DNA of 56,074 nucleotides from Octopus bimaculoides (GCF_001194135.2 NC_068986.1:111982697-112038770), one strand, 5' to 3'; counted from the first letter of the stretch, positions 1-56,074 are shown. The notes: generated from the letters alone by a model not told the origin. A program made the numbers and translations.

Positions 1-150
1 ATATATATATATATATATATATATACATACACACACACGCACAACCACACGTATAACACACATTTGAGGTGTATGTATGCATGTGAGTATGTATGTACAT
101 ACGTATGTACCTATGCATTTCAGCGTATGTACCTGTGTGTATGTGTGTGC
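1..150. repeat. Compound (TA)n/(CA)n/(GTAT)n microsatellite
   Basis: Directly visible short tandem repeats. Confidence 0.9.
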
Positions 151-1548
151 ACATACGCTTTTATTTTAACGCAAATGTCCCTAAGATAGAATTCATTTGA
201 TAATGTATACTGAAAAAAACAATAATATAAAAATTTGCTGATAGACAGTTTAGACTTGTTATGCATATTTAGAAGAGAAGTGTACGCCTGTCGGAAAGCG
301 GCAATGTTTGTAACGGCTTAACTGGATCTGAAAAGAACAAGGTTTGTGATATAACTGCAGGTTAATTTAATTTATTTTTACTGAACATCTTATAGAATTT
401 ACGATCCATAAAGCATTCTTATTTATAAATATTAGAAAATCCTTAAAACACGAAAACGTATTCTTAAGTTGTGTACAGAAGTGCACGATGTAATATTCTG
501 TGTTCTTTGCTATTATTACATTTAGAAATATTTGTGTTGTTCTTTATGTAATGAAATCTATCCTTGTAGCTAGTAATACTGGATATACCAGTGTAACAAC
601 GAGTAGATTAAATTATTCATTCTTGAAGTATACAAGACATATATTCGAACTGGCGCTACTAAATTTTAGGATATTTCAGGCTATGGTTAAATTTTAAATT
701 ATATTGGTGCATTGGAAGTAGTCATTGCACTTACTTTTGTAGAAGTGTTTAGCAGCGCTTATATCCCAAATTGAATATAAGAAAGTCGCTATACTTCAAT
801 ATGTAATCGTGTGTAATCTTTAATATTTGCTGTCGTTATACACTGAATACTATTAGATATTCACTTCATATTTTGATTCACTTCAGTCAAATGTTTGGTA
901 TATTCTGTGTGATACTTCTTGTACAAAAATGTCAGTTAAAACTGGTGTTGAATGAAAGGGAATTATGGCATAATTCTCGGTAGAGCACGATAATTTATAT
1001 TTTCTTTTATTCATTGGAATTTACAATTAAGAGGAAATTACTATTTGTGGGAAGAAACTGACTGCAATATATCACTGCTAAGCGATCTGGATAAGTCCAC
1101 CGATGGAATGTTATACGGTAGTGTCATTCGTTTCTGTTGTCACTAGATCTAAATTAATGAGTATTCGGTTTTCATTTTAATAGGAAAAAGTGTCTTCTGT
1201 TAAAATTGGCTGTTCTTAATAGCAAAATAAGTAATGGTACGAAATTAATTAGTGAATGAATTTGCTGTAACGTACCACCACTGGAAATCACATTGTTGTT
1301 GTGTATGAATTCTGCATTCGGTTTCGTGTTATGTAATAACGTATTTGATCTGTAGCAATCATACTCTTAAATACAAATTGACCAACAAATGCATTTACAT
1401 TTATTTCTCTTTTGTGGAAAGGAGGACAGCGCTTTGAAGGAAGGAGACGATTACAACAACACCAGTACTCTATTTTAATATGTGTCCCGAAAGTATGAAC
1501 CGCTGAGTTTGACTTAGCGGGATTAGAACTCAGAGTTTAAAGAGTTGG

Positions 1549-2125
1549 GGATCTTTTTTAAAACGGGGGCCACATTTTTCATTAACGAAACACTTTGAAA
1601 CTTGGAACACTGGTAGAATGTGTCATATAAAACATCTTTTTCTCTTAGTCTTCTTAAAAAAAAAAAATGAAATCCATAAGTTATTCCATGTTAAAGTTGT
1701 CGTATTTCTGTAATTTCAACCAATCACTGACGTCCATTCAGCCGATATACATTAAGTGCCGACTACATAAACAAACGATTCTGAAACAATTAACCCTAAC
1801 CCTAACCCTAGGGCTAGAGTTAGGGTTAGGGTTAAAGCAAATTTAAAATGAAAAAAGCAAATAAAACGGAGGTATGGAGATTAAATACGCTTTACATCGC
1901 TTAATCAGCCAAATGAGTAAATGTAAACAACTGAATACTTGTCAGTGATTGGTTGAAATTATCGAAATAAGACAATTATTTACATGAAATAAATTCGAAT
2001 ACAAAAATATTTTTCTGTTCTATAACACAAAATAGATAAGTATACGAAGTTTGAAAGTCTTTCCGTACCAAAAACACTACGTAAAACATTAATGAAAAAT
2101 GTGGCCCCCGTTTTAAAATAGATCC
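1549..2125. mobile_element. Non-autonomous DNA transposon (MITE), Merlin-like
   Basis: 37-bp TIRs (1549-1585 and 2089-2125, 36/37 identical) starting GG; perfect 8-bp TSD AGAGTTGG (1541-1548, 2126-2133); internal 20-bp perfect inverted repeat (1712-1731, 1941-1960). GG termini with 8-9 bp TSD are Merlin/IS1016 hallmarks; hAT and P elements also make 8-bp TSDs. Confidence 0.85.
1791..1834. repeat. Palindromic (CCCTAA)n-(TTAGGG)n telomere-like hairpin inside the MITE
   Basis: taaccctaaccctaac-cctagggctaga-gttagggttagggtta; the outer 16 nt are perfect reverse complements. Confidence 0.9.
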
Positions 2126-4562
2126 AGAGTTGGAAGTGCTGCTGCAAAGCATATTTTTATTCCAGCGCTGCAACGATTCAGCACGCTGGCTGCCATCAAT
2201 ATTACCGTTCGCAATAATTGTAGAATACATGATAATCTTCCTTTTTTTTTCTTCCCTGAACATGCTAGTAAATATATATTCAAAAAGCGTTTATTGTGAT
2301 TCATCATCGTATGAATAGGATTTCACGAGTGGCTCGATGAAATGATTTAGCCATTCGAAATAAATTGGAAGAGCCATAATTGAAATGAATTTCGGATAAC
2401 TAATTGGTCCTTCAGAAAGATCAGCTTTTCTAAATATTTTCTGAAATGGATGCGACATTCTGATTTCTAACGTTACCTAACATGCTGTTATATAAGCAAT
2501 ATATATATGTATGCAAACATACACAAACACCACCACCCCATATATACGTATACACCCCCCGCCAACATATATTTTTAAATATATTCTTAGGGAATAATAA
2601 GTATTCCAGCTTATCAGAACATTTACCATTTTACACTTTACTAATGCAATGTAAACAGTATCATTTATAATATTATTACAAATTTGGGATTTTACCAATA
2701 GAACCGCATCTCCTAATTCAGGATAACCTTATTGTATGGAATACACATAGAAAGTTATATCCAATAAAATAATACAAGCATTAAAAAAAAAGAACATACT
2801 ATAAAATACAATAAAAATATTTGAGAAAATAAATATAACTTACCTGTTATTTGTCTGTGGGGAAAGAAGATATTTTTAATCAGCGCTACACGTGTTTTTG
2901 GCGCTGGTGGGTGTTCATCAAGGCTATACCTAATACATGAATCCACCAGTACGTCCGCAGGCTATTTATCTTATTGTTATTTTTATTAACGGATCAAAGT
3001 TTAAAATACATAAATGTCATATTAAATAGAAAAATAAGAATATGAAAAAAAAATATATAATAACATTATATAAATTACAAGTGTATTTTTAAAAATTAAA
3101 AAATCAAGTCTAAATTACCATTTTTTAATGTGAAACTTAAGTTAAAGGTATTTAAAAAGATTGTCTAGTAAAAACCACTATATACCTTATAAATATATAA
3201 AATAAAACTCAGAAAAGAATCTAGTAAAATAAATTAACAAAGGGAGAATACTTATCGACATGATGTTTACTCGTTCTCGTTCCATTGCAAATGGCTGCTC
3301 CCTCTGTCATGCGCTCACTATTATAGGAATAACATAAATAAGATATTCTGAAAAAATTCTCTGAAGATTAATAATATTACAGAGGTTGAATTCAAAGGGA
3401 GATAATAACTAGACACTCTTAAATTCAGCTGTAACTGGATATTTTTATATAAAGTTTAAGATTTAGAGATTTATGTCTGATTAAATGTGGCTTGTCTATT
3501 TCTTTTAAGCTAATATTCTAGAAAGAATTTACTCCTACTTTATGTAGATCTCACGGTTATTTTCGCAAGATATTAAATAATTGTGTGAGTGTGAACCTCC
3601 GGTTATTACATTATGTGGTCCTTACGCAAGGCATCACAGTTAGGAATTTTTGACCGTTACTATGACGTCCAGTACCAGGGCTCTCATAATTTTCATTGGC
3701 ATTATTTGGCACCGAACCTAACAGGAACATTCCACTTTTCCTTTAGATAACCCATGTCTTACTACAAATATATTTTACAAATACACAGTATTAACCGCCA
3801 ACTCTAACTAGATATTTATCGGCTCGTGCACATTCAAAGCTGGATTGAGCAACCACTACTTAGCTTCAAGTCCCAGACAAAATCCAGCTGTACGTCTTTA
3901 TCTCAGCTTATCGATAAACTCAAGAATCTATCAATTTCTTACACTTTAAAGTGGTCCATAGTCACCCATGCTAAACTATATACCAGCTATATCAACAGGT
4001 ACGATCTCTGCCTAGCCGGAGTCTTATCTGTTTGTCGGGATGTACGTAATAGCAAAATTTTTACATGGTGACACAGATTACGTAATTAATTCTCAAAATA
4101 CAGTTAACACCCTGCTCCGCGTCATTTCCTAAATTGCCCGTTTGTCCTCATAAACGTTCTCCTTTGAATACTCTCACATGCACCAAATGTTTAACCAACA
4201 TTATATTCCATATAGATCTTATTTCTTGCTTTATATCTATTTTCATCTTTCCTTACCCTGTACACCATAAAAATTCTGGTAATTTGCCTTCCTCCACGCC
4301 AATCCCCACCCATTCGTAAACTTACATGCACGTTCGCCTACATGCACATCTACTAGTTCAAACAGTACATTCGCACGTGCTCAACAATGTGCATTCCTTA
4401 ATTAGTAGATTTTAGTCATTACTATCATTGTTTATTCGCATACCTGGTAACCGACCGTGAAATATAAAATAATTATTTCAGCTTCTCGTACTTCGATACA
4501 AAATGAATTCCAAAACCTTCCACCTCAATAAACCACCAGTGTTCCTAAAATATGTATATCTA

Positions 4563-4877
4563 CAGGGTGATTCAAAAGTCGCCATACATAGGAAACAGTT
4601 AATACGAACAGTTTTTTTTTAACAAGCTCTATATGGTTACGATTGTTTTGAATACGCATTGCAATGCATTTACCCCACTCATTGTGAACTCGTAAGAACA
4701 CATCTGGTGACACTTGTGCAAATGTGTTGGTGATGCGTTCCTTCAAATGATTTATGTCTTTTATTTTTCGCGATACACCATGCCTTTCAAATGCCCCCAA
4801 ATATAGAAATCAAAAGGGGTCAGATCAGGGGATCTTATAAAGTGTTTCCTATGTATGGAGAATTTTTAATCACCCTG
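4563..4877 (-). mobile_element. Tc1/mariner-superfamily internal-deletion derivative (315 bp)
   Basis: 34-bp TIRs CAGGGTGATT... (31/34 identical), TA on both flanks; the minus strand encodes RSPDLTPFDFYIWGHLKGMVY and, after a frameshift, KIKDINHLKERI..., a transposase C-terminus. Confidence 0.9.
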
Positions 4878-4981
4878 TATATTTTAATGTAGGGTAAAAT
4901 GAATAATGATTGTACCAGGTGTTCAGTGTGGAAATAAAAAACCTCATAGGTACATTTTACAAAATATGTTATAATTATATG

Positions 4982-5156
4982 CATAATTATAACTAGGGGT
5001 CGGCTTTACGCCTCACCATGCACTGCTAGAAATAGACGCTAAAGCTACTATTACCACCTTAAAATCTCAGCGATTTTAAGATGGTAACAAGAGCTTTAGC
5101 GTCTATTTCTAGCAGTGTGTGATGAGGCGTAAAGCCAACCCCTTGTTATAATTATG
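4982..5156. mobile_element. 175-bp foldback element (MITE-like hairpin)
   Basis: Two 85-bp arms in exact register around the loop TCAGC (5067-5071); ends CATAATTATAAC / GTTATAATTATG in TA-rich flanks. Confidence 0.75.
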
Positions 5157-5188
<32 letters not shown>

Positions 5189-5307
5189 GTATTTTCTACG
5201 GATTGCTTGCATCTAACTTTCTTCCTATACAATCTTCCTACTCATTTCTTGTATCTGACATTTATACACACAAACTCACACGCACGCACACACACACAAA
5301 CACACAC

Positions 5308-5339
<32 letters not shown>

Positions 5340-5351
5340 CCACACACACAC
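5157..5351. repeat. (TA)n and (CA)n microsatellites
   Basis: Directly visible, separated by a short unique spacer. Confidence 0.85.
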
Positions 5352-5426
5352 GATGATTTGGTAAGTGGCATCGTGTTTAACAATTCTGTAAATAATAATA
5401 AACATAAAGATTGTATGTGACAACCA

Positions 5427-5642
5427 TGAAATCGTTAGAGAAAATAGTCTAATATTGAGGCATTTGAGCCCTCAACGAGAAGAAGTAAGGTTTTCCGTAT
5501 TCGTGGGAATCGAACCTACACCTATATGGATTCTCTAAATCATAGAGGTGTTGGTTCGAGTCGCACGCGTGGGGAAAAGCCGGCTTGTTTCGATCGAGGG
5601 CGTATGTATCCTAATATTAGACCATTCTCTTTAGATATTTCA
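5427..5642. mobile_element. Degenerate palindrome of two inverted tRNA-like (B-box) SINE halves
   Basis: GGTTCGATTCCC on minus (5505-5516) and GGTTCGAGTCGC on plus (5553-5564) share an axis at about 5534.5; outer blocks (tgaaat, gtctaatatt, gccctc, ttttcc) keep the same register. Confidence 0.7.
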
Positions 5643-5810
5643 CACTGATCGCTTATGAGCTTTAAGCTTTTAATACATTATCTATATATCTATCAATAAA
5701 TATATATTTTTATTCTTTTATATATTCTTATATATATATTTCGCTTTGGGATTTGGTGCGCAAGATTCTTTATGTGAGTTCGTGTGTTGATATATATTCT
5801 GTTGTGTCTC

Positions 5811-5920
5811 GGGAGAGTCATTCTCTTTTAGCGCCTTATAATTTAACACTCACTGGTAACGTTTCGACTTGTTTCTTTTCTATTTTTCTAAAATAAGGCA
5901 CTAAAAGAGAATGACTCCCC
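5811..5920. repeat. About 28-bp inverted duplication in an unclassified repeat fragment
   Basis: gggagagtcattctcttttagcgccttat (5811-5839) versus ataaggcactaaaagagaatgactcccc (5893-5920). Confidence 0.75.
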
Positions 5921-6139
5921 CCATACACAATAGAATATATATAGATACACACACACACACGCGCGCGCACACATATATGCATACATACAATCTCAAAAAT
6001 GTGCACACACTTACATACACATACATACACCTTTAGTTTATTAAAATTAATTATTTCGGTTGCACATTTGCAATGAGGCATTCGTAAATACATGTTTTCC
6101 GCGAGTTTTATTGTATGTGCGCAAGCGTATTATTCTCTG

Positions 6140-6165
6140 TGCGTGCGTGTGTGTGTGTGTGCGTT

Positions 6166-6231
<66 letters not shown>
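6140..6231. repeat. (GT)n-(GA)n microsatellite
   Basis: Directly visible. Confidence 0.95.
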
Positions 6232-6236
<5 letters not shown>

Positions 6237-6969
6237 ACTGCGACACGGATTCAATATTTCATGGTTCCTGTTGACAATGAGGAAGTATTACTTATGTTCC
6301 CAACTCCATTAAGAATCTATGATAAACCATCCTCACGTTTAAAAGGCGATGATGTACGCGCCACAACCAAGCATCTGTCATCTTGTTATATATATCGTGA
6401 TTAGGATTAGCTGAGAGAAAAAGGTTAGGCGCCTCAAGTAATAATGAAATGTAGCATTAAAAAAAAATTCTCTCCATGATTATCAACCATCTAAATTACG
6501 TTGCTAAACTTTGTTTGTTTTACATATTTATTTAATTATATTTACACTGTTGGATGATAGTATCTCTGAGAACGGCGATCGCAAATGCTGATATCAAAGC
6601 TCAGTCGTTTATCAGCCGTAAATAGGTAGGCGTTCTATTAGTAAATATCAGTGTTAATGTCTTAATCAAGCAGCAATCATTTAATGACGTAGTCGCTGCT
6701 ATAGAAACATAACATTTCTTTCTTTTTCTTCTTTTCTTTCTCTGTGTATTTGAAAAGAAAAGAAAAATGACAAATCTAAAGCGGAGTACTAAGTCACACT
6801 CTGTCACTTTCAATCCACTGCTGGAGGGAACTCTCGTAGAAAGCAACAAAATATAAAACTTTCCGATCTGAATATTGCCGTCTTTCTATATCATACTGCA
6901 CTGATACGAGTTCAAATTCTAACTATTGCAATTTATCAATCTACCTCCACCAGCAAAAACCAATATTTC

Positions 6970-7182
6970 TTTCTAATATAGGCGCAAAGGCCTGGATGTT
7001 AAAGAGAGAAGCCAAGACGATTCCATCGATCCCATTTCTCCAATGGTAATTATCCTATATATCCTGATATGACGGTAGGCAAGGTGAACCTACGCGGAAC
7101 CTGAACTCAGAACGTAAAGCCGGACGAACAGCTACTGATTTTAGTCCGGTGTGCTATCGATGATTCTGCCAGTTAGCCGCCT
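6970..7182 (-). mobile_element. SINE family A
   Basis: Minus strand starts aggcggctaactggcagaatcatcgatagcacaccgg...ttacgttctgagttcagg, matching the family A head. Confidence 0.75.
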
Positions 7183-7218
7183 TGGCAATCATGAGTGATA
7201 AAATATCAACAATTACTA

Positions 7219-8284
7219 ATGTACGAAATCGAGGTTTATCTCGACCTAGAGGAATGTGTTAAGAATATAAAAAGATTCACAACATACATTACGAAACGGA
7301 GAGTATATGCCACTGTGGAGGTGCGCTTCACAACATAGGAGGAAGCAATAAAGCACACCACAGAGGCAATAAGGACAGAGGAATGGGTGCTCTTGCCTTC
7401 GTACTGCGGCAAGAGAGTGGATACGGTGCCACCCGAATTGAAAGAAGAATGTCTGAGGACAGCCATAGTATATAAAATGAAAGACGGAAAGATTCTAAAG
7501 GCTACAAGGACCCAGAAGGTGAACTACTGGGGGTTTGGTATCGAATTAACGATTCAGACAACAACGGAGGACTTGAATAGTGTGGTGGATGATATTGTGC
7601 TGCCAGATGTGAGGCTGAGATTTATTGTGGAGGGTAAGCCGCCAGTATGTTTCTCATGTGGAGAAAGGGGCCACATGAAGGCACGGTGCACCCAAAGAAA
7701 GCCACAAACAGAACAGGAGGAGAGACATGAGAGTGTGGACCATGTAGCACAGGACAAGGCAACAGAAAAAGAAACGGAGAATGGATTCACTATGGTTAAA
7801 AAGAAAAGAATGAGGAGCGGAAAAAGAAGAGAGAAGAGGTGAGAAAAGAAACTGTGAAGGAGGTCAGTGGGAAGGAAAAAGAAAGGAAAAAGAAAGTGGA
7901 GTTACCAGTGAAGAAAGTGTGGGAAACCCAACTGTATGAAGGTGAGATGGAGAGACTATTTATGGAGGAAGAAATGAGAGAACCAAAAGTCCAAGAGAAC
8001 AGAAAGATACGAGGAGGAGATTAAGTGTGGTATTATGTGACGTACCCCAAAATGTTGAAATAGAGAAAAAGATAATCAAGTTTCATCCAATAGCAAGAGT
8101 GGAGATGCCTTCATACGTCTACGCGGAGGATATGAATGCAATATTGATTGAAGAGGAAAACTACAGAAAGTTGAAAGAGATGTGTGGAGATAGTATTGAC
8201 CCACCAGGAGTGGAGGTGAAATTTAAACAGTTGCCACAACTGGTGGATTTGAGAGATATCGAACCACTAATGAAGTTCTACTAA
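7219..8284 (+). pseudogene. Disabled non-LTR retrotransposon ORF1 (gag-like CCHC zinc-knuckle protein)
   Basis: ATG at 7219 is in frame with track ORF 7387-7842 apart from one TAG (7336-7338); CFSCGERGHMKARC is CX2CX4HX4C; Lys/Glu-rich continuation in shifted frames (7839-8024, 8027-8284). Confidence 0.8.
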
Positions 8285-8521
8285 AGACAAAAAAAGTATG
8301 AAATTAAAGGGGGAAAAAAAGGAACGATTGTAAATAATACATATATCGGTTCAAATGGTATTGCATGGGAGTGGGGCCCATGCGTCCATTTTCATTTTTT
8401 CATGTTTATATAAATTTAATCTCATTTACATTCGTTTTATTTTTTTTTGTCCCCACTGTGGTCTTGTCTGTCTTTGTGGTGTCCCCATCTATGTTTTGGG
8501 CTTAATGCCTAATAAAGAAAT
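7219..8521 (+). mobile_element. Candidate ORF1-only (half-L1-like) non-LTR element
   Basis: ORF1 is followed by only about 230 nt of pyrimidine-rich tail ending AATAAAGAAAT (AATAAA at 8511-8516); no EN or RT sequence intervenes. Confidence 0.5.
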
Positions 8522-8704
8522 CGGTATTTCGTCTGCCGTTACGTTCTGAGTGCAAATTCCGCCGAGGTCGACTGTGCCTTTCATCCTTTCGGGGTCGATT
8601 AAATAAGTACCAGCTATGCTCTGGGTCGATTTACTCGAATTAATCTCTTTGTATGTCCTTGTTTGTCACCTGTATGTTTAGCCCCCTGTGGGCAATACAG
8701 AAAT
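8521..8704 (+). mobile_element. 5'-truncated SINE family A with tail
   Basis: cggtatttcgtctgccgttacgttctgag...gtcgactgtgcctttcatcctttcggggtcg...aagtaccag, shared with other family A copies. Confidence 0.85.
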
Positions 8705-8989
8705 ATGTATTTATATATATATATATNNNNNNNNNNNNNNNNNNNNNNNNNNNNNNNNNNNNNNNNNNNNNNNNNNNNNNNNNNNNNNNNNNNNNNNNNN
8801 NNNNNNNNNNNNNNNNNNNNNNNNNNNNNNNNNNNNNNNNNNNNNNNNNNNNNNNNATATATATATATATATACACGTGTATGTGTGTGTATACATATAT
8901 CTGTTTATGTATTCACACACGCTTACACAAACGCACATATGCATTTATGTATATGCATGTATGAATAAGTGTGTGCCTTTCACTTTGTC

Positions 8990-9075
8990 ATCCACCGCTG
9001 CTTGACAACTGCTGTCGCATGGTTTACATCTGTGCAAGTTAGCCATTTGGCAAAATGACCAATAGAATAAGTACG
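8990..9075 (+). mobile_element. SINE family C fragment
   Basis: gcttgacaac...ggtttacatc...gaccaatagaataagtac, shared with 22845-23040 and 31250-31430. Confidence 0.6.
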
Positions 9076-9159
9076 AGACAGGGGTGGAGGTGTGCGACTA
9101 AACTCTCAAAGATGGTGTCACAGTATGACCCCAGACAAATGACTGAAACAAGGAAAAGA

Positions 9160-9945
9160 TAAAAGATTTTCGAAACAAATTTTCGTACAGTAACGAAATT
9201 GTAGAATTACTTAAGTACCAGACAAAATGTGATCGGATTTTCCGCTTATTAGCCCTTATTGTAAAACTGCATTTCCCTCCCAGCCGAAAGAAGGCAGAGT
9301 GGCGATCCTTACAATGGACTCGGCTGATAAGCGGATCCGTCCTACATGTGACCACAGATGTTCGACAAACTACCACATGTCAGTAATGCACGGACAGAGG
9401 ACGAGATCATTCAGGATGGCATCAACCCCCTGCGCACACCTCAGACAGGTCCGTCTGACAACACTTCTGTGTCTGTAGAGCTAATCTTGAACAGGCAGAC
9501 CTCCCCAGTAGCACTCCCAGACCAAGGAATTCTGGCAGATGTCCGTAGGTCCTAGCCCGAATGTCCTTCAGAAAAGACCAATTAGTTGATCACTCTTGAC
9601 ACTTAGAGTTTCCCCGAGTACGTCATAGCTCTTTCCCTCCACTAATCCTCTATAGAACACCATGGTGGAACTTTCACTGACCTCATTGCCCGACTGACAG
9701 AAGGTCGTAAGCGCTTGCCGACTCGTCAGGTGCAAAGCACCCTTTTTTGGTGTGCACTTGACAAAGGACTGCAGTTTCATCATTGAAACGAGCTGCAGAA
9801 AGTCACTTGTGACGAACGGCGACCACACCTGCTTAAGAAAACACTGGAGACATCACAATCTCAGCCACAGCATGCCTAGTAAGCGTCTGACGAGCGGAAC
9901 ACGTCCATTCCATAGAAAGTTGAAGTGCCAAAATCGAGATCCCTG
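9160..9945 (-). mobile_element. L1/Tx1-clade LINE ORF2, post-RT C-terminal fragment (pseudogenised)
   Basis: Minus-strand translation gives FLWNGRVPLVRR, WSPFV, FYRGLVEG, SLVWECYWGGLPV and a degenerate zinc finger CLRCAQGVDAILNDLVLCP, with several stops. Confidence 0.8.
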
Positions 9946-9954
9946 ATTATCTAT

Positions 9955-10125
9955 AAAATGCTGAGTTTCATTTAGCTTCCGGCCATTTATGCTCTCATTT
10001 CAAAAACAGCGGAGGTCAACGTTGTCGTCCATAATTCTTGAGTCGATAAAATCAAGTACCAGTGAAGTACTGGAACTAATTTAATCTGCTATCACTCTCT
10101 TACCTTAAAATTTGTGGTGTTGTGT
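9955..10125 (+). mobile_element. Degenerate SINE family A
   Basis: gaggtcaacgttgtc...gagtcgataaaatcaagtaccagtgaagtactgg...aaaatttgtggt. Confidence 0.6.
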
Positions 10126-23040: not shown

Positions 23041-24332
23041 ATTATATTTGTATGAATATGTGGATATTTACATATTATGTATGTTTGCGCGTATGTGTGT
23101 GTGTGTTAGGCTGCATGTTGTGTCCTTGTGCAAAATCATTTCATTTCCACTCAGCTGCGAATGATTAAACATGTGATGGACTGGCGTAGCGTTTAGGAAA
23201 ATGTCGGCCTTCTCGCATAGCCAGCGGGTTCGCTGCCTCATCATTCGAAAGTGAAAATAATACAAAGTTCATTGTAACACCATCCGAGCCTCCTATTACT
23301 GAGCTTGAAACCCTGATCACTCGATTATAAGCTCTAAGCTATTCAACCACAACATTATTCCTAATACTCTTCAGCGTAAAAGAAAAGAAATACAGATATC
23401 GAGAGAATAAATCTAAAAAAATACAAAACGCTGAAAGAGTAGAGGCATCGGCAAAAAGAATATTATTTGATTTTGCCTTTTCATTGGCCTATAAAATGCG
23501 ACAGCGCGCCATTAATCAACAATACATTAACCGGAAATAGTTGTCAGACATGACCAAAGGATAGTCTGGAGACACAGGATACAGTAATGAAATACAACAG
23601 TACTGAAACGTATAAACAATCAGCGGAACTGCAAACACTAAGTGAAGACGTGACACTCATTTGGAAGACATTATCGTCAAAAACAACAGAATGATTCCAC
23701 TTCAATGTTTATATAATTCTCAGAGAAGTGTAATTTAGTTTAAAGTTTAGTTTAAATAAGTAACCTACATTAGGTAACGAGTTGTCTCCCCTCCTAATGC
23801 ATGAAAATATAATCTAAATCTTTCGAGACAATCATTATGGAGGAAACGAGGAGAAACCAGATTATACGATAGTACATATTCAGTCGTAATAGTGTCTATT
23901 AAGGCATCATTACATGAAATGGCTTATCCGATGAAGAGCTTAAATGAAAGGTATAAAGAATGCAGAAGTAAAAAGTAAAAGACCAATGAAGGTAAACTGC
24001 TGTGACTAATTTTGTACTTCAGTATAGAGCACAGGTCTAAAACACAGAAACAGCTTCGAAAACAAATCGTATTCAAACATCCAGTGACCACGAATATAAA
24101 ATGAAAAATAATGTACACGAGAAGAAATATAGAAGCAAAATGCAACATACGGTGATTAACGAATGAGTAACAGCACGAGAATTGAACAGGGTAAACATTG
24201 TAAATTATCTAAGCATTTTAGAAACGATATATACATACAGGTGGGTCTTACAAATCCCTTTGAACTTTAAAAGAAAACACAAACTAATAACTGTATTTAA
24301 AGTTAACAATCTTACACAGAAGACTATTATCA

Positions 24333-24600
24333 TTAACTTCTATTAGTTGTCGAAACTACGACTGTCCGTGGCTTTGACATTACTTGATAAGCTGTCTCTG
24401 TACTGGTCGGCTTTTCACTTAAATTTTGCCATTTACAATGATCAATTCGTTTCCACTTCATATTACTTTCTGCAGTATCTTTGCATCTCAGACTAGGTTT
24501 TCCGTGGTTTCTTCTCCTGTTGCATTGTTGGGTTAAAAAAGATTCGTCGAGTGAGTCTGTTATCCAGTTTGTATTGTTGTCCATACTGTTGTCATAATGA
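24333..24600 (-). mobile_element. RTE-type LINE 3' ORF end (degenerate)
   Basis: RRNHGKPSLRCKDTAESNMKWKRIDHCKWQNLS resembles the RTE C-terminal pattern R..GRP.LR.KD....l....I....W..l. Confidence 0.55.
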
Positions 24601-25588
24601 TTTTGTATATGTTGGTATTTCTCTCAAAATCAATTCAGTGCTAATGCCTTAAAAAGAGCGAAATAATTTAAAACACATTCAAATGCATATGCACGTGTAT
24701 AAACACACGTAAACACACACACACACATGTAAGTACAACAGTTTGTTGATAAAAGGCCTCGGAGTACTACGAGGTGTAGATGTGGGTGGAGGCCGAAAGA
24801 TGAGTCTCAAACTAGGATGCATTAATAGCAATAACGGTGCACGGCATGGGCGCAATATTCCGGCTCAAACTGAAATAGCATAAGAAAAATCAGACACGCA
24901 CTCACAAACACACACATACACACGCACACATTCACATAAGCACACACACACAATATATATAATAATAATATATATAATATATATAATAATATATGGCGTA
25001 AACAATGCATGTGTGTGCTTGTTAACACCCGTTAAATGCCTGTACATTTTACAGCCAATTACTTTTAATGAAGCAAAGTAATATATTTTCCACAATTATT
25101 TACGAATGAATATTTACATATATATATTCTTAAAATTATTTAAGTGTTCTTTCATGATTTAAACGAATCTATAACAGAAATTATGTAAACTATTCTCGTC
25201 TCTCACTTTGCACAATGCAAGCACGACTTGTTATAAGAAGATGGTGTGGATCATGACGACTATGCAACACATTCTATGCATTCTATTAATTATTGTATCC
25301 AATTAATCAATAATAATTATAGTTTTAATTAAATAATATAATTAGGCGATTATATAGATTAAGTACATAATGCAAAATTATTGGGTAAGTTCAAAATTCA
25401 ATTTGACTGAGTAATTTTTTTAGACTCCGACACAATTTATACATAGTCACAAAACGCACGCATACATACACGCAGACACACAAACTACAGATATAAGCAT
25501 ATAAATACAAGCATATATGTGCGTATGTATAATTGCTTAACTATCTATCTCTCTCTCTCTCTATGTATGTATACACACACATATATAT

Positions 25589-25644
<56 letters not shown>

Positions 25645-28005
25645 CCATCACTATCTATCTATATATCTATCTCTTTTTCTGTCTGTCAATATGTCTTGCC
25701 CTCTGTCCATCCCTTTCTTTATCTCTCTATATATCCATCCACCTATGTTTTTGTTTGTTTGTTTTTTTGTTTTTTTTTGCTTTTCAATAATGTATTCGCA
25801 TTAAGTATGATACAGATACTGCTGTTTTTAACTAATACTGCTTCTGTTCAGCAGAATGGGTTTTATGCCAACATCAGTAATTTTTCATTACAGAAAGACA
25901 TGTTAACAAATATATGTGCATATATGTGTGTTTGTGGGTGAGTGTGTGAGTCGATGCGATTCAGTAGTTGACCGAGCGTATATACACGTTATATTTATAC
26001 CTGTTGTCTCTGACCTGTTTCAGTCATTGGACTGCAGCTAAGCTGGGGCACAACTGTAAAGAATCTCGCTCGAACCAAATGACCTCCATCAATTATTTTT
26101 GGAAGCCAACATTTCTAAGACGCAAGCTTTTGATTCTTTCTGCTTTCTTTTCGTTTTCCGGTTTTGAACTTTCCACCAATTTTAGCCCAGAAACAGCTGT
26201 AAGACTATCTTAATCTTTATAAATGTCCTATAAATTCCATAAAACCTTGGCCTTGTTGTCACATTTTAAGTAAGATATATATATATATATATATATATAA
26301 TTCAAAGTGAGTAAGAGTTTGTGAATCCAACGAACTAAGGGATAGTATTTATCTATTCTAGAAATCACTGGTACTTTATATGTAAAACACAATCTTTAAT
26401 CACATATATATATATTCTCAGAATTGTTCAAAATAAATAAATATAATATAATGTATAACAGTTGATGCATATATATATATATATATATANNNNNNNNNNN
26501 NNNNNNNNNNNNNNNNNNNNNNNNNNNNNNNNNNNNNNNNNNNNNNNNATATGCTATTATGGTATATACATACATATTATATATATAACTATACATGGAA
26601 ACATGCACACATACGCAGTTATATCTCTGGTGGGAAGAAGCGTTCATATAATAATAGTGGATAGATAGAAGATTTATCTGAACCAACCGTGTGATATAAA
26701 CCTTATGGTAATGGCCTTCTGTTATGGAAACACTCGTGACGAACAAACAACAGACAGCAATCGCTATGCGCCGCCTTGTTGAGATATTGGTGTGGGTAAT
26801 AAGGTTTGTGGCGTGTGGACGTTAATGTTATATTGTTAACATTCACTACACGACATATTTTATATCTTGTTCTCGTATCAATTTTATGTTCCTTTCCATC
26901 AGATCGTTCTACTTGTGTAAACCGACAGCTTTAGGCATTGAAGGTAGAAACAGATGGAAGGAGTTGTGTAATGTAGTGGCTTTTATTTGTGTACCAGGTT
27001 TATTTCGAGCAATAGCGGATCGAATCTAGACGTGTACACAGTAATATTAATCTAGTCATATTTACTTACTCACGAATTCGCTCTCTACAATATCTGATGT
27101 CGTCCTTATTTGTTAGAGAAATAGATAACCGTGTAGTATCTGATTGGATTTCAATAAATTGTTATAACAAAGCCAGAAATAGTTGATGGCAACACAGATA
27201 ATCGATAATCTAATAAGTTTACAATTTTGCTCTATAGCTTAACTAAAAGATCGGGAGTAGTTTCAATATTGTTGTTGTTGAATGTAAATAAAATTAATAC
27301 GTCTTTCTTGAAGAAATCCTTCAAATATCACACTCACCAAGCATCAGTGAATCATGCGGAAGAGAAATGTTATATCGCCTTTCGTTGCTGATGTAAATAT
27401 TGTCATAAGCTCAAACTGTTTACTCAAAAGCCACGCCGTATATTATATTAAACCGTCTTTGCTAGAGAGACAGCAAACTACAAAATCCAAACGGGTTACA
27501 TAGTAATTATGTATCTTATGCAGATGGAATTCATGTTCCTTTTCGTTCAGCAAAGCCATTTTCTCATGTGTCTTTCTCTGTTACTTTAATAACAGTTACC
27601 GCTCGCCCCGCAACTCACACAACATCGTTTTAGAATATAATGTAAAGTTATACGATATTAAATAATTTGTTGTTTAGAAACTCACATATATGTGGGATGA
27701 GTGAGAAGCAATCACCGTGCAATTTATATAGACACGGCTCCAGTCACACTTGTTCTCACAAACATGCTTTTCATGTATGTGAGTATGCCTGTTTGCGTGT
27801 GTTTGTATGTGGGTGTCTTCACACACATACACATGTTATCAGGTCGCGTTGAAGTACTACGGGGAAAATGTAACCCAGTACAACCTGTTGGCAACTAAAC
27901 TGGTAACCCCATCTTGCTTAGATGGAGAGGAGGGAGATTGATTCGATACCCTACAGGACAAAAGTGGGAACCAGTCACAAGGGCAGACTAAGTCAATAAT
28001 GTGTG

Positions 28006-28140
28006 AAGGCGCGTGGCCTAGTGGTAAGGTTATTGGATTCCCGATTACGAGATCGTAGTTTCCATCCCCAGACATACTTTGCGTTTTGTTGTTGAATAAC
28101 ACACTTCATTTCACCTTTTTTTTTTCACTCAGTTGGGCAA
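28006..28140 (+). mobile_element. tRNA-derived SINE head (family D)
   Basis: aggcgcgtggcctagtggt (A box) ... gtttccatcccc (decayed B box) ... aacacacttcatttcac; related to the minus copy at 49640-49940. Confidence 0.6.
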
Positions 28141-28494
28141 TGTTGCATTAGTTTGGCGCAGAGGCGTGACGTGTTGACGGAAACCACAAGAACGGGGTTC
28201 TCGTAGGTCATGGTTTGCATTCAGCGATTGAAATAAGGAGTAATCCAGCCCGAACTGTTAATCAAATTCGTTGATGAATCACGTCGAAAGATGGGATGTT
28301 GATTATGATGATGTTAAAGATGCTGATACATACACACACACATGTANNNNNNNNNNNNNNNNNNNNNNNNNNNNNNNNNNNNNNNNNNNNNNNNNNNNNN
28401 NNNNNNNNNNNNNNNNNNNNNNNNNNNNNNNNNNNNNNNNNNNNNNNNNNNNNNNNNNNNNNNNNNNNNNNNNNNNNNNNNNNNCAAACAAGAC

Positions 28495-28612
28495 GAAAAC
28501 AGGTATAATAGTTTATCGCTCGGGAAGGAGAGATACTCTTTTATGTTTCGAGCCTACGCTTTTCAACAGGAAAGAACACAAGAAAATAAGCAGAGAGAGA
28601 ATAAAAAATGTT
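28495..28612 (-). mobile_element. Short repeat family F with degenerate hammerhead-like motif
   Basis: Minus strand CTTT-c-CTGTTGA-a-aAGC-gtag-GCTC-GAAAC-aTA-AAAG (28538-28574). Confidence 0.65.
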
Positions 28613-28657
28613 TTCGGTTCTATATTTAAGAGATGAGGAATGATGTACATTATTTAC

Positions 28658-28906
28658 GGGCACATGGTGTAGTGGTTAAGAGCGCAGGCTACTAACTCCA
28701 AGATTCCGAGTTCGATTCTAGGCAGTGACCTGAATAATAATAATAATAACAACAACAACATCCCGAAATACCTTAAGAATGAGAACCCAGGTTCGAAATT
28801 TTCCCAAGATACCTGATGAAGGCTGGATGGTATATCAACCGAAACGTTGTGTTAACAACAAACAAGATGAGGGCAACTAAATATTGTAAATAATGTAAAT
28901 AATGTA
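28658..28906 (+). mobile_element. tRNA-headed SINE-like element carrying a hammerhead ribozyme
   Basis: tRNA-like head GGGCACA...GTGACC with A box TGGTGTAGTGG (28665-28675) and B box GAGTTCGATTC (28708-28718); (AAT)n/(AAC)n spacer; hammerhead at 28808-28853; (GTAAATAAT)n end. Confidence 0.8.
28808..28853 (+). ncRNA. Type I hammerhead ribozyme motif (palindromic, dimer-type helix III)
   Basis: Helix I GATAC/GTGTT; core CTGATGA (28813-28819); extra A; helix II 28821-28840 closed GG/CC; GAAA (28841-28844); helix III ACGT palindrome; GUU triplet with predicted cleavage after 28848. Confidence 0.75.
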
Positions 28907-30058
28907 AAAAAGTTTTACTGGCCAGCGGTCAATCATGGCGTTTATATGTGTGTGTGTAGGAGTGTGTGTGTGTGTGTGTGTTTGTGTGCGAGTGTGTGTG
29001 TGTGCGTGCGTGTGTGTGTGTGAGAAATGGATAACAAAACAATTAGACAATTATACATTCAATTCTAGTTAAATATTTTATACAAACAAATGACACATCT
29101 GATAAATTACAGCTGTTTACGCTTCCTTAATAAAACGGAGTTTTACAAGAATAATCTTATCCGTTTAATATGTAATGCTGCCTCATCAGATCCATATATC
29201 ACATTTAATATTTCACGGAAAATTTCAATTAAAATTATTTATAGCTAAAATTATTTATGACAAAAAACGCTTCTTTAGAGCGAGCCTAATCATTAATAAG
29301 TAAATAATCTCACTGAAATTACGTAAATTCCTAAATTTAAATCGATAAATATTCAGTTCTACAACCGATTTTATTGCACAATACCCACATTCATATATGC
29401 ATATTTATATATACTTATGAAAACACATGTACATTTATCATTTATGTATACATACATACATACATACACACACGTACGTATACACACAGGCATATTCACA
29501 CACACAAGTTTATTTATTCATATATACATATATCTATATTTTTTACAATATGCATACATATAAAATTCATACACACATGTATCTATAGAATATTTCATAT
29601 ATTAATTCAAATCTAAATAAAAAAAGAATTATATCTAAATAAAAGGGTTTATAGTATGAATTCGACTTAAATTCTATTAGAATACAGGGGAGATAATTAT
29701 TTTTCCATTTATAGAAAGTAAACAAAAGACCAAACAAACTCGATACGGTCAACGAGAAAAACATTCAAATTTATACATAAAACAAAAACAAGGAAACAAA
29801 ATATCCAGCATACGAACAACGAGCGAAAAAAAAAAAACTTAAGATACATACACCATATTTTCGTATACACCGCATTATTCATTCACTCACATACGTATAT
29901 TTATCGATGCATATAAACAAAACGAAAAACGAAACCGACTATATACAGACAGAAAAATAAATTTGATACATACATCAAAACCAAAATGATACCAATATAA
30001 AACAATTTATTGTTTTATTTTCCATCTACCACTGACACTAAAATATATATACATATAC

Positions 30059-30159
<101 letters not shown>

Positions 30160-30169
30160 NNNNNNNNNN

Positions 30170-30242
<73 letters not shown>

Positions 30243-30369
30243 ACATATAAACGAAATGCCCCAAACTACCAATTATCTATGATAAATAGTCTATATCAGC
30301 TTGCATATACACATTATGGGCAGCTACAAGAGACAAGACACATAAAGAACAATCCTTTCATCCGTTGTT

Positions 30370-30710
30370 ATCTACTCCGCCTTTAGAACGTCGGGACAAG
30401 ACGCGACTTCGTTAAAACGTCGTTCCCGCAAAGCAAATTAAATAAAATTTGGGATTTGTGGAGGTTTAATCGGTAACAAAAACAGAACAGTAAGAACAAA
30501 ACAGTAAAAACAGACGGTAAGAGCTGTTAAACCATAACGAGGTGGAGAACGCTGGAGAAACGAGCTTGACAGGAGAATGCACAAATGTGTCTCGTTCTCT
30601 ATTGTTTTCTTTCGTTGTTTAATAACAAAAGTTCGTTTTCCATCATTTTGCTTTTTTATGTCCTTGTTTTTCATTTTGTTCACGTATTCTTGACGTCCTG
30701 TACCCATATA
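30370..30710. repeat. Probable interspersed repeat, unclassified
   Basis: A-rich half followed by T-rich half with elevated CpG between microsatellites; no second copy in the window to confirm. Confidence 0.3.
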
Positions 30711-30787
30711 TGCAAGTATATATATACATATATATGGAGGTATGTACATATATATATGTACATATGATTCTATATATATATACAGAT

Positions 30788-30857
<70 letters not shown>

Positions 30858-31049
30858 TCCCATTCATATATACACATATACACACACGGTCTTACATACA
30901 TACACATACATATCAATGGACAGCTATAGCTTATCACAGCTACGCATATATACCTACATGAATATATACATACACAAATACACTTATAATTACACATGCA
31001 AAACTCGCTGAAAAATTAGCGTCACAATCCTTTTACACAATCCTTTTAC

Positions 31050-31225
31050 ACAATACGTTTCTCTCTATTTATATTTCTGTGTTCCTTTCTGTTGAAGTGC
31101 ATAGGCTCGAAACGTAAAATACTTTCTCACTTTCCGAGCGTCAAACTAATACAACTGTTTGTTGTTTACCCGTGTTCGTCTTTTGTTTTTTTTTTTCGTT
31201 TTTTTTTTGTAAATTCCAACTATAT
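31050..31225 (+). mobile_element. Short repeat family F with hammerhead-like motif
   Basis: cTTT-CTGTTGA-A-GtGC-atag-GCTC-GAAAC-GTA-AAA (31085-31119), then actttctcactttccgagcgtcaaactaatac shared with the other two copies. Confidence 0.7.
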
Positions 31226-31249
31226 ATACTCTTACTCTTTTTACACTTT

Positions 31250-31430
31250 TACTTGTTTCAGTCATTTGACTGCGGCCATGCTGGAGCACCGCCTTTAGTC
31301 GACCAAATCGACCCCAGGACTTATTCTTTGGATGCCTAGTACTTATTCTATCGGTTCTTTTGCCGAACCGCTAAGTAACGGGGACCAGCATCGGTTGTCA
31401 AACGATGTTAGGGGGACAAACATAGACACA
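31250..31430 (-). mobile_element. SINE family C
   Basis: cttgtttcagtcatttgactgcggccatgctgg...agtacttattctatcgg...gaaccgctaagt...cggttgtcaa. Confidence 0.85.
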
Positions 31431-31445
31431 CAAACATATACACAC

Positions 31446-31494
<49 letters not shown>

Positions 31495-32466
31495 NNNNNN
31501 NNNNNNNNNNNNNNNNNNNNNNNNNNNNNNNNNNNNNNNNNNNNNNNNNNNNNNNNNNNNNNNNNNNNNNNNNNNNNNNNNNNNNNNNNNNNNNNNNNNN
31601 NNNNNNNNNNNNNNNNNNNNNNNNNNNNNNNNNNNNNNNNNNNNNNNNNNNNNNNNNNNNNNNNNNNNNNNNNNNNNNNNNNNNNNNNNNNNNNNNNNNN
31701 NNNNNNNNNNNNNNNNNNNNNNNNNNNNNNNNNNNNNNNNNNNNNNNNNNNNNNNNNNNNNNNNNNNNNNNNNNNNNNNNNNNNNNNNNNNNNNNNNNNN
31801 NNNNNNNNNNNNNNNNNNNNNNNNNNNNNNNNNNNNNNNNNNNNNNNNNNNNNNNNNNNNNNNNNNNNNNNNNNNNNNNNNNNNNNNNNNNNNNNNNNNN
31901 NNNNNNNNNNNNNNNNNNNNNNNNNNNNNNNNNNNNNNNNNNNNNNNNNNNNNNNNNNNNNNNNNNNNNNNNNNNNNNNNNNNNNNNNNNNNNNNNNNNN
32001 NNNNNNNNNNNNNNNNNNNNNNNNNNNNNNNNNNNNNNNNNNNNNNNNNNNNNNNNNNNNNNNNNNNNNNNNNNNNNNNNNNNNNNNNNNNNNNNNNNNN
32101 NNNNNNNNNNNNNNNNNNNNNNNNNNNNNNNNNNNNNNNNNNNNNNNNNNNNNNNNNNNNNNNNNNNNNNNNNNNNNNNNNNNNNNNNNNNNNNNNNNNN
32201 NNNNNNNNNNNNNNNNNNNNNNNNNNNNNNNNNNNNNNNNNNNNNNNNNNNNNNNNNNNNNNNNNNNNNNNNNNNNNNNNNNNNNNNNNNNNNNNNNNNN
32301 NNNNNNNNNNNNNNNNNNNNNNNNNNNNNNNNNNNNNNNNNNNNNNNNNNNNNNNNNNNNNNNNNNNNNNNNNNNNNNNNNNNNNNNNNNNNNNNNNNNN
32401 NNNNNNNNNNNNNNNNNNNNNNNNNNNNNNNNNNNNNNNNNNNNNNNNNNNNNNNNNNNNNNNNNN

Positions 32467-32504
<38 letters not shown>

Positions 32505-35062
32505 AAAAGAAAATATATAACTTATTGAATATAATAATAATAATTTCATCTCTTTTACCGCGCATATGTGTATGCCGATATATTTCTCATCTCATCTGTT
32601 GTCTGACTTCTATTTCAATAACGTTGTGACAGTGTATGTATATGCATATACACATCTCTTGGAGTTTGTATATCATGAAGAATATATGTGTTTGTGTTAT
32701 TAAACATTAGACAGTGGCTTTACCTTCAGATATCTGATATGAATAACAGCGGCAATATAAAAGCAAGCTTCACTTTAATTAGTAACTGTATCTAAGTTTT
32801 GATACCCACTGTGAATCGCCTCTCCCTAGCAATAAAAACTTTAATGATACTCTAAAATATAATTTTGAAGCTATATTTCTTGAAATGTATCTCTAAAAAT
32901 AGAAATAAAATAAATAAATAAAAACACCCCGGTGAAATATTGTCGAATATCAAAGAATTTCTTTCCGCATTTCATTTGGAGTTTTCATTTCTTTAAGCCA
33001 TCGTCTTAATTTAACAACGTTTACCAGTTGCGTCTCGGTGTTAATAAACGTCACGGAAAGCTCTTAGTATGGATAATTTATCGACAATTAAACTCCTGCC
33101 TCTGACAATAAAATCGCTCGCTCTATCATATCTTAACATTAAGATTTCGTATTCGTGTTGAGAATATCACCGAACTGCCATTACTATCCAGTAGAGCTAA
33201 TGGCTTCAGCTTTAATATTTAATCTTATCGAGACTGAATTCTATAACAAACTCACGCATGTTTGTCTCATAAGAATGATAACTATTTTCAAAACTTCGAA
33301 AGGAATGTCCATCCGCTAAGATGATTTCTTAATTGATTACGGCAGGTATTATCTGTGATGAGACAGCGGTTCCATGTTAATGGCAAAGGAAGTAGTTTAA
33401 AGCATATTATAAACAGAATAATCCGTTTAGGAGACTAAATCTCTCGCAAATAATCGAAATAACGGTGGTGCGATAAAGGTATACGTATACATCCATGCGT
33501 ACATCTACATAAACATACCTGCCTGCATATGCATGCGTATATAAGTTCATACTTATATTCATAAACATACACACCACACATACACGCATGCACATATACA
33601 TATATTAGTAAATATATATGTATAACTATACCCCAATCTCATATATATATTTCTCTCTTGCGTTTATGCTTCACATACGTAACTACACTTGAAAAGAAAT
33701 TGAATTATGTTCTGTGTGCGTAGATTACGTTGTACTCTTCAAGGAGAGACACATTGCGATAAAATACCCCAGAAATTTTCAATTGCCAAGATGAAAGTTA
33801 CATTCATATACCTTTTCTTTAACAGGGCGTTTAAAGATCACAATAGATCTTTACTTCGAAAATGAATCCACCTTCACGTTGTTCATTAGAATCCATTGAA
33901 ATGTAACATTTTGAACTTAGACGGTGAGTTGAAACCGCGGCAAATAATGAACCTTCATTTCTCATTCTGTTTGTAGCTAATTTCCCAATAATTCGTGTAT
34001 CATCTTTATCAAGAAACAAGAGGAGAACAAAAAATAAACAAAAACGCGTGTGGTTAAATAAAGACTTAAAGTGTTTGCCAAATTTAAAACAAAAAAAGGA
34101 CTGTCAGGCGTGGAACGCCTTTTGAATCTATATTTACGTGGCCAAGTTTCAAATATAACGAAAGCACTGAGATTTTAGAAATTAGCAAGATGCTAAGTGG
34201 TCTTCTTTGTGATAGCTTAATAACATGTTACACAAAGCCAGCCTGTTTCCTACAAAGGTCACCTTACTCAATTAAAACTTGCACCAGGAAGTGCTGAGAC
34301 TGGTGTATTCTATATCTGAAACAGGCTGATGTTATGGTTATTTGAAGAAAGACTTTGGGCAGTGTCCCCTCGTTCAGGACCAAGTTGTGAATCAATCAAC
34401 CACAGCAACAACAAGAGGAATATCAGCGACAGTAATAATAGTATTCAGTTTCGTTGCTCGTATTGTTGTTGTTGTTGTTGTTATAGTAGCGGCATCGGTG
34501 GTGGTAATGGTTGGGCTTGAGGTTTAGCCTGAAATCGCCTTTAATCAAGCAGATATAATTGCAAAGATACTTCAGTGAAGCCCCTCCCGGATATTTGTTC
34601 CAGCCACACCTGGACAAGCGACTATATCAATTATTGCGCGGTTTTGTGAGCATCATGTTGTGGCTTATAGAACATACGGTTGCTATCTTTCATACCTTCA
34701 CTGATTCTCGTGTAGTGTCCCCGTAAAATTGTTAATGTATTACTTGTTTCAAAATTTTCCAGCGTCTACATAGATACAACAGAATAGGTATGGACCAATA
34801 CTCGTTCGCCCATTCTAATACGTGTCTTAAAAGTAAGGCTTGTTATACATTGAACGATATTCTCAAGACTCGTGTAATTTACCATGGAGCTGAACGTTTC
34901 AATATAGTTCTACACATAAAACTATGCATATACTCTTTTATTCTTTTGCTTTTACTTATTTCAGTCATTTGAATGCGGCCAACACTAGTGGTCAAAATGA
35001 TGGTGGGTACAAACACAGAAAAAAAAAAGCACACACACACAAACGCACACACATACACACAC

Positions 35063-35225
35063 ATATACGACGGGCTTCTTTCAGTTTCTATCTACCAAAT
35101 CCACTCTCAAAGTTTTGGTTGGCCCGAAGCTATAGTAGAAGCCATTAGCCCAAGGTTCCACGCATTGGGACTGAACCCGGAACTATGTGACTGGAAAGCA
35201 AGCTTCTTACCATAGAGCCATTCTT
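35063..35225 (-). mobile_element. tRNA-derived SINE family B
   Basis: Reverse complement of the 12519-12685 family; B-box-like gggttcagtccc. Confidence 0.8.
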
Positions 35226-35331
35226 ATAATAGCNNNNNNNNNNTTATAATAGCTAGTATTTGATGTACAAATTCCCAAAGGCATGTATTCATTTATTCAC
35301 TCTCTTCCCCGTTCTCTCTTTCTCTCTCTCT

Positions 35332-35385
<54 letters not shown>

Positions 35386-35981
35386 TGTCTTGAGGACTGC
35401 TATCGACGTATCTCTGATTTATACCTTTCACTGAAAGACTTATATAATACTGGACATCTGACGGCCAAGCTGAGTCATTCAGGCGGTTACTTCGAGAATG
35501 TTTCTTTAACATCCTTTCAATATCTGTATCTCAAATGTCAGAGTTCCTCTATGCTGGCAATAAAAGTACCAAAATCATTGAATACACAGAAAGCATTCCC
35601 TAAGAGTGCAGTATGGTTCTCCATTTGACCTGTAGCTTGGTTTGTGAAAGATGGGGCTAGTTGCAGCGTTGTACGTCATGTGCCAGTCGTATTAATACTC
35701 CTCATGCAGAGATTTCCTTAGAAAATTGGAAATGTGGCCAAGAACTATCTAAAATGCCTGATATTATATTTATATGTTGAAGGGAAGCGAGGTATTACTG
35801 CCATTCAATACCATTCTTTTTATTATCTGTGTAATTGAAACAGTTATTTGCCGTTTATGTAAAGTCCTCTGTTGCACCAGTATTTTCCACTTTTATTTCA
35901 TAATTTGAGTTCTCTTTCAGCTGCCAGAAATATTTCGACGAGTATGTAGCATTTCTCTCATCGGTGTGCATGTGTGGGTGT

Positions 35982-36022
<41 letters not shown>

Positions 36023-36059
36023 CGTGTGTGCGTGTGCATGTGTGTGTGTGTTTGTGTGT

Positions 36060-36101
<42 letters not shown>

Positions 36102-37638
36102 AGGATCTGCCAACATGCGTGCGATTTAATCCCAGAACATAAAGTTATATAATTATATTATACAGAACTTTTCTCGCGATCAGTTCTCTATCATTTCAGC
36201 TGCAGCAGTTAAAAGAAAGGCAACAACATTCACCAAAACTTAAAGTCTATACATTAAGTGAAATAGGAAGCAATTCGTGTTGAACAAGTTATACAGTAAG
36301 TAGGGGTTTAATTCCGAACTGACTTTCAAAGTGAGATCTGATTTATGATCTGTAGTTCCACGCTTGCTTTCTTAATAAGTATTAGAAAATCATTCGTTTT
36401 CAATACTGAACACAAATAGACCTGATCAACGAACTATGCTTCTGTCACAAAATAACAACACAAATGCCATGAGAATTCATTAGGATCTGATTTAAGTGAC
36501 GTTCATATTGGAGTTTGCTTTTCTTTCCTTTTTTTTTCTGTTTTCCTTTCCGGAAATATCTTCATAGACACATTGAACATTGAAGAAAAGGAAAAGAAGA
36601 TGATTATACGTACAGGAACAAAAACAAAGCTCTATATCTAATTATGCATGAATACATAGAGAGATAATTCAAAGAAAACAATCAATAAAAGAGTTTTCCT
36701 TTCTAGAATTTGTACCGAAATTATTTGATCTGAAATCGATCGTCTGTTTGTAAAAATATTTTCACCAGTATGTAGTTCAATGAAGCATTGTCACATGAGT
36801 ATACATTTAGAAATGAAATAAAAAAAAAGTCAATGCAGTGTTGGATCTAGTGAGGAATCTAAGAAGCTAGTCAATAATTAATTCAATATTTCAGCTGCAT
36901 CATGTTGTATAGTTATAGTCGGGAACGAAGGAAAATATTAAAAAGTAAAACTGAAAAGTAAACAGCATCAAGGACGCCGTGACATACAAGAGAGCGACAC
37001 AGTCAGTCTGAGGATCAGTAGGATTTTTTGACATTTATACCAGCCAATTAATTTGTGACAATCAAGAACCTCTTGATGATTGTCGATTTGTGGTTTTTAG
37101 GTGCTTAATTAAGATAGCTTCTTTGAAAATCCATATATATCACTGTGTTGATATAGTGATACGTAATGTTGGCTAAACAAATGCATCAAGGTTGCTCTAT
37201 TCACCGAATCATAGTTCATTTGTTGTCGCTTTTATTATTGTGATCAATACTAACAACATCTATAATAATTCACTAATGATATTCTCAGGAATAACGACAA
37301 CATTATTTGCACATTTTTATGCATAAACACTGGTGAGAAATATAATTAACCGAAATATGTACTGAACAGTATTATATAAAGTGCAATAAAATATGTTTAT
37401 AACAGAAACCTTATAAGCTGCTACTCCATAAAAATGCACACACATACAAATGCGTATGTACGTATATGTACATATATGCAATATGTATGTATGTATGTAT
37501 GTATGTTTGTAGGTATGTACAAACGTAGTTGTGGAAGGTTTGATTTCGTGTAAGTTATAATCACCAGCCAGCACAACAAATGTACTAGACATACAAACAA
37601 AAGAACGTTGGTGGGTGTCATGCATTTAGTTTAGTAGA

Positions 37639-38022
37639 GTGCTAAAAGATGGCGCGCTTGGAAAACTAACCAGCACTCGCTTATGCATGAAGCGACACAA
37701 ATTCAAAGTTAAATCTAACTTTACCTGTGCCTCAGAAAATCTTATTTATGTAATAAAAAGCTCGGGCTGCCACGAGAACTACATAGGGTCCACAGGATTA
37801 TCGCTCAGACGTAGATGCACTCTGCACCGCCAGCAGATTGCACACCCAGAATACCGAATGATAACTTGTAGTTATCATATTGAGAAATGCGCAAAACAAA
37901 TGCTACCACAATTTATAATCTTTCCTTTTTATCAATGTGCCATTAAAACACCAACACAGATTAGATTAAATAAGGAAACCTTTTTCATTCAAAAATACAA
38001 TCCCAAACTTAACCATTGCTAA
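37639..38022 (+). pseudogene. Penelope-like element GIY-YIG endonuclease C-terminus (5'-truncated)
   Basis: NLIYVIKSSGCHENYIGSTG (GIY-YIG), RCTLH and terminal ETFFIQKYNPKLN; no RT domain upstream. Confidence 0.9.
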
Positions 38023-38192
38023 CACNNNNNNNNNNGGAAAAAAATATAGAACAAAACCATGGTAAATTAATCAAATTCTACCACCTCCTAGATTTCGATT
38101 ATCTCCCCTATACTGGAAGAAATCCCTAATTACCTCCCCCTATCTAGAACTCTTCTTTCTCAGACTGGAGCGAACACGACACAATGAAGTAC

Positions 38193-38229
38193 AGAAATTT
38201 GAAAAAACAACACGAAACCGGTTATTTCT
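38193..38229 (+). ncRNA. Degenerate minimal hammerhead-like motif downstream of the Penelope ORF
   Basis: Helix I AGAAAT/ATTTCT; core TTGAAAA; unpaired aacaacac in place of helix II; GAAA; palindromic helix III ACCGGT; GUU triplet. Confidence 0.45.
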
Positions 38230-38499
38230 CAAAATACAATGTTTATATACCAAAATGATTTTATAACATTTTTCTAACATTTTTCTTACATAATTTAAAT
38301 ATATACTTTAACCAAGTAACACAAGCCTTCTGTAGTTTTTTCACTCGTATTGTCTTTTATATATATATATATATATATAGATATATATACATACTCTTTC
38401 CTGTTCTAATTTTTTTTTTTTTTTTAAAGCTTAGGAAGTCAGTTCTCTGAAACTTATCTGCTCCCGAGTTAAGTGGCGCATAAAGTAACCAATATACTC

Positions 38500-38745
38500 C
38501 GATAGTTTCGTTCTGCAATGCTTCTTGGTACATCATCCCATCGTAGGTTTACAACTGAATGTTGCAGTCGATCACGTGGTATCCCTGCGTCGTTGCCCCT
38601 GAGGGTTCCACGTATGACTTAGTTAGCGGGTCTGTTTGTCGGCACACTTACGACGTATCCCAACCATCTCAGTTGGCACTTGCAGATGTTGATGGACACT
38701 GGGCGTTGGTCTACCATTCTGATCTCCTCGAGTGGATACATTTTT
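38500..38745 (-). mobile_element. RTE-type LINE 3' fragment
   Basis: Minus ORF contains RPVSINICKCQLRWLGYVVSVP, matching the post-RT motif I...QLRW.GHV.RM. Confidence 0.7.
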
Positions 38746-38749
38746 GAGG

Positions 38750-39430
38750 TTTCTCTATGGATTGTTGCTCTATTTGTTATTCTTGTATTTCGGGGTTGCT
38801 CTTTGTTGCATTTTTGTTCTGTAAATTCCTTCTTTGTTCTCATTTTGCTCCTTTTTTTCTACTTACTCCAATTCTGTTCGCAGACCTAAATATTGAATGC
38901 GAAATGTTATGATTTATGGTTACTTCAGCGCTGCTGTATACTTTGCTTTCGCTCACCATTTTATTGCTTTCATCTATGGTTTGCCCCTTTTTACCATTTG
39001 GTGAGAGTTTCCTCGTAACCCAAGCCAAGATCTTCATTCATATACTGAGGGTATTGATTCCAAGAATGAGTATTCAGTTATATTTTGTAGCAAAGAATCC
39101 AAGGACATTCTCTAAGCAACATTTTAATAAGAGTTGCCATTTTTGGTAAGTTTCTTCCCGTAGCTGCTGATTTCTTTCCGCAGTTGCTGCTATTGTCATT
39201 GCAGTAAGCGATGTTGAGAACAAAATCGAAAAGTAGCATTCACTATGGCAGTACAAATATCTGGAGTAATATGTTTTGCATCAAATGTAACAACTGCCTT
39301 CGATATCTACTACTCTTTCCTAAAGGACATGGCACAAGTACATGCAGGAGTTCTAAGAAGATGACCCAAATCAACTCCAGATACATAGGCTTTTGGTTCT
39401 GTTTGTGGTCTAATTTGGATAAATTTTACT
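38750..39430 (-). mobile_element. Possible further decayed LINE-derived sequence
   Basis: Purine/Lys-rich broken frames on minus adjoining the RTE fragment; no diagnostic motif recognised. Confidence 0.25.
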
Positions 39431-39458
39431 ATATATATTAATAGTTATCGCCAAGCTA

Positions 39459-40352
39459 TAAGTTTGTCAAGAAAGTTCTTGCGGAATTTTAAATTTTGGT
39501 TTTCAATGATGTATTTTCAACTTAATTTTCGTTAAATTACTTTGACTTTATATATCGTTTTAAAACCCGTTTTCCGCCCTATCTAATCGTGTTACTCTTT
39601 TTATTTTTGAATAATTAGTTCATTTTTCCCGAATGTTGAATACAACATGGACAGAACGCAAATTCGCACAATTTTCTTATTCCAGTCCAAGCTAAGCCGA
39701 AAGCTGCTGAGACAGTGCACGATATGAACGATGCGTTTGGCCGAGGAACCACTAATGAACGTACAGCACAATGGTGGTTCAAGAAATTTCGTAGCGGTGA
39801 CGAGAGTCTTGAAGATGATAAGCGAAGTGGTCGGCCATCGGATGTCGACAACGATCAACTAAGAGCCTTCTGAATTAGACGTAACATATACGACAATTTC
39901 CACCCACTTGAAAGAGATTTGAAAAACAAAAGTACTTGAGAAATGGGTGCCGCACGAATTGAACGAAAGCAAATAAAAAAAACCCCCAAAAAAACGACGT
40001 TTTGAAGTGTCGTCTTCCCTTATTTTACGCAACAAGAACGACCCGTTTCTTGACCGGATTGTGACTTGCAATGAAAAGTGGATTATTTACGACAACCGGC
40101 GATGCTCAGCTGCTCAGTGGTTGGACGCCGACGAAGCTCCAAGGCACTTCACGAAGCCAAAGTTGCGCTAAAACAAGGTCATGGTGACTGTTTGGTGGTC
40201 TGCCGCCGGTCTCATCCATCTCACCTTTTTAGATCAAGGCAAAACCATTAGGGCGGAGAAATACTGTCATCAAACGGATGAAATGCATAAGAAACTCCGA
40301 CAACAGCAACCAGCATAGGTCAATACAAAAAGGACCATTTCTTCTCCACGAA
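39459..40352 (+). mobile_element. Mariner transposon remnant (Hsmar1-like), 3'-truncated and internally deleted
   Basis: TA then TIR-like taagtttgtcaagaaagttcttgcgg; ATG at 39647; motifs WFKKFRSGDESLEDDKRSGRP, WVPHEL, RIVTCNEKW, VMVTVWWS; breaks off at GPFLLH before DNARPH. Confidence 0.92.
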
Positions 40353-40463
40353 CATTTCTTCTCCGCCTAATTTTTAAAAACAACTTATATATATATACAT
40401 ATACATATATATAAATATATATATACATTTGTACATATACACACATAACACACACACACACGC

Positions 40464-40506
<43 letters not shown>

Positions 40507-40539
40507 CCTCGAACATCACCCATACATCCACTCCATTCC

Positions 40540-40690
40540 AAGACCGGTGTTTGTCATCTACTCTGAAAGTGTGACGAAGTCGACGTCAGTGGACTTTGAA
40601 CTCACATTCACGACGTCGGTAGAATTTTTAATTCAGCATAAAGTCTGTTGAAACGACGGCAGACATTTTGCGCTGGATGATGTCGATTCT
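40540..40690 (-). mobile_element. Highly degenerate SINE family A
   Basis: gaagtcgacgtcagtggactttgaactcac resembles the reverse complement of gagttcaaattccgccgaggtcgacttt. Confidence 0.4.
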
Positions 40691-41069
40691 CTCAACTCAG
40701 CCTCTTATATTAAATGTATAAATAAATGCACAAATATGGTTGATTGAGAAACGCTATTGAGCAAAAAAGTCGGAAGACGTCTCCGTCGTTTTCAAACTAA
40801 AGACTTTATTCAACCTAATATTTACATGATATTATTCATAGTTTAATGTTTATGTTTCCAGAAAGCAGTTATTTCATATTTCCTCGAATGTTTAAAAAAT
40901 TCTATCGATGACAAAAGGATGTACGCGCAAACACACAAAGACACACAAACACACACACGCAAATATAGGCATCAACAATATACACATACATATGCGTAAG
41001 TATATGTATATATATGTATATATGTATGTATATATATGTATATGTATATATGTATGTATATATACATAC

Positions 41070-41124
<55 letters not shown>

Positions 41125-41504
41125 NNNNNNNNNNNNNNNNNNNNNNNNNNNNNNNNNNNNNNNNNNNNNNNNNNNNNNNNNNNNNNNNNNNNNNNNNNNN
41201 NNNNNNNNNNNNNNNNNNNNNNNNNNNNNNNNNNNNNNNNNNNNNNNNNNNNNNNNNNNNNNNNNNNNNNNNNNNNNNNNNNNNNNNNNNNNNNNNNNNN
41301 NNNNNNNNNNNNNNNNNNNNNNNNNNNNNNNNNNNNNNNNNNNNNNNNNNNTTATAGAGGATATACTTTCGTTATTTTTATCCACACTACAAATGTCTCA
41401 TGTTCCTGACTCGAATTTCAATAGAAGGTTATATATAAATATACAAATATATGTGAGCGCGTATTTCAATAGGTATATAGACAGACCTACAGACGGATGG
41501 ATGG

Positions 41505-41525
41505 ATGGATGGATATATAGATAGG

Positions 41526-41556
<31 letters not shown>

Positions 41557-41635
41557 GTAGATAGAAAGATAAATAGGTAGACAGACAGCCAGACAGACAA
41601 ACAGACAGATAGATAGATACATAGATAGATAGATA

Positions 41636-41686
<51 letters not shown>

Positions 41687-41690
41687 TGTA
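41505..41690. repeat. (GATG)n/(GATA)n/(GACA)n tetranucleotide repeat
   Basis: Directly visible. Confidence 0.9.
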
Positions 41691-42894
41691 TGTATGCACG
41701 TTACACTTATATTTCTTTATTATGTATGAATATACTTAGATACTTTCTTATATTCATACATATATGTGTATGTTTACTTGTATATCTCTATGTGCGTATT
41801 TGTCTGTCTGTAGTTCTATATATATAAACCTGTGTTATGCGCCTACTTGTTTTTGTAATTTTGTTTTTGTACCTCTGTGTGTATGATAAATACATTTTGT
41901 ATTTTGCAGATATAGTAATGTGTTTTTCTGCACGTATTATGTTACAGAGAATGTATTCGATTCCAACAATCTGATCAGAACGCAGATTCGTACGCGTAGA
42001 CATCTTAGAGATGCAGAGGTGAAACAGGATATTCGTTAATAGGTATTCTGAGAATGCTTTCAAGTTGTCATTGTTGAGTAAATGGCACTGACGTACTTGC
42101 AAATGTAGCGTCGTAAATTATATGAAACTCACTCGATAACTTTCATATCCATCTACCCTACATGATTCAAATAACATCACGATAATTTTATTTCGTAACA
42201 TCTCACCAAAATCCGGCTTGCGTCCATGATTAATTTTTATATTGGAAGCTGCTAATATTTATTAAATATACTTCATGTTTATTATCGTGTATGTATTTCA
42301 AAGCCTGATTAAATACTTGCTTCTCTCCGGGATACGTAATAAACTATCGCTATTCCGTGTTGAAGAACTAATCGGAAAATTGTGTAAGTGCTTAATAAAG
42401 CAGGTAGGGTGTCTCATTCGCTCTTTCAGATCTGCAACTATGTTAGGTTTGTTAGTATAAAACCGAGTCTACCTGCTGCGTCAAACAAGCCACTTACTAG
42501 TGTATTCACTACAGGTTAAATGTAACTACTAAAAGCTACACATTACGTTACATTTAAGTCGATTGGTCTTTCTGAAATTGCTTTTCACGGATGTGTATTC
42601 ATATAATTAGACGACATAACAGCAAATGAGCAGTGAAGGAAATATTTAAATGGTTCAATGATGTCATTGTCTGGGAGAAAAATTCGATAGGTCAACCCAG
42701 CTACAGTATGGAAGGGAGCCATTGAATATGTAGGCCAGAAGTAAAAATTATTCCAGAGACATCCGCATTCTCAAAGTATGAGCAAAATATAAGACGTAAT
42801 TTATATCGTCAGATAAATTCGCTCGTAATTTTATCCTATTTTAATCAACTATTTTCACAAATCAGTCTATAATATATTCTCGTTAATTATTCAC

Positions 42895-43200
42895 GACTTC
42901 TTGCCAACTATTCACTCGCTTATTAGTGCCACGATATTAGAAATCACCAGGTGTTGACTCGAAGGATTCATGAAGCCGTTTTTTTTAACTCTACCTCTTT
43001 TGTTGATCGAAACGCCTCGTAGTCTGTTGGAGATCGACCCGAAAAGGTAATAATCTGAATGTTCTATAACAAGAAAATACGTTGGGTTTGGTAGGACTTG
43101 ACAACCGAGGCCTTGAAAAGCATTTGAGGTTAAATTAATGACGTCGAGGCAGTGTTGTGTGAAAGATGTTGACTTTCCATTGTCATATCTCTGAAAAGAA
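42895..43200 (-). mobile_element. Mariner transposase C-terminal remnant
   Basis: GLGCQVLPNPTYFLVIEHSDYYLFGSISNRLRGVS corresponds to LGWEVLPHPPYSPDLAPSDYHLFRSL. Confidence 0.75.
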
Positions 43201-44835
43201 GTCAAATTTATTCAAATTACAAAAACGATGAACAAAAGTTGTTGAGGAAGAATAGAGCTATTAAACGCCATAGAACAATACAGCAAACCTATTTTGTGTT
43301 AACTCAAATAGCATTGGAAAGAAACGAACGAATTTCGCAGAAAACCCAATAGAATCAAAACAAAGAAAATCTGTACAAACATTTTAACACACACGACTAC
43401 AAATGCTTCCTTTTTTATGAGTATTATAACTTTACGTGCTGTCTTATCAAATAAAATATATTTAAAATTCTAAAACAATGGTAAATAATACAAGGTGGGA
43501 CAGTATCGGCTCAATCCACTGCAGGTTGTGAGATGTGCCACCGTCCATACAAAGATCGGGGAGAACCGAAAGTAACATGTTATGTGAAATCAGAAATTAA
43601 ACTATCGCCACCAAATATTTATACACATTCACTAATGCAGTATATAGATGTTTTATTTGGAGTCACAGAGGGGTAAATGGCAGAAATAACGCAAATCAAG
43701 TTTACAGCAACAAAACCTGTAATGATAATGAAAATAAAAAGAACAAAGTCAACAACAATGATAGTTCTTTCTAATTTTCGCACAAAACCAGATATTTTAT
43801 GGGGATTGAGCAAGTTCTTAATACTTGAATTGAAACTTATTTTATCGATCGCGAAATCATGAAAGACTGACTATCTTGAACTCGGTAGAAACTGAACTCA
43901 GAAAAGGAAAACGGTCCCACGATATGCTAAGCATTCTCTGAGATGCGCTAAAGAAACCAGCAGCTCAGGGGCAGCAATTTTGTGGACAAGCTTAATCGAA
44001 ACCATTGATCTCACTTTTAGACAAGTACATTATTTTCTCGATCCCAATTCTAGACTGATTCATCGATTCTATTGGGACCAAAATGGAAGTTGTCCTCGAC
44101 ATGCCTACATTTCAGAATTTGTAACAAGGCGATGTAATCGACTCTCCATACACCAAATCCACATTGCTCGACTTTTGCTTAAATCAGGAACCGTTATTAT
44201 TTTTAATCAACTTTGACTTTGATACTTTTGAAGTCGATAAATTATGAAAAATCAAGTACTGGCATAATGTCTGGTGACTAATCATTCTCATAAAAACAGC
44301 GGTCTAGTGTCTAAATTCTAAACAATTATCATTATTATTATTATCATTATTATCATTAATATTCAATAGTCTTCTTTTCATCACGTGCTTTCGTTGCACT
44401 ACCAAGCGCAGCTCTGTCTGCCTTGGATATGTGCTGTGGTTTGATGTGATGCTCTCATTTTTACTGTATTGAACGTGTTTTACATAGGATGTGTACAATG
44501 CCTATTAATGCCATTTTCGGTATGTTATATACTTGAAAGTCCTGGTGTTTTTGTTATGCATTCGTCTGAATGCTTGTTTTATAATCACACCTAATGCTCC
44601 TACTATAATAGGAATTGTTTCTGTTTTTTTAGACACTACAGATCTTGGCATTGTGAAAGTTTCTCCCTTTCCTTTACAGAAATATTGTCATTTGTTGGTA
44701 TAGATACATATCATTGACAACCATATCAGGCTATTCGGCGTTAATTTCTCTATCTGTATGTACTGACATAGCGCACACTATGGTTACTTTCTCATTTTCA
44801 GTGACCTTTTAATCATTTTTTCTGTTGTTCCAGAG

Positions 44836-44851
44836 CGTTGGCATAGCTTCC

Positions 44852-44908
<57 letters not shown>

Positions 44909-44926
44909 GTTGTTGTTGTTGTTGTT
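44836..44926. repeat. (ATT)n-(GTT)n microsatellite
   Basis: Directly visible. Confidence 0.95.
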
Positions 44927-45297
44927 GTCTCTACGTAGCGAAAGTGGGGTATTGTTTTTCAGTTGTGTTTGTTTGTTTGTATGTTTGTTTGTTTGTATGT
45001 TTGTCTGTTTGTTTGTCCGTGACCAAGACATGTCAAGAACCGATGGATGGTTCGGATAAAACTTTCAGAGATGCTTGGCCTCGTGACTGGCACGAACAAA
45101 TTAGATTTTGGGATCGAACCGTTACCGGACAAGGATTCTGGATTATTTTTTTCTTTAGACGGTCGGGTTCATTTTTAGTATTATCGTTTGTAAGAGCAGT
45201 CGAGTTTATTTCAGATATTCTCATTTTAAAAATCATCTCTGGCTAATCGTTGAGAGGACGTTGGTGTTGCCTTGGCAGAGGTTTGCGCTCTCTGAGT
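44927..45297 (+). mobile_element. Non-autonomous DNA element with internal (GTTT)n, HINE/DINE-1-like layout
   Basis: Short 5' segment, (GTTT/GTCT)n tract, then aaccgatggatgg...aaactttcag and 3' end ttggcagaggtttgcgctctctgagt; layout recalled from widespread animal non-autonomous elements. Confidence 0.45.
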
Positions 45298-45858
45298 TAG
45301 TCTATGTCAAATCGCTGTACTTGACTGGTGTTTCCTCCTATCTAGCGTATATGAAGGACTACTGGTATTAAGAACAGCAACAACAGCAATATTATAAAGG
45401 ATAATTTAACAAAACAATGAAATTCTATGAGGTGTTTATCAAGTTAGACGTTGGATAGTCGAGATGTTTCGAGGAGGCTATTATATAAACCAGTTCCTGT
45501 AATTCATGCACAGAAGACGCATGCGAAGCAGGAGAATGCTGACAAGTGCTGAATTAAAAAAAAGATAACTGCACACGTAAAGATGGCCAGCAACTGCATC
45601 ACAGAGCAGCATCATATGCTTTATATAAATCACAAATGTCTACAAGTTGAACAATGGAATGAATAGCAGAAATAAACAAGCCACGACAACACGCAGCAGC
45701 AGACCTTCAAACAGCGTTGATTATGGCCGGATAGATTCAAAAATCTATCTATTGAAGAAAGATATGGTCGCATTGCCAATTAAAGCGTGAAAGCTCAGCC
45801 GAGCTAATCAATGGAAACGTTACTGAACAACGTAGCCAATCTGTCTGTGTACATAAAC

Positions 45859-45930
45859 TACATTTATTTAGATGCAATGTGTAGAAGCCAGGGATGTGCT
45901 AAGCACGTGTACATTGGCATGTATTCATGA
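45859..45930 (+). pseudogene. Possible second decayed GIY-YIG remnant
   Basis: YIYLDAMCRSQGCAKHVYIGMYS* resembles IY..C..C..YIG; short and spacing atypical. Confidence 0.3.
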
Positions 45931-46499
45931 TTACTGGGCCGAACGGCACGAAAATGTAATACTGGCTCTTAGAGAATTGCCTTGTTTTCGTTGAACATCA
46001 TTGTTTGTATAAATTGTTAGGCTTCAATCATGTAATAATAGGGTAGTTAAAGTGTGCATATGTGTTATATATGTATATATATATATGTCTATGCGTGTAT
46101 GATTCTTTCTGTATGTGTGCGTCTATGCTACTTCTGTGTATGAGCATGTGTGTGTGTGTGTGTAAATGTGATAACTACAGCACAAAATAGAAGCATATAT
46201 TACGCACATATACTCACTTCACCACACATACACACCACGGATACATACACAAATTCTGTCACACACTCACACACACCGAATACAGTTATAGAACCAAACA
46301 ATGCGTAGGCACCCTCATATACGTACACAAGCAGAAACACACATGGACTACAAAAACTCAAGATATTATATGTAATAATGAACTTTACAAATACACATTT
46401 TGTGTTGTTGCTTTATTATTTTTTTAAAAATAAATAAGCTATTTGTTGTTATTACCGCAAATGTTCGTTGTCGCTCCTGTAATAATGATGTTAACAACA

Positions 46500-46611
46500 G
46501 CAACAAAATCTACAGTAACAACTGCATCAACAACAACGATGACGACGATGATGAAGGAGAGGAGGTTGATGTTGAAGACGACCACGGCGAAAACAACAAT
46601 AGCAACAACAA

Positions 46612-46673
<62 letters not shown>

Positions 46674-46890
46674 TTACTATAATCATCATCGTCATCATCA
46701 TCATCATCATCATCATCAACATCGTCATCATCATCATCATCATCATCACCATCATCATCATCATCTTCATCATCATCATCATCATCGTCATCATCTTCAT
46801 CATCATCATCATCGTCGTCATCATCATCATCATCATCATCATCGTCATCATCACTATCATCATCATCATCATCACCATCATCATCACCAC

Positions 46891-46921
<31 letters not shown>

Positions 46922-46948
46922 TTCATCAACATCGTCATCATCATCATC

Positions 46949-46980
<32 letters not shown>

Positions 46981-47640
46981 CATCATCATCACCATCATCA
47001 TCATCATCTTCATCATCATCATCATCATCATCAACATCGTCATCATCATCATCATTATCATTATCATCATCATCATCATCACCATCACCATCATCACCAT
47101 CATCATCATCATCTTCATCATCATCATTATTATTATTATTAGTGCTGATGCTGGCCGTTCTTTCGATGGATATAGACATCATCAACATTTACACAAGCAA
47201 CGCGCCACCTCGACAGCTGCCCCATCATCACGTCAGGCGAGGCATCACCGCCACCACCACCAACATCGTTACCGCATTTATCATCACCTTAATCATCATC
47301 ATGGTCATCATCAACGTCGTAATGATCGTCGTCGTTGTCGTCGTCATCATTATCATCATTATCGTCATCTTCATCATTATTGATTTGCTCATCACTCATT
47401 CTGTTTCAGTTATCTACGTTACCATTGACAACGCTACTGCTGCTGCTATTGCATCTATTGCTGCTGCTGCTGCTACTGCTGCTGCTGCTTCTGTATATTA
47501 TTTAAATTTACATAAATGCGATTACAGTACCACTACCTTAGCCACCACCATTAATCTCATCCTCACCACCACCACCACCACCATCAGCAACAAAAACAAC
47601 ACCAACACTAGCACCGCTACTACACCACTACATAATAGTA

Positions 47641-47687
<47 letters not shown>

Positions 47688-47690
47688 AGA
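46500..47690. repeat. Long compound trinucleotide region: (AAC), (ATT), about 450 bp of (CAT), (CAC), (GCT), (GAT)
   Basis: Directly visible; explains the poly-I, poly-D and poly-M ORFs in the track. Confidence 0.95.
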
Positions 47691-47902
47691 AATGCTTAAA
47701 ATGCTACCAAGCCATCGACGGTATTTTGTTGCGTTGTTTTTCCCCCATGGCAGTGGTTTAACTGTCATTAAATTTAATAGAGATGGCGAGTTAAAAAGCA
47801 GAAGAATGATATAAAGTAGATGGGAGAGGAAAAAGAAGAGAATAAAAGACCAACAACGACAACAGCGGAATTAAAAGAAAAAGCAAAGTAAAATATATAT
47901 GG

Positions 47903-47905
<3 letters not shown>

Positions 47906-47978
<73 letters not shown>
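47906..47978. repeat. (GA)n microsatellite
   Basis: Directly visible. Confidence 0.95.
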
Positions 47979-47982
<4 letters not shown>

Positions 47983-48167
47983 TAATTTGCGATATCATTA
48001 AAATAGAAGGGAAATGATGTTGATAATAACAATATGTCGCTAGCACCTTGTTCAATAATTGATCATATCTTCTAAAATTCTGAAATGATTGATTTCAATT
48101 CAATGTAGAAAATGAAGAACTATGTGTTAACAGAGAACAAATGAATAAATGCTTCATTTGTATTTTG

Positions 48168-48235
<68 letters not shown>

Positions 48236-48258
48236 GCTAGCTAGCTAGCTAGCTAGCT
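48168..48258. repeat. (TATC)n switching to (TAGC)n
   Basis: Directly visible. Confidence 0.95.
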
Positions 48259-48897
48259 ATCCTTCTATGTATCTGTGTATCTCTGCATATCACTCTTTCT
48301 GCGGCTCTCGTTCTATCTCTTTATTTATCTATCTATCGCTCTACCTCTGTCTCTCTCTCTCTGCANNNNNNNNNNNNNNNNNNNNNNNNNNNNNNNNNNN
48401 NNNNNNNNNNNNNNNNNNNNNNNNNNNNNNNNNNNNNNNNNNNNNNNNNNNNNNNNNNNNNNNNNNNNNNNNNNNNNNNNNNNNNNNNNNNTATATATAT
48501 AACTATTATTTCCACGCTCCCTCTATATATATACATACACATAACGCAGGTAGCCATGGTAATATCTCAACTATTTCAATTATTACCAGTCAATATATAG
48601 TTAGTACTGTTGTTAGAGAGGCAAGGGACATATTGCCATGGAGTTATTGTATGACGAATCTAGAAGCTGGAAAATATTTTGGTATTATTTATTCGCCATT
48701 ACACATGTTTAATTTGCTATTAGGAATAACAAAGACTTAAATGTTAAATAAACACGTAAGGAACATCGTATTAGAAATGTTACAGATGCAGAAATAAATA
48801 TTATTTAATCATAATTAAGACTATTATTTTATTCTGTGTATGAAGAATTTCTATTAGGAGAATCCTTACAAGTCTATCTAATATCTAAACGCAAACA

Positions 48898-48939
<42 letters not shown>

Positions 48940-49188
48940 TATATGTTTATTTTGAATCCATTAAAATTGCGTGTATATGTATTGATGGGTTCTTATAATG
49001 AGCTAATTGAATGTAATACCATTAGCTAATGCTATCTTGTAGACTAAAGTATGGCTGTGTGGAGGCACAGTCGGGGCAGTGTGGTGAGAAACTTGCATCC
49101 CAAGCTTCCTTAGCACTTACAATTCTGTTGGAGAGGATGTGATAAAAATTTCACCGAGTATGGAACATTGGAGACTCTAGCGATAGAA

Positions 49189-56074: not shown

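What the first reader, a model, noticed from the sequence alone, without database searches (positions are those of the whole stretch)
28658..28906. tRNA-headed SINE-like element fused to a near-canonical hammerhead ribozyme
Seen: an internal Pol III promoter (A box 28665-28675, B box 28708-28718), an (AAT)n/(AAC)n spacer, then a complete type I hammerhead layout: helix I GATAC/GTGTT, CUGAUGA, an extra A, helix II (GG/CC closing, one C-A mismatch), GAAA, a loopless ACGU palindromic helix III and a GUU site (cleavage after 28848). Established: palindromic helix III type I hammerheads occur in Penelope-like element terminal repeats and cleave as dimers; an extra A after A9 is a tolerated natural core variant; the schistosome Sm-alpha repeat is a precedent for a Pol III repeat with a hammerhead. 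Inference: a Pol III-transcribed, self-processing element (SINE/retrozyme hybrid) that may borrow Penelope RT/EN. Caveat: this copy has TTTT at 28799-28802 that could terminate Pol III just before the ribozyme, and a second B-box-like GGTTCGAAA lies at 28790-28798.
Basis: partly seen in the sequence, partly recalled or inferred. Interest (0 to 1): 0.88.

Follow-up and report, generated by a model that had tools for sequence, protein, structure and literature searches.

The report
Octopus SINE carrying a minimal hammerhead motif
This is one copy of a short mobile DNA element of octopuses that joins a tRNA-like promoter head to a module with the layout of a Penelope-type minimal hammerhead ribozyme; the sequence features are real, but nothing yet shows that the RNA cuts itself.

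Summary
The paired A and B boxes and the minimal hammerhead (min-HHR) layout are each far rarer than chance.

- **A repeat family, not a one-off.** Octopus sinensis and O. vulgaris carry a full copy at an unlinked locus with the same order: head, (AAT/AAC)n, body, tail.
- **Pattern of differences.** In that copy the window's C-A mismatch in helix II is C-G, one helix I U-G is C-G, and the only core change is at the tolerated position N7. Its minimum-energy fold is exactly helices I and II.
- **New findings.** The element is longer than reported. An inverted 41-nt copy of its own 3' end (28617-28657) abuts the head, and a 12-13-nt direct repeat flanks the whole insertion. The O. sinensis full copy also abuts an inverted partial copy. 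This arrangement is typical of Penelope-like elements (PLEs).
- **Unsupported.** There is no evidence for self-cleavage or for a retrozyme-like cycle. No Rfam hammerhead or tRNA model matches. A T4 run precedes the ribozyme in both full copies. A third copy has lost the CUGANGA box. Only two full independent copies were available, so covariation cannot be tested.

Verdict: a real tRNA-like-headed SINE with a PLE-type hammerhead module. Its mobilisation by PLE enzymes is plausible but not shown.

The parts
28602..28614 (.). Left copy of the putative target-site duplication, TAAAAAATGTTTT
   Evidence: Local alignment of the two flanks gives 12 of 13 matches with one gap to 28905-28916. It lies 2 nt outside the inverted fragment. 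The sequence is AT-rich, so the weight is moderate.
28617..28657 (-). Inverted 41-nt fragment of the element's own 3' end in its long-tail form: GTAAATAATGTACATCATTCCTCATCTCTTAAATATAGAAC on the minus strand. It abuts the 5' end of the head.
   Evidence: It matches the 3' end of the O. sinensis full copy (L003 10111-10151) at 35 of 41 positions. The 25-nt extension matches at 24 of 25, E about 2e-6 to 1e-5 over about 370 kb searched.
28658..28732 (+). tRNA-like head with Pol III internal promoter boxes (A box 28665-28675, B box 28708-28718)
   Evidence: The A plus B box pattern occurs once in the window against 0.007 expected. The head is 89% identical to that of the O. sinensis copy. ARAGORN and the Rfam tRNA model do not recognise it.
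28733..28759 (+). Internal microsatellite (AAT)5(AAC)4
   Evidence: Read directly. The same position holds a longer (AAC/AAT)n in L003a and (ATG/AAT)n in L003b.
28760..28807 (+). 5' part of the body. It includes the block GAATGAGAACCCAGGTTCGAAATTT, which is invariant in the three copies in hand, the B-box-like GGTTCGAAA (28790-28798) and the T4 run (28799-28802).
   Evidence: Three-copy alignment. The T4 run is present in both full copies and is T3 in the deletion copy.
28808..28853 (+). Minimal type I hammerhead layout. Helix I is 28808-12 paired with 28849-53. The CUGAUGA box is 28813-19 and the unpaired A is 28820. Helix II is 28821-26 paired with 28835-40 (C23-A38 unpaired), with loop 28827-34. 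GAAA is 28841-44 and the ACGU palindrome is 28844-47. The predicted cleavage site is after U17 at 28848.
   Evidence: It is the only descriptor hit in the window, with none in the shuffles or in 59 Mb of random sequence. The same motif sits at the same place in the O. sinensis copy with intact helices. The window copy's minimum-energy fold is not the hammerhead fold.
28854..28882 (+). Linker between the motif and the tail, AACAACAAACAAGATGAGGGCAACTAAAT
   Evidence: It aligns to all three copies.
28883..28904 (+). 3' tail in its short form, ATTGTAAATAATGTAAATAATG (a 9-nt unit TGTAAATAA repeated)
   Evidence: It aligns with the tails of L003a and L003b. It lacks the 25-nt extension seen in L003a and in the inverted fragment.
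28905..28916 (.). Right copy of the putative target-site duplication, TAAAAAAGTTTT
   Evidence: It begins exactly where similarity to the other copies ends.

Best explanation
The window holds one insertion of an octopod SINE family. It spans about 290 nt including the inverted fragment, from 28617 to 28904.

The element is a composite of four parts:
- a tRNA-like head with Pol III A and B boxes;
- an expandable (AAT/AAC)n microsatellite;
[quoted passage not shown] Shown:
- The family exists in at least three octopus genomes with the same module order.
- The hammerhead layout is not a chance match.
- The better-preserved copy folds into helices I and II.
- Both full copies have an inverted partial copy of the same element at their 5' end.

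Inferred:
- The 3' module was captured from a PLE.
- That module lets the Pol III (or read-through Pol II) transcript be copied and inserted by PLE RT and GIY-YIG endonuclease, with priming on both DNA strands producing the inverted fragment and the short and long tails.
- The hammerhead is most likely a passenger of that captured module, active at best weakly and only as a dimer. Efficient cleavage after 28848 would cut the promoter head away from the 3' end that the reverse transcriptase needs.
- The window copy itself is probably a decayed ribozyme, with a C-A mismatch in helix II and two G-U pairs in helix I.
For: - **Family and structure.** The six-frame peptide search hit one O. sinensis protein whose N-terminus is read from a copy. 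Locus L003 holds a full copy at 9836-10151, with the head 89% and the body 85% identical to the window copy. It also holds a body-only copy (5980-6088) and an inverted head fragment (9768-9827). The O. vulgaris ortholog is identical.
- **Motif.** The descriptor hits only the SINE copies in about 370 kb. The five differences between the two motifs fall at N7, loop II (two of them), one U-G to C-G change and one C-A to C-G change, and none falls at an essential core position. The O. sinensis motif's minimum-energy fold equals helices I and II, at -13.0 kcal/mol and 31% of the ensemble. All min-HHR traits listed in PMC4209133 are present.
- **PLE-like insertion.** There is an inverted 3' fragment and a 25-nt optional extension and a flanking direct repeat. 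PMC8557442 and PMC11167929 describe the inverted 5'-truncated copy, the optional 30-40-bp tail and the two RT start sites as PLE signatures.
- **PLEs are present in these genomes.** A GIY-YIG ORF lies at window 37639-38022 and another fragment at L003 46970-47343.
Against: - Only two independent full copies and one partial copy were available. There is no compensatory double change, so covariation is untestable.
- The five substitutions avoiding the core is not statistically significant (my estimate, P about 0.07-0.19).
- No Rfam hammerhead or tRNA match appears at E<=10.
- Fold z-scores are unremarkable.
- The T4 run upstream of the motif is shared by both full copies and could stop Pol III before the ribozyme.
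- One copy has lost the CUGANGA box.
- No sequence similarity was found between the SINE and the 3' flanks of the PLE fragments in hand.
- A tail of short tandem repeats is also typical of LINE partners.
- The direct repeat is AT-rich and imperfect.
- The L003 inverted fragment carries the head and microsatellite but no recognisable body or tail. This does not match a simple 5'-truncated copy.
Confidence: 0.6

Rival explanations
1. It is an ordinary LINE-dependent tRNA-like SINE. The hammerhead-like stretch is a fragment picked up from a PLE or another repeat and has no role. The inverted fragments reflect nested or adjacent independent insertions into a preferred AT-rich target.
For: - The tail consists of short tandem repeats (TGTAAATAA)n, as in many LINE/SINE pairs (my knowledge).
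- No similarity to the available PLE 3' regions was found.
- One copy lacks the CUGANGA box.
- The T4 run lies before the motif.
- The head and the body also occur separately in L003.
Against: - No LINE with a matching tail was seen in about 370 kb.
- Both full copies have an inverted piece of the same family exactly at their 5' end.
- The window insertion appears to be bracketed by one direct repeat.
- The long and short 3' ends match the PLE tail phenomenon (PMC11167929).
Confidence: 0.25
2. It is a self-processing ribozyme element. Pol III transcripts read through the T4 run, pair as dimers through the ACGU palindrome, cleave after GUU, and the products (possibly circular) drive propagation.
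For: - The core is complete, with a palindromic helix III and an unpaired nucleotide after A9.
- The core is kept intact in the second copy, where the only change is at N7.
- Dimeric cleavage of PLE min-HHRs is documented, although it is weak (PMC4209133).
- Schistosome Sm-alpha/Sj-alpha SINE-like elements carry hammerhead ribozymes (PMC2770079).
Against: - There is a single motif per element and no tandem copies, so no unit-length excision or circle is possible.
- Cleavage would separate the promoter head from the 3' end.
- The T4 run is conserved upstream.
- PLE min-HHRs cleave poorly in vitro (PMC4209133). In the one PLE tested in vitro, cleavage was not needed for insertion and no RNA ends were found at the site (PMC11167929).
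- An O. sinensis mRNA model reads straight through the motif.
Confidence: 0.12
3. The hammerhead layout is a chance resemblance within a SINE body and is unrelated to any ribozyme.
For: - No Rfam hit.
- No significant folding signal.
- No covariation.
- Repeat family X in the same window shows that GAAAC-containing, half hammerhead-like strings occur in octopus repeats.
Against: - The descriptor rate is below 1 per 59 Mb of composition-matched sequence.
- Extra traits not needed for a chance core are all present: the unpaired nucleotide, G10.1-C11.1 and the palindromic 15.2/16.2.
- Min-HHRs number in the thousands in several animal genomes surveyed (PMC4209133), so a genuine motif is far more likely a priori than a random one.
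Confidence: 0.05

Closest known systems
Minimal type I hammerheads (min-HHR) of Penelope-like elements (Cervera and de la Pena 2014, PMC4209133)
   Same: Helix I of 5 bp with an open end, and a long helix II closed by G10.1-C11.1. One unpaired nucleotide lies between A9 and G10.1. There is no helix III loop, only the palindrome A-CG-U, so the motif is expected to act only as a dimer. These motifs mostly occur as dispersed single copies.
   Different: Here the motif sits inside a short element with a Pol III-type head, not in the terminal repeat of a PLE. No PLE with a related sequence was found in the DNA available.
Sm-alpha / Sj-alpha SINE-like elements of schistosomes (PMC2770079 and references therein)
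   Same: A high-copy short retroposon that combines a tRNA-derived head with a hammerhead motif.
   Different: The schistosome motif is a canonical type I hammerhead (PMC4209133) and its family matched the Rfam hammerhead motif by BLAST (PMC2770079). The octopus motif is the minimal form, matches no Rfam model, and the element has an internal microsatellite and a 9-nt repeat tail.
Animal non-LTR retrozymes (bioRxiv 10.64898/2026.07.22.740005)
   Same: Non-autonomous sequences with type I hammerheads, proposed to depend on PLE enzymes.
   Different: Retrozymes are tandem arrays with one ribozyme per unit and have been proposed to move by a rolling-circle mechanism. This element is dispersed, has one motif and a Pol III head, and shows no tandem structure.
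tRNA-derived SINEs (SINE2), including the octopus OK/OR families of Ohshima and Okada 1994
   Same: A and B boxes, a length of about 250-300 nt, dispersed copies, a target-site duplication and a modular head-body-tail build.
   Different: The head no longer scores as a tRNA. No LINE-derived tail was identified. Inverted partial copies lie at the 5' end. Any relation to the published OK/OR families could not be checked, because their sequences are not in the tools.

Membership tests
PLE-type minimal type I hammerhead (min-HHR) | Catalytic core C3 U4 G5 A6 N7 G8 A9 ... G12 A13 A14 ... U16.1 H17 | tested here: met
   CTGATGA at 28813-19, GAAA at 28841-44, and U16.1 and U17 at 28847-48. The O. sinensis copy has CTGAAGA, a change at N7 only.
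PLE-type minimal type I hammerhead (min-HHR) | Helix I of 4-5 bp and a long helix II closed by G10.1-C11.1 | tested here: met
   Helix I has 5 pairs, two of them G-U in the window copy. Helix II has 6 positions, one unpaired (C-A) in the window copy and all paired in O. sinensis.
PLE-type minimal type I hammerhead (min-HHR) | Unpaired nucleotide between A9 and G10.1, and palindromic 15.2/16.2 without a loop | tested here: met
   A at 28820 and A-CG-T at 28844-47, in both copies. The criteria are from PMC4209133.
PLE-type minimal type I hammerhead (min-HHR) | Families of copies with covariation or compensatory changes in the helices | tested here: inconclusive
   Only two sequences were available. 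There is one one-sided change (U-G to C-G), one mismatch against a pair, and no double change.
PLE-type minimal type I hammerhead (min-HHR) | Located in or derived from a PLE terminal repeat | tested here: inconclusive
   PLE endonuclease fragments are present in the window and in L003. Their flanks show no similarity to the SINE and no min-HHR. No full octopus PLE was available.
PLE-type minimal type I hammerhead (min-HHR) | Self-cleavage (as a dimer) | not testable with these tools
   This needs in vitro transcription or mapping of RNA ends.
Rfam hammerhead families (curated covariance models) | Score at or near the gathering threshold | tested here: not met
   There was no hammerhead match at the gathering threshold in the window. 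There was also none at E<=10 around either copy. This is expected for a motif without a closed helix III.
tRNA-derived SINE (SINE2) | Internal Pol III promoter (A and B boxes at tRNA-like spacing) | tested here: met
   There is one hit in the window against 0.007 expected, and it is conserved in the O. sinensis copy.
tRNA-derived SINE (SINE2) | Head recognisable as a tRNA (cloverleaf or homology) | tested here: not met
   ARAGORN finds nothing at default or mildly relaxed settings. There is no Rfam tRNA match at E<=10, and the head does not fold as a cloverleaf.
tRNA-derived SINE (SINE2) | Dispersed copies at unlinked loci with defined ends and a target-site duplication | tested here: met
   There are copies in the window and on O. 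sinensis CM016884.1 and its O. vulgaris ortholog. The 5' end is defined by two loci. A 12-13-nt flanking repeat is present in the window. Copy number is low in the sample, with none in about 110 kb of further Octopus DNA.
tRNA-derived SINE (SINE2) | 3' end shared with a partner LINE | tested here: inconclusive
   No matching LINE tail was found in about 370 kb. Whole genomes were not searchable.
Animal non-LTR retrozyme | Tandem units, each with a hammerhead | tested here: not met
   There is a single motif, no second copy within the window, and no tandem unit at either locus.

The most novel reading that the evidence does not exclude
Octopods harbour a Pol III-headed SINE that is mobilised by Penelope-like element RT and GIY-YIG endonuclease rather than by a LINE. 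It would have captured the PLE hammerhead and 3' recognition module. Its insertions would show the PLE hallmarks: an inverted partial copy, an optional tail and microsatellite-like targets. I found no PLE-dependent tRNA-type SINE outside flatworms in the papers searched, so this would be an undescribed example and a compact substrate for studying PLE retrotransposition.
Probability: 0.3. Interest if true: 0.65.

Novelty: new variant of a known kind. Interest (0 to 1): 0.5.

Why it matters
Hammerhead motifs are scattered by the thousand through several animal genomes, mostly as single copies whose carriers and function are unclear. A short element that joins a Pol III promoter to a PLE-type hammerhead and inserts with PLE-like signatures would do three things:
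- It would explain part of that scatter.
- It would extend the SINE/LINE partnership model to Penelope-like elements.
- It would offer a 300-nt substrate for testing what PLE reverse transcriptase recognises and whether the ribozyme matters.

It also has a visible effect on a host gene. One copy supplies the start codon, the first exon and the splice donor of a predicted O. sinensis protein isoform.

If the hammerhead turns out to be inert, this is simply one more SINE family with a captured fragment.

Tried and rejected
- **Rfam.** No hits at the gathering threshold on the whole window. At E<=10 around both copies there were only chance-level hits to unrelated families.
- **ARAGORN.** Nothing on the window or on the heads.
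- **Other copies in the window.** BLAST and repeat searches found none.
- **Public collection scans.** DNA and back-translated peptide patterns were run against the viral, metagenome and prokaryote collections. They gave nothing, or two chance bacterial matches.
- **Sequence strings in the paper library.** None found.
- **PLE endonuclease ORF as a query.** It returned only two marine metagenome proteins on short contigs, which did not help with SINE copies.
- **A second composite pseudo-peptide query, meant to list many octopus genes.** It returned one protein without a contig.
- **Six further loci reached through a gag-like protein family** (five Octopus, one Argonauta hians, about 130 kb in all). 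None held a copy. The last look-up failed.
- **Thermodynamic folding of the window copy and of the whole element.** No signal. The intermolecular helix III cannot be scored with nested-structure energy models.
- **Juxtaposition of two unrelated repeats.** Rejected, because the same order recurs at an unlinked locus.
- **Retrozyme.** Rejected, because there is no tandem structure.
- **Twin priming on a single RNA as the source of the inverted fragment.** Rejected, because the inverted piece duplicates the 3' end that the direct full-length copy also carries.

Full report
**1. The observation**

- A box TGGTGTAGTGG lies at 28665-75 and B box GAGTTCGATTC at 28708-18.
- (AAT)5(AAC)4 lies at 28733-59.
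- A second B-box-like GGTTCGAAA lies at 28790-98, followed by TTTT at 28799-28802.
- The hammerhead layout is GATAC / CTGATGA / A / GGCTGG-ATGGTATA-TCAACC / GAAA / CG / T / T / GTGTT at 28808-28853.
- Helix II has one C-A mismatch. The predicted cleavage site is after 28848.

The bare core pattern is not unusual: CTGATGA..GAAA gives 3 hits against 1.39 expected. I therefore wrote a full minimal-hammerhead descriptor. It requires:
- helix I of at least 4 bp;
- helix II of at least 5 bp, closed by G10.1-C11.1;
- an optional unpaired base after A9;
- a palindromic insert between A15.1 and U16.1;
- H17.

The descriptor finds only this site in the window. It found nothing in 300 shuffled windows and nothing in 59 Mb of composition-matched random sequence on both strands. 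The A box plus B box pair at tRNA spacing occurs once against 0.007 expected.

**2. What the curated tools say**

Rfam gives no family at the gathering threshold anywhere in the window. With permissive E-values around the element it gives no hammerhead and no tRNA. ARAGORN finds no tRNA, even with lowered thresholds on the isolated head, and the head does not fold as a cloverleaf.

The window copy's minimum-energy fold is not the hammerhead fold, and the fold energies are no better than shuffles. So 'tRNA-headed' rests on the promoter boxes, and 'hammerhead' rests on the descriptor. The lack of an Rfam hit is expected for a motif that has no closed helix III.

**3. It is a repeat family**

No second copy exists in the window. 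Scans of the viral, metagenome and prokaryote collections gave nothing real.

Translating the element in six frames and searching the protein collection found one protein. This is Octopus sinensis LOC115224785 isoform X2, whose first 33 residues (MRTQVRNFPKTPEEGWRVYQPKRCVNNKHDEDN) are read from a copy of the element. Through a cluster member I obtained 47 kb of O. sinensis chromosome CM016884.1 as locus L003. It holds three pieces:
- a full copy at 9836-10151, with the same order of head, (AAC/AAT)n, body and tail; the head is 89% and the body about 85% identical to the window copy;
- a body-only copy at 5980-6088 on the other strand;
- an inverted head-plus-microsatellite fragment at 9768-9827.

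The O. vulgaris ortholog (L012) is identical in the element. Five further Octopus loci (about 110 kb) and one Argonauta hians locus held no copy, so the family is not very dense. The window is therefore from an octopod genome. I infer that the species is an Octopus. This rests on these matches, on the abundant octopus SINE at 12518-12690 (my recognition), and on a gag-like ORF whose only significant match is an O. bimaculoides protein.

**4. The motif in the second copy**

The O. sinensis motif is GACAC CTGAAGA A GGCTGG AGGGTGTA TCAGCC GAAACGTT GTGTT. Compared with the window copy it has five differences:
- U7 to A, the one core position that tolerates any base;
- two changes in loop II;
- U-G to C-G in helix I;
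- C-A to C-G in helix II.

No essential core position differs. All 11 pairs form in O. sinensis and 10 of 11 in the window copy. The O. sinensis segment's minimum-energy and centroid structures are exactly helices I and II, at -13.0 kcal/mol and 31% of the ensemble. The z-score is only -0.73.

This pattern is what a constrained ribozyme would show, but with two sequences it is not significant (my estimate, P about 0.07-0.19), and there is no compensatory double change. The third copy has lost about 28 nt, including helix I and the CUGANGA box, so the motif is not kept everywhere.

The window copy, with its mismatch and two G-U pairs, looks like the decayed one.

**5. Fit to known hammerhead classes**

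Cervera and de la Pena 2014 (PMC4209133) define the minimal hammerheads of Penelope-like elements by these traits:
- a short helix I (4-5 bp) with an ill-defined loop;
- a longer helix II;
- the G10.1-C11.1 pair;
- palindromic 15.2/16.2 positions in place of a helix III hairpin.

They report thousands of such motifs per genome, mostly as dispersed single copies, and only weak cleavage in vitro as dimers. Every sequence trait is met here.

Schistosome Sm-alpha/Sj-alpha elements are an established precedent for a tRNA-derived SINE-like element with a hammerhead (PMC2770079).

**6. New structural findings**

The reverse complement of 28617-28657, immediately upstream of the head, is GTAAATAATGTACATCATTCCTCATCTCTTAAATATAGAAC. 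This matches the 3' end of the O. sinensis full copy at 35 of 41 positions. Its last 25 nt match at 24 of 25, with E about 2e-6 to 1e-5. Two things follow:
- The family has a long 3' end. It carries a 25-nt extension that the window's direct copy lacks, since that copy stops at 28904.
- The window insertion consists of an inverted 3'-terminal fragment joined head-to-head to a full-length copy.

The whole is bracketed by TAAAAAATGTTTT (28602-14) and TAAAAAAGTTTT (28905-16). I read these as a target-site duplication from a single insertion event. They are AT-rich and imperfect, so the weight is moderate.

The O. sinensis full copy also abuts an inverted fragment of the family at its 5' end.

Craig et al. 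2021 (PMC8557442) describe exactly these features for PLEs: an inverted 5'-truncated copy next to the upstream end, an optional 30-40-bp tail at one end, and a bias for microsatellite targets. The 2024 in vitro study of an anole PLE (PMC11167929) traces the optional tail to two adjacent reverse-transcription start sites.

Twin priming on one RNA does not explain the window structure, because the inverted piece duplicates the 3' end that the direct full-length copy also carries.

**7. PLEs in these genomes**

The window has a 5'-truncated PLE endonuclease ORF at 37639-38022 (Pfam GIY-YIG). L003 has another fragment at 46970-47343. Neither shows similarity to the SINE in its 3' flank, and neither has a min-HHR by my descriptor. 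The partner is therefore not identified.

**8. Mechanism**

The best-supported reading is a non-autonomous retroposon with a Pol III-type head and a 3' module captured from a PLE, inserted by PLE-type target-primed reverse transcription on both strands.

I consider the hammerhead most likely a passenger of that module, for five reasons:
- Each element has only one motif, so it cannot excise a unit.
- Cleavage after 28848 would separate the promoter head from the 3' end.
- A T4 run lies 6 nt before helix I in both full copies.
- In the anole PLE, ribozyme mutants inserted normally and no RNA ends were seen at the cleavage site (PMC11167929).
- A predicted O. sinensis mRNA isoform reads through the motif.

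The family, the module order, the motif and the inverted fragments are shown. The PLE origin and mobilisation and the role of the ribozyme are inferred.

**9. Verdict**

The element is a real SINE with a genuine PLE-type hammerhead layout, and there is some new evidence for PLE-like insertion. Self-processing and the retrozyme analogy are unsupported.
- Novelty: a variant of known kinds (hammerhead-bearing SINE-like elements and dispersed PLE min-HHRs) in a new lineage. I found no description of it in the searched literature.
- Interest is moderate. The decisive work is a genome-wide census of copies and a cleavage assay.

Noticed in passing
window 37639-38022 (+); L003 46970-47343 (-): There are 5'-truncated Penelope-like element GIY-YIG endonuclease ORFs. 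The closest proteins (54-59% identity) are on Tara/ENA marine metagenome contigs. The L003 copy is followed by repeated TGATGACGTC motifs.
   Followed up: partly
window 31040-31200 (+), 28486-28616 (-), 12290-12380 (-); L003 34467-34575 (-): This is a separate repeat family ('X') with an invariant TAGGCTCGAAAC block. The copy at 31086-31119 has a hammerhead-like layout but with CUGUUGA (A6 replaced by U), and the CUGANGA box is poorly kept among the copies. Its relation to the SINE motif is unclear. The SINE insertion lies directly beside the X copy at 28486-28616.
   Followed up: partly
L003 10002-10110 (O. sinensis CM016884.1): The SINE copy supplies the start codon and the first 33 codons of predicted isoform X2 of LOC115224785. 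The GTAAGT in the SINE tail serves as the 5' splice site, so this is an exonised SINE.
   Followed up: partly
window 12518-12690 (+); 35053-35221 (inverted relative): These are copies of a different, abundant octopus tRNA-like SINE. It has a CORE-like stretch (CTTGGGCAAGTGTCTTCTACTATAGCC) and ends in (TA)n next to an assembly gap.
   Followed up: no
window 7339-7839 and 7946-8281 (+): These are gag-like ORFs with a CCHC zinc knuckle. They are 37% identical to an O. bimaculoides CCHC-domain protein, which has many relatives in O. sinensis, O. vulgaris and Argonauta hians.
   Followed up: partly
window 39640-40318 (+): These are frame-shifted remnants of a Mos1/mariner-type transposase (HTH_48 domain).
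   Followed up: no
window 46400-47700: A long trinucleotide-repeat tract (AAT/ATC-type) gives artificial poly-Ile, poly-Asp and poly-Met reading frames of 200-330 codons on both strands. About 4.3 kb of the window is assembly gaps, usually flanked by (TA)n or (GT)n.
   Followed up: no
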